The notes beneath the pieces were generated by a model. That model was not told the DNA's origin, did no database searches, and worked only from the letters and a program-made list of their open reading frames with translations. DNA of 63,512 nt, counting the filler, from Dimargaris cristalligena (lineage: Eukaryota), in NCBI GenBank assembly GCA_003614675.1. It is 21 parts of 21 records of this genome, joined end to end, with 100 filler letters (N's around TTAATTAATTAA, not from the genome) between each part and the next. Parts side by side here need not be neighbours in the genome. Positions count along the whole stretch, not along the records: positions 6,053 to 9,009 come from ML004065.1; 20 more parts are not named here. One strand, given 5' to 3'. Shown here in pieces: positions 1 through 63,512 of the stretch. The first letter of the stretch is position 1. Each line of letters opens with the position of its first letter. A program made the position numbers and the translations under genes.

Positions 1-166
1 TCAATTGAATAAGCATGTGCGAGATGCGGGAGGTTCGAATGTTAATATAAGCAGGTCTGAATGCAATAGTGAAATTACGAATGCCATAGCGTTCATTAAT
101 CGGTCACCCTCTCAAGGAGGAGAGAAGGTGATCGGCTGATTGGCCCACTGAATATTGCTTTATTAC

Positions 167-766
167 CTTCAAGTACATCGATGGGGAGGTTGAACTTGTC
201 CAATGCCTCCCGCTTGAGTTGAAGGTTATGGAGTTTGACATCGCCTGAGGATAACACATAGGGAATTATAGGTTGGAACATAGTGGAGAAAAAGGGGTGT
301 AGTGATGGAGGTTAATGGGGGCACTACGCAATGGAAACCACACGGGAGCTCTCTTTCCGCCCCTAGTGGAGGGAGGTGGTGGGTCGTTATTCTTTAACTT
401 GGAATAGGTGGAATTCGGAAGCACCATGCTCAGGCTTGCCGTATTTACGATAGTGGTTACACATGACCTGTAGAATGAGTAATTTAACCAGAGGAGTCAC
501 CCCCCCCACACACACACACACAGACACACGTAGGCTTCTGTCATGAAGGGAGGTTAGAGCAGCAGTAGCGTACGGGGCCGGTGCCAAGCCCATGGAGGAG
601 GAGGGGGCTTCGTTAGACAGCCATATGTATGCCTTGTGCCATGCATAGGTCGAATGGAGGAAGACGTACCATGCCAAATACCGATTTTCAACTGGTCGGT
701 TTCCAAGTTGGCGACATAGTCACCCAGGAACTTGTTCAGTAGATTGGTTACGATGGCTTCGAACAT
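167..766 (-). CDS. VPS13: VPS13 (chorein N-terminal domain) 5' fragment; exons 766-670 and 244-167, continues beyond window start
   Basis: Spliced translation [59 protein letters not shown] matches the Vps13 N-terminus. The phase-1 intron GTACGT...CTCAG joins the exons in frame; the next donor is GTAATA at 166. Confidence 0.9.
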
Positions 767-2137
767 GGCCACGTAGGGGGCGGAAAGGGAGGGGGATAAC
801 GGAGGGGGGGGTTCAGACGGACGGGGAGGTTTCTTGTGGGGGGAGTGAGGGATGGCGGGGTTAAACAACAGGAGAGGTCAGATGGACGAGGAAGTGCTAA
901 AGGGAGAATGGAGAACAGGGAAAAGTTAAAGCGAAACAGAGATGGGCAAGCAGGGAGAGAGAGGGAGAAAAACAACGCAAATGATGCAGGACGGGACGAG
1001 AGGGCTAGCTAGCGTTAAGGGGCAAGCCTATTAATCTAGTATGCCTGTTTGAGGCTGAAACACCCACTGACAGCGGAGACACGTCGGTTATTACTGTAAC
1101 AGACGGAAAGGGTTGCAGCTGGCCAGGTAAACTCTACCACTATTAGTTTACTTAATCTAATCCCAGTTGGCCGGGCCAGAAAATGCTGCAAGGTCAGGGT
1201 GGCCGCCACATTGGCAATGCACCGGACCGCAGGGATTACCCAGCCCCCCACACTCTACCGCTAGGGTTGCGCATAGTGTGTGCATCGACACCCTCGCCAT
1301 GCCTAAGGGTGGCGGCGGTTCTTGCTAGATCTATATTTGCCCTTCATTAAAAAGATTCCGACCGTTGCTGGGTTCGGGTTGACGTCATTCTTCGATAATG
1401 GAACACACCATCAACGAAACGTCATTACAGTACCGTATATCCGGAAATGGCCTGGGCATGTTTGGTAGTATTGGTACGTATTAATCACTACTAGATTGAC
1501 ATGGTGAGTAGGAAAGGCAATCGCACCATCTATACCGCCGCACTGGCCTTTTCTGATATATTTTCGATCAGTAGCATCAGCGGATACGGAAAGGGCCTGG
1601 GCTTTTCATGCTGTCTATTTTTTCTAATCTCGATTCCGCTCGTGTACTGCTGCCATGCCCGTTAGATGTTCCTAAGTAGGAGACATTCCTGCGAATACTA
1701 GGAATAAGTGCGTCCAAATCGCATATTTATTAGATAAGTAGCGCAGTCATTCGGGCGCTATATACTAGATCGATAATAAAATACAGTAACGTCAATGAAA
1801 AATAATAATAAAAAAGATAAACGATCAAGAGTCGACATTTACATTCGTCGTAAAAATGGACTTCAATGAGTCCCGAAATAGTGATGATATGTATATAGAT
1901 ATACGAACTAATGAGGGGCAACTTGTTATGGAGTCGCCCGGTACTATTCAAATACATAGAGATTGCCTGTTAGTAGATAAATCAAGCCCGTTAAACATTC
2001 ACCATCGTAGATTGGCTAACGGAGATACGCTCTCCGCAGAATAGGCCAAATGACGCTATTATCCAGAGCTAGGCGAGTAAATAGGCCAGGTAGGCGCCCA
2101 GCCAATGGGCGGCTATGTCGAAGATCGAACCTTCCAC

Positions 2138-2877
2138 CTAGTTTACCAATTCCATAAAGATGCGGTCATAGTACACCCCATACACCAATCGGTTGTAGTC
2201 CACCAATGTGTTGATTCGCGTAAACAGTTTCCGCATTTCAGGCTCCACCGGCTCCAGCCCATAGCTACGCAGTAGGGTATCGGCGGACGAACCCAAAGGA
2301 CCCGTTCGGACCGACGGCGGATTGCCAGTCGCCGCCGAGTTAGATGCCGTAGCGCCATGCCCACTACTAGGGGCACTGCCAAGGCCCGTGCGCAGGCGAA
2401 TACCGAGGGGGTTCACAGGGGCCGAACTATTGCTGGACGACCCGGCCCCATGACTAGGCCCGTTATCGCCCCCATTCGAATCCCCCGCAGCCGGCTTGGC
2501 GTAGTGACCGGGATATAACAACCAAGTGCGGAGCAGGTTCTGCAACCGGCGCGATAGGAGATTGTACACGGGGTCGCTGTAGTTCAGGGTTTTAAGTACC
2601 ATAGACCGCACCATGGCCGAGCTGGGGGGCTGGGGTTGGCTCCCCAGGAAAGTCGTGGCCGGACTGGGTGGGGTGGCCTCCCCCCCTCCGGACCCCTGGT
2701 GGTGGTGCTGATCGCTACTACTCCCTCCTCCGTTGATCACCCGTTGAATTTCGGCCACCAAGTGGTCCACTTTGGTGTCGTCGTGACGCAGCAGTTCCAG
2801 CAGCTTATCCTTCAATTGGCGTACCATGACCCCCCCACTCTCGTGGCCCACCAGCTGCTGGCGCACGTTAGGTAGGG
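2138..2877 (-). CDS. 3' fragment of a T-complex protein 11 (Sok1/TCP11)-like protein, 5'-truncated by contig end
   Basis: ORF is open to the contig edge. The segments 'TLNYSDPVYNLLSRRL' and 'LVDYNRLVYGVYYDRI' resemble the TCP11-family C-terminus (recognised by eye). Confidence 0.55.
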
Positions 2878-2977
2878 NNNNNNNNNNNNNNNNNNNNNNN
2901 NNNNNNNNNNNNNNNNNNNNNTTAATTAATTAANNNNNNNNNNNNNNNNNNNNNNNNNNNNNNNNNNNNNNNNNNNN
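2878..2977. other. Artificial contig spacer N44-TTAATTAATTAA-N44; 20 copies starting at 2878, 5953, 9010, 12066, 15121, 18176, 21230, 24279, 27328, 30365, 33395, 36416, 39436, 42453, 45468, 48480, 51494, 54501, 57506, 60510
   Basis: Identical 100-nt linker carrying stop codons in all six frames, recurring about every 3 kb. Confidence 0.99.
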
Positions 2978-3265
2978 TAACTTATAAGTTCTCTCGATTT
3001 CAATGAGAGAACTTATAAGTTCTGTATTTATTGAGAATGGATTTGTATTTGCTTTGTGGGCTATTTGGTTTAAATTTACTCCTTGCTTTCTAAGTTCATA
3101 AATTAAAGAGCGATATAAATTCACATATTTATCTTCATGTTTTAGCATCGCTCTCAAATAATCGCTCTGTTTTGGAAAACCTAAACTCACTGCTTTTGAG
3201 TGAACTAAATTGAAATCTTCCATTGATAATCTGACATGAATTTCTTTTTCTAATCTATCTTTCAT
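2978..3265 (-). CDS. mobC: Plasmid mobilisation relaxosome accessory protein MobC (3'-truncated at contig end)
   Basis: Ribbon-helix-helix-like N-terminus (IHVRLS...SDYLR) and the MobC motif 'ELRKQGVNLNQIAHKAN'. GGAG lies 8 nt upstream of the ATG at 3265. Confidence 0.88.
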
Positions 3266-3291
3266 TTTCAAAACTCCGTTTTTAAAGGGTT

Positions 3292-3364
3292 CTAGGGCGA
3301 AGCCCTAGCAAGGCACTAACAAGGCATAAACCGTAGGTTTGTGGCTTGGGAGTGTAGCCTTGCT
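3292..3364. promoter_or_regulatory. Putative origin of transfer (oriT) upstream of mobC
   Basis: Hairpin CTAGGGC-GAA-GCCCTAG (3292-3308), inner hairpin AAACC-GTA-GGTTT, and inverted pair AGCAAGGC (3307-3314)/GCCTTGCT (3357-3364). The position directly upstream of mobC is typical of MOBP-type oriT. Confidence 0.55.
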
Positions 3365-3460
3365 TAAAAACCTATTCCTAATATAACGAGGCTTTTAATT
3401 TTGTCAAATTTTAGAAAAGAAGATGATTTTATACATACAAAGAACAAGAAACATAACAAG

Positions 3461-3553
3461 ATTAGATTGAGATTGAGATTGATATGGCGATTAGATTGCG
3501 ATTACTTGTAGATTGAGATTGTATGGCGATTAGATTGCGATTACTTATAGATT
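3461..3553 (+). repeat. Direct repeats: GATT-based short units forming two ~39-bp higher-order copies (iteron-like)
   Basis: TATGGCGATTAGATTGCGATTACTT occurs at 3483 and 3522, embedded in GAGATT/GCGATT/TAGATT units. Confidence 0.85.
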
Positions 3554-3617
3554 AAAATAATATGTAGACAAATATGATATTTATGTATATAAGACATATA
3601 TACAAAAGGAGATTGAT

Positions 3618-3851
3618 ATGAATAAAGGAAAAAAGAAAAGACTTGAAAAAATGAAGAAAAAGCTAATGAAAAAACTAGATAATGGTGAAAATATAAACGA
3701 TAAAGACTTTAATGAATTATTCGGACATGTTGCTTTTTCTGATGACTTTGTAATGACAGAAGAAGACGAAGAAGGGAATTTAATAAACATTGAAACTGGT
3801 GAGATTGTTGGAAATGGTTTTGTTGATTTAGGCATTCTATATACAAAGTAA
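3618..3851 (+). CDS. Small hypothetical plasmid protein (77 aa; basic N-terminus, acidic C-terminus)
   Basis: AGGAG at 3607-3611 precedes ATG 3618; a terminator-like hairpin follows. Confidence 0.6.
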   Translation: MNKGKKKRLEKMKKKLMKKLDNGENINDKDFNELFGHVAFSDDFVMTEEDEEGNLINIETGEIVGNGFVDLGILYTK

Positions 3852-3861
3852 AAGAATAAAT

Positions 3862-3895
3862 AAAAAAAGTCCCATTTCTGGGACTTGATTTTTTT
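3862..3895. terminator. Possible intrinsic terminator or attenuator between the 77-aa ORF and rep
   Basis: Stem-loop AAGTCCCA-TTTC-TGGGACTT (3867-3886) flanked by an A-run and a T-run. Confidence 0.5.
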
Positions 3896-3946
3896 GGCTT
3901 TTTGATTATATTAAGATTGACCGAAATTAAAACAATCAGGAGCCGT

Positions 3947-5626
3947 ATGAGTATATTAAGCCAATTAACTAAAAATGTCAATATAATAGAAGAAGAGAAT
4001 GAAGAATTTTATTTATCTTTTCTAAAAATGATTGAAGAAGAAGAGGAAAAGACAAATAAAAGTGTTTTCCAAGATAGCAGGTTGACGGCTCTTGTTCCTG
4101 AAATTCACAAACCTTTTGTATACTGGATTATAAAAAAGCAATTCTCTGGAAATGATTTTGAGTATTCAAAAACAATTTCTTTGTTCTTTGAGAAATTCAA
4201 TAGTAAATTAAAATCCATTGCAGACGACAATGCTTTTATTGAAAACAAAAGCAAAAAAAGACAACTAGCAAAGAAAAGAAAGCATGCCGTCTTATATTCT
4301 TCTCAATTACTTAAACTCACTGGATTTAATCGTCCAAAAGTTGCAACAAAGGAAATGATTAAATCTTACTGTGAAGAAATGGAAAAGAGAGACGAGTATA
4401 TAAGTTCTTTAAGATTAGTAAATGCCAAAGGTGGAATTACTAGACTTGTTTCAAACGAGCAAAAACAAAAAGAAAAAATTGCTGAAATATATAAGATAAG
4501 TAAATATTTTGAAGAAAGAGCAAAAGACAAAATATTTACATTTTCATTCATAACATTAACTTTACCTAGCTCTTATCATTCAAATCCTTTAAATGGGAAT
4601 TGTTCTTTTGACGGCAAAACTCCACAACAAGCAATAGACCAGATAGGAAACTACTGGAAACTTATTAGAGCGAGATGGTCAAATCTTGGACTGGTCTTTG
4701 GTGAAGATTTATTCGGAATTCAAGTAGTAGAGTGTCAAGGCGATACAACACTTCATTTACATTGCTGTGTTTGGCACCATTACGACGATACAAAGAAAAT
4801 TCATAATGAAGTCTTGGCAGTTCAAAATAGTTCAGAAGAAAAAGTAAACTTTGATATTAGACTAAACAATGGAAAAGCAGGGGCTCCAACATATCTTTTC
4901 AAGTATGTTTTAAAAACTCATACTGACTACAAATCAAATGATAATGCCATTAAGAACATGGCTGTTAGAAATCTATACGGTGTTAGAAGTTATAATTTTT
5001 TTGGGTTGAAAGGAAGTAAGACAAAATTTAATTTCTTGGTTAAGAACTATGGAAGATACAAAAAATCTATTCCAGAAGAAATGAGAATTTGTTTTGGTAG
5101 TGGAGATATGTATGACTTCATTACTAACTATGAAAAATATTTTGAGAATGCTTATCATGGCAAAGGTAAGAACAAAAAACTAATCGGTGTTATATTCAAA
5201 AAAGGAGAGTATGATTTTGATATTCAAAATCTAAATCAAACTTTCACAAAGAAAGCAAACATTATCAATCTAAATGAGATTGTTTTTATAGAGCAAAGAC
5301 AATTCTGTGTCTTTGAAAAGAATTATCAAGGCGAGATTGATAATGTTAAAAATATTAATTTGAGCTTGCCACAATATGCTAATATTAATTCAAGCTTTGA
5401 GAGTGTAAGATATAAACAAGAGCTATATAATCATGAAGTAGATAAAATAATTGATAGCTTTGGTTATGAGAGATATAAAAACAAACAACCAATTAAGAAG
5501 AAAAAGCTTACACCTTCTTTTTTTGAAGGCAATTTATTACAGTTATTCAACATTATTCAAGAAAAACTCGCCCTAACGGGTCAATATTTAAAAAATGATG
5601 AGTTTGATATGGTAGTTTTAGAATAG
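3947..5626 (+). CDS. rep: Rolling-circle replication endonuclease, P2 gpA-like (HUH, two-tyrosine), ~559 aa
   Basis: Motif 1 FITLTLPSSYH, motif 2 VVECQGDTTLHLH, motif 3 YLFKYVLK and downstream GVRSYNFFG are collinear with the P2-type gpA motifs (TxTxPSxYH, EPHHDGTxHWH, YIAKYxSK, IRQFQFxG). AGGAG at 3938-3942 precedes ATG 3947. Confidence 0.85.
   Translation: MSILSQLTKNVNIIEEENEEFYLSFLKMIEEEEEKTNKSVFQDSRLTALVPEIHKPFVYWIIKKQFSGNDFEYSKTISLFFEKFNSKLKSIADDNAFIENKSKKRQLAKKRKHAVLYSSQLLKLTGFNRPKVATKEMIKSYCEEMEKRDEYISSLRLVNAKGGITRLVSNEQKQKEKIAEIYKISKYFEERAKDKIFTFSFITLTLPSSYHSNPLNGNCSFDGKTPQQAIDQIGNYWKLIRARWSNLGLVFGEDLFGIQVVECQGDTTLHLHCCVWHHYDDTKKIHNEVLAVQNSSEEKVNFDIRLNNGKAGAPTYLFKYVLKTHTDYKSNDNAIKNMAVRNLYGVRSYNFFGLKGSKTKFNFLVKNYGRYKKSIPEEMRICFGSGDMYDFITNYEKYFENAYHGKGKNKKLIGVIFKKGEYDFDIQNLNQTFTKKANIINLNEIVFIEQRQFCVFEKNYQGEIDNVKNINLSLPQYANINSSFESVRYKQELYNHEVDKIIDSFGYERYKNKQPIKKKKLTPSFFEGNLLQLFNIIQEKLALTGQYLKNDEFDMVVLE
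5539..5561 (-). promoter_or_regulatory. Candidate double-strand origin/nick site (CTTG-N10-AATAACTGT)
   Basis: The minus strand reads CTTGAATAATGTTGAATAACTGT, with the same spacing as the P2 ori as I recall it (CTCG^GAGTCCTGTC-AATAACTGT) and a phiX174-like CTTG^A nick core. Confidence 0.5.
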
Positions 5627-6968
5627 AAATCAAACAATCAACAAAAAAAGACAAACAATATCTCTAAAAACATAATCTTTTAAGCTAAAAGATAGGATAT
5701 TTTCAACATAATTACCGATTTCTAATCATAGGCGAACATAGGCTATACATCAATAAAACAGCCAGCTTTTTGAGAGATATATTTTCAATAGTAGAAACTT
5801 GGCTAATCGCCAAGTTTAGTAATCAAGAAAAGTAAAGTTTCTCTGAACTACAACCCGAAGGGTTCTAGGTGCTTGTGCTGGTGTAGTGGTTCACTCGGGT
5901 GGGGTAGTGGTGGGGCAAGCAAAAAAAATCGCTCGTAGGGGCTTGTAGAGGTNNNNNNNNNNNNNNNNNNNNNNNNNNNNNNNNNNNNNNNNNNNNTTAA
6001 TTAATTAANNNNNNNNNNNNNNNNNNNNNNNNNNNNNNNNNNNNNNNNNNNNTATTCTCGCATATATTCGCCCATACACGTATTATGTAAAACCTTATAC
6101 AGCTGGTTTGAGTTTCACTCATATGGTTGCACCAAAAGGTCATGCGGGAATTCTCTAGGAGTTCCCCATTTTTATTTCTGTGAAGTCAGGGCGAAAGATC
6201 AATTTAGCCGCCCTGGGGTGCTTCCCGCCAGATTATTGTTTAATGGGGCTATCCTCTAATATGTCAATGTACTCTTTTACGTCAACGTGTATTGGATTCC
6301 CTTCCAGTTAATATATTCATGCGGGTTTTCAGAGCACAAGCGTAATGCGAGGAACTCAAGGCCCCCATGCATCGGGTATTAGTAGAAATATGAGATTTTC
6401 GCCAACTGCGTCGTACAGTCGAATGGGCGATCAAAAGACCCTTCTCAAAGAAGCGCCTTGCTACACAATTATGGAGGGATTGGGCCACAGTATTGCCATT
6501 TCGGCGGCCCTTGCATTAAACGGATTCACGTAAATATCGGGATATTCGAGGGCCCTAATAAGCCACACGAAAAGAATGCGCTTAATCCGCATTTAGTGTA
6601 ACCAACACTTTCCTCTGTTGCAAGGGGTAGGCGAATGACGCGTGTAAACAGGCACCATTTGGACTAGTTAGTGGGTACTGGTCCAATAATGCTATGCCCT
6701 CTACCGCACTTGCCGTCAGATTAGTCGGCTAATTGCCGGTCAGTATCCCCCCTCCAAACCTCGTTCCGCGTATATAACCTCGTCATATGTCCCCCTGCTT
6801 CGCTCTATCAAAGTCTCTCTTTACCGCCAAATTTTAGACCAGTATTCGCCCATCCATTCGGGGGCTAAACTCAATATAATTGTAGCCCGCAACTCCAAAT
6901 TGTTTGCCATAGACCAACCAATTCTATCGATCCCTGTTTCTCACCCGTCCCCTTCCGATTTGTTGACC

Positions 6969-8536
6969 ATGAAGCCGACTCTGACCTCCAGCACCCTACT
7001 AGGCCTAGCCTTGACCCATCTCGCGGCTGGTCATCCCCATCCTATCAACGATAATCACCAAACGGATGGTAAAATTCATTCCAATGCGGTCGAACATCAG
7101 CCCAGTGGCCAATACAAAGGTAGTCCTTCGAACACTATTTTCCAACGCAAAAATCAAATGGTTACTCCATCCTTAAATAGAGCCCCTCTTGAAATTATTC
7201 ATACTATTATGGACGAACTGGAAACGCGAGATTTGGTGCAAATGTCCAAGACCAATTGTTATTTAAAAAGTGTTTACGACACTTACCCCGGCAGCGAAGT
7301 TTTTGTCAAAGTAAGTACATAGTGTACAGAGAATAGTGTAGACTAGGGCCTAAGTCATTCAGCTGATCATCCTGCAGACGGTTTATGAAATAGGGGCATT
7401 GTGATTAAGTTCAATACAGGTGACCGGGGACTTGGCATTTGTAAAGTAATGGCTGCCTTCTTATTCCTAATCGTTAACTAATTGGCAATTACCCTCCAAT
7501 ATTCCAATATACTGTAATCATCCCCATATTTATTGTTCAAAAGTACATGGAAAATGGTGTGGTGCCTATGCTATATGGCAGAAAGGCCAGCTTGGAACAA
7601 TTTCAGTTACTCTTTCCAATGCAGCCAATGGATGCAATCATGGCCCGCGCTTGGAATTTTAATGGCGGGACTATTTCCGGAAGACACCCGGTCCAACATA
7701 CCGATGTCAATGGTGATCCTTTGATAATGCCCCCCGTTACACGCAAAGAGCAAATCGTGGCGGCCATTGAGAAAGAGTGGGAATACCTGGATTATACTCA
7801 GCTGAGTTACTCATACAGGTCAATTCTTTTCCCCTGGCTGTATTATCTGTCGAGTTTATCCGTGAGTGAAATATCCCAACTTTATGGAAAATTTCAGCTT
7901 GCGAATCTTGCTGACATACCAACCGGTGATTTGCAAGCGATGTACAACAGCGACCCGGTCATCAAAAACCTTGGTCAGTCGATCAGTTTAGTTTGGAACG
8001 GAACGGCCCAGGGTTTCTATGTGACCCAAGTCATGATGAGTGTTAGCGCTGTCCTCGCCACTACTGGCCAGTTTGGCAAATTAAGGGAACTATTAGATCG
8101 GCCCAATGACCGGTCGGGGGTTTGGCTGGCAAATACTATCTATTCCCGCCTATTGCTCTTGGAATTCGACGATTCCAACTCCGATCAAGACAGGGAATTG
8201 ATAGCCAAATTCACCACTGACTGCAAATACGCCGGCGCACTGGGGTTCAAAACGGCGGAACGAAAATGCGGGGGCCGTGCTCAGAATGATGGAGTCTCAG
8301 CCAATTTCCTTTACTCCATAACCGCCGGTGGGTTTGTGTATCCGCATCGTGACTCAAGCAATAACCCTAAACTGGCCATTCGAGTTAGCCACTCGGCTGT
8401 TATAAATATTCTCAATGGGAAAAAACGCAGTACCAACAAACTCCCTTGGCTGGACCATACCATTCTTTTGGATCAGCTGCACTTGACCAACTTTCGTAAT
8501 AGTGTGCTACCCCCACAGCCTCCCAACCAAGAGTAA
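6969..8536 (+). CDS. Secreted F-box-like protein, family member A; join(6969..7310,7544..8536), ~444 aa
   Basis: Hydrophobic signal-like start MKPTLTSSTLLGLALTHLAAG; F-box-like LNRAPLEIIHTIMDELETRDLVQMSKTNCYLKSV; phase-0 intron GTAAGT...AAG with a TAACTAAT branch site; 993-nt second exon. Confidence 0.75.
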
Positions 8537-8882
8537 TCGGACTAAAACTTGCTCTGCTTTGATTTTTTTCATTTACATTTTTTCACTTGGTGTCTTTTAA
8601 TTCTTGGAGTTTTTTTTTGAGCTATTTAGTTCCCGGAATCTAGGCTGCTTCACGCCTACTATATATTAGAATAAAATTATATATCCAAAATACTTCTCTT
8701 TGACCCCTTTTCCAGATTTTTAATATCATTTTCTAACTAATACCTTTAATGCATTGGCTATAATGTGTATATCCCCAGCCTAGAATTCGCTGAGTATGTC
8801 AACTTTAGTGCCTTTATAAATAAATTAAACTTGATATTTCTCACATAGACCCATGTTTATTATTGCAGAATTGGTCATGGCA

Positions 8883-9009
8883 TATCCACCCTCCTAATCT
8901 AACCTAAATCCAGACTTAATGATTATCTGCTCTTATTAGGTCTTATAGTGCCATATTAACCCTCCCATGGTCACTCCCAGTACTATGGGATCATCATTTA
9001 TTATATAAC
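8883..9009 (+). mobile_element. Partial (5') copy of the solo-LTR family, cut by contig end
   Basis: Shares 'ccctcccatggtcactcccagtactatgggatc...tatataac' with the copies at 18413 and 56064. Confidence 0.75.
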
Positions 9010-9109
9010 NNNNNNNNNNNNNNNNNNNNNNNNNNNNNNNNNNNNNNNNNNNNTTAATTAATTAANNNNNNNNNNNNNNNNNNNNNNNNNNNNNNNNNNN
9101 NNNNNNNNN

Positions 9110-9479
9110 GGGTATGCAGAGAGGCGCCCATCCTAACTTGGTTGGTGGTAATCAATGTGTAATAATTTTTTGGTATTTCGGCGTTTTATGACTAATCGGC
9201 ACGGGTGAATATAAGGACAGGCGGACGACCGAATATCTATCGACTGTAGAGAATTGCTGGGGCGACTAAAGGCTCGCCACATAACAAGACGGGGTCTTTA
9301 GTTTCTAAGGCTTTAAACATGAGGAGCTTATTGTACGAATTTTAGTCCCTGTCGGTGTAAAGATACTAAAAAAATAATTTATCTCTACATATTGCCTCCT
9401 TAAATGATAGTGATGCGGGGCTGATGTCCAGTCTGTTGCACCAGTTACCAGTCGGATCTCACTAGGTGCGGCCTGCACT
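9110..9479 (+). repeat. Left arm of a 370-bp inverted repeat (partner 11696-12065)
   Basis: The contig start GGGTATGCAGAGAGG...GGCCTGCACT is the reverse complement of 11696-12065. Confidence 0.95.
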
Positions 9480-10702
9480 CTACTTACTAAGTCCCTCATA
9501 ATTACTGTGGTATTATTCGCCCATTTTGCAATCACCGGGGTCATCTTCACTGTCATATGGACATGGAATACAGCTCATTTCTCTTTACGGTAACTAAAAT
9601 CCATTTACCCAGTAGGGCATTTCCGGTAGGAAATTAGAAATTCATGCATTCCCTTACTCACATTAGTACCAGAATCACATCCTGTTACGTCGAAGTACAT
9701 CTAAGTCTCGAATGGCACCCGAGCTGGACACCTTAACTATCTCTCACGGACCTAGGAATCAAAAATTGCACCCGGATAAAAACATACGTAATCGGGTAAT
9801 TGTAAAGGCAAATCGTATATTAGATTTAAACCCAGCTATTCAAGCTATGACAATATATAAGTGTATTTCAGTCACTACACGACTACGCTTTGGATTATAT
9901 TTCAAGAAATGGCAATAGGTGGCTTAGTAGTATGCTTTCTGTATTCGGTTGTTTCGCCTAAAATGAACCTACGCGGTAGTTGGCGAAGAAAGCCATAATG
10001 GCTAATAAACTACCTGTACTTCCTAGAAGACGTAGAAAAATGCACTAATGGCCTCATGACCATGATATTTCTTTCTTACTCGGTTCAGACCGGTTGTGGA
10101 CCCATTCCTATTACTTACCCATAACCTCCAATATAGTCGATATTAGGCTAGGGCGACAAAGATCAGTCACCAGGTACCCTTGGTATATGACTAGCCAGCT
10201 AACAAATAAAGAATATTAGCCTGGTTCTTACTCAGGATTCAGCAGCTGATATAGGTCGCTGGTCTGCATCACGAAACATATGGTTGGTAAAGTTCTAAAG
10301 TAGGCGGAAATGTAAAGTCTTTGGTTCGATGACCCGAAAAGGAAAGCTATGATTTGGAAGGAATTCTCTTATTTGGAAGCGGTAGGGGGGCCCTGACATT
10401 CAGGATAAACGAATTCCTACATCAAGTGCCAAACCCAATTTCTTACGATGGAGTCGCTTCCATAGTATGGTCACATATCTTACAATTAGAAAACCCTTTG
10501 GCAGAACACGTATTAACCGGGTCGAACCCGAACAGTCCTGCTTGAAAGAATATGGGGTATAATTACCGGGCCCTTGCCTCCCAGTTTAGACCAAAACCAT
10601 ACACTCCGCTACTTCTATCGGCATCCCCAGGATCCATTCACCCCCACCCCCACCGTAGTTGCCATATCACTCATCCTCGCTCTCCCACCAACAACCCTCA
10701 AC

Positions 10703-10906
10703 ATGGCTTCCCGCAGCTTCATCACTACCTTCGCCTACGTACTGACCGTCGTCATCGCCACCACCGTCGTTCAAGCCCAACCCATCCAAAATGGTCTTCC
10801 CGATTTGGTCAAGCGCCAGTTAGAAGGCGGCTCGGGCAATGAAATGAATGGTACTGGTCCGGGCTGGGGCAACTGCTGGAATGGCAGCTGGTGGATTGCT
10901 TGCTAA
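10703..10906 (+). CDS. Small secreted prepropeptide (67 aa) with a Kex2 KR site; predicted 29-aa Trp/Gly/Cys-rich mature peptide
   Basis: Signal-like MASRSFITTFAYVLTVVIATTVVQA, pro-region ending LVKR, then QLEGGSGNEMNGTGPGWGNCWNGSWWIAC. C-rich leader with CAACATG context; TATA-like sequence near 10558. Confidence 0.75.
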   Translation: MASRSFITTFAYVLTVVIATTVVQAQPIQNGLPDLVKRQLEGGSGNEMNGTGPGWGNCWNGSWWIAC

Positions 10907-11695
10907 GCCAGTTCAGACCCATCCGTTTGTTTCCTTGCTAACCCGTCCTCCCTACCTGCTCTTGTTAACCCGATGGTCAGTTGCCTGGTCTTACTCGAAT
11001 CATCCGGATTTATACCATATTCCATGCCATCAATACGGACTTCGCGGTCTCGCCCAGATTGACTCTCAATTGCCAGCTGAATATTTCGATCCGGCTAATC
11101 TTAGCACCCTAATTATGCAAATTCAAATAAAGCATCCTGAATGTTACCCAGTATTATTTACTCGAAATACACAAATCATTTTGGGAATGCAGCCCGCTAT
11201 TTCGTGTTTAGCGAAATATATAAGAGCCTATCTTAGTGGTAATTGCAGGGGCTTCATTTTAACGAAAGAGCTACTACCATAATAGCTGGATAGTGTACCT
11301 GACTACGCGGAATTGGACGCACTAGCTGGCAAACTTGACAGTATATTATTATTGTAGTTTCAATTATTTACCGGGGCCATGGCCCAGCAGCTATATCGTC
11401 CAAAAATTGGCAGGGTAATGGGTTGTAGGGACAGCCGCGGATGGACTACAGAGAGCTCATAATTTAATCCAATGGCCGAAGGGTCCAATGGTATTGAGCT
11501 ACTCAATATGAAAAGGGTGACCTAATGGGATCTAAAGCAGTTAACTATTACCATAATAAATATATTATGCATTTATAAACAGTATACAATATCCTAAAAT
11601 ATTACTTCTCACACTGAGCAAGAGCAACTCCAAATGTAGCTTACCCAGTATAGATACTATTCAGCAGAAATTATTTGGGGACGTTACTATAAAAA

Positions 11696-12065
11696 AGTGC
11701 AGGCCGCACCTAGTGAGATCCGACTGGTAACTGGTGCAACAGACTGGACATCAGCCCCGCATCACTATCATTTAAGGAGGCAATATGTAGAGATAAATTA
11801 TTTTTTTAGTATCTTTACACCGACAGGGACTAAAATTCGTACAATAAGCTCCTCATGTTTAAAGCCTTAGAAACTAAAGACCCCGTCTTGTTATGTGGCG
11901 AGCCTTTAGTCGCCCCAGCAATTCTCTACAGTCGATAGATATTCGGTCGTCCGCCTGTCCTTATATTCACCCGTGCCGATTAGTCATAAAACGCCGAAAT
12001 ACCAAAAAATTATTACACATTGATTACCACCAACCAAGTTAGGATGGGCGCCTCTCTGCATACCC
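11696..12065 (-). repeat. Right arm of the 370-bp inverted repeat
   Basis: Reverse complement of 9110-9479, reaching the contig end. Confidence 0.95.
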
Positions 12066-12165
12066 NNNNNNNNNNNNNNNNNNNNNNNNNNNNNNNNNNN
12101 NNNNNNNNNTTAATTAATTAANNNNNNNNNNNNNNNNNNNNNNNNNNNNNNNNNNNNNNNNNNNN

Positions 12166-12218
12166 AGAGCGTGAGACTCTTAATCTCAAGGTTGCGGGTT
12201 CGACCCCCGCATTGGGCT
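12166..12218 (+). tRNA. tRNA-Lys(CTT), 5'-truncated by contig start
   Basis: Anticodon arm TGAGA-CTCTTAA-TCTCA, T-arm GCGGG-TTCGACC-CCCGC, acceptor 3' strand ATTGGGC, then a Pol III poly-T terminator. Confidence 0.9.
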
Positions 12219-13131
12219 TTTATTTTTTGTGTACATTCTAGGGGGAATACTATGAAGGCTAACCTCAGGTGAAGTAGAGTTTAATTTAAAGTAAATCTAA
12301 TGTAGGTGACCTTTTAGTCATAAGTTGCTATCTATAGGGAATATAATAAAGGATAACTTGACCAAAAACCCTCAAAAGCTACAGATATAGAGAAGATTGG
12401 CCTCAGGGCCAAGTCATTCCTTCCAGTCACCAGCTCTTTCTATATTTTCACATTTTATATATAGGTAATAATACTTTTAACCCACAGAAGTGTGTTTAAA
12501 GAGGTGATATTGAAATCAACAGCTTAAATACACCTTGCTTACATGTGACATTAATTATTATTATTGTTTCTAACACTTTAAACACACATAGGTCATAATA
12601 ATTTCTTATCCCCTATACCCCCATCTATTGTAAAACATGAGTTCCAGCACCCCTGAATCTAGCCTATCTGTATCCTAGAGCAACCCTATACCTGTAATCT
12701 GGGGACCCTCTATTTTGGTTCTTAAATAACTGGGGAAGGAAGTGTTGGAAAGTATAAATGAATAAAAACTGCAAGCTATCTTGAATAAGCATATAATCAC
12801 TAGTAAAGATAGTAATGAATAAAGAAGAAAGCTGCAAAGAGAAAAACAACAACTCCAGTTGAGTTGTTTTATTGAATAGAGGATGCACCCATAAGAATGA
12901 AGGGGATGTGGCCATTGTATAGTGAATAAAATAGTGCTCACAAGAGCAGAATGAGAATCATGATTAATCATGTGATCTCTAACAGGAAGTTGAGGCCATT
13001 TTGTGCATGCCAAGGTCTATTACATTTAAGGTAGAGCAGCCCAGTACTATACATTTATAGCCCCACTTTGTAATATTTGAGCAGCCACTGACTATCACAA
13101 TACTGAATAGTATTGGAGAGATATACTAAAT

Positions 13132-13714
13132 TGTTACCTGGGTTCACTACTCTTAGTCCATCAAGAGTCCCAAGGGTAGGCTTCTAATGGTGGACAGGGC
13201 TTGGGCTTGGCTAAGCAGGTCCTAGTATTAGGTAGGGGTGCAGTACTAACTAATAAAGGCTACAAATGCAGGTACAGGCAAGGGACATGCAGTGAGCACA
13301 CTTACTAGTTAATATAAAGGTGGTAAGTATATATGGAGTTTATTGGGATAAACTAGGGGGGGTAAGAATAAGCTGGAGAATCTGACCAGTCCCAATGGGG
13401 CCCAGTTATATATATATAATGGCAACTCCAGAAGGAGGCCCTAGGGGGAAGGATACTACTAAGACTAAGATATAGTAAAATAGGCCAACCAGACAGTTAT
13501 TAGGATCTGGAAGACTCTGATGGTAACTGGAAAAGTTTTCAAATCAGCCCTCAAGTGATTAGTGCAAAGCAGTGGAACCTGGAAGGGGAATAGTTATATT
13601 ATAGGGTGATCCATAGTACTGGGTATGGTCATGGGAAGGTTAATATGGTACTATAGGGCCTAATGGGGATGGATACTAATATGTCTGGATTACAGTAGAT
13701 TGGATGGTCTGATA
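13132..13714 (-). mobile_element. Solo LTR (~583 bp), CpG-depleted
   Basis: Reverse-complement homolog of 18413-18994 and 56064-56648. Termini are TATCAG...GGTAACA; flanks TAAAT/TAGAT match at 4 of 5 TSD positions. Confidence 0.8.
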
Positions 13715-16662
13715 TAGATAGAATTTGCAAGCTAATAAAGTATATCAAAGTAATAATAATGAGAGAAAAGCCACAAAGAGATTCAGGAGAACCTCTTTAT
13801 TTGGTTTTATTGAGTAGTGACTGAATAGTTGATAATAGAATATAGATAAAGTCAGGTGAGTAAGATAAGTATGAGCATGACCCCAGTTGTGAGGTATCCA
13901 TTTTCTAACAAATAGTCCATTGGTTAGTATGATAGGAATATAAGTAGGTAAATTACGACCCAGCTAGATTATAATAGATACCATTTGTAATATGAATTCT
14001 CTAAGATATATCTACATCAGTGCAATAATATATATATATACAACTATGATAACTGCCGCTCTAGTAGAACCCATTTCCACAGGTTGTCTTCCATCAAACT
14101 TGCTGGATAATCTATATACAATGGTTATTATATCCATGTGGTTATAGAGGCTCAACATGCACAGGTGTGTGAGTGTACTTACACTTTGGTGAATATCAGT
14201 ATATATTGGCCAAGCATTCAAATGAGGCCCACATACAGCCCAGACTGCCCAATTGACGTATTCACCCAAAAAACCTTGGGCATTTTTCTGTAAATGAAGC
14301 ATAGTTATATGCATGCACATATAGTTGTGGATAGTGGCTCACATAAAATCTGTAATTGGCTAAACACATCATTCAGGGGTGGGTCATTAGAACTCCTCAG
14401 CAAAGGCAGCCATTACATAGATTAATACTAGTTACCTAATTCATGTTCTCGCCACTGCCAGATTCACAATGTGTATGTTCATTTACAAGTAAACCCGGAT
14501 ATGCAAAAAATTAAGTAAAAAATGGCAAATGAGAAAGTTCGGGAAGGAAACTCATTAATTCCGAGGTGTTTTATGTAATGGTAGTACTGCAGAGACAGGT
14601 ATCCAATGGACAGAATAAGTGGTGGTTGGTTTGGGAGGGACTGTGTTGCTGGAATTTAAAGTACTCGCCCTCCAATACTCTAGATAACCCCGGTTAAAAT
14701 TGAAGGCTTACATTCTATTCAGGGCTCTGTAGGCTATCCAAAATTTACCTGTGGACTAGTCAAACTCGTGGGTGAGAGTGAGGGAAAGAGAGGGTGATGA
14801 ATAATAAATAACCACTCACTTCAAACTAGTCTGTATACCCCATGCTCTAGCTGATGTCTGGAATGAGCCCATGCTCATATTGGTGTTGGGCCCCCTTTGA
14901 CTATTGTTGTGGTTGCAATTAATGCCACAAGGTAATATAGCCCAATAACCTTATCAGGGCCAATTGGAGCAGCCTCAGTTTAGTGGGAAAAACTAACTAG
15001 CTAAGTGAAACACGCACTTCGGCAGGGACAATTCTTATCTGATCTTCAGATAGGGACAACTAGGGCAACCGGGGATCACACAGGGATCCTTCTGATGTAT
15101 GGTAGATAAGGCACAATGAANNNNNNNNNNNNNNNNNNNNNNNNNNNNNNNNNNNNNNNNNNNNTTAATTAATTAANNNNNNNNNNNNNNNNNNNNNNNN
15201 NNNNNNNNNNNNNNNNNNNNTGTGGATGTAGGCTTATACTAAGACTTTCGGACATCGTCCGCAGATGGACTAACCGCCATAAAACCGCGAGGGGGAAAAA
15301 CTGGCTGGGTCTTCGAGTTCAAACAATAGCAGAAGAGGGAGGAAGAAAGAAAATTAAGGGAAGCTGGAAGACAAAAGGAATGTCTCGGATCTTCCAACAT
15401 TCTCATGTGAACAGGATATATATATATGTACGTGGAAACCTTGGGTGCCGCTTGTAGGTCTCGGAGTGGTCAATCAACGAGGGCGGGGTCATTCACTTTT
15501 ATCGAAGAGGAAGCGGAAAAGGAATTCGCTTTAGACGAGGATTAGCCAACATAGGTCTTCCGAATACTCATGCAAGGGTGTAACTGTAGATGTGGAATGC
15601 GCAGGCGTCACACGGCGAGGGGCGCGGCTAGTTTGTCTCGTGGAGAGGATAATCCATCCCGACCCATGTCAGTACACATTCCTAGGATAGTAGAAACCGC
15701 TCGGTTCATATTTCGCAAATGTTGTTTTTGTATAATTGCGCTAGAGTATCCTACGGTTGTCAGCTTGCAGGGCTATAGTTTGACTAGTCGACTATGGGTT
15801 GTAACTAAGCTGGACAGCATTTGGTGGGAGTTATACATTATCATGATTTCACTTCCCCACGAGTGGCTCTCTGTTGGGCAATTTCCATTGGCTGCAGTAC
15901 TATCCGAACCAATAATGGGCTGTGTTACGTAAACTCTGTACACTACCGACACACTTCCCCGTTATACAACTGCGTTAAAGCACTCATATGTTACCTACAG
16001 TGGCGTATAAGTTGGCAAGGTTAGCCGCCAATGAATAGCTTAATCGGCAGTGAAGTTTTTACAACGTGCAGCCCAGCCCGACGGTGAAGTCAGCGGGGCA
16101 AGGGAGATGGGGCTACGTATGACATTCGGATAAACGACCGCTGTATTTGAAAACACTCCTGCCTACTTTGTCCAATAGATAGAAGAGATGGATGTCTTGA
16201 TGAACACAAACCCTATTCCGAAAAGCCCACATCCCTGTAGCTCTTCTATTGGCTTTAACGGGAATCACTAGGGGGTGTTGTGCGTGGTACCACAACGGCT
16301 TACATATAGGGAAGGTTCGGCTGTACACTGAAATAAATTATCGGATCGATACGACGGGATGTGCTGGTAAATAAAAAAAACTCGCCCTGGCCGATTTTAC
16401 CCTTGACATTCCATTTTGGGTTTGATGACCAGTGAACTACCCCAATTGATTAACATGGCCGTGTTTTCTATAAAAGAGCTCTGTGTAGGTCTCACTATGA
16501 AGAATACATTACGCCTAACCCTAGATCGCTCTTTTCGTCTATCTAACTAGGGCCTCTATTTCGTCGACGCCCATCTGCTCACTTACAAGTATTTTTGATA
16601 ATCACGTATTTACGACAACTTACCTACGAGGCACCTGTTTTAGTATTTATTTTGAATACACT

Positions 16663-17916
16663 ATGCCTTCAATTACGCATGTGGTCCTGTTTGGAATGGG
16701 GTGTGTCGGGTGGATAAGTTACCCTGTGGCCGCCAATCCAATCCATAATAGAGTAAAATCATCGAGAGATGCCTCGTCTCATCAATACCCACCCTACCAG
16801 ACCAACTCTAACCCAGTATTATCCCCGAGCGACCCAGTAGAGGAAATTATGTATTCGGGAAACTACGAGGACAGCTGCCACATTTCCCCCAACCAATTTT
16901 ATGACCAGCTCTGTAATGATGACAATGATGCCCCCCAAACGCTATGGGGGTCGTCGTATTTCACTGACAGTGGAAACCAGATCCCGGGCTCTCCTAGTCC
17001 AATGCGTAACCCTGTGGACGTAGACGTGTATAGTTCTTCGAACCAACAAGGTCAAACTCCCGACGTTACCTCGAAACAACAACTAAAACTGGCCATGTCC
17101 CACCCTCCACTACCGTCGGATCCCCTGCGCCTCAACCAAATCCAGAGTCTCATAAACCATGGTGATGGTTTTTCGGAAGGGAGTTCTTTGGCGATATTTG
17201 CCAATGAGCTGGACCCTGACCACCTTTTTGACCCTAGCTTCATCGCTTGGGTCCAAGCAAAACTGGAGCCAAGCCACACGGCACCGGATGTTGATTTTTC
17301 CGAAGGAAGTTCCGTGAAAAAACCCAACGATCAGGCCGATGTCGGAAATATCCCGGGGACCGCTCCTTTGGAATTAAATGCCAGCGTGGTTGCCAAAGCT
17401 GGGGCGGAAATCAAAGCTCTTTACAAACAACCCATGACACCTATGGAATTTATAGCGGGCTGCCGTGCCGTGTCGACCCTTTTTAAAGGCCAGCGTGAGT
17501 TGTCAACTCAAGACAAATCTTTCCGTCCGAACTACAATCTATTCGCAGGCTTCTATAAAGCCAACAAGAGTACAGCCCAAAGTCAAAAATTGAAAGCCAC
17601 GGTGAGTTCACCTCGTCTGTACGCGGTTTTTGGAGGGCTGGCTAAAAACTTGAAAACCAAACGGTTGCTGTTGAGCTTAGCGCGGGATTCCTCCAAGAAA
17701 ACAATTACTATGCGGATTTTCACCACTAGTGACGGGCACCAGTGCGAGTCCTTGAAAAAAGTAATAGTGCAAAGGAACCAGCAACAATTATTATTTTCAG
17801 TCTATGTTTACGGGTCTGTTGAAGTTTCTATTAGGAGATTGATAAATCAGTGCAGGGCTTTTCGGGGGGACAACGATGATGTGTGCGTATATCATGCCAT
17901 TGAGGAGATATTGTAA
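16663..17916 (+). CDS. Secreted hypothetical protein (417 aa, single exon)
   Basis: Long ORF with signal-like N-terminus (MPSITHVVLFGMGCVGWISYPVAA/NPI), S/P/D-rich middle and basic C-terminal domain. TATAAAAG near 16468 and AATAAA downstream. Confidence 0.7.
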   Translation: MPSITHVVLFGMGCVGWISYPVAANPIHNRVKSSRDASSHQYPPYQTNSNPVLSPSDPVEEIMYSGNYEDSCHISPNQFYDQLCNDDNDAPQTLWGSSYFTDSGNQIPGSPSPMRNPVDVDVYSSSNQQGQTPDVTSKQQLKLAMSHPPLPSDPLRLNQIQSLINHGDGFSEGSSLAIFANELDPDHLFDPSFIAWVQAKLEPSHTAPDVDFSEGSSVKKPNDQADVGNIPGTAPLELNASVVAKAGAEIKALYKQPMTPMEFIAGCRAVSTLFKGQRELSTQDKSFRPNYNLFAGFYKANKSTAQSQKLKATVSSPRLYAVFGGLAKNLKTKRLLLSLARDSSKKTITMRIFTTSDGHQCESLKKVIVQRNQQQLLFSVYVYGSVEVSIRRLINQCRAFRGDNDDVCVYHAIEEIL

Positions 17917-18412
17917 CTACGGGGTTTTTAGTGGCCACTTCTTCTCATTTCATCGATTCCTTCGGTAAGTTCGCCCGAATTGATACGCCTAGCTGGTTGG
18001 ATATATTTGAACTGTTGCTTTTATATAGATCACCATAACACTTATGCGACACTGTTATTCATAAGCCAATAAATTACATTATGGAACATAAAGATCCAAG
18101 CAATGAACGTACAATGTACTTGTAACGATATAAGCGTTTAGAGATGACCCCAGTTTATCCAACGTCAATGTTGGTNNNNNNNNNNNNNNNNNNNNNNNNN
18201 NNNNNNNNNNNNNNNNNNNTTAATTAATTAANNNNNNNNNNNNNNNNNNNNNNNNNNNNNNNNNNNNNNNNNNNNCTCTTTCGAGTATAAATACTCCCCC
18301 TTGCTGCCACCTCTTGGAACAGCAAGTCTATCATCACCTTTCCCTTTTTATTATCTACTTTTTCAAATAAAGTTTAGTTTTCAAGGATTTGATTTCAGTT
18401 CTTTACACTTTC

Positions 18413-18994
18413 TATTGGACCTTCTAACCTGCTATAATAAAGACATATTAGTATCTGTCCCTATTAGGCCTTATAGTACCATACTAACCTTCCCATGACC
18501 ACACCCAGTACTATGGGAGACCCTATATTATATAGCTATTCCCCCTCCAGAACCCACCACCCCACACTAAATACTTAAGGGCTAATCCAAAGACTCTTCT
18601 AGTTACTATCAGAGTCTTCCAGATCCTCATGGCCATCTGGTTGGCCTATTTACCTTACCCTAATCTTAGTAGTATTCTTCCCCCAGAGTCTCCCTCTGGA
18701 GCTGCCCCTGTGTATATATAACTAGGCCCCATTAGGACTGGTTCAAGTCCTTAGCTTATTATTACCCCCTAGTTTACCCTAATAAACTCTATATATGCTC
18801 ATCACCCTTGTATTGACTAGTAAGTATGCTCACTGCATGTCCCTTACCTAAACCCACATTAGTAGTCTTTATTAGTTAGTGCTATACCCCTACCTGTTAC
18901 TAGTGCCCCACTTGGCTGAGTCTGAGCCCCATCTGCCATTAGAAGCCTACCCTTGGGGCTCTTAATGAACTAAGAGTGGTTAACCCAGGTGACA
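18413..18994 (+). mobile_element. Solo LTR (582 bp) with perfect 5-bp target-site duplication CTTTC
   Basis: Ends in ...CCCAGGTGACA; CTTTC at 18408-18412 and 18995-18999; homologous to the other copies; internal TATATATAA. Confidence 0.88.
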
Positions 18995-21329
18995 CTTTCC
19001 AAGCCTAATTGAAATTATTTGCTTCTTAATTATTTAAAACTCCTACCAATTATGGCCAATTATATAAACAAAAATAGATTATTGTCAAATTGAATAATAT
19101 CTGTATGGGTACAATATATCCATATCTTTTGAAAATTGATGTAGAAGAGCTTCTATAAGGTTGTATAATAAAATAATTATTGAATGACACAAATGTGATT
19201 GGATGAATATTCCCCCTATTCTCTCATATAAATCATTTTAAGCTATATGTAGCTGGGTGTGATTTTACCCATACCTTATTCAATTGACTGCTGTCTAAAA
19301 ATCTATCACATTGGCACACTATGGTCCAGGAGGTAGGCATAGCAATAGCAACAAATGGGAGGTGGCTATTGCTAAGTAAATTGATAAAGCCACCATAGTA
19401 TGCCTATGGTCCAGCAGTGGGAGTGTTATTAGGAATATTCATGGCAACAATAGTATAATACAAAGGATAGTCTGGGATACCAGTGTATTATTTAGTCCAT
19501 AAAGGCATGGTATAGCCACTAAACTACTCATCAAGCATATTTATTATTCCCAGTTCTAACTATCACAGGCACCAAAATCCAATAAGCAACTAATTAATAG
19601 TAACTTAATTCACATTATCTACTGCAATTGTACTAGGATAATAATAAGCAATTCCTGGACCATCTATGACTATAATACATTGCTGAAGACTGAAGGGATA
19701 CTCCCTTCTTATTAGTAGCATACCATTGGGCATTGACCATGTTATTACTAGTTTTTAGCCATTTGATCAACAGTCTAGATAGTCAGGTGGGGTACAACTG
19801 GATCCATTGGCAGTGCATTGCGGCAACTGACTGGGATTCTTTTTTTCAAATGTGCCATGCACTTAGTTCCACCACAGGGCCTAATGTTCTTCACTGAGTT
19901 GATTTTTTGTGAAAATAGACCCAACAGTGTAGGGTGCTTTACCAAATAGTCAACACATATAGCAAGTATTGTAGAAAAAATCGCCTGTCCAGATACATTG
20001 GTCATGGCCCAATTCCAGAATCGCGGGCTATAATTAATGGATTAGGGCATAACATTGCTACATTGTGCCTAATTGTACCCTAGTGCCCAGCTTGAATGCC
20101 AAATGACTTATTGTTGGCTTCTATGCTGTAATATGAATTGTCAACAAAGGGAATAGGTGGTAATGAATACAATTACTCATAACATTCCTAATAGCCATTG
20201 GAAACTAGGACATTGTTTCCCCAATAAGTCTATGGAATAGAACTAGAACTGTAGTTTACTTTGGTGGGAGTAGTAGGGTCACCCTATCCCACACTTGGCT
20301 AATGAAACCTTTGGTTAAGTGGTGTATAAAAAGCAGGCCGAAGTCCTCCCAAAATTTACCCTCATTATTTTTTAATTACTCGGATGTCACAAGACTTCAA
20401 TCATCCCTTACTCCTAGCCATTTGTTTGCCACCTTCTTTTCCCATTTTTTTTATTTTAAATATATACCCCTCTTACCTCCAAATAGCCACACTAAGGCCC
20501 TTTATTAGAAACCCAGTGACCAGTGCAAGGTTTTCCAGGTTGCTCCCTACAGCAATACAGGAAGTAAAATACATTATACACCCCCAAGGGGGTGTTACTG
20601 ACAGTTGCTCGCACGTTTTGGGTAGGGATTACCCAACTACAGAGTGAGACATGCCCCTATCTGATGCAGATAGGGGCCTTCCAATTGTACCAGCCGCAGT
20701 ATAACTAACCAAGGTGGTGCCTGCCAATGAGCAGGTTAAATGTCAATGTTTATATTTATTTAATAAATTTTTATATAAAGTTGTTTTTCGATGTGAGACT
20801 ACCTCCTATTTATATTGGCCGTTTTGTTTGATGGATTACTGATTAGTAAATGAGTATATGTATTTCAGATGTAAAATATGATAATGAGAAATGCTAAGGA
20901 GTCTAATTTGTAATTTTCCGTATTAATGATAATGCCAGAGTGGCTGCGTGAGGATTCAAGGGACTTTGGACGAGACCCTTTGTTGGTTTTGATGGAAATA
21001 ATTAAATTGGCTAGTTAAAAAAGGCACACTACCGTCCATACTACTAATCTGGATAGTATACTTTTGTCAAGGAGGTAGTTTTGGTCTTTTGAGCGATATA
21101 TCAATATTGTATTGGTCTTATTTAAATGGGATTCAGTAACAACTATTATTTGACATATGGGAGTAGTTCAACTAGGCTGTATAATGAAAAATCCATTTGA
21201 TGAGGCAAATACTACTGGTTGAATATAAANNNNNNNNNNNNNNNNNNNNNNNNNNNNNNNNNNNNNNNNNNNNTTAATTAATTAANNNNNNNNNNNNNNN
21301 NNNNNNNNNNNNNNNNNNNNNNNNNNNNN

Positions 21330-21951
21330 TGGTATTGCTTGGTGGTTTTTTTTATTTATTTAAATCATGCCAGACGTGTAATTTAACCCTCCGGGATTTG
21401 GCCAACGACCCCGAGGGATTTATTGAGCTGTACCAACTTTTCCTACAGCTAATGCTTTGGGCCCCTGTGGTTGGCCCGAATTCCGAAAATGTTTATGGTA
21501 AGCCTCGACTTAGGTTGGTTTAATATTTTGTCCACTACTGCCCATCACTATTTATTTGGGATTGTTACGGAAGTTAATGCCAGTTGTAGGATAAAAGGGA
21601 TATATTCATCCGTGTAATAATAGTTTCATATATGCATGCATCCAGTCGGCATTTATATTATTCTAACTATTAGATATTTCTTGGTCATTTATTTTTCTGC
21701 ACTCTATAGACCCCGTCGAAACCTTGCAACGACTACAACACCAACCCAACCAGGTACTTATCTCGGATCTCATCTACGGCGCCGGCGGGCTGCTTGCCCT
21801 GGTATCCCAAATGAAATCCCCTTCGGTTGGCCATAAGCACACGGATGATAAGGCTGGTGCTTGTGGTTGCCCCTCGCGCAAGCCTCAACTGTCTGGTATT
21901 CGGTCGCCTCCAAGCTGGACCCGATTCCTTCTAGTCTCTCCAAAAAAGTAA
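21330..21951 (+). CDS. Possible 3' fragment of an unidentified spliced gene; exons ..21497 and 21710..21951
   Basis: The phase-1 intron GTAAGC (21498)...CTATAG (21709) joins two ORFs in frame (..NSENVY-D-PVETLQRL..). No family recognised. Confidence 0.35.
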
Positions 21952-22812
21952 TGAGACACAGTAGTATACTTTGATAAGGTACAAGCAGTGGTATGATTTA
22001 CTGTCATCAAAATATGAGCAGTTCCTTGTTTAATTATTACCCTTAATCAAATATTTCAAATTTGTAGTATCAAGCTGTTTTTTCTACACGTGACTGATCC
22101 ATTCTACTAGTGCATAGCTCATATATAGAATCTAACCCACGAACTGGATGTGTTATTTTAAATTGTGAAAATCACAATATTAGCATAGAATAAATACGTA
22201 TGGGTGAAACTTGGTCCAGCTGTATAATGTTATCAATAATATATATATATAATGCGGTGAGGACGTCGGCTATCAGCCTTCACTATCTGGTTATCTATTT
22301 ACCCGGCGATTCCATTACGAAACCGATAATTATTGATGATTTCGATCGTTATGACCAATTTCTTTTGAGATGACGAATTGCTTGAGAATATTTACACGCC
22401 TTTCGGGAAGTTACTGCCCGATTATATAAACCGATCGTTTTACGACAGTTCGGGGTGCCCTCTTCCTCCTAGGAAAGCAATACGTTTTGCTCATACCTTT
22501 CCTGTTCTTTTACGACCATATATTTCTATTGCAACAACTATTATAAATATATATTTTATACATTTAATCAGCATTTTGTTTAGCAGGCTCATTGATTATA
22601 TTGGCAGTTCGATTGATATCATGCCACCTCCCTCTTTTGTTCCTTCTGGAGCCAACATTCCTCTCCCCATTGTGGCAAGGTGGAGTGTCCCCTTGATCAC
22701 CACAGGTATGAATTATTAATATTTGATTATTATATTTATATACAAGGTATAAAGTGGCTTTTTTGTCTGGTATATCCAGTTTTTTTCCCTTCCCTTTTAA
22801 CCCATTCCTTCC

Positions 22813-22956
22813 ATATGGGTGAACTTTAACCCAACTGTATAAGATTTTACACAATATGTGTATGAGATAATATGTGGGAGAATAACTTTTGACCAGTAAT
22901 ATTTACCTCATCAAATAGATGATTTGTTATACAGCCTAGATGAACTTCTGCCATAC
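22813..22956 (+). mobile_element. MITE-like element (144 bp), full copy
   Basis: Collinear with 35084-35227; imperfect ~30-bp terminal inverted repeats. Confidence 0.7.
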
Positions 22957-23915
22957 AAATTTTCCTTTAATTTTATTTATATTTCTATTGGTGGATGCAT
23001 GCTATCCCTATGATTGGATATACATATTCATACTTGATTACTAGTGGTTATTTGATTTTATTCTCTCTCTTCTCTCTCTTCTTTTTATTGGTTTTACTAT
23101 GTGAATTCATTATTTACTTTTTATTGGTTATGTAGGCTTACTTTCATTTTATTGGTTTTAATAATTCTCTACCTTATACAGAGAATGGCTTGGCGCTCTT
23201 GGCCATAGAGCCAAAAGTCTTGGCATCCTTTTGGATTAAATATGCACCATCAATGCAGTCGATCAGGTGATGCATGTAGGTGATTGGTACTTGCATTAGT
23301 ATGCATATTTTTGCATATAAGGGAAATTTTTCCCCTCTTTTTTTCTGTGTCAATTTCTTTGTGTTAAATTTTGGGTATCAATTTTCTTTCATCTTTCTTT
23401 TATAATAAAACTGCCTCTATAACTACTATGGATATTTGGGTTATATACTTCAAGTTGTGGTTGCTAGAGACTAACCTTTTGAGCTTCCAAACAAGTATTT
23501 TTCATATTGGATTACTTTGGTTAAAAACTTTATACAGTTAGTTTTATTAATATATTTTTCATTTAAGTGACAAACCAGTTCACCTGGAGAAGCCACCCTG
23601 CCCTTTTGATATATTTTTGTTGTTCTATTTATGGCTTAATACTACCACTCTGTGACACCATCAGCTGGGAGATGCCCCCATTGATGCCAGCACGACCTAA
23701 GCCAGTGGCTGCAATGCCCACACACACCCCCAGAGCTGGCAATTGATGGTCAAATCCTGCTGGTAATACATAAATGTTTAAATGATAAGGATATACTGTG
23801 CCTGAGTATACATCAGTAGATTGGACGACAATGGTTTTTTATTAGCTGAATTGACCATAATTGGTATGATTTTTAAGTAATCAAGAGGCAAATGCATTCA
23901 ATTAGGCTTAGTAAT

Positions 23916-24010
23916 TGTCAGCCCTTCTAATCCACCTTAATCCAGACAAAACAATCATCTGTCCCAACTCTGGCCATACAGTACCATATGTAACTTCCTA
24001 TAGTTTCCCC
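23916..24010 (+). mobile_element. Partial 5' copy of the solo-LTR family
   Basis: Begins TGTCAGCCCTTCTAATC exactly as at 56064; similarity runs about 95 bp. Confidence 0.7.
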
Positions 24011-25365
24011 CTGTGGTGAACTTACTACATTTTTACCTACTTTTATTTTTTATCTATTTTTTGTACTTATCGGAAGTATGCCCCTGATGAGTAAATAAGC
24101 CCCTGCCCCTGATGAGTATAGTTATTTTTCCTCCATTTTCATTAGTATAGTATTTTTTCTATTAGTATATTATATACCCTTGACTATGATACTCCCCTCC
24201 CTTTCCCTCTGCTTAGTTATCTTATGTTCTGGGACCTTCTCTCCCTTTCTCTATTATTCATCTATCTTTTTATTTAGGNNNNNNNNNNNNNNNNNNNNNN
24301 NNNNNNNNNNNNNNNNNNNNNNTTAATTAATTAANNNNNNNNNNNNNNNNNNNNNNNNNNNNNNNNNNNNNNNNNNNNGGAAGGCGCTAAGATCACCTAC
24401 GAGTGATTAGTGCGAACTCCGGGAGGCCTGGCTGGTTAAGGGGATATCAATGATGTTCGGCCTTGTTAGGGCTGGGGGGTACAATATGGTGCTATACGGC
24501 CTGATATGACGGCAGTCATATCGGTTAGATTAGGACAGATTAGGAGGGGTGACAGGAAACATTCACAAGAAAATCGGCATATCAATTGAAATTTGTTGAA
24601 ATTGCTGGAATGATTAATAGTGCCCAGTTTTGTCATGATAATCACTGAGTAAATTGATGGCCAGATACTGCAAGCTGATCACCAACATACTCATGGCACT
24701 ACACTAGCAACTGTCTCATTATTCTATCTACTCTTACTACAATACAGGTGATCATTTTTACTATCAACATTTGGAACTTATTGATTTATCTGACTGGCTT
24801 CACTCCCTTTTAACATGAAGATGGCCAACCGCAAATTATAGGGCAGTCAAATATAGTCTCTGGACCCCCAACATATTATTTTATAACTAAACAGGCTGAT
24901 TAAGGCAGTGAGAAATATATGAAATAACTGAAGGTGTCAAATCAGGCAGGTAAAGAAATAATACTATCAATCTCTAAAGTACAATATACTAATTACTATC
25001 ATATTCGAAAACATAGAATATTAGTCAGCTATTTGAGTGCTATATTTTATCACTTTTAGATAAAGTTCTAATCTTATGCTGTATGCTTAGGGCTCCTTTC
25101 CATATAAGCTCTACGTCAATATTTGAGCCGTTAGCTACTGTGCCGCAATTCCCTGTATTATATTTACCGCCTATAGAGAATAGAGCCATACCCACATAAC
25201 TGGCATTTAAGTAAATCACCAGTATAGAGTCGACCTACAGAAACCAAATAAAACTAAAATGAAAGTAATGATGCTTTTAGTTAAATTGCTGATCAAAAAT
25301 GAGATGGAAATAGGGGATGTATTAGTTAAAGGAAGGCAATGGTGCTTACCTAAGGCCCAAGTATT

Positions 25366-27112
25366 TTATTCATTTTGCGGCGCACCCATAATCTGATCCC
25401 AGTTAAAACGATTGGCCAAGCCATCTTTTAATAGAAGCTCATGTGTCTTGTCTTGTGAAAGCCACTGGATCTTGAGTGGGTCCATTTGCTCCAACCTCAG
25501 CATTTTCGTAGCGGTGGGTCGGTGTACCCGGAAGGCCAACTGGGGTTTGCGGTCTTCGGCGGTCTCGCGATAGAAATGAACGTGACCAAACGCACTTACA
25601 TCCTGATACGACCGAATAAGATGGGGTTGCGCAATAGATTGATCGTCTGGAAAGGCCCGGACCGCTTTGGTGAAACCGAATAGGCGGGCCATTGATTGAT
25701 TATAAGATCGATACAGGAGTAAACGTTTTGCCCAAACGTAATGTTCCATGGGACCGTACTCTAACAACAGAAATCCTATAAATTGAGCAATGTCTTGGGA
25801 AAAGAATTGCGAGTTGGGTACAGTTATTTCGGCCAGATCCTTCAGTTTGGTGAACTCCCCCCGGGCGGCCAGAACCGCAATGGCACCCCACAGGGGTTCC
25901 TGAACCACCGCATTGTGCAAGACCCTTTGCGAATCCAATCCGTATTGGGCTTTTACTTCACTGGTCAGCGTACGGATAGATTCGTCCTTATAAAAATCCA
26001 GCGCAGTATATATAGTTTCCAGATCTATTGTACTCTGGTACAGGTTCACTAAGATTTTGTGAATATTAGCAACGGACTGGGTGGCTAGGATCTCGACCAA
26101 CGGGAAAAGGGTCATTCGCTCCCGAGGGTCCAGCTTCTGGTATCGGATATACCCCCATTCGTTCTCGATGGTTTGGAGGTTGGTATGGAATGGCTTTAGG
26201 GTAGTAGCCAGACGATCCCGGAAACTGTTCCATTCCGCTGCACTGTAGACTTTACCTCGTTTATAATATTCACTATTAAACCGGTGGGAGCGTTCCATCC
26301 TATCATTGGCTTCCCTATGATTTCGAAACCAGCTATCTAATAACACGGAGCTCGCCAGCTGAACGGGTAGAAGTCGTTGAATGTCCCGGGAATTAATTGT
26401 GTCATCAATCAGTTGATTCGTTAACTAGTCAAATAAGAGCGGATAATCAAGCAAACATATATATATGGAGTAAGGTATAAAAGCCGTTTGGTTAATTTAG
26501 ATACCAGGGAGATGGGTTTGGTTAATCCACATAACTGCAAGGCGACATCTCAAACGGGACATCAAACAATATAGGGGAGCCAAGTCCCATGTGTCCCCTT
26601 ATACTGCGAACGTACTGGGGTGCAACAGTACCAAATGAATTGCTCCTTGGTGGTGTATGTTCCTACCATTATAAACAGATTCTCTCTAGAATACTTACTT
26701 CTTTAGCGGCTGTTTTCACATCGAAGTTCTTTGCCAACCCATTTAGGGCCCTGCAAGTAACCGAAAGACAGAACCGCTCTTCGCTATTTAAGTCCTTCCC
26801 AATCATATTATTTATTTCCAGGGGAATACCGGAAATTTTGGATAATCCGGTGCCTTGCTGGCTTTTGACGGCATGCGGTTCCTCGTGGCCGGATGCCTCA
26901 CGGCCGTTTCCGGGGTTGGCCCAAAATGAACGTGGTGGTAAATTCAATGGTAGCGAAGCCGATGGACTGGCGGGAAGACTGCTCGGGGTTTCGTCGGCCA
27001 CGGCGGATCTCTCGTTGGACGGTTCCCAGTCCATACTAGACCCGGGAAGGCAGGCGATGGAGTGGAGCAGGGCAAGACTCAAAAGAGGGATGGATACGAA
27101 GTGACGCGTCAT
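25366..27112 (-). CDS. Secreted F-box-like protein, family member B; exons 27112..26699 and 26358..25366, ~468 aa
   Basis: Signal-like MTRHFVSIPLLSLALLHSIAC/LP; F-box-like ISGIPLEINNMIGKDLNSEERFCLSVTCRALNGLA; phase-0 intron GTAAGT...TTCAG; 993-nt second exon homologous to member A. Confidence 0.8.
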
Positions 27113-27431
27113 TGTTAGCGGGGGCGATACAGCGTAATGGGTGGAGTGTAATTGTATACGTGTGAGTGGTAGATGAAGGCAGGTCGGCGGAAGTCGGACA
27201 GTAAATAATCGTTAAGTTCGAAATTCACCATGAAAACACTCACTGGGATGGAATATTCAAACTAAAAAAATAGCGGGGGGGGGGAGGGAGTGACCACGTC
27301 GCGAGGTTTAGTATATGTACCAAATTANNNNNNNNNNNNNNNNNNNNNNNNNNNNNNNNNNNNNNNNNNNNTTAATTAATTAANNNNNNNNNNNNNNNNN
27401 NNNNNNNNNNNNNNNNNNNNNNNNNNNGCCA

Positions 27432-27996
27432 CGCCCGTCTAGTCCCAATGCAATCCCTTCCGCTGGAAATACGAGTCTCCGAGTACATCGTTTCCCTTCG
27501 AATCGTTCCAATGAAATAGAGTCGGCAGAGGACCCTGATAAAAAATACATAAAGGGGGTGCCGATCAAAAGGCATTGAGAGAACGCACAGGACAGGAAAA
27601 TTCCGTGGAGCTAGGGGTATCTGCCCTCGCTCAATAACGCGCTGTCAGCCCAATAAAAATGATAGAACGATAATTAGCAGGGGGGTCTATTGGGTACATG
27701 GTGGGTGGTTTTCTGGTGAATCTCTCTGCCGTATGTGAAGATTATCCTTGTACAAAGACGGTTGGATCGTTGGGCGGAGGCTATGGGTTGATTGTTGACC
27801 GACCATGAGTCCAATCGGATACTGGGGATATATTCTTTGTTTCCGATTGCCCTCCTCCTACTCCTTGGCTGATGCTTACATCACTAAATCGACCGTTCCT
27901 GTAATCCCGAAATAGAGGGGAGGGGGAATAATAATAAAAGCACCCCTTTCATAATTGGATCAACAAGGGTTGCTTTGTTAACTCTAGGCGACTTTG
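27432..27996 (+). repeat. Left arm of a 565-bp inverted repeat (partner 29794-30358)
   Basis: CGCCCGTCTAGTCCC...GGCGACTTTG is the reverse complement of 29794-30358; mirrored ORFs appear at both ends in the ORF track. Confidence 0.95.
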
Positions 27997-28476
27997 GTTA
28001 AAATAGAGGCACTAATCTAGAAAACCAAGCCACCTCATTGTCAGAAGTAAATTTTAATAATCACACTAATATCGAGGCTAGTGGGGAATGCCGCTACTAC
28101 CAGGGATCCTTCACCATTTATTGATTAGTTCAAGCTATTATCTTGATTGTAGCGAGACCTTCAATAGATGGGGAGCATGGGAGCACCCAACTATTGGCGA
28201 TGGATTATCTCAAGGGGCGGGAAATCAAGCGATGACTTTGAATTCCGCTCTATTCACCAAATTTATATAAATATCGTAATCTCCCACACCATTAACTTCC
28301 TATCATCAACCACATCATCTATACCAACCCCATTACCACATTCCCTTTTGTTCATTTCCGCCCTGCTTCCCCATTATCTTGCACATTGTTTTCAAACAGC
28401 CGACATCCCCACACCCACCTTTATTATAACCTCCTTCTCCTCTCACCCTCGCGCCCACCCTCTCTGCCTCATCATC

Positions 28477-28734
28477 ATGCGTTTCGCTATTATCACTCTC
28501 ACTACGCTGACCGCTATTGCCTCGGTTCTCGCCCACTCGCTCGATAGCCATGAACACCGCACTCCCATTAGCCAACATCTTGTGCGTCGCACACCCCTAA
28601 ATAACAAAAGCATGTTGGGGGGAACAACCATCGAACAGCGGAAGATTGCCTTAAGTCAAAGTGTCAATAAAGAGGTTACAAAGACCCCCGTAAAGGTCAA
28701 TCCTGCTAAAAATCGGAGTCCTGGCAGTTCTTAA
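28477..28734 (+). CDS. Small secreted protein (85 aa) with a putative Kex2 site
   Basis: Signal MRFAIITLTTLTAIASVLA, pro-region ending HLVRR, then a Lys-rich mature part. ATCATCATG context and TATATAAA upstream. Confidence 0.6.
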   Translation: MRFAIITLTTLTAIASVLAHSLDSHEHRTPISQHLVRRTPLNNKSMLGGTTIEQRKIALSQSVNKEVTKTPVKVNPAKNRSPGSS

Positions 28735-29793
28735 ATCGACCAAGGGATGTCGATGAAGGAGGCCAAGATGAGGGTAGGGGCAAAACTCGGGGACCCTATT
28801 CAAAAAGCCCTATTGGCAAGCCAAAATACTAGGAGTCAATAAAGCTTAGAACTAGACAGTTGCATCTGGTCGCACCTAGCTAAAGGAGACCATTGTCTGA
28901 GTGTTCTACGGCTCCAATACATATTGGCTGGCAAAATTCCATTACATTATCCACTCCCTGAACTTGTTTATTGACTACTCTGATTATACTCCACATCTAT
29001 CCCCATACCATCTGATTTTTACCATTTCTCATGTGATGACTCAATAAATTATGCATATTTGACTTTGATGGTCCATTTATCAGTGGGCCCAAACATGGCT
29101 TAGTTTGGCATGTACCCAGGTCTATTTCAGAATCCACAGGAGAGCATTTTATTCAACTTTAGGCCATTCCGGCGCTTAAAGTCTGCGTTCCTAGTACAAC
29201 TTTCTATATTTGGATTTGCATCCTGTTACGCCTAATTTTGCAATTACTTGGCAAGAGAGGGTTTTTCGATTTATCTACTATACATGGCCTTTTATTTGGC
29301 GCTTTGGACCGGATAGCTTACAACAGTATTTGTGTAGTATCCCATGTGCTGTAGATATAAGGAATGCTGAATACTCTGTTGGATGAAGTGGTTGAATGGG
29401 AATTGGCCTTAGTAGATACCAGTCGAACTTTATGGTCTTCAGCCATATCGGATAGAGAATAATATAATATAAAATCTGATTGAATTGCAGACGGAATAGA
29501 TTGGAGCGAATAGGGAATTGGTGCCTGTCCTAAATAGCCCGATTCAATATAAATATGGTTATGAGGAGATGGGTAACCAGGAACTTGATAATACTAACCG
29601 ACAAGTCTCTTAATTAAGATATTACCCTAAGATGGCGTTCTGAGTTATGCAGATGCATTTGTGTAGTGCTGCAAAGTGCAGAATTGGGAAAGTTTATTCG
29701 TTATCCCTTTTACTTGTTTATATACTTCCCGATATTCTCCCCTAGTTCATATAGTGTTGCATATTATGGGGTTCGGGAAGCCTTTTCTCCTAT

Positions 29794-30358
29794 CAAAGTC
29801 GCCTAGAGTTAACAAAGCAACCCTTGTTGATCCAATTATGAAAGGGGTGCTTTTATTATTATTCCCCCTCCCCTCTATTTCGGGATTACAGGAACGGTCG
29901 ATTTAGTGATGTAAGCATCAGCCAAGGAGTAGGAGGAGGGCAATCGGAAACAAAGAATATATCCCCAGTATCCGATTGGACTCATGGTCGGTCAACAATC
30001 AACCCATAGCCTCCGCCCAACGATCCAACCGTCTTTGTACAAGGATAATCTTCACATACGGCAGAGAGATTCACCAGAAAACCACCCACCATGTACCCAA
30101 TAGACCCCCCTGCTAATTATCGTTCTATCATTTTTATTGGGCTGACAGCGCGTTATTGAGCGAGGGCAGATACCCCTAGCTCCACGGAATTTTCCTGTCC
30201 TGTGCGTTCTCTCAATGCCTTTTGATCGGCACCCCCTTTATGTATTTTTTATCAGGGTCCTCTGCCGACTCTATTTCATTGGAACGATTCGAAGGGAAAC
30301 GATGTACTCGGAGACTCGTATTTCCAGCGGAAGGGATTGCATTGGGACTAGACGGGCG
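29794..30358 (-). repeat. Right arm of the 565-bp inverted repeat
   Basis: Reverse complement of 27432-27996. Confidence 0.95.
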
Positions 30359-33300
30359 CCGTCCNNNNNNNNNNNNNNNNNNNNNNNNNNNNNNNNNNNN
30401 NNNNNNNNTTAATTAATTAANNNNNNNNNNNNNNNNNNNNNNNNNNNNNNNNNNNNNNNNNNNNCGCTGGTAGCGCAGTATCTAACATTACATATTGCTT
30501 AATCATATCGCACACGATACTAATTGTCCATAACCGCCATCTATAAGTCATAAGCCAATATCTAGTAAATCATTATAAACCTAAATTGGCCTCCATCTGC
30601 GGCTTGTAATTATGATCTATTCGGTTTTGCAATCATCGGAATCCAATAATTATTTCAGTAACATTGCTGGCTGTGGTGGTAATATAAAAGGTGTTGCACA
30701 AGTAAAAGTATTGGCCCACATGTGACTTGCCACTAGATATCGGTTAACACAGAGTTGGGTTTGGGGATGTAAATAAGGCCCACCTGCCAGTAGTGAAATT
30801 GGAACCTGACTGGGAAAACCATTGAGGATAGCTGGGTAGTTTAGATAAGGGAAGGCTGGATATGCAGGTAGAGTATAGCAGTTACAAGTAGATCAATTTG
30901 GAAAGAACTGCAGCTAATAAAATCTATATATTTTTAACTTCCGCCCTGCCTTAGCTATGCAGAAATAAATTGATTTACTCAAATAGTAGAGGTAAACCCT
31001 GAGTACATCCCGTAATTTGACTTACCAATATGCTAATCCAATAACTTTACTATAAATACCCAATGGTGTTCCTCCTTAATATATCAGTCAATTATCTAAT
31101 GTCTTAAAATATCTGTTAACAATAAATATATTCTACACTTTGTGTGTATTAATAATGATGCTTATATGATCATTAAACCCTCATAGTTTAGCTGAAATTT
31201 GAGCCAACTCTATAAGATTATAAGTGATACATGTGTAGGAAAATAGATGGGATACTTATTTTTAACCAGTAGTATATACCTTATATAACATATTTTTCAC
31301 TATATAGTCTGTGTGAACTTCTCCCATTAGGTAATTTAATTGGATATTAGTGTATATAGATGGCTGATTATCTGGTCTATTTGGATGGAATGGAACTTAA
31401 TATCTCCTTTACACTTAATGATCATAATTAGTATAGTTGAAATGGTGCCCCATAACCCCAGGTAATATATGCTATAGTCAGGTATAATATGTTCTGGGGC
31501 TGAATAAATTACCAGTCACTCTTGTGATTTACAATAGTACCCACTATAAGCAAATAGGTTGACCATCAGGAGCATTGTACTAACTACTGCCAATGCATCT
31601 GCTTTGTCATACACATGTAATACTAGGTAATGCAGAATGTCCATTGAAATAGCCCAGGAAGACCCGGAAATGGAAGAGTGCATAATTCGTTCCGATGCAA
31701 TTAAGGCCACTTTAGGCAACACTGGTGTTCCTCCAAGCTGAATCAAATTGTCAAATTGGCAGACTAGTTGAGGGCCAGTGTATCACACTATTATTACAGT
31801 TATGAGGGAGGGCAAAAAGGAGGCAAAGAAGGAATGGCTTATTTTAGTATACTGTGGTAATTGCCCCAAGCATTACCTAGAAGGCCAAGGCTGGTATTTT
31901 AATATTCAGTACCATTATTCTTGTGTGGGCTATGTAGCCCGTAACAAAGTCCATTGCTACTTAAATGGCAATAAAATCATGAGTGCGCCGTATAACTCTG
32001 ACGCATTGCAGCAGCTAGCAGGTATTATTATGGAAAATCAATAACCCTGTTTTAAATAAATCTTTTATATGCACATCGTATTTGTAGAGGTAACTTACAT
32101 AAGCCTAATGGGGTATATATCGGCAGTGGGGTGTCGGTCTCGTTTATTTAAAAAGCGGTAAATATGAGGGTTTTGAAAAAGAGTAGTGCAAAGTTCGATA
32201 TTATTAAGAAGCATTGGAAGTTCTAGTAAATTGAGGGGATTAAGAAGCTTGGCTGATGGTTATTTATATGGCCAATATTAATCCAGAAATAGGTGTAAGT
32301 AGGCGTCCGTAAAACATGGTTAAGGAACCCTCGGGGGCCAAATTCCTTGTTGTACATCAACATCTCGCCCATGGGATGGTGGTGGGTAACTAGTAGAGGT
32401 TAGCCCAGGGTTATTAAACTTCATTGACCAGGTTAATGTAAGAACAGACTCTAGTCGAGTTGTAGATGGCTATAGTGTACCCTAGAAATCTAAAGGTATG
32501 TCCAGGGCTGGGGCCACAGATATATCAACATAATCAAGGGGAGTTGAATGTTTGTGGTAGCCAGGGTTGGTCCCTGAAATGGTCGAAAGTGTAGCAACAC
32601 CCTCTATAGCCCTATTAATGTGGTAACCATAGTCAGTGCCTGTCATAACCTAAAAGTGCCTTTGCTTATATTCTCTTGATTTTACCTATTAAAGCAAACG
32701 TTTTTATGCTCATTAACTGAAAATAAGCGTATATCAACGCTATATTTCATCTCCCTCATATTTCTATTCCCCGTGCCAATTAACGGTTTATAATCCTATA
32801 TCCCCTCTGTTTATATTCACCATATTCCCCGCCATTTCGTACCAACTCTGGGTAATCAACTTCGCCCACGCACTTACTGTTTAGCCCAGAACCACATTTT
32901 CCCCACTGCCGCCTCGTCTAGTTTTCAATCCCTCCTCACTACTTCAATCAATGCCGACATGTGTATCTAGTTTGCTGCTGTGCTGCTATTATCGGCCATT
33001 CTGGAACTCCAGTTCCTCGCTATTGCCCATAATTAAGGAATCCATAAATATTTCAAATGTAAGTTTGGACAATGTTTCAGATATAACTCTGGCCTCCCCT
33101 TTGGTAGATTTCAGCAAAGGCCGTGTATATTTCCCAAAATGTGGGTATCCAATGCACTATTATTGCAAAAGCCAACACATTTGTTGTAAGGTGCAACATG
33201 GACCACAGGATATCACAGCCAGCCTCTTGGGTTGGTAATTAGCTTGGCTTATGAAATGAAATAGGGCCATTGGCCAGGCCTCGAACTCAACAAGTTGCGA

Positions 33301-33494
33301 CCATTCCTATTACCAGTAAGTTACGTTCTAATGGTTCTCATGGCACCCTTTCCTTCAACTTAGCTCGGAAGTTCTTCATATTCTTATTGCTAATNNNNNN
33401 NNNNNNNNNNNNNNNNNNNNNNNNNNNNNNNNNNNNNNTTAATTAATTAANNNNNNNNNNNNNNNNNNNNNNNNNNNNNNNNNNNNNNNNNNNN

Positions 33495-33907
33495 CCATCG
33501 TCCGACTTACGATAGAATAGCCCGTATATCTTGCAGGAATCACGACTATAGGAGTCTAGACGGCCAATTTCGCGAAGCTTATCGGCAAGTCTGCCGTTTT
33601 CGATAAACTTGGCTGTGTCCTTCATGCGCTTACAGAGATTTTGAGCGATTTGAATCGAACCGGCGGTAGTCATCATGGAATGGCCTATCATGCTGGTATC
33701 GAGCTTGAGTTTCGCGCGGGCTGCGAAATCTCTGGCCCGTGCCCGCGTACCTAATGGGTTTTGCAACGCGCCACCCTGTTCACCAAACTCGGTTACATTG
33801 GACAGGTAGGAGGAGACTCTGCGGGGATTGGGCGGGCTGGTTTGAACAGAGACAGTACCAGTCACCATATAGAAAACTACAAGCGTAAGATAGGTTGTGA
33901 TGCGCAT
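33495..33907 (-). CDS. Secreted hypothetical protein, 5' part (truncated at contig end)
   Basis: Signal-like MRITTYLTLVVFYMVTGTVS; ORF open to the contig edge; TATAAAA upstream on the minus strand. Confidence 0.55.
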
Positions 33908-35083
33908 ACTGGATACCGGCCAATTGAAGTGGATAGGAAAGCTGTAGATGGTTGAGGATATAGACTAGAAACATATAGAGGTAGTAAATATAAATAAGTA
34001 AAGCCCAGTTTAGCCATACATAAGACAATGCCAGATAGATAAGCTACTCATAAACGGCTGGAAACAAGAGGTCATTTTATACCTCACCATTCCCCACCGA
34101 CAATCCACTTTTAGGTGGCGCCCTACTTGGGTTATTCCGGATCCCCTATGGATAAAACTATGGAAAAATTAAAACATGGCCTATTCGGAATACTAATCAA
34201 TGATAGGGTTGTACGGTGGGGTCACCTTAAGTGTAACTCCAGAAACAACGGCAGAACCCTTCTCGACCCAATCCGTGGCCTTTTACGGGGTTACAGCATA
34301 TAGTTATGCGACCCCTCCTCTCTTCACATCGGCAACTTATATCCATGCCATTGATTTTCCGGTTATTTGAAGTAAGACGAGCCTCCCCAGCGGAGGGTAG
34401 TACCAACAGCCTGGTATCACTGTCGAATAAAAAGGTCTACATGGTCAGGGGGGCGCATTACACTTGCCAAAGTGCCAACTAGTCAATGTCAACCAAAGTC
34501 CAGCATGCCTGATCAATCGGGACATAATTATAAAGCCGTAGTTGCAAAGTTTTGTGCTCCGCGAGGGAAAACCAGCTTCCTTAGGGATGCCCGAATACCC
34601 TTATATCATCCGCTGCCTGGGGTAAATAAATGAGGAAAGGAATGAGAGGCCACATCCATTCGGTGACTATTATATGGTTAATTGGCATCAAATATATACA
34701 ACTTGTGACGTTAAAGGTATAGCCACTAGGCCTACGTTTAAATAGATATCACCATCTCTTTCTAGAGGTGGAATTCAAAGAATCGGATTATTGAGCGGAG
34801 CGGACGAGTCAGTTATTACGGACTAGCGTAAGCGTGTAGTCTACTTGATCACTCAGCGGGTGCAATCTGGCAAAAGGATCGGCTTCCCACATTAACGGCT
34901 GTTGCGAGCTACCGCCACATCCATAGCCGCTCGGGGACTCCTCTTTCTTATCTGTAGGTTGGTCTTCTCAAAATACCCATGCACCAGCCGCCGGGAGTGA
35001 TTAGAGGGTACTATGTATGTGACATGAGGAATCATTAGCCTCATAAGCTACGTAATATAATGGGCCGGCCTGGTCGACGAAGA

Positions 35084-35227
35084 ATATGGGTGAACTTCAA
35101 ACCAGCTGTACAAGGTTTTACATAATAGGTGTATGGGCGAATATATGTGAGAATAGCTTTAAACCAGTAATATTGGCCGCATCCAATGGATTTTTCATTA
35201 TACAGCCTGAATGAACTTCTCCCATAT
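35084..35227 (+). mobile_element. MITE-like element (144 bp), full copy; partial copies near 6053-6124, 21155-21220, 22198-22230, 31301-31328, 48226-48255, 55851-55898, 63345-63375
   Basis: Left end ATATGGGTGAACTTCAAACCAGCTGTACAA versus reverse-complemented right end ATATGGGAGAAGTTCATTCAGGCTGTATAA; no coding capacity. Confidence 0.72.
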
Positions 35228-35520
35228 ATACGATTTGGAAGAGCAGGAACATCGATGGCGCATAAGGTGGAAGACATCCACCAACTTGGCCCTACAATAG
35301 ACTTATTAAATTCAACGGGGCTGGCTCGACACGGGTGTGCAATGTTTTACTCGGATGGATCGTGAAGAGTAGGGGGCAGGGAGTATGATGGGGTGTTCTT
35401 TCTACAGTGCCACCACATTATCAAGATGTTATGTGTTCATGTTTCAGCCGCCACGCCTTCCCCAAATTACCCAACCCCACTTGTATTGAAGTAGGTGCAC
35501 TGCAAAAGGAGGGGGGAATG

Positions 35521-35567
35521 TACAATGCAATACAATACAATACAATACAATACAATACAATACAATA
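35521..35567 (+). repeat. (TACAA)n pentanucleotide microsatellite
   Basis: About nine tandem TACAA units. Confidence 0.9.
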
Positions 35568-36198
35568 AAGAGGCTGGCCTGATCTGGAGATTGCCATTAA
35601 TTAGCCGAGTTATTAGTAAGAAGGTGTGATTCGGCACGGGGAAACAAATGGTATGAGAGGCTAATGGGATATAAAATACTAAGGGGCTCAAGAGAAAGTC
35701 CCACGGCCGGGCCAGTCGCGTTTGTTCCCGTGGCCTCTCTTCTTCCTTTCCCATCCATTGGGGAACACTCATGGGTGTTTGATTATAACTCAAAGGCCTT
35801 CCTTGGGTTCGCGCCGTCTAGGTGGTAGTGATAGTCTATAATAATAATAATAATAGCTACCCGTGTTTCTTGCCGGGCTGTGCTTACCACCACCTCCTCC
35901 TTATACACACATTTGTCCCCGCCTAAATTCATTTACAACTACCCCCATTAATTATATATACATATATAAATATATATACATTACCCGGTTACACCATCCC
36001 TTTCCTCCGTTGTATTCCATTGTCGCCCTCCACCCCGTACAGGTCATTCAGCCACTGCTGCTTTCCACTTGGCTTGGTGCTTTACGACCAAGTCAGTGGC
36101 CCCTCACTGCCCACCCCCTTCCCGAACCCCCTCGGCCGTTGCTTATGGGCCCGACCCGACTCGGTTACTGAATATTGTTAACGAACACCCGCCCTCTC

Positions 36199-36415
36199 AT
36201 GGCTGACCCGGAAGTGCCCCCGCTGGATACCCCAAGTCCTGGTACCCCTCCCCCTAAGTCACCCACCCTGACCCCCTCGCTGCCTTCCGAACCCCAGGTC
36301 GAACCTTTGGTAGACCTCACGCCTCGCTCCCCTTCCGCCACCGCTTACTCCTTTGACGGCCAGTCTCTGCGCCGCCGCAATATCTCTTCCGCCATTGAGC
36401 GCCTGCGCTCGGCCC
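36199..36415 (+). CDS. Possible 5' fragment of a Pro/Ser-rich protein (unidentified)
   Basis: GC-rich ORF MADPEVPPLDTPSPG...RRRNISSAIERLRS, open to the contig end. Confidence 0.4.
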
Positions 36416-36761
36416 NNNNNNNNNNNNNNNNNNNNNNNNNNNNNNNNNNNNNNNNNNNNTTAATTAATTAANNNNNNNNNNNNNNNNNNNNNNNNNNNNN
36501 NNNNNNNNNNNNNNNTTTTTTCGACGTGCACCGAAGACGTCCTTTTTATAAGAAGTTAATGTAGTTACTGAAAGCAGGACACAATTATGGCGTGTTGTGG
36601 TCGGGCTGGGGTAACCCGGAGTAATGCAAAGCAGCGATGACTTGAACTGCCGAATGATAATTAAGGAGACGCGAAGGGACACACCAGTAATATTATGTGC
36701 ATTAGACAAGGGTCGTAAAACGTCACAATACCCATTTTAGAATAAATATACGTTAGCCTAC

Positions 36762-38350
36762 ATTCGGAATATTGTCCCATCTCCGAGTGGATCAATACGG
36801 GATAAAGACCAGGTATTTCGGGCTTGTGGTTTCGTAGGTGGTTAAAAATATTCATGGCCTGAGGTGGAAGTGCGTGGGTAGGTTTGGTAGAGTTGAATCG
36901 AAGGTAAAGGAATAGATTAGCCAACGAGACCTAACGAGAATGATGGGGGTCTAATTAGGGGCCACTGTCAATCGATTCAGGGTTCCACTTATGCGAAGCC
37001 GACTTACCTTTTGGTCATATTTAGGATCGAGGGAATAGTGGGAGAGCTTCTTGTACTCCAACTGGATGGACCCCATTTCAGACAAGATCGTATGGCCATT
37101 TACCCAGCTGTCGTAGGCCACCCGATTCAACTTAGGATTAATGGCGTGAGCCGGGAGGTGGGTGGCAGTGTTGAAGGCCGGCACAAGTATCTCTGCCATT
37201 TCCAAAGCTTTGAGGAGGCACTGCTGGTTTTGCGATAGCTCATGGGCCGATAATAGTCCGCCGATTGTACGAATCACGGTTCCGAAGAATTGGATATTCG
37301 TAGTTTTCTAAGCAGCACCGAAGGGATGGCAAAGCATAGATATTTCAGTAGGGATTTTGATTGCAAATAGATGCATTGGTGTAAATGGACATGGGCCTGG
37401 GGGATAGAGGGTCGACGGAGACAAATAACCTACCACATAATCATAACTTAGGTTGTAAATGCGTTGAAGGGCATGTTGGAATTCATCCTCAAGTCCCGCA
37501 ATCCAGAGGGTGTCGAGGGCATCAATAAGAGTCACGCCATAGCTAATTTTAAAAATGAGGTGCGAATAAGTAAGGATGTGTTAGTGGGGGAATAATTCAC
37601 ATTCTCGATTTTTGAAAGCTGGGGAACAAAATGGATCGGAAAAGGATAGTAGATCTAGCATTGGTCTTCCACCAAGGTACTATGGTTTCGGGGCCATATC
37701 CGTATTTTTTGTATTACAGCAGCCTACTAATGGCCAAGGGGGAAATTGGCCAAAAATGTTGAACAGTGACTTACCTGTCCCATCTTTACTCGGTCGGATC
37801 GTTGGGTGTGTGATTGTTAAATTTGATAAATGTATAGTCAGCACAGGCAAACTGGTTAGAGGTGATGGATACCCTGATGGTGGATTAAGTGGTATGTAGA
37901 ATGGCATATTTTGATAATAATAGAATAGCTTGGCCACAAACATCTTTAAGGTCGCGATAAATATAGAGGCCTCATGAATCAGGGTTTAAAGGCTAACTCT
38001 GTTTACCTGTCTATCGGCAAATTGGAAACGGGCGCAATTTCGTCATGTCCAAAGGCCACGGCCGCGTAGCCGCGCCAGGCATGGCGAATAGCGCCCTTTA
38101 TTTCGGATGCGCGCTGCTGGTCCAGCGGACTGACTTGAATACCGTCGAACTGAATGGGCGGAAAAGGCGAGTTGTAGTCCAGACCCTCCGTCACAGTCGC
38201 GGCTGGGGCGGCTTGGCGACGATGGGGATGCACAAAGGGCGAAGGTAGGTCAGTGAGATAGTAGAACGAGTGGCCCAGGAAGAGTACGTGGCCGATCAGT
38301 AGGATACTAAGTACCGTTAGAGTCACCCGGCTAGGTTTGGCGAGGTTCAC
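36762..38350 (-). CDS. Glycoside hydrolase family 47 alpha-1,2-mannosidase-like protein (partial); exons ~38350..38007, 37542..37434, 37307..37008, 36858..36762; start and 3' end unresolved
   Basis: TM anchor, then HAWRGYAAVAFGHDEIAPVS, YGVTLIDALDTLWIAGL, FFGTVIRTIGGLLSAH, AFNTATHLP, LSEMGSIQLEY and PGLYP. GT-AG introns splice these in frame. Confidence 0.9.
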
Positions 38351-39289
38351 TCCGGTGGATCCCTTCGCTGATGGATGAACGAACCATTACTTTTTAAGAG
38401 ATACACATTCAAAAACGATTAGTAGAATAAATTATTAAAGTACTCGGGAGCGAATATTCAGAACGGACTGTGTCATCGGAAACGAACGCAGTATCGTACT
38501 CGCGCTCATGCTGGAGGTTGGGCTTCACATTTTAGCGAACCAAATCAGTGGGTTTGCATGTACCGGATAGTGGAACGAGGCACACCCTTTTTAAAAGTTT
38601 CCGCGCGGTTGCTGGTGAAAGCCCTTCATTGTTGACGGCCTCTGTTTCCGCACCAAATCTCGTTATCGATAGGTTACCATCCATCCACGGCTTCAGTGGG
38701 GGTGGCAGAATCCATCGTCGGGGCGATGACAATGCCCCTGTTGTAGCAACATGAATAGCTATGCAGATGATCGTACCCGATCAAAATGAAAAACCATGGG
38801 CTTTCCCCAACCCTGCACTTTGCAGCAATACACATCCGCCAAAGGATAACGAAGCGCCCACTTTAGACCCACTCTCATCGGTCCCATGGCAAACGGTTGC
38901 AGTATCAACCTGTCCTATGAATAAGTCTGAATGAGGGTAATGTGGTGGCATTGAGGGGGGGACAACATAATTATACAAACAGACTACCAATATAGAGGAT
39001 GATGGATAATGTTTAGGACCGTCCCTATCCCCCTCCTACCCCCACACCCGGGGGCTTTCAATAGGAATACCTAATTATTAGCGATAAGACGAATGATATT
39101 ACAAGTACAATGACCATCTTTATTTAGAAAAGCAGAAAGCGATGCTAGACTCCAAGAAACCAGGATACCAACTCCATAATAAAACCAATCGACCTAACTC
39201 AGACCACTGCATAATCTCAGTAATCAACCCACCCAATGCGGGGGAAGGAGATACCAAAGGATCGAAGGCTGGTAAAAGAGCAAGTTGGT

Positions 39290-39435
39290 TTAGTATTCGT
39301 GATCTTCTTGCTCGTCTTCGGCAACAGAGTCAGAACCAACTTCCTCGTAGTCCTTCTCGAGGGCGGCGAGGTCCTCGCGGGCTTCGGAGAATTCACCTTC
39401 CTCCATACCTTCACCCACATACCAGTGGACGAAGG
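39290..39435 (-). CDS. TUB1: Alpha-tubulin C-terminal fragment (not in the ORF track)
   Basis: The minus strand translates to [47 protein letters not shown]. Confidence 0.97.
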
Positions 39436-39535
39436 NNNNNNNNNNNNNNNNNNNNNNNNNNNNNNNNNNNNNNNNNNNNTTAATTAATTAANNNNNNNNN
39501 NNNNNNNNNNNNNNNNNNNNNNNNNNNNNNNNNNN

Positions 39536-40170
39536 TACACCGCCCCTGTTCCACCCCATCACCATTGGTATCCAATGTGCCGGACAAGTAAGTGGAATGT
39601 GTTGGTTATACTGCTATTATTTATACAATTTATTATCAATTACTATTACTATTACTGACACTATATTTATAGAATTATTTGACACTAATATTGTATGCCT
39701 CTAAACATTATATATAATAACTATAGCTCCTAATTTTAGAGCTAGTGGCTCGCCTAGCTGTTTCCGGTTATTTACACCTGGTAAAGATGGCCGAAGAGTC
39801 CCCGGCCATCAATGATCTACCAGGTGTTGAATTTCCACTGGCCTTCAAATATCCGCCAGTTGTTAAATTGCTGCTGCTAATCAAGTGGCTATTGCCCATC
39901 GAACCGTCGCTGCCGCCAGTTGAATTGTCATTGCTGCCCGTCGAATCCCAACTGACCACCGATTTCCTATCGACCATCAAAATCCCGTCATCTGCCGAAT
40001 TCCAGCCGGCCATCAGGTTTCAGCCAGCCGTCGAGTTCCTGCCGGCCACTGAAATCATATCAGCTTCCGAACCCTTACCAGCACCAGAATCCCAGCCGGC
40101 CGTAGAATACCTACCGCCCATCGAATCCCAGCCGGCCATTAAGTTCCTGCCGGCTACTAAAACCATGTCA
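39536..40170 (+). repeat. Segment duplicated, with divergence, at 44813-45465
   Basis: Both begin TACACCGCCCCTGTTCCACCCC and encode near-identical ORF starts ([20 protein letters not shown]). Confidence 0.9.
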
Positions 40171-42087
40171 GCTGCCGAACCCCTACCAGCACCCGATTTT
40201 CTACTGCCCATCGAATCCCAGCCGACCATCGAATCCCAGCCGGCCATTAAGTTCCTGCCGGCTACTAAAACCATGTCAGCTGCCGAACCCCTACCAGCAC
40301 CCGATTTTCTACTGCCCATCGAATCCCAGCCGACCATCGAATCCCAGCCGGCCATTAAGTTCCTGCCGGCTACTAAAACCATGTCAGTTGCCGAACCCCT
40401 ACCAGCACCCGATTTTCTACTGCCCGTCGAATCCCAGCCGGCCATCGAATTCCTACCAGCCACCAAAGTCCAGTCAGCCGTTGAACCCCTACCAGCAGCC
40501 CCAGCTGTTACAGGAAATCGACACCATATAACAAAACCACCGGTCCCCTGGAAAAACCGGGCCAGTCCGTCCACCGACACCCACCCCGCCCAGAAAGCGG
40601 CACCGACCCCAACTACAGCTGGATATCGAAGCCTCGCTACAAAACCGCCGGTCCCCCAGCAAACCCGGGTCGGTCTATCTACTGACCTCCACCCTGCCCA
40701 GCAAGCGGCGCCGACACTGACACCAAATACCAACACCAACACACACCAACACCGACACCCGACACCACTGACATCAACATCAACTCCACTGACACCGATA
40801 CTACTGACACCCGATACCAACACTGATAACAACACCCGACACCGATACCAACACTACCAACACCGACACCGATACCAACACTACCGATGGTACCACGACT
40901 TCCGACAGTTCCTACACCGACTCCACCAACACCCGGCACTGGCACTACTGATACCCAATACCAACACTGACACACACCGACACCCGACACCGCTGACATC
41001 AACATCAACTCCACCGAAACCGATACTACTGACACCCGATACCAACACTGATATCAACACCCGACACCGATACCAACACTACCAACACCGACACCGATAC
41101 CAACACTACCGATGGTACCACGACTTCCGACAGTTCCTACACCGACTCCACCAACACCCGGCACTGGCACTACTGATACCCAATACCAACACTGACACAC
41201 ACCGACACCCGACACCGCTGACATCAACATCAACTCCACCGAAACCGATACTACTGACACCCGATACCAACACTGATAACAACACCCGACACCGATACCA
41301 ACACTACCAACACCGACACCGATACCAACACTACCGATGGTACCACTACTACCGACGGTACCTACACCGACTCCACCAACACCCGGCACTGGTACTACTG
41401 ATACCCAATACCAATACCAACACTGACACACACCGACACCGACACCCGACACCGCTGACATCAACATCAACTCCACCGACACCGATACTACTGACACCCG
41501 ATACCAACACTGATAACAACACCCGACACCGATACCAACACTACCAACACCGACACCGATACCAACACTACCGATGGTACCACTACTACCGACGGTACCT
41601 ACACCGACTCCACCAACACCCGGCACTGGTACTACTGATACCCAATACCAACACTGACACCGACACCGACACCGACACCAACACCAACACCAACACCGAC
41701 ACCGACACCGACACTGACACCAACATCGACACCAACACCGACACTGACACCAACATCGACACCAACACCGACACCGACGCTGACACCAACACCGACACCA
41801 ACACTAACACCGACACTGACACCAACATCGACACCGACACCAACACCGATACCAACACCAACACTGACACTGACACCAACACCAACATTGACACTGCCGA
41901 CACTGACACTGACACTGCCGATACCGATACCGACACCGACACCGACACCGACAACACCACCAATACTGACATCAACACCAACACCAACGCCAACACCAAC
42001 ACCCGATGCCGACACCGACACCGACACCGACGCCGACGCCGACGCCGACACCGAAACCGAAACCGACACCGAGACCGACTCCACTGA
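39745..42087 (+). CDS. 780-codon low-complexity tandem-repeat ORF (coding status uncertain)
   Basis: Open frame built of 108-bp repeats (40120, 40228, 40336), 225/225/237-bp repeats (40771, 40996, 41221, 41458) and an ACACCR hexamer array. Confidence 0.3.
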
Positions 42088-42120
42088 TACAAACACACCA
42101 CAACACCAACACCAACTACA
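40718..42120 (+). repeat. Higher-order minisatellite (4 x 225-237 bp) plus ACACC(G/A) hexamer array
   Basis: The anchor ACATCAACATCAACTCCAC recurs at 40771, 40996, 41221 and 41458; (GACACC/AACACC)n follows from about 41650. Confidence 0.92.
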
Positions 42121-44812
42121 ACCAAACCCCGCGCCTATGAGATCACCGCCCAGCACCACTTGCCCGGGACTCCCCATTATCTTATCGGGGATTTGATTGA
42201 ACTTGTGATTGCTATCTTTTTTTTAAAAAAATTGATTATTAAATTTCGTCAATTGAATCGAATGCAATTGGGACGTGGTCTCTGGCCAGGATCACCTTCT
42301 GAGCGCTTTCATTCATTTGATTTGGAACACATTATAACCTACACTAGCTGCCTTAATCTCTGTTGGGCGATTAACCAAACATATTTTTGCATACTGAAGC
42401 CCATATCTCCTTCCCTAATTGTCTTATATCACTGCCGTCGATTATTTTAACANNNNNNNNNNNNNNNNNNNNNNNNNNNNNNNNNNNNNNNNNNNNTTAA
42501 TTAATTAANNNNNNNNNNNNNNNNNNNNNNNNNNNNNNNNNNNNNNNNNNNNTGATTAGTTGCTAATGCAGCTTGTACGTTGCTAAAGAGGCTTCCGACT
42601 AGAAGAGTTGGTTCTAACGTGTTTGTATATATATTATTTTACATTATAACGCTTTCTAATGCTCAATTATTGTTTGGCTCATCAGTCGAAACCGCATTCA
42701 TGTCACCATTCCCCGAAGGCTCACCACTAGTTCAAGGCCCGCGAAGGCTCTACCTGAAGACATATTTAATCGTCATGCCGGGTGGCTGGGACCCACCGAT
42801 TGAGGAGTAAATTAGAGTGAATATTCGCGACGAGCCTCAGTATAGTGTTAGGGATATACAAAGTCCGGCTACTAATTTGCTTGAGATGAGGTCAATTCGA
42901 AAAAAAACAACAACAATATTATCGAGAGAGTGTCCTGTTTTCAGGCGTTGAATGTAGGTGCATCTCCGTACTTGCGAGTGACTTTCTATAATTGTAGCTC
43001 CAGTCACCGCAACTTTGGGTCTATGACAGGTGTACCATCCCCCTCCCTGTTGTAGTATTACGATATCAGGACATTGTAGGGGCAGTATGGTGGCCCGGCA
43101 AAGATGGGTATAGTCTGGATAGGGACTGTGGTAGACGAGGCAGTGAGTGGGGTTTGGTGGACCGTGAGAGCCGAAATGTGCAAGGCTGGATCGGCCAACA
43201 GGAAGCGCAAAAATAACCTTGGCTATTGTCAAAAAACGATACCGGGAAACCCCTATATTGATGGAGTAAGACGTGAATGGCGTAGACAATCATGTATAAT
43301 TGCCAATGCATTTGGCGCACAACGCAATTGATGGCCATTGATTCAAGTATCTTTTAACGGTGTAAAATGGCCAGGATGAATTGGCTTTTGAGCATGTTAT
43401 AATAGAATTGCAACTGGGGAAGGGGTGCATATTTCCCGAATTGTACACCTACAGAGGTAAATCCCGGGCAATAAAGTCGTCAGCTGATGCGGCTGGGTGG
43501 AATAGGGTAAATACCACGCCAAGTTAGCGTTTATAAAAAGACTGCCGCGGAATTCAATCGCCGATAGAAAAGGTATGTCCAATTTAGTGAAAGTGGAGGG
43601 CATTGGATAAGAAGGGGGGTGCGAGGCCACCCCTAATTACAGTTCAGCATAGGCATATTCAGGACCATTCAGTTACAATGGGTGGTCCGCCTCATACCGC
43701 CTACTAATGCCTATTCCACCATGCTCTCTGAATATTAACCGGCTCCCTTCTCTCGCCCCAACCACTGTAAAAATATAGACGACGCGATAGCCGAAAGACA
43801 AATGTATAATGCACGCCACGCCTAACATGACATATTTTAACGCATTTGGAAGCAGAGCGGAACCACCGGCACACTCGTCTAGAAGCCGCATTCTCCAAGT
43901 AATAATTTAATTCCTTTTGTAGGGGGGAGTTAACACCGCCCTCCTATCATTATGCTTTATGGCAGGTCATCCTTGCGGTTCGTCCATGTCACCCTGCCAG
44001 GATTTGGAAGGGCATAGCAGGCCTTACCCGCCTCATATCGCTTGAACATCCTCCCTACCATTATGAATAATTTTTAAGTGTGATTATAGCCCACGTCGAA
44101 TAAGCATAATATAAATCAATCCTACCAGGTCAATTTATTTTCCTATACTCCGACCAGTACCTGGTATTCAATCCCGCCGCCCACCGCCCTCCAACTGTAG
44201 CTTATTTCCATCGAACAGTTGCCCAACCGCCCTGTACAAACCTGTTGAAACGGCAGTGGGAAAGGGGGCTTGGGGATCCGCCTTTCCGCATAAGAACTCA
44301 TTATAATTCCAAGTCGCAGCGGAGCCTGGCGGTTCGGATGCCCTACACGCATGGCGTCCGATTTACGGATTGTACGTGTTGTACATTCAGGGGGAGGGAT
44401 GTCACGGCATTGTGAGTGCTGCTATCAAAAAGGTTTGGTTATTCTAATAAATCAAAAAGAAATATATATGAAAATGGCGGATCAGGGGGAAATATACATT
44501 TAGGAGCCACCTTTCCCCCTGAATCTATAGTAAAGCCCTCCCACGGGCCACTGGTATCCTGTACTCATAGGAGTGTATGTGAAGTGGCATTGCCCTAAAA
44601 TACCACACCGTTTAACCCGGCCCAGACCACACCGGCCATCATAGTCTCGGTTGAACCTCGCCAGCCGGCAGGCCAACCTAAGGCCAGTCGAATTATTATG
44701 AATAAAAAAGTATTTATACACATTACTCGTCCTACCTGGGTTTCTCTATCGTCTCCACCATAGTTTAATGTTATAACTACTTACTTCGTAAAATGAATCT
44801 AGATTTTTTTGG

Positions 44813-45467
44813 TACACCGCCCCTGTTCCACCCCATCACCATTGGTATCCAATGTGCCGGACAAGTAAGTGGAATGTTTTGATTTTACTACTATTACTTT
44901 TACAATTTATTATCGATTACTATTACTATTAATGTCACTATATTTATAGAATTACTTGACACTAATATTGAATGCCTCTAAATATTATATATAATAACTC
45001 TAGCTCCTAATTTTCGAGCTAGTGGCTCGCCTAGCTGTTTCCGGTTATTTACACCTGGCAAAGATGGCCGAAGAGTCCCCGGCCACCAATGACCTACTAG
45101 GCGCTGAATTTCCGCTGGCCTTCAAATATCTATCAGTTATTAAATTGCTGCTGCTAATCAAGTGGCCATTTCCCATCGAATCGTCGCTGCCGCCAGTTGA
45201 ATTGTTGTTGCCGCCTGTCGAATTAATGCTGCCCGTCAAATCCCAACCGGCCATCAATTTCCTATCGACCATCGAAATCCTGTCAGCTGCCGAATTCCAG
45301 CCGGCCATCAGGTTTCAGCCGGCCGTCGAGTTCCTGCCAGCCACTGAAATCATATCAGCTGCCGAACCCTTACCAGCACCAGAATCCCAGCCGGCCGTAG
45401 AATACCTACCGCCCATCGAATCCCACCCGGCCATTGAGTTCCTGCCGGCTACTAAAACCATGTCATA
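44813..45467 (+). repeat. Paralogous copy of 39536-40170, truncated at contig end
   Basis: Collinear, with substitutions and an in-frame insertion. Confidence 0.9.
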
Positions 45468-46834
45468 NNNNNNNNNNNNNNNNNNNNNNNNNNNNNNNNN
45501 NNNNNNNNNNNTTAATTAATTAANNNNNNNNNNNNNNNNNNNNNNNNNNNNNNNNNNNNNNNNNNNNTTTTTTTCACCTTCAAAATTACTTTTAATAGTA
45601 CTATGTACATTCCGAAATGTATTAGCAGGCGCAGGGTAAGAATGGCCAGTCTTATACTCACCAATTTTAGCCCAAACGTGCCCGATTACTGATAAATTGA
45701 GCGTATATGTGAGTGGTCGAACCATTCTACAGCTCGATCACATACATAAATATACCACTGCGGATGAAGGTGCTAACAGGTGTCCAGAGGCGTTTCCCTG
45801 ACACTGGCGCAATCCACTTCCCACCGCTCTATTTTTGGCGGGACCGTGGTTAACACTGGGAACTCCCCACAATCGCGATGTCCGCTATGGGCAGTACCGG
45901 TGTTCGTGGACAGCTGGACCTTGGGAATTGAAAACGTCCAATGATGTTGCCGTAGTAGTAGCCCATACGATCCCAGAAGGGCAGCCGATCCCCTCTCCTT
46001 AAGGTGCCCCATTCGCAGTCCAGTAAAAATAGCTCAACCTGACCCAATCCCATTTGAGGTGTTTAGGAAAGCCGAGAAGTAAATGCCGCTCTCTCCCGTG
46101 TTTACTCTATATGGGTTTAACGGCACACCTGTTTATTTGGGGATTGATTGTTTGGTGTGAATCCGCGTGACTGATATTTAGATTATTTTTAGGTCAGAGA
46201 ACTCCGGCAGGGCCGCCTACTATGCAAGGCTAATGGGCCAACAGGACTCCAGTTCACGGCTAAATCGTCCCATCTCGTATATACGGTCTGGCAGTTGTAT
46301 GGAAGTTAAACCATAATCAGACATTGGTTCCGCAGATGATCGTTCCAGAGTCTGGCTGTATTTAATTTTAATAATACCGACATTGGCTGGGAAACCAACT
46401 AGGCAAGTATTCGGTCGGCTATGAGGTAACCGGGTTTCCGTGTGACTAGATTCGAGGGTTTTCTTACCCAGCGGTATCTAATTTTAGAACCTAGATCATA
46501 TTAAACCTGGGTAGGCGGGAATCCGTAGGCTAGATGTCTAAATAATTCACTCACAGAAGGTATGCCGAGGGAAACATGCCCGTCGAGTAGTTCATTGCTC
46601 TACTCTATTACTATTGGGTACACCGACTTTACGGGCACTGGTGTATCGGTAGTTCTCTTGGACTGGAGTGGATAATACACGGACACTTCTGTATAAATAG
46701 GCCAGCCCCGGCCCCTCCAAGAAACCCATCATCACTCACTTCAACCGCCTACCGATTCAATTTCCTCCACCCCAAACACCTTTTCTCTTTTCAACTCCCT
46801 ACCCCCTCCAGCCCCCCGCCCCACAATCATCACC

Positions 46835-47176
46835 ATGAAGCTCTCCACCACCGCCGCCACCGTCTTCGTCTTTGGCCTCGCCTGCCTCCAGGCCCTGGCC
46901 GCTCCCCAGGACGACAGCAGCGCCAAAATCAAGGGCAAGGATGAGCAAGCCCCCAAGTCCGACAGCGTGCCCGATGCCATCGCTGCGGCCAAGACCGTCC
47001 CAGATCAGTTCTACTCCAGCTACTTCTCAACCTGTGTCAGCGGCACCATGCGCTGCGACCGCTGGAACCGTTCCATCTTCTACGTGTGTGACAACAGCTA
47101 CCCCGTCCGCTTCTCCTGCGGCCCCGGCACCGCCTGCAAGCAGAATGGCGACTACATCTACTGTGGCTGGCCTTAA
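46835..47176 (+). CDS. Small secreted Cys-rich protein with a CBM19-like (chitin-binding) C-terminal module, 113 aa
   Basis: Signal MKLSTTAATVFVFGLACLQALA/AP; module CVSGTMRC...FYVCDN....FSCGPGTACKQ......C matches the fungal chitinase CBM19 pattern. TATAAATA near 46692; strong C-ending codon bias. Confidence 0.8.
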   Translation: MKLSTTAATVFVFGLACLQALAAPQDDSSAKIKGKDEQAPKSDSVPDAIAAAKTVPDQFYSSYFSTCVSGTMRCDRWNRSIFYVCDNSYPVRFSCGPGTACKQNGDYIYCGWP

Positions 47177-49089
47177 ATCCCGACCCGCCGGTCTGGGGCT
47201 GTATAGCCCTGAAAGCCTTAGTGTGATGTGTATATGGCAAACATCAGTATCCCGCCTCTTATCGTTGTCCTTCCGATGACCTGTTTGTGATACTAGCCTC
47301 CCATTACTAGGCTACTTTTTACCCGTTCTTTACTACCAGTTATTATTTTTCCTCGATTGGATTGCACTCGTTCATTCCTCTTGATTACTTACCTGGATAT
47401 CCGCTGTATATCCCTAGTATTCAATTGGCTTTTACCAGGCATCCTAAGTTTATAATGCCATTCAGTGGATAGCAATATGGCGTTCTTCCCAAATTGCATC
47501 CTGCTTTTTTTTCCAGCCGATTGATTCCCAGTTTCTTATGGTCCGTTAGGTCCTTCGCACTGGTCAAATTTCAATCGCATGTGCAAAGAAATACACGATC
47601 ACTGATCCGAATATAGGATAGTTGAGAAATGAGTGCTGGAACATGACTGCATAATCAGGGTGGTTTGATCTGGTAAGCAATAATGGCAAATTTCCTTACA
47701 AAATCAACCTGTGAGTGTTGCATCTGCAGCCACGGTAGGGCCTAACCCTGGGTACCAATGTAGCACAACTCCATTAGGGCCCTCCAGTACAATCGGGATT
47801 ATGGCCCCGGCTAATATGCCTGATGACCGGTGTGTTTTACAGCCACCTTTAACCCGGCCAGGGACTCCTTGTTAAACATTTCTCCTTCCCCTCTCCAGTA
47901 TTACGACCTATTAGTGCATACATCCTTCCTGGAGGTTCGATGAAATTACTGCCGGCCCTTTTAAATGCTCTGGATGTTAGGTATTGGTTATATAAAGAGT
48001 TTACCGCCGACGCACCTTGATTCCACAGTTCACTAGCATTCACCACGTTGCCATTAAGACCCATACTATAAGTTCCTTTTAATAAATACGCTCATACAAT
48101 TCGCTATTCTAACATGAGAAAATCTACACTAATGTACAATAATTTTAATGATTTATGTATAATCTAAAAGACGGGATGTTTAGTTTGGACCAAGAATATA
48201 TTCACTTCACCGGACAGACGTTTCGTTATATAGCCTGGTTGAACCTCCCCCATATGAGGTCCTTTGTCTTTTTGAGGCCAAGGTGAATATGTAGTGGGGA
48301 TGGGATTAATTGTGTTACGACAAAGCCAAATCATGGGCCAGATGTTGCCGGCTGAGGAGATATCTCATTATTCATCTGGCAGGCATTCCATTCAAATACC
48401 ATGATTTTGTATTTATAGTATGTATCAATACGGCTCTGTAGGAACAGTAGAGGCACTTATAGGTAGTGGCTTTTCATCANNNNNNNNNNNNNNNNNNNNN
48501 NNNNNNNNNNNNNNNNNNNNNNNTTAATTAATTAANNNNNNNNNNNNNNNNNNNNNNNNNNNNNNNNNNNNNNNNNNNNCCAGCCCCAAAATTTATTTTT
48601 AAAAAAAAAATTAAAAAAATCCCCGAATTACACCTGCTGGCCTGGAGTTTGAAAGGTGTACAAAAAGTCACTGATGATTGATTGCTACGGCACGGCGATT
48701 ATAATAATACAAAGAATGGCGAGGCGTTGGTGGGTAAGCCGCGGCTAGCGGAATGATATCGACTTATGAGCCAAACCAAATAGCCCCACTCGCCCGGTGG
48801 CGTATTTTCCAATTGACGCCGATAGGGTGGCTTATTATAGCATCTATCGCGCTGCATTGTACTGCCAATGGCACCCAGTAGCCATTCTCATTGTTGAATA
48901 GCCTTTTATGTTTGTTCAAACTGTGTCACTAAAAGCGACAGTTGCTTCCAAAATACTACCAAACACATCGCCATCTCACACTTGTTCATTTTTCAACCCC
49001 GGGTATAAATACTTACTCCTACTCCAATCTTTACAAGTCAAACTAAAATAAGTGTTTATTAACAATATAATTTATTAAAAAGTAGCCAA

Positions 49090-50334
49090 CTACCTGTTAG
49101 CTACCCGTTCAACATACTCTCGATTTACGAGGTTGTTGAACTCTTTGGTGGTGATGTAATGTATCACCAGCCGAGGAAGCACTCTGCGGATCCCCGGGAG
49201 CTGGGGCCGCGAGCGCTTGTAAATGCTAAGCTGCCTTAGCCTCTGCAGCTTGCACAGTGCCGATTGGAACCATGCAAAGGCTACAAAGTTAATGGCCAGC
49301 CGCATGAATAGAATATTTTTTGAAGCAAATTCACCAGGGAAAAGAGCCCTAGTGAACACTTCATCCCGATGACACAAATCAAAGTGAGTCAACCGGGGAC
49401 ACCGGCCCAGGGCATACTGGATCTCCTTCTCATCACAGATGCAATTAATCAGTTGCAACTTACGAAGAGAGAGCCCTAGGAGATCCACGATACTCTTCAG
49501 TAAACCACTACCAAGACCCACTTCATTAAAAATGAGGCTAGTGAGAAAGCTTGGAATTTCTGTGGTTAAGTAGCTGAAGCCGGTGTGGGAGCTGGCGGCT
49601 GATACCACTGAGTGGTATGCAAACACACCCTTCATAACCACCTTCCTCAAACCACCACGGCAAATGGTGTGCAAGAGGCCAAAGGGATTATGGATTACCA
49701 TGTCCTGAAAAGTGAAGCACTGGAGCTGAGGGAATACATGTAAAAATGTAGCCCAATTTATGGCATCACAGTCGACTCCGCCCCCCAGGACGATCTTCTG
49801 GATCCTATTAACGCCAGCTGTTCTGGGCATATTATAGGGGACCAGGCAAGGTGGCAAAAGTAGCCGAAATGGGATGTGGGCCGGGCAAATAATGTGCAAC
49901 TCTCTGATAAATCGGACAGTGCTTTGCAATAGCCGCCCCACCCAATTGAACAATTCGAGATGATGAACCTCAATAGTCAGGCATTGTAGACTGCCCAAGC
50001 AACCCATCATCATCCCGAATAACCCACTAAAAAGTACGTCTTGGATGCCCCAACTTTCCAAAACCAGTGTCAGATTCTCAATCGAGGCCCGGTGGTTGAC
50101 TAGGGCCCGGTAAGTGTCTTGAGCCGAGTGGGTTGCGGTGGATACGCGCACCTTTTTGAAGCAGTGGGGGCGTAGGGCCTCAGCATGGGCCCGGTTGGTG
50201 GACGCCAATGCCAGGATGTCCTCGTTCCGGGCATATCGGTTTAGGCGGACCCAGAATGTACGGCGAAGTTGGCGGGTTTCGGTCTCATTGGCGTTGGGGA
50301 CGGTGAGGAATGGGGTGCTCGAGGTTGAAGACAT
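49090..50334 (-). CDS. F-box-like/leucine-rich-repeat (RNI-like) protein, 414 aa, single exon, no signal peptide
   Basis: N-terminal FWVRLNRYARNEDILALASTNR...LRPHCFKKV, then repeated LxxLxL/I motifs (LQCLTI, IRELHI, FPQLQCFTF, LRKLQL, CPRLTHFDL, LRQLSI). Confidence 0.7.
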   Translation of the reverse strand: MSSTSSTPFLTVPNANETETRQLRRTFWVRLNRYARNEDILALASTNRAHAEALRPHCFKKVRVSTATHSAQDTYRALVNHRASIENLTLVLESWGIQDVLFSGLFGMMMGCLGSLQCLTIEVHHLELFNWVGRLLQSTVRFIRELHIICPAHIPFRLLLPPCLVPYNMPRTAGVNRIQKIVLGGGVDCDAINWATFLHVFPQLQCFTFQDMVIHNPFGLLHTICRGGLRKVVMKGVFAYHSVVSAASSHTGFSYLTTEIPSFLTSLIFNEVGLGSGLLKSIVDLLGLSLRKLQLINCICDEKEIQYALGRCPRLTHFDLCHRDEVFTRALFPGEFASKNILFMRLAINFVAFAWFQSALCKLQRLRQLSIYKRSRPQLPGIRRVLPRLVIHYITTKEFNNLVNREYVERVANR

Positions 50335-51593
50335 GGTTGGTCGGTAAAAGCGGGCAGGGTTCTTGAAAACGAGCGGGCGTTTGCTGAAAGATATGAATAT
50401 TGGAAACTTTGAAAATGATGGAGTTGAAATACAAAATCCACTGGCGGATGTTGCTTAGAGCGGTTGATAGAGCGAGAGACTCGGTGATATAAGTAGTCAG
50501 ATAACGGTGGTTGAAATGAGCTGATAATGGGTGTAAACGGTGGGCATATCCTCGTCTCTTTATATTCTAACCTTTGACTAGTGACATAGCAAGTGGATAA
50601 ATCCAGCTGGACTTCGCTCATTCCACGGAGGTAGTACGCCTTGTCGTCAATTCGAGAAGGGTGAATAGTCAGCCACTCGAACATCCTGGCCTCGGACTAC
50701 CCATTTCCGCCTGTGTCTAGGAATGTCCGTCGAACCCATCGAACCCCATCGGTATTTTCCCACCCAAGTGATAATAAGTCCATGCAGCGGAGATATCCAT
50801 ATACCCCGCCCGGAAAATGGATAAGGCATTCACTATTCAAAAGGTGGCTTAGGATTGCTGCTGATCATGTTTGTATCTTCTTGGACCTCACTTATCGGGA
50901 TTGCTAACCTTTGCTAGTTCCTGCTTTTTAAGACCAGTGGATATGGACAGACTACTCTCTTCACATTCCCAGGTTCGGCTACATAAGAATATAATATTTT
51001 AGTTCGGCCAGTAGGTATGCTAGTCAATGTCAAAATATAGTAACTTAATCGACTTGCTCGATACCTAGTCGGAAAAACAGATGCTATATTCATGGTTGGC
51101 TACGTAGCCTCCCCTATTTACCAGTCCATCACCGTATGAGAAAAACAATGGACACTGCCTCATCTGTGTTTAGAATTCAATAGATATGTTTAGAGTACTG
51201 TAATATTTTCGAGTAACTAACCACATTGTCTAGCACTGGCGATTAAGTCGCGCTGCCATCACAACTGGTATATGGCCCAAGTCTACTCCGAACCGATTAA
51301 ACGGCCATGGAAAACTTAACAAACACTATAACTACCGGTCAAATACGACAACAGTTTTATCAGACGCGTGATTATCGGCTTGGGCTTCATTACCACTGCG
51401 GCTAATTTTATCGGGATTACCATACTTTGGCCCGCCATCTTATCACCCCTATACAGATTAAAAATGTATTTAGGTCTAGAAAGTAACCGGCCCNNNNNNN
51501 NNNNNNNNNNNNNNNNNNNNNNNNNNNNNNNNNNNNNTTAATTAATTAANNNNNNNNNNNNNNNNNNNNNNNNNNNNNNNNNNNNNNNNNNNN

Positions 51594-52589
51594 GGGAATC
51601 GGCCGGCCGTTCAGCAAACGGTTCTTTTCGAAGAGGGTCGCGGTGATGTAGGGTATGTACATGCCTGATTCATGAAAAGGATGTTAGTAAAAGAGGGCTC
51701 TACATCGCATCACAGAAATTAGCAAGACGGGCAAATTGCCGATGCGCCCCGAACGCCTACCGGCGTAGCTCTCCCCGGAGATGTAGAGACGGTAAGATTC
51801 GGTTTCGGGGAAGATGTTGTAGAAATTGTTGAGCAACTGAAAAGACGGAGTGTCAGAGAGTTTGGGGCGAAAAATTGTGAGCGGGAGGGGGGGAAGAGGG
51901 GGACTCCAACATACCAAATAGAAGTCCTCGCCGACGCCGATTTCGCTCGAGACATAGTCGGAGCCGTTGCCGAACGCGAAGCCGGTTCCGATGGGCTGCT
52001 CAACTGGCGGGGGTAAGGATGGGAAATTGCGGATAATCAGACAAAAAAATCGCGAGCCAGCCATTTGGCATCGACCCCATCCATCACGCCTCGTATGCAG
52101 CATGAACGCAGCTCAACAAAGACCATCTTCCCATCAGCCCTCTAACGCACCGTAGAGAACATTAGCAGCGTTGTCCCACGAGTAGGGGTTCCGCGACCAC
52201 TCAGGCCCACTGGAAGAGTTTGAAACGCGAAGAGGCCCGTTTTCCTCGAATGCGCCAATCATGGAGGAGCATCCGGGCCCACCGTTGAGCCAGATGACGA
52301 GGTCCTCGCTGGGGGACGACGACTTGATATACCAGAAGAAGAGGGAGGCGCCGTCCTTGAGGATTGGGAGGGTGCCCGAGTACATGCGGCCGATGAGACC
52401 GTCGGTCACATTCGTCGGGATGTTGGGAAGGCTCTTGATGAGGTATTCCGAGGCCAGGTGGGACGACGGATGCTCGGAGCTGGCGTGGACCCTGCGCGGC
52501 GCACTCGGGATGATTGGGCGAGTCGGGAGGGTGGCCGCGGCGGCCAGAACCGAGAGGTACGAGACAGCCAGGGCAGCGGTGACTCGCAT
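51594..52589 (-). CDS. Secreted serine carboxypeptidase, peptidase family S10 (CPY/Kex1-like), 5' part; exons 52589..52151, 52003..51915, 51836..51761, 51664..51594
   Basis: Signal peptide; motifs LFFWY, WLNGGPGCSS, ENGP, NPYSW, VEQPIGTGF and catalytic GESYAGMYIPY; three in-frame GT-AG introns. Confidence 0.95.
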
Positions 52590-54468
52590 CGCTATGGGGT
52601 CGTTGGGGGTTGAAGTATAGGGGACAAGTGGTGTGAATGACGGGATTCTGTTTCTTTTATAGTGGGCGCTTCCGCTGACAGGCTTATCATGTTATGGGCT
52701 GGTGGGGTTCCCGAGCGGGGCCTCAGCCAAGGAGAATGGATTTGTTCAACGTTACCGCTGGTCTGGAGGAAGATCGGGCAAACAAAAAGTTTTCAGCCGG
52801 AGACTTAGTAGCGGATACTATAAGAAAGACCTTCTTCAGAGTGACTGATCCACTCCAAGACTCCTTCAGCCAATGTCGCGATTCTGTGCGAATGATTGTC
52901 TGTTGCGCCAAGCCACGCTCGATTCATCAAGCTCTTAATTAATTCATTAATTGATTCATTAATTCTCACAGCTCTCCTCGACAGCAGGGTATATTCCTGA
53001 AAGGGACAGGTCCAGGGAAAGACGCAGCATAGTACATGAAGTGGAGGAACAGAGAAATGGACAACGGGAGCCGCGAGCCCAGCCAGAGGGTCGCGAATGC
53101 GGTGGCGGCAGACATTTGCGGGCGATGATCGCTGGCCGTCGGGTCGTTGGCAGGGAATAGCTCGAGCTCTGAACCAGCGGGGGACGGGAGGGGCCCCCAC
53201 CCCCTGCCCCTTCCCTCCCACCCAATTCATCGCAATAGATAACCAGGTAGGGTGCACCAGGAATTCGGGGAGGGGGTGCGGGCCTCGGGGTGCCGGGAAC
53301 AGGGGTGGAAGTGACGAGGGGCCAACAGGGTCTGGACTATGTGCGGATAGGGAAGCTCTTTTTGGCTAGGGAAAGCTCGGCACGTCCCCCTCCCTTCCCA
53401 TCGCACCTTAGCTGGTTGTTCCATGTGATGAAAAGGCAGGGGGAGAGCAGGCGGCTCACGATTGGGCCTGCAAAGAACAGCTGCAGATCTACGAGGCAGG
53501 GCGGAGGGAGTAGCTTGCATGCATGGGGACGACAAGATGTCAATATCCCGCTTTTCTGGACGCCTTGTCACCCGCCGAACCCCGTTTCGAAACGCTTCAC
53601 GAAATTTAAGTCCGCTCTGTGTCCAGGCCATCCGAATCCAACGCCAGACCCCGCTTTCCCACCACAAGGTTCGTATGCCCAGTACGCCTCCCTGCAGCCG
53701 GGCTCACAGTTCCGACGACCATTTACCGCAATCGACTAGCCCCGGCGACGCAGCGAAATATGTTGAGCTTGAGGCTCGGCTGAGGTTCAAGGACGGGAAG
53801 ATGAGTTTGGAGTCTGACAGAGTGCGAGAGGGGAATATCGGGAGGGGCGAAATCTCACCGATGGCAAGGAATTGTAAAGAAGCACATCTATCGCCAATGA
53901 AGCGGGCGGCGGGACGGTCCTTGTTATGGGTCGATGGGCTCCAAAAAATACCCGCAGTCGAGGACAGGGTGGGAGGCGGAAAGTGGTCTCCGGAAGGGCG
54001 GCCAGTCGAAAGCAGTGAGGAGAAAGGAATTCAAACAAATAACTTGCGGGAGAATCACCCGGCACAGCTCACAGTTGCAGTTCTCGTCACGAGTTCGGCT
54101 TTCGGGCATCTTTCTCTCCCCCGAAGGCCAAGGCCTGGGCAGCCTAGCCGCTTGGCCGCAGCCTGCCTCCCTCAGCGTAGTGCCCTCCTCTTCGACATCT
54201 TACCCTCATACCATTCTCATCAAACCCGTCAAAACATGAGCTTGAGTCGCTGCATCCTCGCGGTTGCCTTGTTCTCCATAGGAGAGTGCTTCGCGCGCCA
54301 GGGGGGCCAATCAAGTTCTGGAACACTTTTATGATCACTTGTGCAAGGTTCGAGAGTCACAGCCACGTCCCCGTAGACAATCCCGATCGTTCTTGTCTCC
54401 GAAATCGATCGCCCTCGTCTTGGGTGCCTCCTCGCATCAGTCCATTCTGTCGCTGGTACGCTCGGAAT

Positions 54469-54500
<32 letters not shown>

Positions 54501-54715
54501 NNNNNNNNNNNNNNNNNNNNNNNNNNNNNNNNNNNNNNNNNNNNTTAATTAATTAANNNNNNNNNNNNNNNNNNNNNNNNNNNNNNNNNNNNNNNNNNNN
54601 TGGTGGTGTCGCTCATCCACTTATGGTTGGCGGATTCCCCGATTCGAAAAAGATTGAATAAGTATCATTATGCTATATATAAACTGTATTTCGTAATAAT
54701 TTATCACGCCCACAA

Positions 54716-55200
54716 TTATAATGGTCGCAAATTCAGCAGGATAACCAACACTAAGGGAATATACAGGTTTTCATTTTGGTCCGTTAGAGCTTCCCCGATT
54801 GCCGTGATGGTTGTACTCATGATAAACCAGCTTGCTCCACTCAGACCGGCGCTCACTTGGAATACCGGGCTAAGTGAAAGAACACCAGCTACGATAAGGA
54901 CACTCAATGTGAATGCCACGGTCCCCTCCACCGTCTTCCTACTCCCTGGCCAATGGTGTCACTCCCAGGTGGACTGCCCGACTATCGAGGCGGCCGCGCC
55001 ACCGAGCCCTAGGATGAGAATTCCGGTCAGATTGGCTTAGGGATGTGAGGTTTGAAGACAAATTGGGATCGCACAACTCACGATAAGGTATAAGTAGCAT
55101 AGAATTGCACTGACCGAGTCGTGGTGGTCGATAAAGGGGATAATAAAGCGGTTAGTGGACTCGGCTAATAGCCATATCCAGAGTATTCGTGCTAGTCAAT
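54716..55200 (-). pseudogene. SEC59: Dolichol kinase (Sec59-like) C-terminal pseudogene
   Basis: Translates to FIDHHDSVSAILCYLYLIVSCAIPI...P*ANLTGILILGLGGAAASIVG...E*HHWPGSRKTVEGT...EALTDQNENLYIP. In-frame stops at 55037-55039 and 54959-54961; the conserved GxGD Asp is replaced by Gly. Confidence 0.8.
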
Positions 55201-56063
55201 GGATGCCAGGACACACTAGCCAACACCCATACTCAAATAAAGATAGGGATCTAGGATATCGTATGCAAAAGGCCATAGTCATTTGGTACAAGACTCAAAT
55301 GATGATATTGATACTGCTTGACTGATTTCAACTCAGATTGCATAACTGGTATGCGTTAAGTTAGCGGGGCTGGGCTTACTTTGTAAATGTGGCGGGTATC
55401 CAGTGCTCTAGAACAGGACATATAATTATGTGACGGGCAATGTATCATGTAAATTCAATTATAACTAACTTTTATTTTATGCTATGCCCAGTCAATAAAC
55501 AACCTCAGCCCTATGTCCCTTTGGACACCTTGCTATTGCTGATGTTGGAGTAATAAACCATAGGGTAAATGCAAATGCTTATAGATGAAACTAAAAAGAT
55601 TTCAAGAAGAGAGAAAGAATGACAAATGGCAAAGCTAGATGTCCTTGATTGGTTATTTGGATAAGACAAATGAATTAATACTGTTAAAAATGGTGTCCCA
55701 AGTATGGGGATGATGGAATTAGGGATATGGAATCTGTGGGATGTGGGAAATGAGGTTCTAACATTTATTAAAAAAACTTATATATAGAGATATGAGTGGA
55801 TTTAAAAGTATAAATGGGCAGTAAAATTAATGAAAACCTCAAGGTCTCTCTCCAAATGGATTTATGGATTATACAGCTGGACAGAACTTCCCCCATATGC
55901 ACTGCCCTACAGTGGTTTACTAGGTCAATTAAAAATAAACTTTGATATTGTATTATTCCTGTCTATTGGTACAGTAATCTGATTCTCACTGAGAAATCCA
56001 AGGGTGTCTATGAGCCATAAAGCTTCCTTTCTTGCACAATGCCTTTTCAGTCAGTAATACCGG

Positions 56064-56648
56064 TGTCAGCCCTTCTAATCTGACTTAATCTGAGTGTAGC
56101 AATTGTCTATCCCAACTAGGCCATATAGCACTATATCACCCTTCCCATGGTCACCCCCAGTACTATGGGATCCTCCTATATCATATAACCCTTCCCCTTC
56201 TGGACTCTACCTCTTTATACTAATCACTCAAGGGCTGATCTAAAGACACTTCCAGTTACCATCAGAGTCTTCCAGATCCTAATGGCTATCCAGTTAGCCT
56301 ATTTTACCATACCTTAGTTAGTGGTATTCTGCCCCCAGGACCTCCCTCTGGAGTTACCCCTACATATATATAACCAGGCCCCATTGGGACTGGTTAAATT
56401 CCTTAGCTTATTCTTACCCCCCCTAGTTTATCCCAATAAACCCTATATATGCTCACCACCCTTGTATTGACTAGTAAGTTTGCTTACTGCACATCCCTTA
56501 CCTATACCTGCATTTGTAGCCTTTATTAGTTAGTACTACACCCCTACCTAATCCCAGGGCCCACTTAGCTGAGCCCAAAGCCCTATCTACCATTAGAAGC
56601 CTATCCTTAGGACTCTTAACAGACTAAGAGTAGTTAACCTGAGCAATA
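56064..56648 (+). mobile_element. Solo LTR (~585 bp) with no CpG
   Basis: Starts TGTCAGCCC and ends CCTGAGCAATA; collinear with 18413-18994; no clear TSD. Confidence 0.82.
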
Positions 56649-59600
56649 ATAACTAATAATTAAGTATGAATATACATATCTAATTATAGGGATAGTATGT
56701 ATCTACTAATAGAAATGTATTTATAATTAAAGGGATAAATTATTAGAAGTACAGTTTATATATAGCATAATGATACTTATTCAATCTTTTTCGAATCGGG
56801 GAATCCGTCAATCATTAGTTGATGGCCGACACCACCAGATTAGGTGCCGTCTCAGTTTTCGCCAGACCATACCCTTCTATTGGGGTGACCCCGCTTCTCT
56901 GGGGCTAATGCCGTTCTTCGTGGTGCTAAAAATGGCCGTCGGTTGCTATGAATAATGGGTACTTATCTAGGTCCTGGGTGAAGTGGGGGTGTAAAGTAGC
57001 AAATGCATACCAATTGTGGCGTCCAGAAAATGGCGCACCTCGAATATATGGTCTAAGGCAACCATAACCTGTCAAGTTTTTGAATTGGTGTTAGAGTTGC
57101 CCCCTTGTGAATTCCAGCGATTATTAAGCCGGCTTTAAGCTAGTTATTTTTTACCGATATCTTAGCAACAAAGTTATATACGGCCAAGTGCTTGCACTAC
57201 TGGCAGCAGGTCGGTATAAACTGCCTACTATCTCATACACCCTGTAACGCATTCTATAAGGCGTGAGTCGCCAGTATTTCAAGGGATACAGTAAAATAAT
57301 CCGCCTTGGGGTAGACGACCCACAACTAGCCCATCGATGTAAAAGAATGCCGAATTTAAGGAAACCAGTGACCCAACCAGGAATGAATGGCTCTGCAAAA
57401 AGGTGAAAATCTCTGGATATTGGCAGTAGGTAGTCAGGATTGACAGTATACCTAACCCTACAGTGCAGTTGTATTAACCGCCGATTAAGAAGGGGGCTCA
57501 TCAGANNNNNNNNNNNNNNNNNNNNNNNNNNNNNNNNNNNNNNNNNNNNTTAATTAATTAANNNNNNNNNNNNNNNNNNNNNNNNNNNNNNNNNNNNNNN
57601 NNNNNAGGATCTCATTATACATTTCAAAATATCGTCATAAATCCGTCATATTATATGGTCGTTTGCAAAAAATGAGTGTTACAAATTGGTACAAACTTCC
57701 CGAAAGGCGTGGAAAAGATTTCTCATAAAATTCGTCATATCAATTGGAATCATTAATATTTAACAGAAGAAAACAGTCGTAAGCATTGTAATATTCAATA
57801 ACCGTCAAGTTAACGTAAGCATTGGAAGATGGATTGATAGGCGGATACTGAAGGCTGATAGCCGACATTCTCACGGCACTACACAAAGCCTTAATATATC
57901 AAATTAAATGAAAATAAAGAAATCTGTGAGAGTTGTGTGGAATACATTCTACTTTGCATTGTATTATATAACTATTAACTCTGAAGAGAGTTGTGATATA
58001 ATTCTCTATATGATGGGAGAATCTCCAAGAATAAAGTATGATAGAGGTAAGAGCTGGCTTTCTAACAGAAACACTTTGCATCCAGTAAATGATAGAGACT
58101 AATAATAAATCTTAGCATAGGGAAAAACACTAGTAATAGCTATAATACCAACACCAAGGTGGAAGGGGTATTAGGAGGACACAAAGTAAGGTTGTGAAAG
58201 GTACTTTATAGATAACAATAGTGATGGGTACCAATATAAAGGTGAGTTAACTAGTAAAAAGGGATTATGAGGTGTGACTAATTAACTCCAGAATAACTAT
58301 ATGAGTTGGCTCGGTTTTATATAGCTGAGTAGACTAATGATAAAGATGTCGGACCAGCATAGAAGTTGCTGGAAGACACCACTAGATAGTTTTATAATAA
58401 ATAACTAATAGTAGATGAGTATATAATGAAGGGGATATATGGAATAGTGGAATCAAGTGGCGGGAATAGTCGAAGGAAGGTGATCCTTCAACAAGGCCGA
58501 ATTCCCGCACCTCATTAATAGAACTGGGTGCTATCATCACCCAGTCCTCAAAGATCAATCGGCTATAATCCTATTGGTTATTAAGCACAACAAATCTTTT
58601 GGTTTAAATCCTCCTAATACATTTATCATGACACTGCAGTTGTATGAATAATGTAGGGAATTGGAATACAGTCCTTTGATTGCTTTGATGGAAAGCACCG
58701 AATTGGCTTGTTGAAAGGGCTACACCAATAATATTAAATACCGGAATTCATTTTGAATGCTAGTCAGTATTCCACTGACTCGGTGGCCCCATTCTTTGTT
58801 AAGCCTCTTGAATAAGCCACGGTTGTTTGCATTGTCTGTCGAATTTTTTGATAGTGCTATAGAAAAACATGCATCAGTAACCACAATAATATCAATAGTG
58901 TTTTATTTTGTTTCCAATCAAACTGCTTTCATTGACATTTTTCCGGCTGATTTTAATGTAGCCTTTTCATGTATACTGATTGATGGGAACCACCGAATGT
59001 GTCGTAAGTAGCGCATGTCCCGACTTTTTCAGTTGGTATATTTTATTAATATATTTTTACAATATATTCCGGCCCTATGTAACAAACCCCAAAGGGCTAA
59101 CACCACCCACGAGTGGACAATGAAACTAAACATTATCCTACATGGCATATTAGAATACTACTAGTTTATACAGTTCGGTTCTAATAAGGTTAGCAAGTTG
59201 AGAAAATGAATATTGCCTAGCGAGCTATGGCCCCCATCTCTTCATTGGCCGAAGCTCATATGGATTTATCACGGCCTTAGGGTTTTCCTTTAAGCGAAAA
59301 TGGGCCCTCCAAAGATTGGACCAGGCTACTTATTCGCCAACTTTAGCCCTGAACTGCCGTGTCGCTCTTCCCACACATCGGCTAAGGGAACCAACTCATC
59401 CATTAGCTGCATTGTGTCCATGGCGTTTAAATGACCAAAACTCATCTAATCAACACTATCATGTCGAGCCTTGGCTTCCCCTTGGGGGACTACTATATTT
59501 CTAAGCTGTAGCACTAAGCTTGCTTGGTCTTCCCTGGCGCAGTGTCTTCGATGGAGCTTTCGGTTAATTGCAATGTCAAAACGAAATATAATGTAAGTTC

Positions 59601-60935
59601 CGTGTTAATTAGTCAGTCCTACGTTAATTACAATCATGGCGATTGGTACGACATATTTTTGATAACATTTCAAACAGCCAGACCCAGCCGTTCCCAGATT
59701 GATTAGAATTCCGTTAAGCTTGGTCCAGAAAAACCACGGCACCTTCCTCGGCTACATTTCACAGTGAGGTCTATCATATCCAAAACACGATTTCATGTTT
59801 ATAGTTGATGTAGTAGGTGAGGAATAAATTGGGGTAGGCTTCTTAGTCGGGTAGAAACTGTAACTGTTAGTCTCCTCGTCACTATACCATAGGACTATGT
59901 GCTCACCCAACTGGTGCGCAGTTATCAGCAATTCCATACTCATGGATTATTTACCAAGCAAAATTGTATAGTATTCTAACCGTAAAATCCAATGACTTAA
60001 CATAAAGGACCAGTATAATGTAAACATATGTTAGTCCGCATAGCCGTGCTTAGTCTTTTAACACCCTTTGTAAGACCAGCCTCCCTTCCGAATACATAAA
60101 CACAAGCTCATGATATTTTAGTTTATTGGCAATAACACACCATCGTCTGCTAAAGTAATTATATATCTGAAAACCCGACGAGGCCACGGTTCTAATGTTC
60201 ATTTGATTTAAATACGGGACATCAACCCCTCTATCAAACTTCAACAACATTCACTCATCGCTTTTTTACCAGCGCCTCTACTCCCAAAATCACGCTTATT
60301 CTTTCACCCGCTGACCCACGACACTCGCCAGCTAGCTCTCACCCTTCCAATTTCCCACCATGTCGGACTATACTAAGAATTTCTTTTATAGTGGATCCAA
60401 TAGCAACGGTCTGCAGGATAGCCAGAGCGGGCAATCCGGAGGTAAGTAATCGGCCAGCCTTCCCACTGAAGCTAACGAATCCTTAACTATCGAAAATGAC
60501 TAAGTATTTNNNNNNNNNNNNNNNNNNNNNNNNNNNNNNNNNNNNNNNNNNNNTTAATTAATTAANNNNNNNNNNNNNNNNNNNNNNNNNNNNNNNNNNN
60601 NNNNNNNNNTGTTGGAAATTCATTTCCCCTGTCCCACCAATTCCTTTACTCTGATTGGCTCGTCCTATACTCGGGACTATATTCTAATCTTTACTATATC
60701 ATTCTATACCCGGGACTTCATCCTAGTCATTATTACTACTAATTGCAACTCAATAAAACCTACCACAGGCATCTAGCCTTGCCCCTTGTGGTTCTTTCTC
60801 TCTTCTTTAAAACATTTTAGTTGTATTCAAAGGTACTTGCATTTACTATCAAATCCATATTTCCAACATTCTTTACCCACCTATTCTCCTTTTGTTCCCA
60901 GTCCCTATCCTACTCTCTGCTACTAAGCTAAGATC

Positions 60936-62550
60936 ATGGGTTTTTTAACAGGATTCTTATTGGCATTAGGCTCTAACACCACTCCAAAATTTCCCAATGT
61001 GGACTTTGGCCATCTCAACAGAAAACAATTGGGCTCTTTGTCAAAAACCCCGAGCGACATGCTTGATTCTACATTTAAGCCCTATTTCACGGAGACGGAT
61101 GCTGAGAGCTGGGAGATGAAAAGTGAAATGTACACCATTATTGTAAGTACCTAACTCCGCTTGGAAATCATAACACTCACTTCAGATTGTAGTTACCTAG
61201 TGGTTATTCCACACTGGTGGTCTCTCACTTAGAGTAAATATACTGACATTGAAATATTTTTCTTTCAAAAGGCATGCTCATTTGTGCTTGTACTATTGGG
61301 CAATTCCCCAGTTTAATTGTCATTGCTGATACTAGGACCCGCTTGGCCTTCTATTCCACTACAGCTAAATTTTATACCCACGTATTACTAATCCACACCT
61401 ATGTATTTCACATAACCTTCATCAATGTAGGTTACGAAAGCAGGTGCACATCTCTAGAACTATAAACCAGGAAATTGAGCAGTCCAGCACTGAGCAGAAA
61501 TCGAGCCAGCTGACCTCTTCAAGTACTAAGAAACGCATGCCCGCAGGGATCCAGCCCTACTGGAACGCCCTTTTTTATCATGAAACCGTGACCAATTTTG
61601 CGACCATGGACTATGACATGCATGGGAAAAATAAAATAGCCTTTGCGGGTGCACCCGATCTCTATGAAAAAATAGATGCAGTCATGTTGGATACACTCAC
61701 CAAGCGCAATGTGTGGCTCAACTTTCCGATACTCACCTTGGCCGATCGATGGCCCGCTGATAAAATGGCTGCATTTTTTAATACGCTGTTCCGCCAAACC
61801 GCGACTTCTAAACTAGCCGAAACTCTTTCGACTAATGTTTCAAACGATACGCAGCTCTAAACGGTCATTATGAAGGACACGTTGCCCTGCGTCAGGGATA
61901 CACTTCTCCACCAGATGGTCTGGTATCTCAACAAATTTGGCACCCACGAACAAGTGACTGATTTTTTTAATGTGGTAATGTCGGCTGACAATGTCAAACT
62001 GTGTGGTCAGCATGAATACCTGGGCTTCCGTCTAGCCCGTTTGGGTCTGGTTTTGGCGGCTTTCAAATACGAGGAACCCTCAGACCTTAAAGTAGAAGGC
62101 CATGTCATTCCGAATGACGATCCTGCCAACAGTAAAGCATTATTTAAGGATATCCTCCAAAAATTAGAGGTATTTGATAAAAAGGCCGGCTGGATGGAAC
62201 TAATCACATCCCCTGGTATGAATTTAAAAAAGGCAATCACGAACTTTCTGGACTGTCTAACCTTTCACAAACTCAGTCGCGTGCGTTACGTTCTGACCAG
62301 GTATATACCGACTTTCAGTGATTTTAATCAGAATGTTTTCTTAGATACCCAAAAAACATTCTATTTCGAGAGTAAAGAAGGAAAGCAGGTATGTGACGCT
62401 GCCTTGTGGGACTTCGACAAAATCGTGTACTCCGAAAAGAATGGCGCGGGCGCTGACTTAATTGTTGACGCTTTCATCGGTAGCAAAGTCGAATTAGAAT
62501 ACATAAAGGATTATTTGAGGAAACACCCAAATTATGGGACTCCCGAATGA
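60936..62550 (+). pseudogene. Divergent member C of the secreted F-box-like family with an in-frame TAA at 61858-61860; exon 1 60936..61142, main exon from ~61431-61444
   Basis: Short hydrophobic N-terminus, degenerate F-box-like LGSLSKTPSDMLDS, phase-0 GTAAGT donor. ORFs 61444-61860 and 61870-62550 share one frame; motifs LNFPILTLA and LNKFGTHEQVTDF align to members A and B. Confidence 0.55.
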
Positions 62551-63512
62551 CGTGTGTCGTTGAAACCCCAAAATAAATTAGAATTAGGATGTGTTTTATT
62601 TAGGTATACTGATAGCCGATGATTTTTTTTACCTCCTTCTTTTATTACTAAGTCGTTACTATAGTTTTTTTTATAAAGTCTGCTTTCAAACTCAGCTGAG
62701 CCTCATGCCGCGGCCTTGACCAATTCGCTTATATCATAAGACTAAAAACCGCGTACTTCGCTAATCAGATTTGAGAGGGATGTAGCAGGAAATATAGTCC
62801 ACGGACAAGTTCCATCTGGCAACTGTACGACAACTCAATAATTAGCCTGGCCTCATATATAGCCCATGCCAGACTATTGGGAAGGCCCGTCCTGGCCCCA
62901 GAGGCAATTCCGTTATGTAGCTAGCTGCTTTAGATATTTCTGCTTAACCACCCGGGGGAGTTACCTGTATAAGAGTGTGTAGGCTGTCCAGTATCGTCGA
63001 GCAATTGGTAGCGGGCCCAGAAAGTGATGTACATTGCACTGGGCGTCTGTGCCAATATTATAATTATACCACCTGCAAAGCCCATACATGGAAAGTATTT
63101 ATAACGGAAATCAATTTAATGGCCGATTTTATTGAAATAATGCATCAAAGAGTAGACACGCAAGTGCCTTCTGATGCAACTTAAAAGAATTATAGACAAG
63201 AGAAAGAATCGCAAGGGGCAAGGCTAGATTGCCCGTGATTGGCTCTATCGAGTTGGATAATAGCGGTGATCAATATAAAAATGATGCTCCGGGTATGGGA
63301 CGATGTAACCAAAGGTATAGAATCAGCTAGATGCACGAAATGAATTTGGGAGAAGTTCAATCAAGCTATATAACGATTTGGATGAAAGTTCCAATTAATG
63401 TAGCGGGACTATTTTTTTATCGAAACGGGAAATAGGTAGATCGATGGGACTTTTTTTAAAAATGAGGGAAAAATGATCCCCGACCCTGTGATCAATCATA
63501 AGATCTATAATA

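Follow-up and report, generated by a model that had tools for sequence, protein, structure and literature searches.

A diverged, lineage-specific family of candidate secreted proteins with a degenerate F-box-like motif in the mycoparasite Dimargaris cristalligena

Results

A two-exon gene on a small, repeat-flanked contig

The gene lies on contig 3 (6053-9009; 2957 bp, 44% G+C) of a window of 63512 bases, by which we mean the whole stretch of DNA analysed: 21 contigs of 2.9-3.0 kb each, sorted by decreasing length, which represent the small-contig tail of the assembly and are separated by spacers of the form N44-TTAATTAATTAA-N44. Both ends of contig 3 consist of dispersed repeats common to contigs 5, 7, 12 and 19, as found by blastn among the 21 contigs, and the gene between them is made up of two exons coding for 444 aa (Table 1). 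Its product is laid out as a signal-like leader, a polar linker, an F-box-like motif and a domain of 330 aa. The name Dimargaris cristalligena is attached to the deposited protein of this gene (P0001, BJ085DRAFT_40248), as it is to all of its relatives.

Table 1. Features of the gene on contig 3 and of the second family member on contig 9, in positions along the window.
Feature	Position	Strand	Basis or remark
Dispersed repeat, left contig end	6053..6124	.	blastn among 21 contigs: 92% identity to contig 12, 35084-35155
Candidate TATA box, TATATAA	6771..6777	+	~190 nt 5' of the ATG; read from the sequence
Exon 1 (leader, linker, F-box-like motif)	6969..7310	+	114 codons; complete codon before the donor
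Signal-peptide-like leader, aa 1-21	6969..7031	+	Hydropathy and paralog alignment; putative cleavage before HPHP
Polar variable linker, aa 22-69	7032..7175	+	Opens with conserved [RH]P.P motif
F-box-like motif, aa 70-108, core PLEIIHTIMDELETRDLVQMS	7176..7292	+	Sub-threshold PF00646
Intron, phase 0	7311..7543	+	233 nt, GTAAGT...AAAG; copy B intron at equivalent position
Exon 2 (uncharacterised helical domain)	7544..8536	+	330 codons + TAA
Dispersed repeat, right contig end	8907..9009	.	blastn among 21 contigs: 77-82% identity, contigs 5, 7, 19
Copy B, second family member (= P0005, 490 aa)	25366..27112	-	Contig 9; tblastn, HMM match
Copy B exon 1	26699-27112	-	Translation matches the N-terminal part of P0005
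Copy B intron, phase 0	26425-26698	-	GTAAGT...AG; same relative place as the gene's intron
Copy B exon 2	25366-26424	-	Translation matches the C-terminal part of P0005

Reading in frame from an upstream stop, one meets no ATG before that at 6969, and the open frame from 6690 to 6968 contains no methionine. A sequence-only reading of this DNA had proposed a two-exon gene with a phase-0 intron and a linker of ~45 aa; the open frames, the GTAAGT donor and the alignment with paralog P0003 all uphold this structure, and the linker comes out at ~48 aa. P0003 (449 aa) is 33% identical to the gene across exon 1 and aligns without a break to 7583-8518 (36% identity, E 5e-59), with a length difference of just 3 residues at the exon junction. 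The deposited model P0001 (326 aa) has an N-terminus identical to the proposed exon 1, and places its acceptor at 7897/7898. Because that choice leaves out 118 in-frame codons that are conserved in paralogs, including the family-conserved stretches FPMQPMDAIMA and EW.YLDY, the 444-aa splice is, as judged by paralog alignment, the better gene model. When exon 1 was searched against longer proteins, the sole match was the gene's own deposited model.

It is worth asking at this point whether the gene could be an artefact of assembly or annotation, or a decaying pseudogene stranded without function on a small contig flanked by repeats. The contig is indeed just 2957 bp long with repeats at its ends, the deposited gene model is unlike the one proposed here, and the second assembly of this species holds no protein that clusters with the gene at 90% identity or more (the cluster has 1 member). 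However, each exon is an open frame, the splice sites are canonical, the intron is placed as in copy B, the family's conserved positions are kept in the 330-codon exon, and the full length of the product agrees with that of P0003 within 5 residues. We regard an artefact or pseudogene as very improbable.

A second family member in the window

Copy B lies on contig 9, and its exon translations joined in order reproduce the sequence of the deposited 490-aa protein P0005; the gene and copy B are 26% identical. Neither window copy has an in-frame ATG upstream of its start. The same architecture had been claimed for two other contigs, of which we could recover one, contig 9: a search of all 1077 window ORFs of at least 30 aa with the family HMM matched contigs 3 and 9 only, yielding no third copy in the window, and a scan for a hydrophobic N-terminus combined with an LPxE-type motif singled out the gene and copy B among 23 signal-like window ORFs. 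Two further ORFs were considered as a third copy and rejected. The first, at 49093-50454 (minus strand, contig 17), lacks a leader, and its LRR match is at chance level; the second, at 16525-17913 (contig 6), starts with a signal-like segment and yet is a member of a different family.

An expanded and highly diverged family confined to one species

A profile of the C-terminal domain (alignment A1), searched against 1.84 billion representative proteins, gave 28 matches at E<=0.001, of which 23 are kept at a threshold of E<=1e-10 and 15 at one of E<=1e-30. The species name of 27 of the 28 is D. cristalligena, and the remaining one is P0005, the copy B of our own window. The 23 matches whose records were checked for their source stem from two assemblies, annotated independently of each other, whose locus tags are BJ085DRAFT and H4R33. 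We counted 23 BJ085DRAFT gene models that are distinct, to which copy B is added; several of the family models are N-terminally truncated, or are fragments located on short contigs. In a maximum-likelihood tree with 21 rows, from which P0037 (very long branch) and P0018 (fewer than half of the columns filled) were left out, the deepest split separates two groups with 100/99 support, and the end branches have a median length of 0.8 changes per site. The sister of the gene in this tree is P0002 (45% identity, 97/95 support), and that of copy B is P0030. P0019 and P0027 share one 28276-bp contig and their locus tags are three apart, so some family members are clustered.

As judged from these sequence comparisons, the family comprises some two dozen paralogs that are highly diverged and occur in D. 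cristalligena alone. The supposition of an expanded fungal family is thereby confirmed, and the search with the exon-2 profile narrows it to a single species, a haustorial biotrophic mycoparasite.

A conserved signal-like leader and a variable linker

In the gene's leader, MKPTLTSSTLLGLALTHLAAG, a basic start leads into a hydrophobic core and then into small residues, after which comes HPHP. By manual criteria it can be split as MKP / TLTSSTLLGLALTHL / AAG, which corresponds to the layout of a signal peptide with a basic n-region, an h-region of ~7-15 residues, and small residues at positions -3 and -1. The signal-like N-terminus claimed by the sequence-only reading thus stands as far as layout is concerned, and this layout is shared with the paralogs; its strength in the gene itself is modest, with a 12-residue Kyte-Doolittle maximum of 1.64 that is reached by 665 of 20000 shuffles of exon 1 (3.3%), and it is the least hydrophobic leader in the family. 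Taken alone, the gene's leader makes a modest case for a signal peptide, and the case therefore rests on the paralogs. In 16 other gene models (copy B and 15 more), the 12-residue hydropathy maximum reaches 2.15-2.71 and is followed by [RH]P.P, in a layout that runs from M-[KR]-x through a core such as TLLGLAL and small residues to [RH]P.P, often in the form RPQP. An alignment of nine members shows that no N-terminal segment is conserved as well as the leader, which has a mean pairwise identity of 0.47, as compared to 0.17 for the linker and 0.26 for both the F-box region and the C-terminal domain. The linker of P0003 is modelled by AlphaFold2 at a pLDDT of ~30 and without regular structure.

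These features bear upon the possibility that the family serves the parasite's own SCF ligases as endogenous F-box substrate receptors that are lineage-specific, in which case the hydrophobic N-terminus would not be a working ER signal, and may be cytosolic, a membrane tether, or simply the product of gene-model choice. Eukaryotes commonly show F-box expansions that are specific to a lineage and have private C-terminal domains, F-box function requires Skp1 in the cytosol or nucleus, and the gene's own leader is just moderately hydrophobic, all of which is in keeping with such receptors. On the other hand, the N-terminus is laid out as a cleavable signal, from its basic start and core of 12-14 residues to the small residues and [RH]P.P. 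The leader is moreover the best-conserved part of the N-terminal half, across 16 models and two independently annotated assemblies, its hydrophobic core of ~12-14 residues is below the length needed for a membrane anchor, and an upstream in-frame ATG is absent at both window copies. We consider endogenous receptors unlikely.

An F-box-like motif at a conserved position

F-boxes start with LPxE[IL], followed by spaced hydrophobic residues. When compared with the Pfam models, the gene scores 13.9 bits against PF00646 (E=0.053, residues 73-100) and 11.7 bits against PF12937, below the respective cut-offs of 20.5 and 24.3, so that a formal F-box assignment fails for the gene itself. What survives of the proposed F-box-like motif is its position, which is conserved in the family: P0003 scores 25.0 bits against PF00646 over residues 73-107, above the cut-off, and the gene's motif sits at the homologous position and has the LPxE[IL] start. 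Sub-threshold F-box scores were also obtained for P0008 (12.3 bits), P0042 (17.2 and 14.1 bits) and P0044 (17.8 and 11.8 bits), and the scores of all five proteins, including the gene and P0003, fall in identical alignment columns. In alignment A2, P73 and E75 are invariant (10/10 rows), within the consensus LxxLPxEIxxxIxxxLxxxxLxxLS.

The motif is unevenly recognised across the family. Amongst the 15 paralogs having the N-terminal region, a single one passes the Pfam cut-off; no Pfam F-box match was obtained for copy B, P0012/31, P0013/32, P0017/34, P0027, P0030 and P0041, whilst UniRef gives the name 'F-box domain-containing' to P0001, P0031, P0032, P0034 and P0042. Counting a call from at least one of the two sources, Pfam or UniRef, 8/15 paralogs have one and 7/15 have none. 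P0016/P0033 and P0022 have the leader, and a motif is not recognisable in them. Since motif-bearing members occur on either side of the tree's deepest split, which has 100/99 support, an F-box-type architecture is probably ancestral to the family, and the ancestral F-box was itself probably degenerate.

Two observations count against the F-box call: no F-box protein was matched when PDB sequences were searched with the family profile, with P0003 or with exon 1, and the AlphaFold2 model of P0003 (33 rows) has residues 1-114, including the F-box, at a pLDDT of ~30. Short helices at 75-81, 97-103 and 108-112 lie in this low-confidence region; no F-box chain occurs among the Foldseek matches listed for this model. 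Every lead for P0003 in the ESM Atlas scores <0.9, and F-box clusters rank 22nd and 28th among them (score 0.79).

A C-terminal domain without a detectable solved counterpart

The domain encoded by exon 2 had been described as unrecognised, and so it stays after searches of Pfam, PDB sequences and PDB structures. No Pfam family was matched at E<=10 by this domain in the gene or its paralogs, chance rows aside, and its profile found chance-level matches only among PDB sequences. The individual PDB sequence matches to the C-domain, family, P0003 and exon 1 queries (uteroglobin fusions, a designed repeat, VP0806) were rejected as being at chance level, and the ESM Atlas gave no usable match for exon 2. 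An AlphaFold2 model of exon 2 built from five rows is weak (mean pLDDT 60.3, pTM 0.68), and the model of P0003 built from 33 rows reaches a pLDDT of 80-95 over residues ~190-430, where it predicts ~14 helices and a three-stranded sheet (197-201, 383-387, 393-400). The equivalent strands in the gene, according to the exon 2 model, are at 79-83, 265-269 and 275-282 in exon-2 numbering, and they bear the most conserved motifs of the family: W79/Y81, G263-R269 and L277-V281. The most conserved residues of the family are indeed located in this domain; the conserved positions are mainly hydrophobic, with the addition of E207 and R280, and include nothing resembling a catalytic set.

When the two models were compared by Foldseek with 350,542 PDB chains, neither had a match at E<=0.001, the best E values being 0.61 and 0.48. 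The top rows, with TM values of 0.1-0.2 and E >0.001, were generic helical repeats and were rejected. Going by these models, the C-terminal domain has a predicted fold without a solved counterpart detectable by Foldseek or PDB searches, which agrees with its initial description as unrecognised.

Another possibility is that the family consists of secretory-pathway proteins, whether secreted, on the cell surface or at the haustorial interface, in which the F-box-like stretch is just a degenerate helical motif unable to bind Skp1, and the C-terminal domain acts extracytosolically, for example at the parasite-host interface. This would sit well with the family-wide conservation of the leader, with the lone paralog in 15 above the Pfam cut-off, with the absence of F-box proteins from the PDB sequence matches, with the pLDDT of ~30 predicted for the F-box region, with the two members that retain leader and C-terminal domain without the motif, and with the concentration of the most conserved residues in the C-terminal domain. 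Yet five paralogs independently give an F-box or F-box-like Pfam match at one aligned position (one of them above the cut-off), five models are labelled F-box by UniRef, and the motif has been retained across the deepest split of a very divergent family. The gene product also has just 3 cysteines and one N-glycosylation sequon, which would be unusual in an extracellular protein of 440 aa and, as far as composition can tell, fits with a protein working in the cytosol. We see an inert motif in an extracytosolic protein as possible, if somewhat doubtful.

Discussion

We directly establish here the structure of the gene and the architecture it shares with its paralogs, the restriction of this family to one species, its expansion and divergence, and the lack of a known family or of a solved fold for its C-terminal domain. 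The Dimargaritales use an appressorium and a biotrophic haustorium to parasitise other fungi (PMC9866270), and the genome of D. cristalligena was sequenced as that of a biotrophic mycoparasite (PMC6784888). Such an owner provides a setting where a delivered effector makes sense. Several features fit with effectors, namely a leader that is better conserved than the mature protein, a variable polar linker, a lineage-private domain that is diverging, surroundings rich in repeats, and an owner that lives as a haustorial biotroph, and it is plausible that members of this family are candidates for proteins sent into the host fungus, in keeping with the lifestyle of the parasite. By analogy, the F-box-like motif suggests a mechanism of the kind known from the SSGP-71 and RipG effectors.

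The reading towards which we tentatively lean, and which we hold as a serious possibility short of an even chance, is that of a hijack of the host SCF by secreted proteins of a degenerate-F-box family. A cleavable N-terminal signal peptide would take the protein into the secretory pathway; the protein would then be released at the parasite-host interface and taken up by the host fungus, where the degenerate F-box would dock on host Skp1, and the helical C-terminal domain would present a host protein to the host SCF ubiquitin ligase. The sequence-only reading had proposed much the same redirection of a host ligase by an effector family: the family itself, its expansion, the parasitic lifestyle and the unmatched C-terminal domain speak in its favour, whilst the sub-threshold F-box of the gene and the 1/15 paralogs passing the cut-off do not. 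Further counting against a hijack are the 7/15 paralogs without any F-box call, and the gene's leader, the weakest of the family. The Skp1 of the parasite is expected to closely resemble that of its host, and therefore an F-box taken alone carries no information on the cell in which it acts.

We could speculate further and envisage a private, rapidly diversifying arsenal of ER-secreted F-box proteins, delivered via haustoria into Mucorales or other fungi, and coupling an as yet unseen helical substrate-receptor fold to the host SCF. In such an arsenal, the leader and the [RH]P.P motif would be part of an export or uptake signal. We hold this more elaborate scenario to be rather unlikely; if true, the hijack of a ubiquitin ligase via F-box mimicry would be seen for the first time in fungi, and for the first time by one fungus against another.

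The closest parallel to the host SCF hijack proposed here is the SSGP-71 family of the Hessian fly (Mayetiola destructor), secreted F-box-LRR proteins that bind host Skp proteins (PMC4617103). As that source describes it, SSGP-71 is, like the Dimargaris family, an expanded family in a eukaryotic parasite which combines an N-terminal F-box or F-box-like domain with a C-terminal domain, target-binding in SSGP-71 and putatively so in Dimargaris, and some of its members are without the F-box. However, Skp binding is shown for SSGP-71 (PMC4617103), whereas in the Dimargaris family it is a proposal. The C-terminal part of SSGP-71 is composed of leucine-rich repeats, whereas the Dimargaris domain matches no LRR family in Pfam at E<=10, and its helical model with a three-stranded sheet is unlike the LRR of SSGP-71. 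The hosts differ too, being a plant in the one case and another fungus in the other, and there is no sequence relationship between the two families.

Amongst bacteria, the F-box effectors VirF of Agrobacterium, AnkB of Legionella and RipG/GALA of Ralstonia are likewise proposed, or have been shown, to insert themselves into host SCF ligases. RipG7 of Ralstonia, for its part, is described as binding Arabidopsis SKP1-like proteins (PMC4617103). These effectors (RipG/GALA, AnkB, VirF) resemble the proposal for the Dimargaris family in that the F-box is encoded by the pathogen. In contrast, their delivery relies on type III or type IV systems and involves no eukaryotic ER signal peptide, their C-terminal domains consist of LRR or ankyrin repeats, and they are unrelated in sequence to the Dimargaris family. 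Within the fungi, NLS_30765 of Rhizophagus clarus is a predicted-secreted protein with an F-box-like domain (PF12937), put forward on computational grounds as interfering with host signalling (PMC4746824). It is thus, like the members of the Dimargaris family, a computational candidate for a fungal secreted protein with an F-box-like domain, but it belongs to a plant symbiont and is a single candidate, without an expanded family or a common C-terminal domain.

The comparison with canonical F-box receptors is equally mixed. The Dimargaris motif has the LPxE[IL] start and the spaced hydrophobic residues, and it is N-terminal to a larger, putative binding domain, as in these receptors. Unlike them, the gene scores below threshold and has a signal-type leader ahead of the motif, and the C-terminal domain is not WD40, LRR, Kelch or FBA by Pfam.

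A comparative study from 2021 remarked on the lack of supporting material on the roles of F-box proteins in eukaryotic pathogenicity (PMC8146833). The words 'secreted', 'effector', 'ubiquitin' and 'signal peptide' are absent from the main text of the D. cristalligena genome paper (PMC6784888). In the main texts of a limited body of literature, we found no publication joining D. cristalligena with F-box proteins or citing BJ085DRAFT tags, and none on such a family in a mycoparasite.

To our knowledge, next to nothing has been found out about the means by which haustorial mycoparasites of early-diverging fungi control their hosts. If members of this family are delivered and bind Skp1, F-box mimicry, which is known from bacteria and a gall midge, would extend to fungi; it would offer a handle on host targets in fungus-fungus parasitism, and would enrich the SCF repertoire with a new fold for substrate binding. 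And should the F-box be inert, the family would still represent a lineage-specific secreted protein fold that is worth solving.

The conserved motif of the F-box-like family

Most members of the studied family, the D. cristalligena paralogues with a signal-like leader, an F-box-like motif and a helical C-terminal domain, conserve an [RH]P.P motif directly after the predicted signal cleavage site, most commonly in the form RPQP. We speculate that this putative element could belong to the cleavage region or act as a signal for either processing or uptake.

Features discussed in this section (window positions unless marked aa)
Feature	Position	Strand	Contig
[RH]P.P motif in the 6969-8536 gene	aa 22-25		3
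ORF, 588-aa product	3860-5623	+	2
ORF without intron, 417 aa	16663-17913	+	6
Same sequence at both contig ends, in opposite orientation	27428-27644 and 30146-30364		10
ORF, 786 aa, with a long Thr-Pro repeat tail	39727-42084	+	14
Region repeating the N-terminal part of the contig 14 ORF	45004-45465	+	15
ORF, 454 aa, without leader (MSSTSSTPFL...)	49093-50454	-	17

Other sequences in the window

The contig 17 ORF was considered as a further family member and rejected, as it lacks the leader and its sole Pfam match, with E 0.086 for the F-box-associated LRR model PF24758, is at chance level; the product may simply be a cytosolic protein of the usual F-box/LRR type. The N-terminus of the contig 6 ORF looks signal-like (MPSITHVVLFGMGCVGWISYPVAANP), and the ORF matches no Pfam family; this predicted product may be a further lineage-specific secreted protein, unrelated to the studied family. 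Nor was any Pfam family found for the contig 14 ORF, whose N-terminal part is nearly identical to that on contig 15 (MAEESPA.NDL...), the two contigs sharing five blastn matches.

At the ends of contig 10, the 70-aa ORF translations of the repeats are identical and lie on opposite strands, and the inverted arrangement has two possible readings, a terminal inverted repeat and an amplification chimera. At 28477 the same contig also carries a small ORF whose start is signal-like (MRFAIITLTTLTAIASVLA...).

The contig 2 product contains a rolling-circle replication endonuclease domain of the P2 gpA type (PF05840, E 6.6e-14), and the only relatives found for this product are distant phage proteins, with 26-32% identity across one third of its length. 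Contig 2 probably represents contamination of the fungal assembly by DNA from a bacterium, phage or plasmid, or else a mobile element. The G+C content of this contig (window 2978-5952) is 30%, compared with ~44% elsewhere.

The family in two assemblies

At 90% identity, the deposited protein of the 6969-8536 gene clusters with no other protein (1 member, 1 contig), and its closest counterpart in the second D. cristalligena assembly (locus tags H4R33) is the family protein P0002, which is only 52% identical. Conversely, the clusters of P0002 and of three other members, P0003, P0023 and P0026, have no partner among the BJ085DRAFT proteins of the first assembly. These unmatched members may reflect gaps in assembly or annotation, or presence/absence variation between strains.
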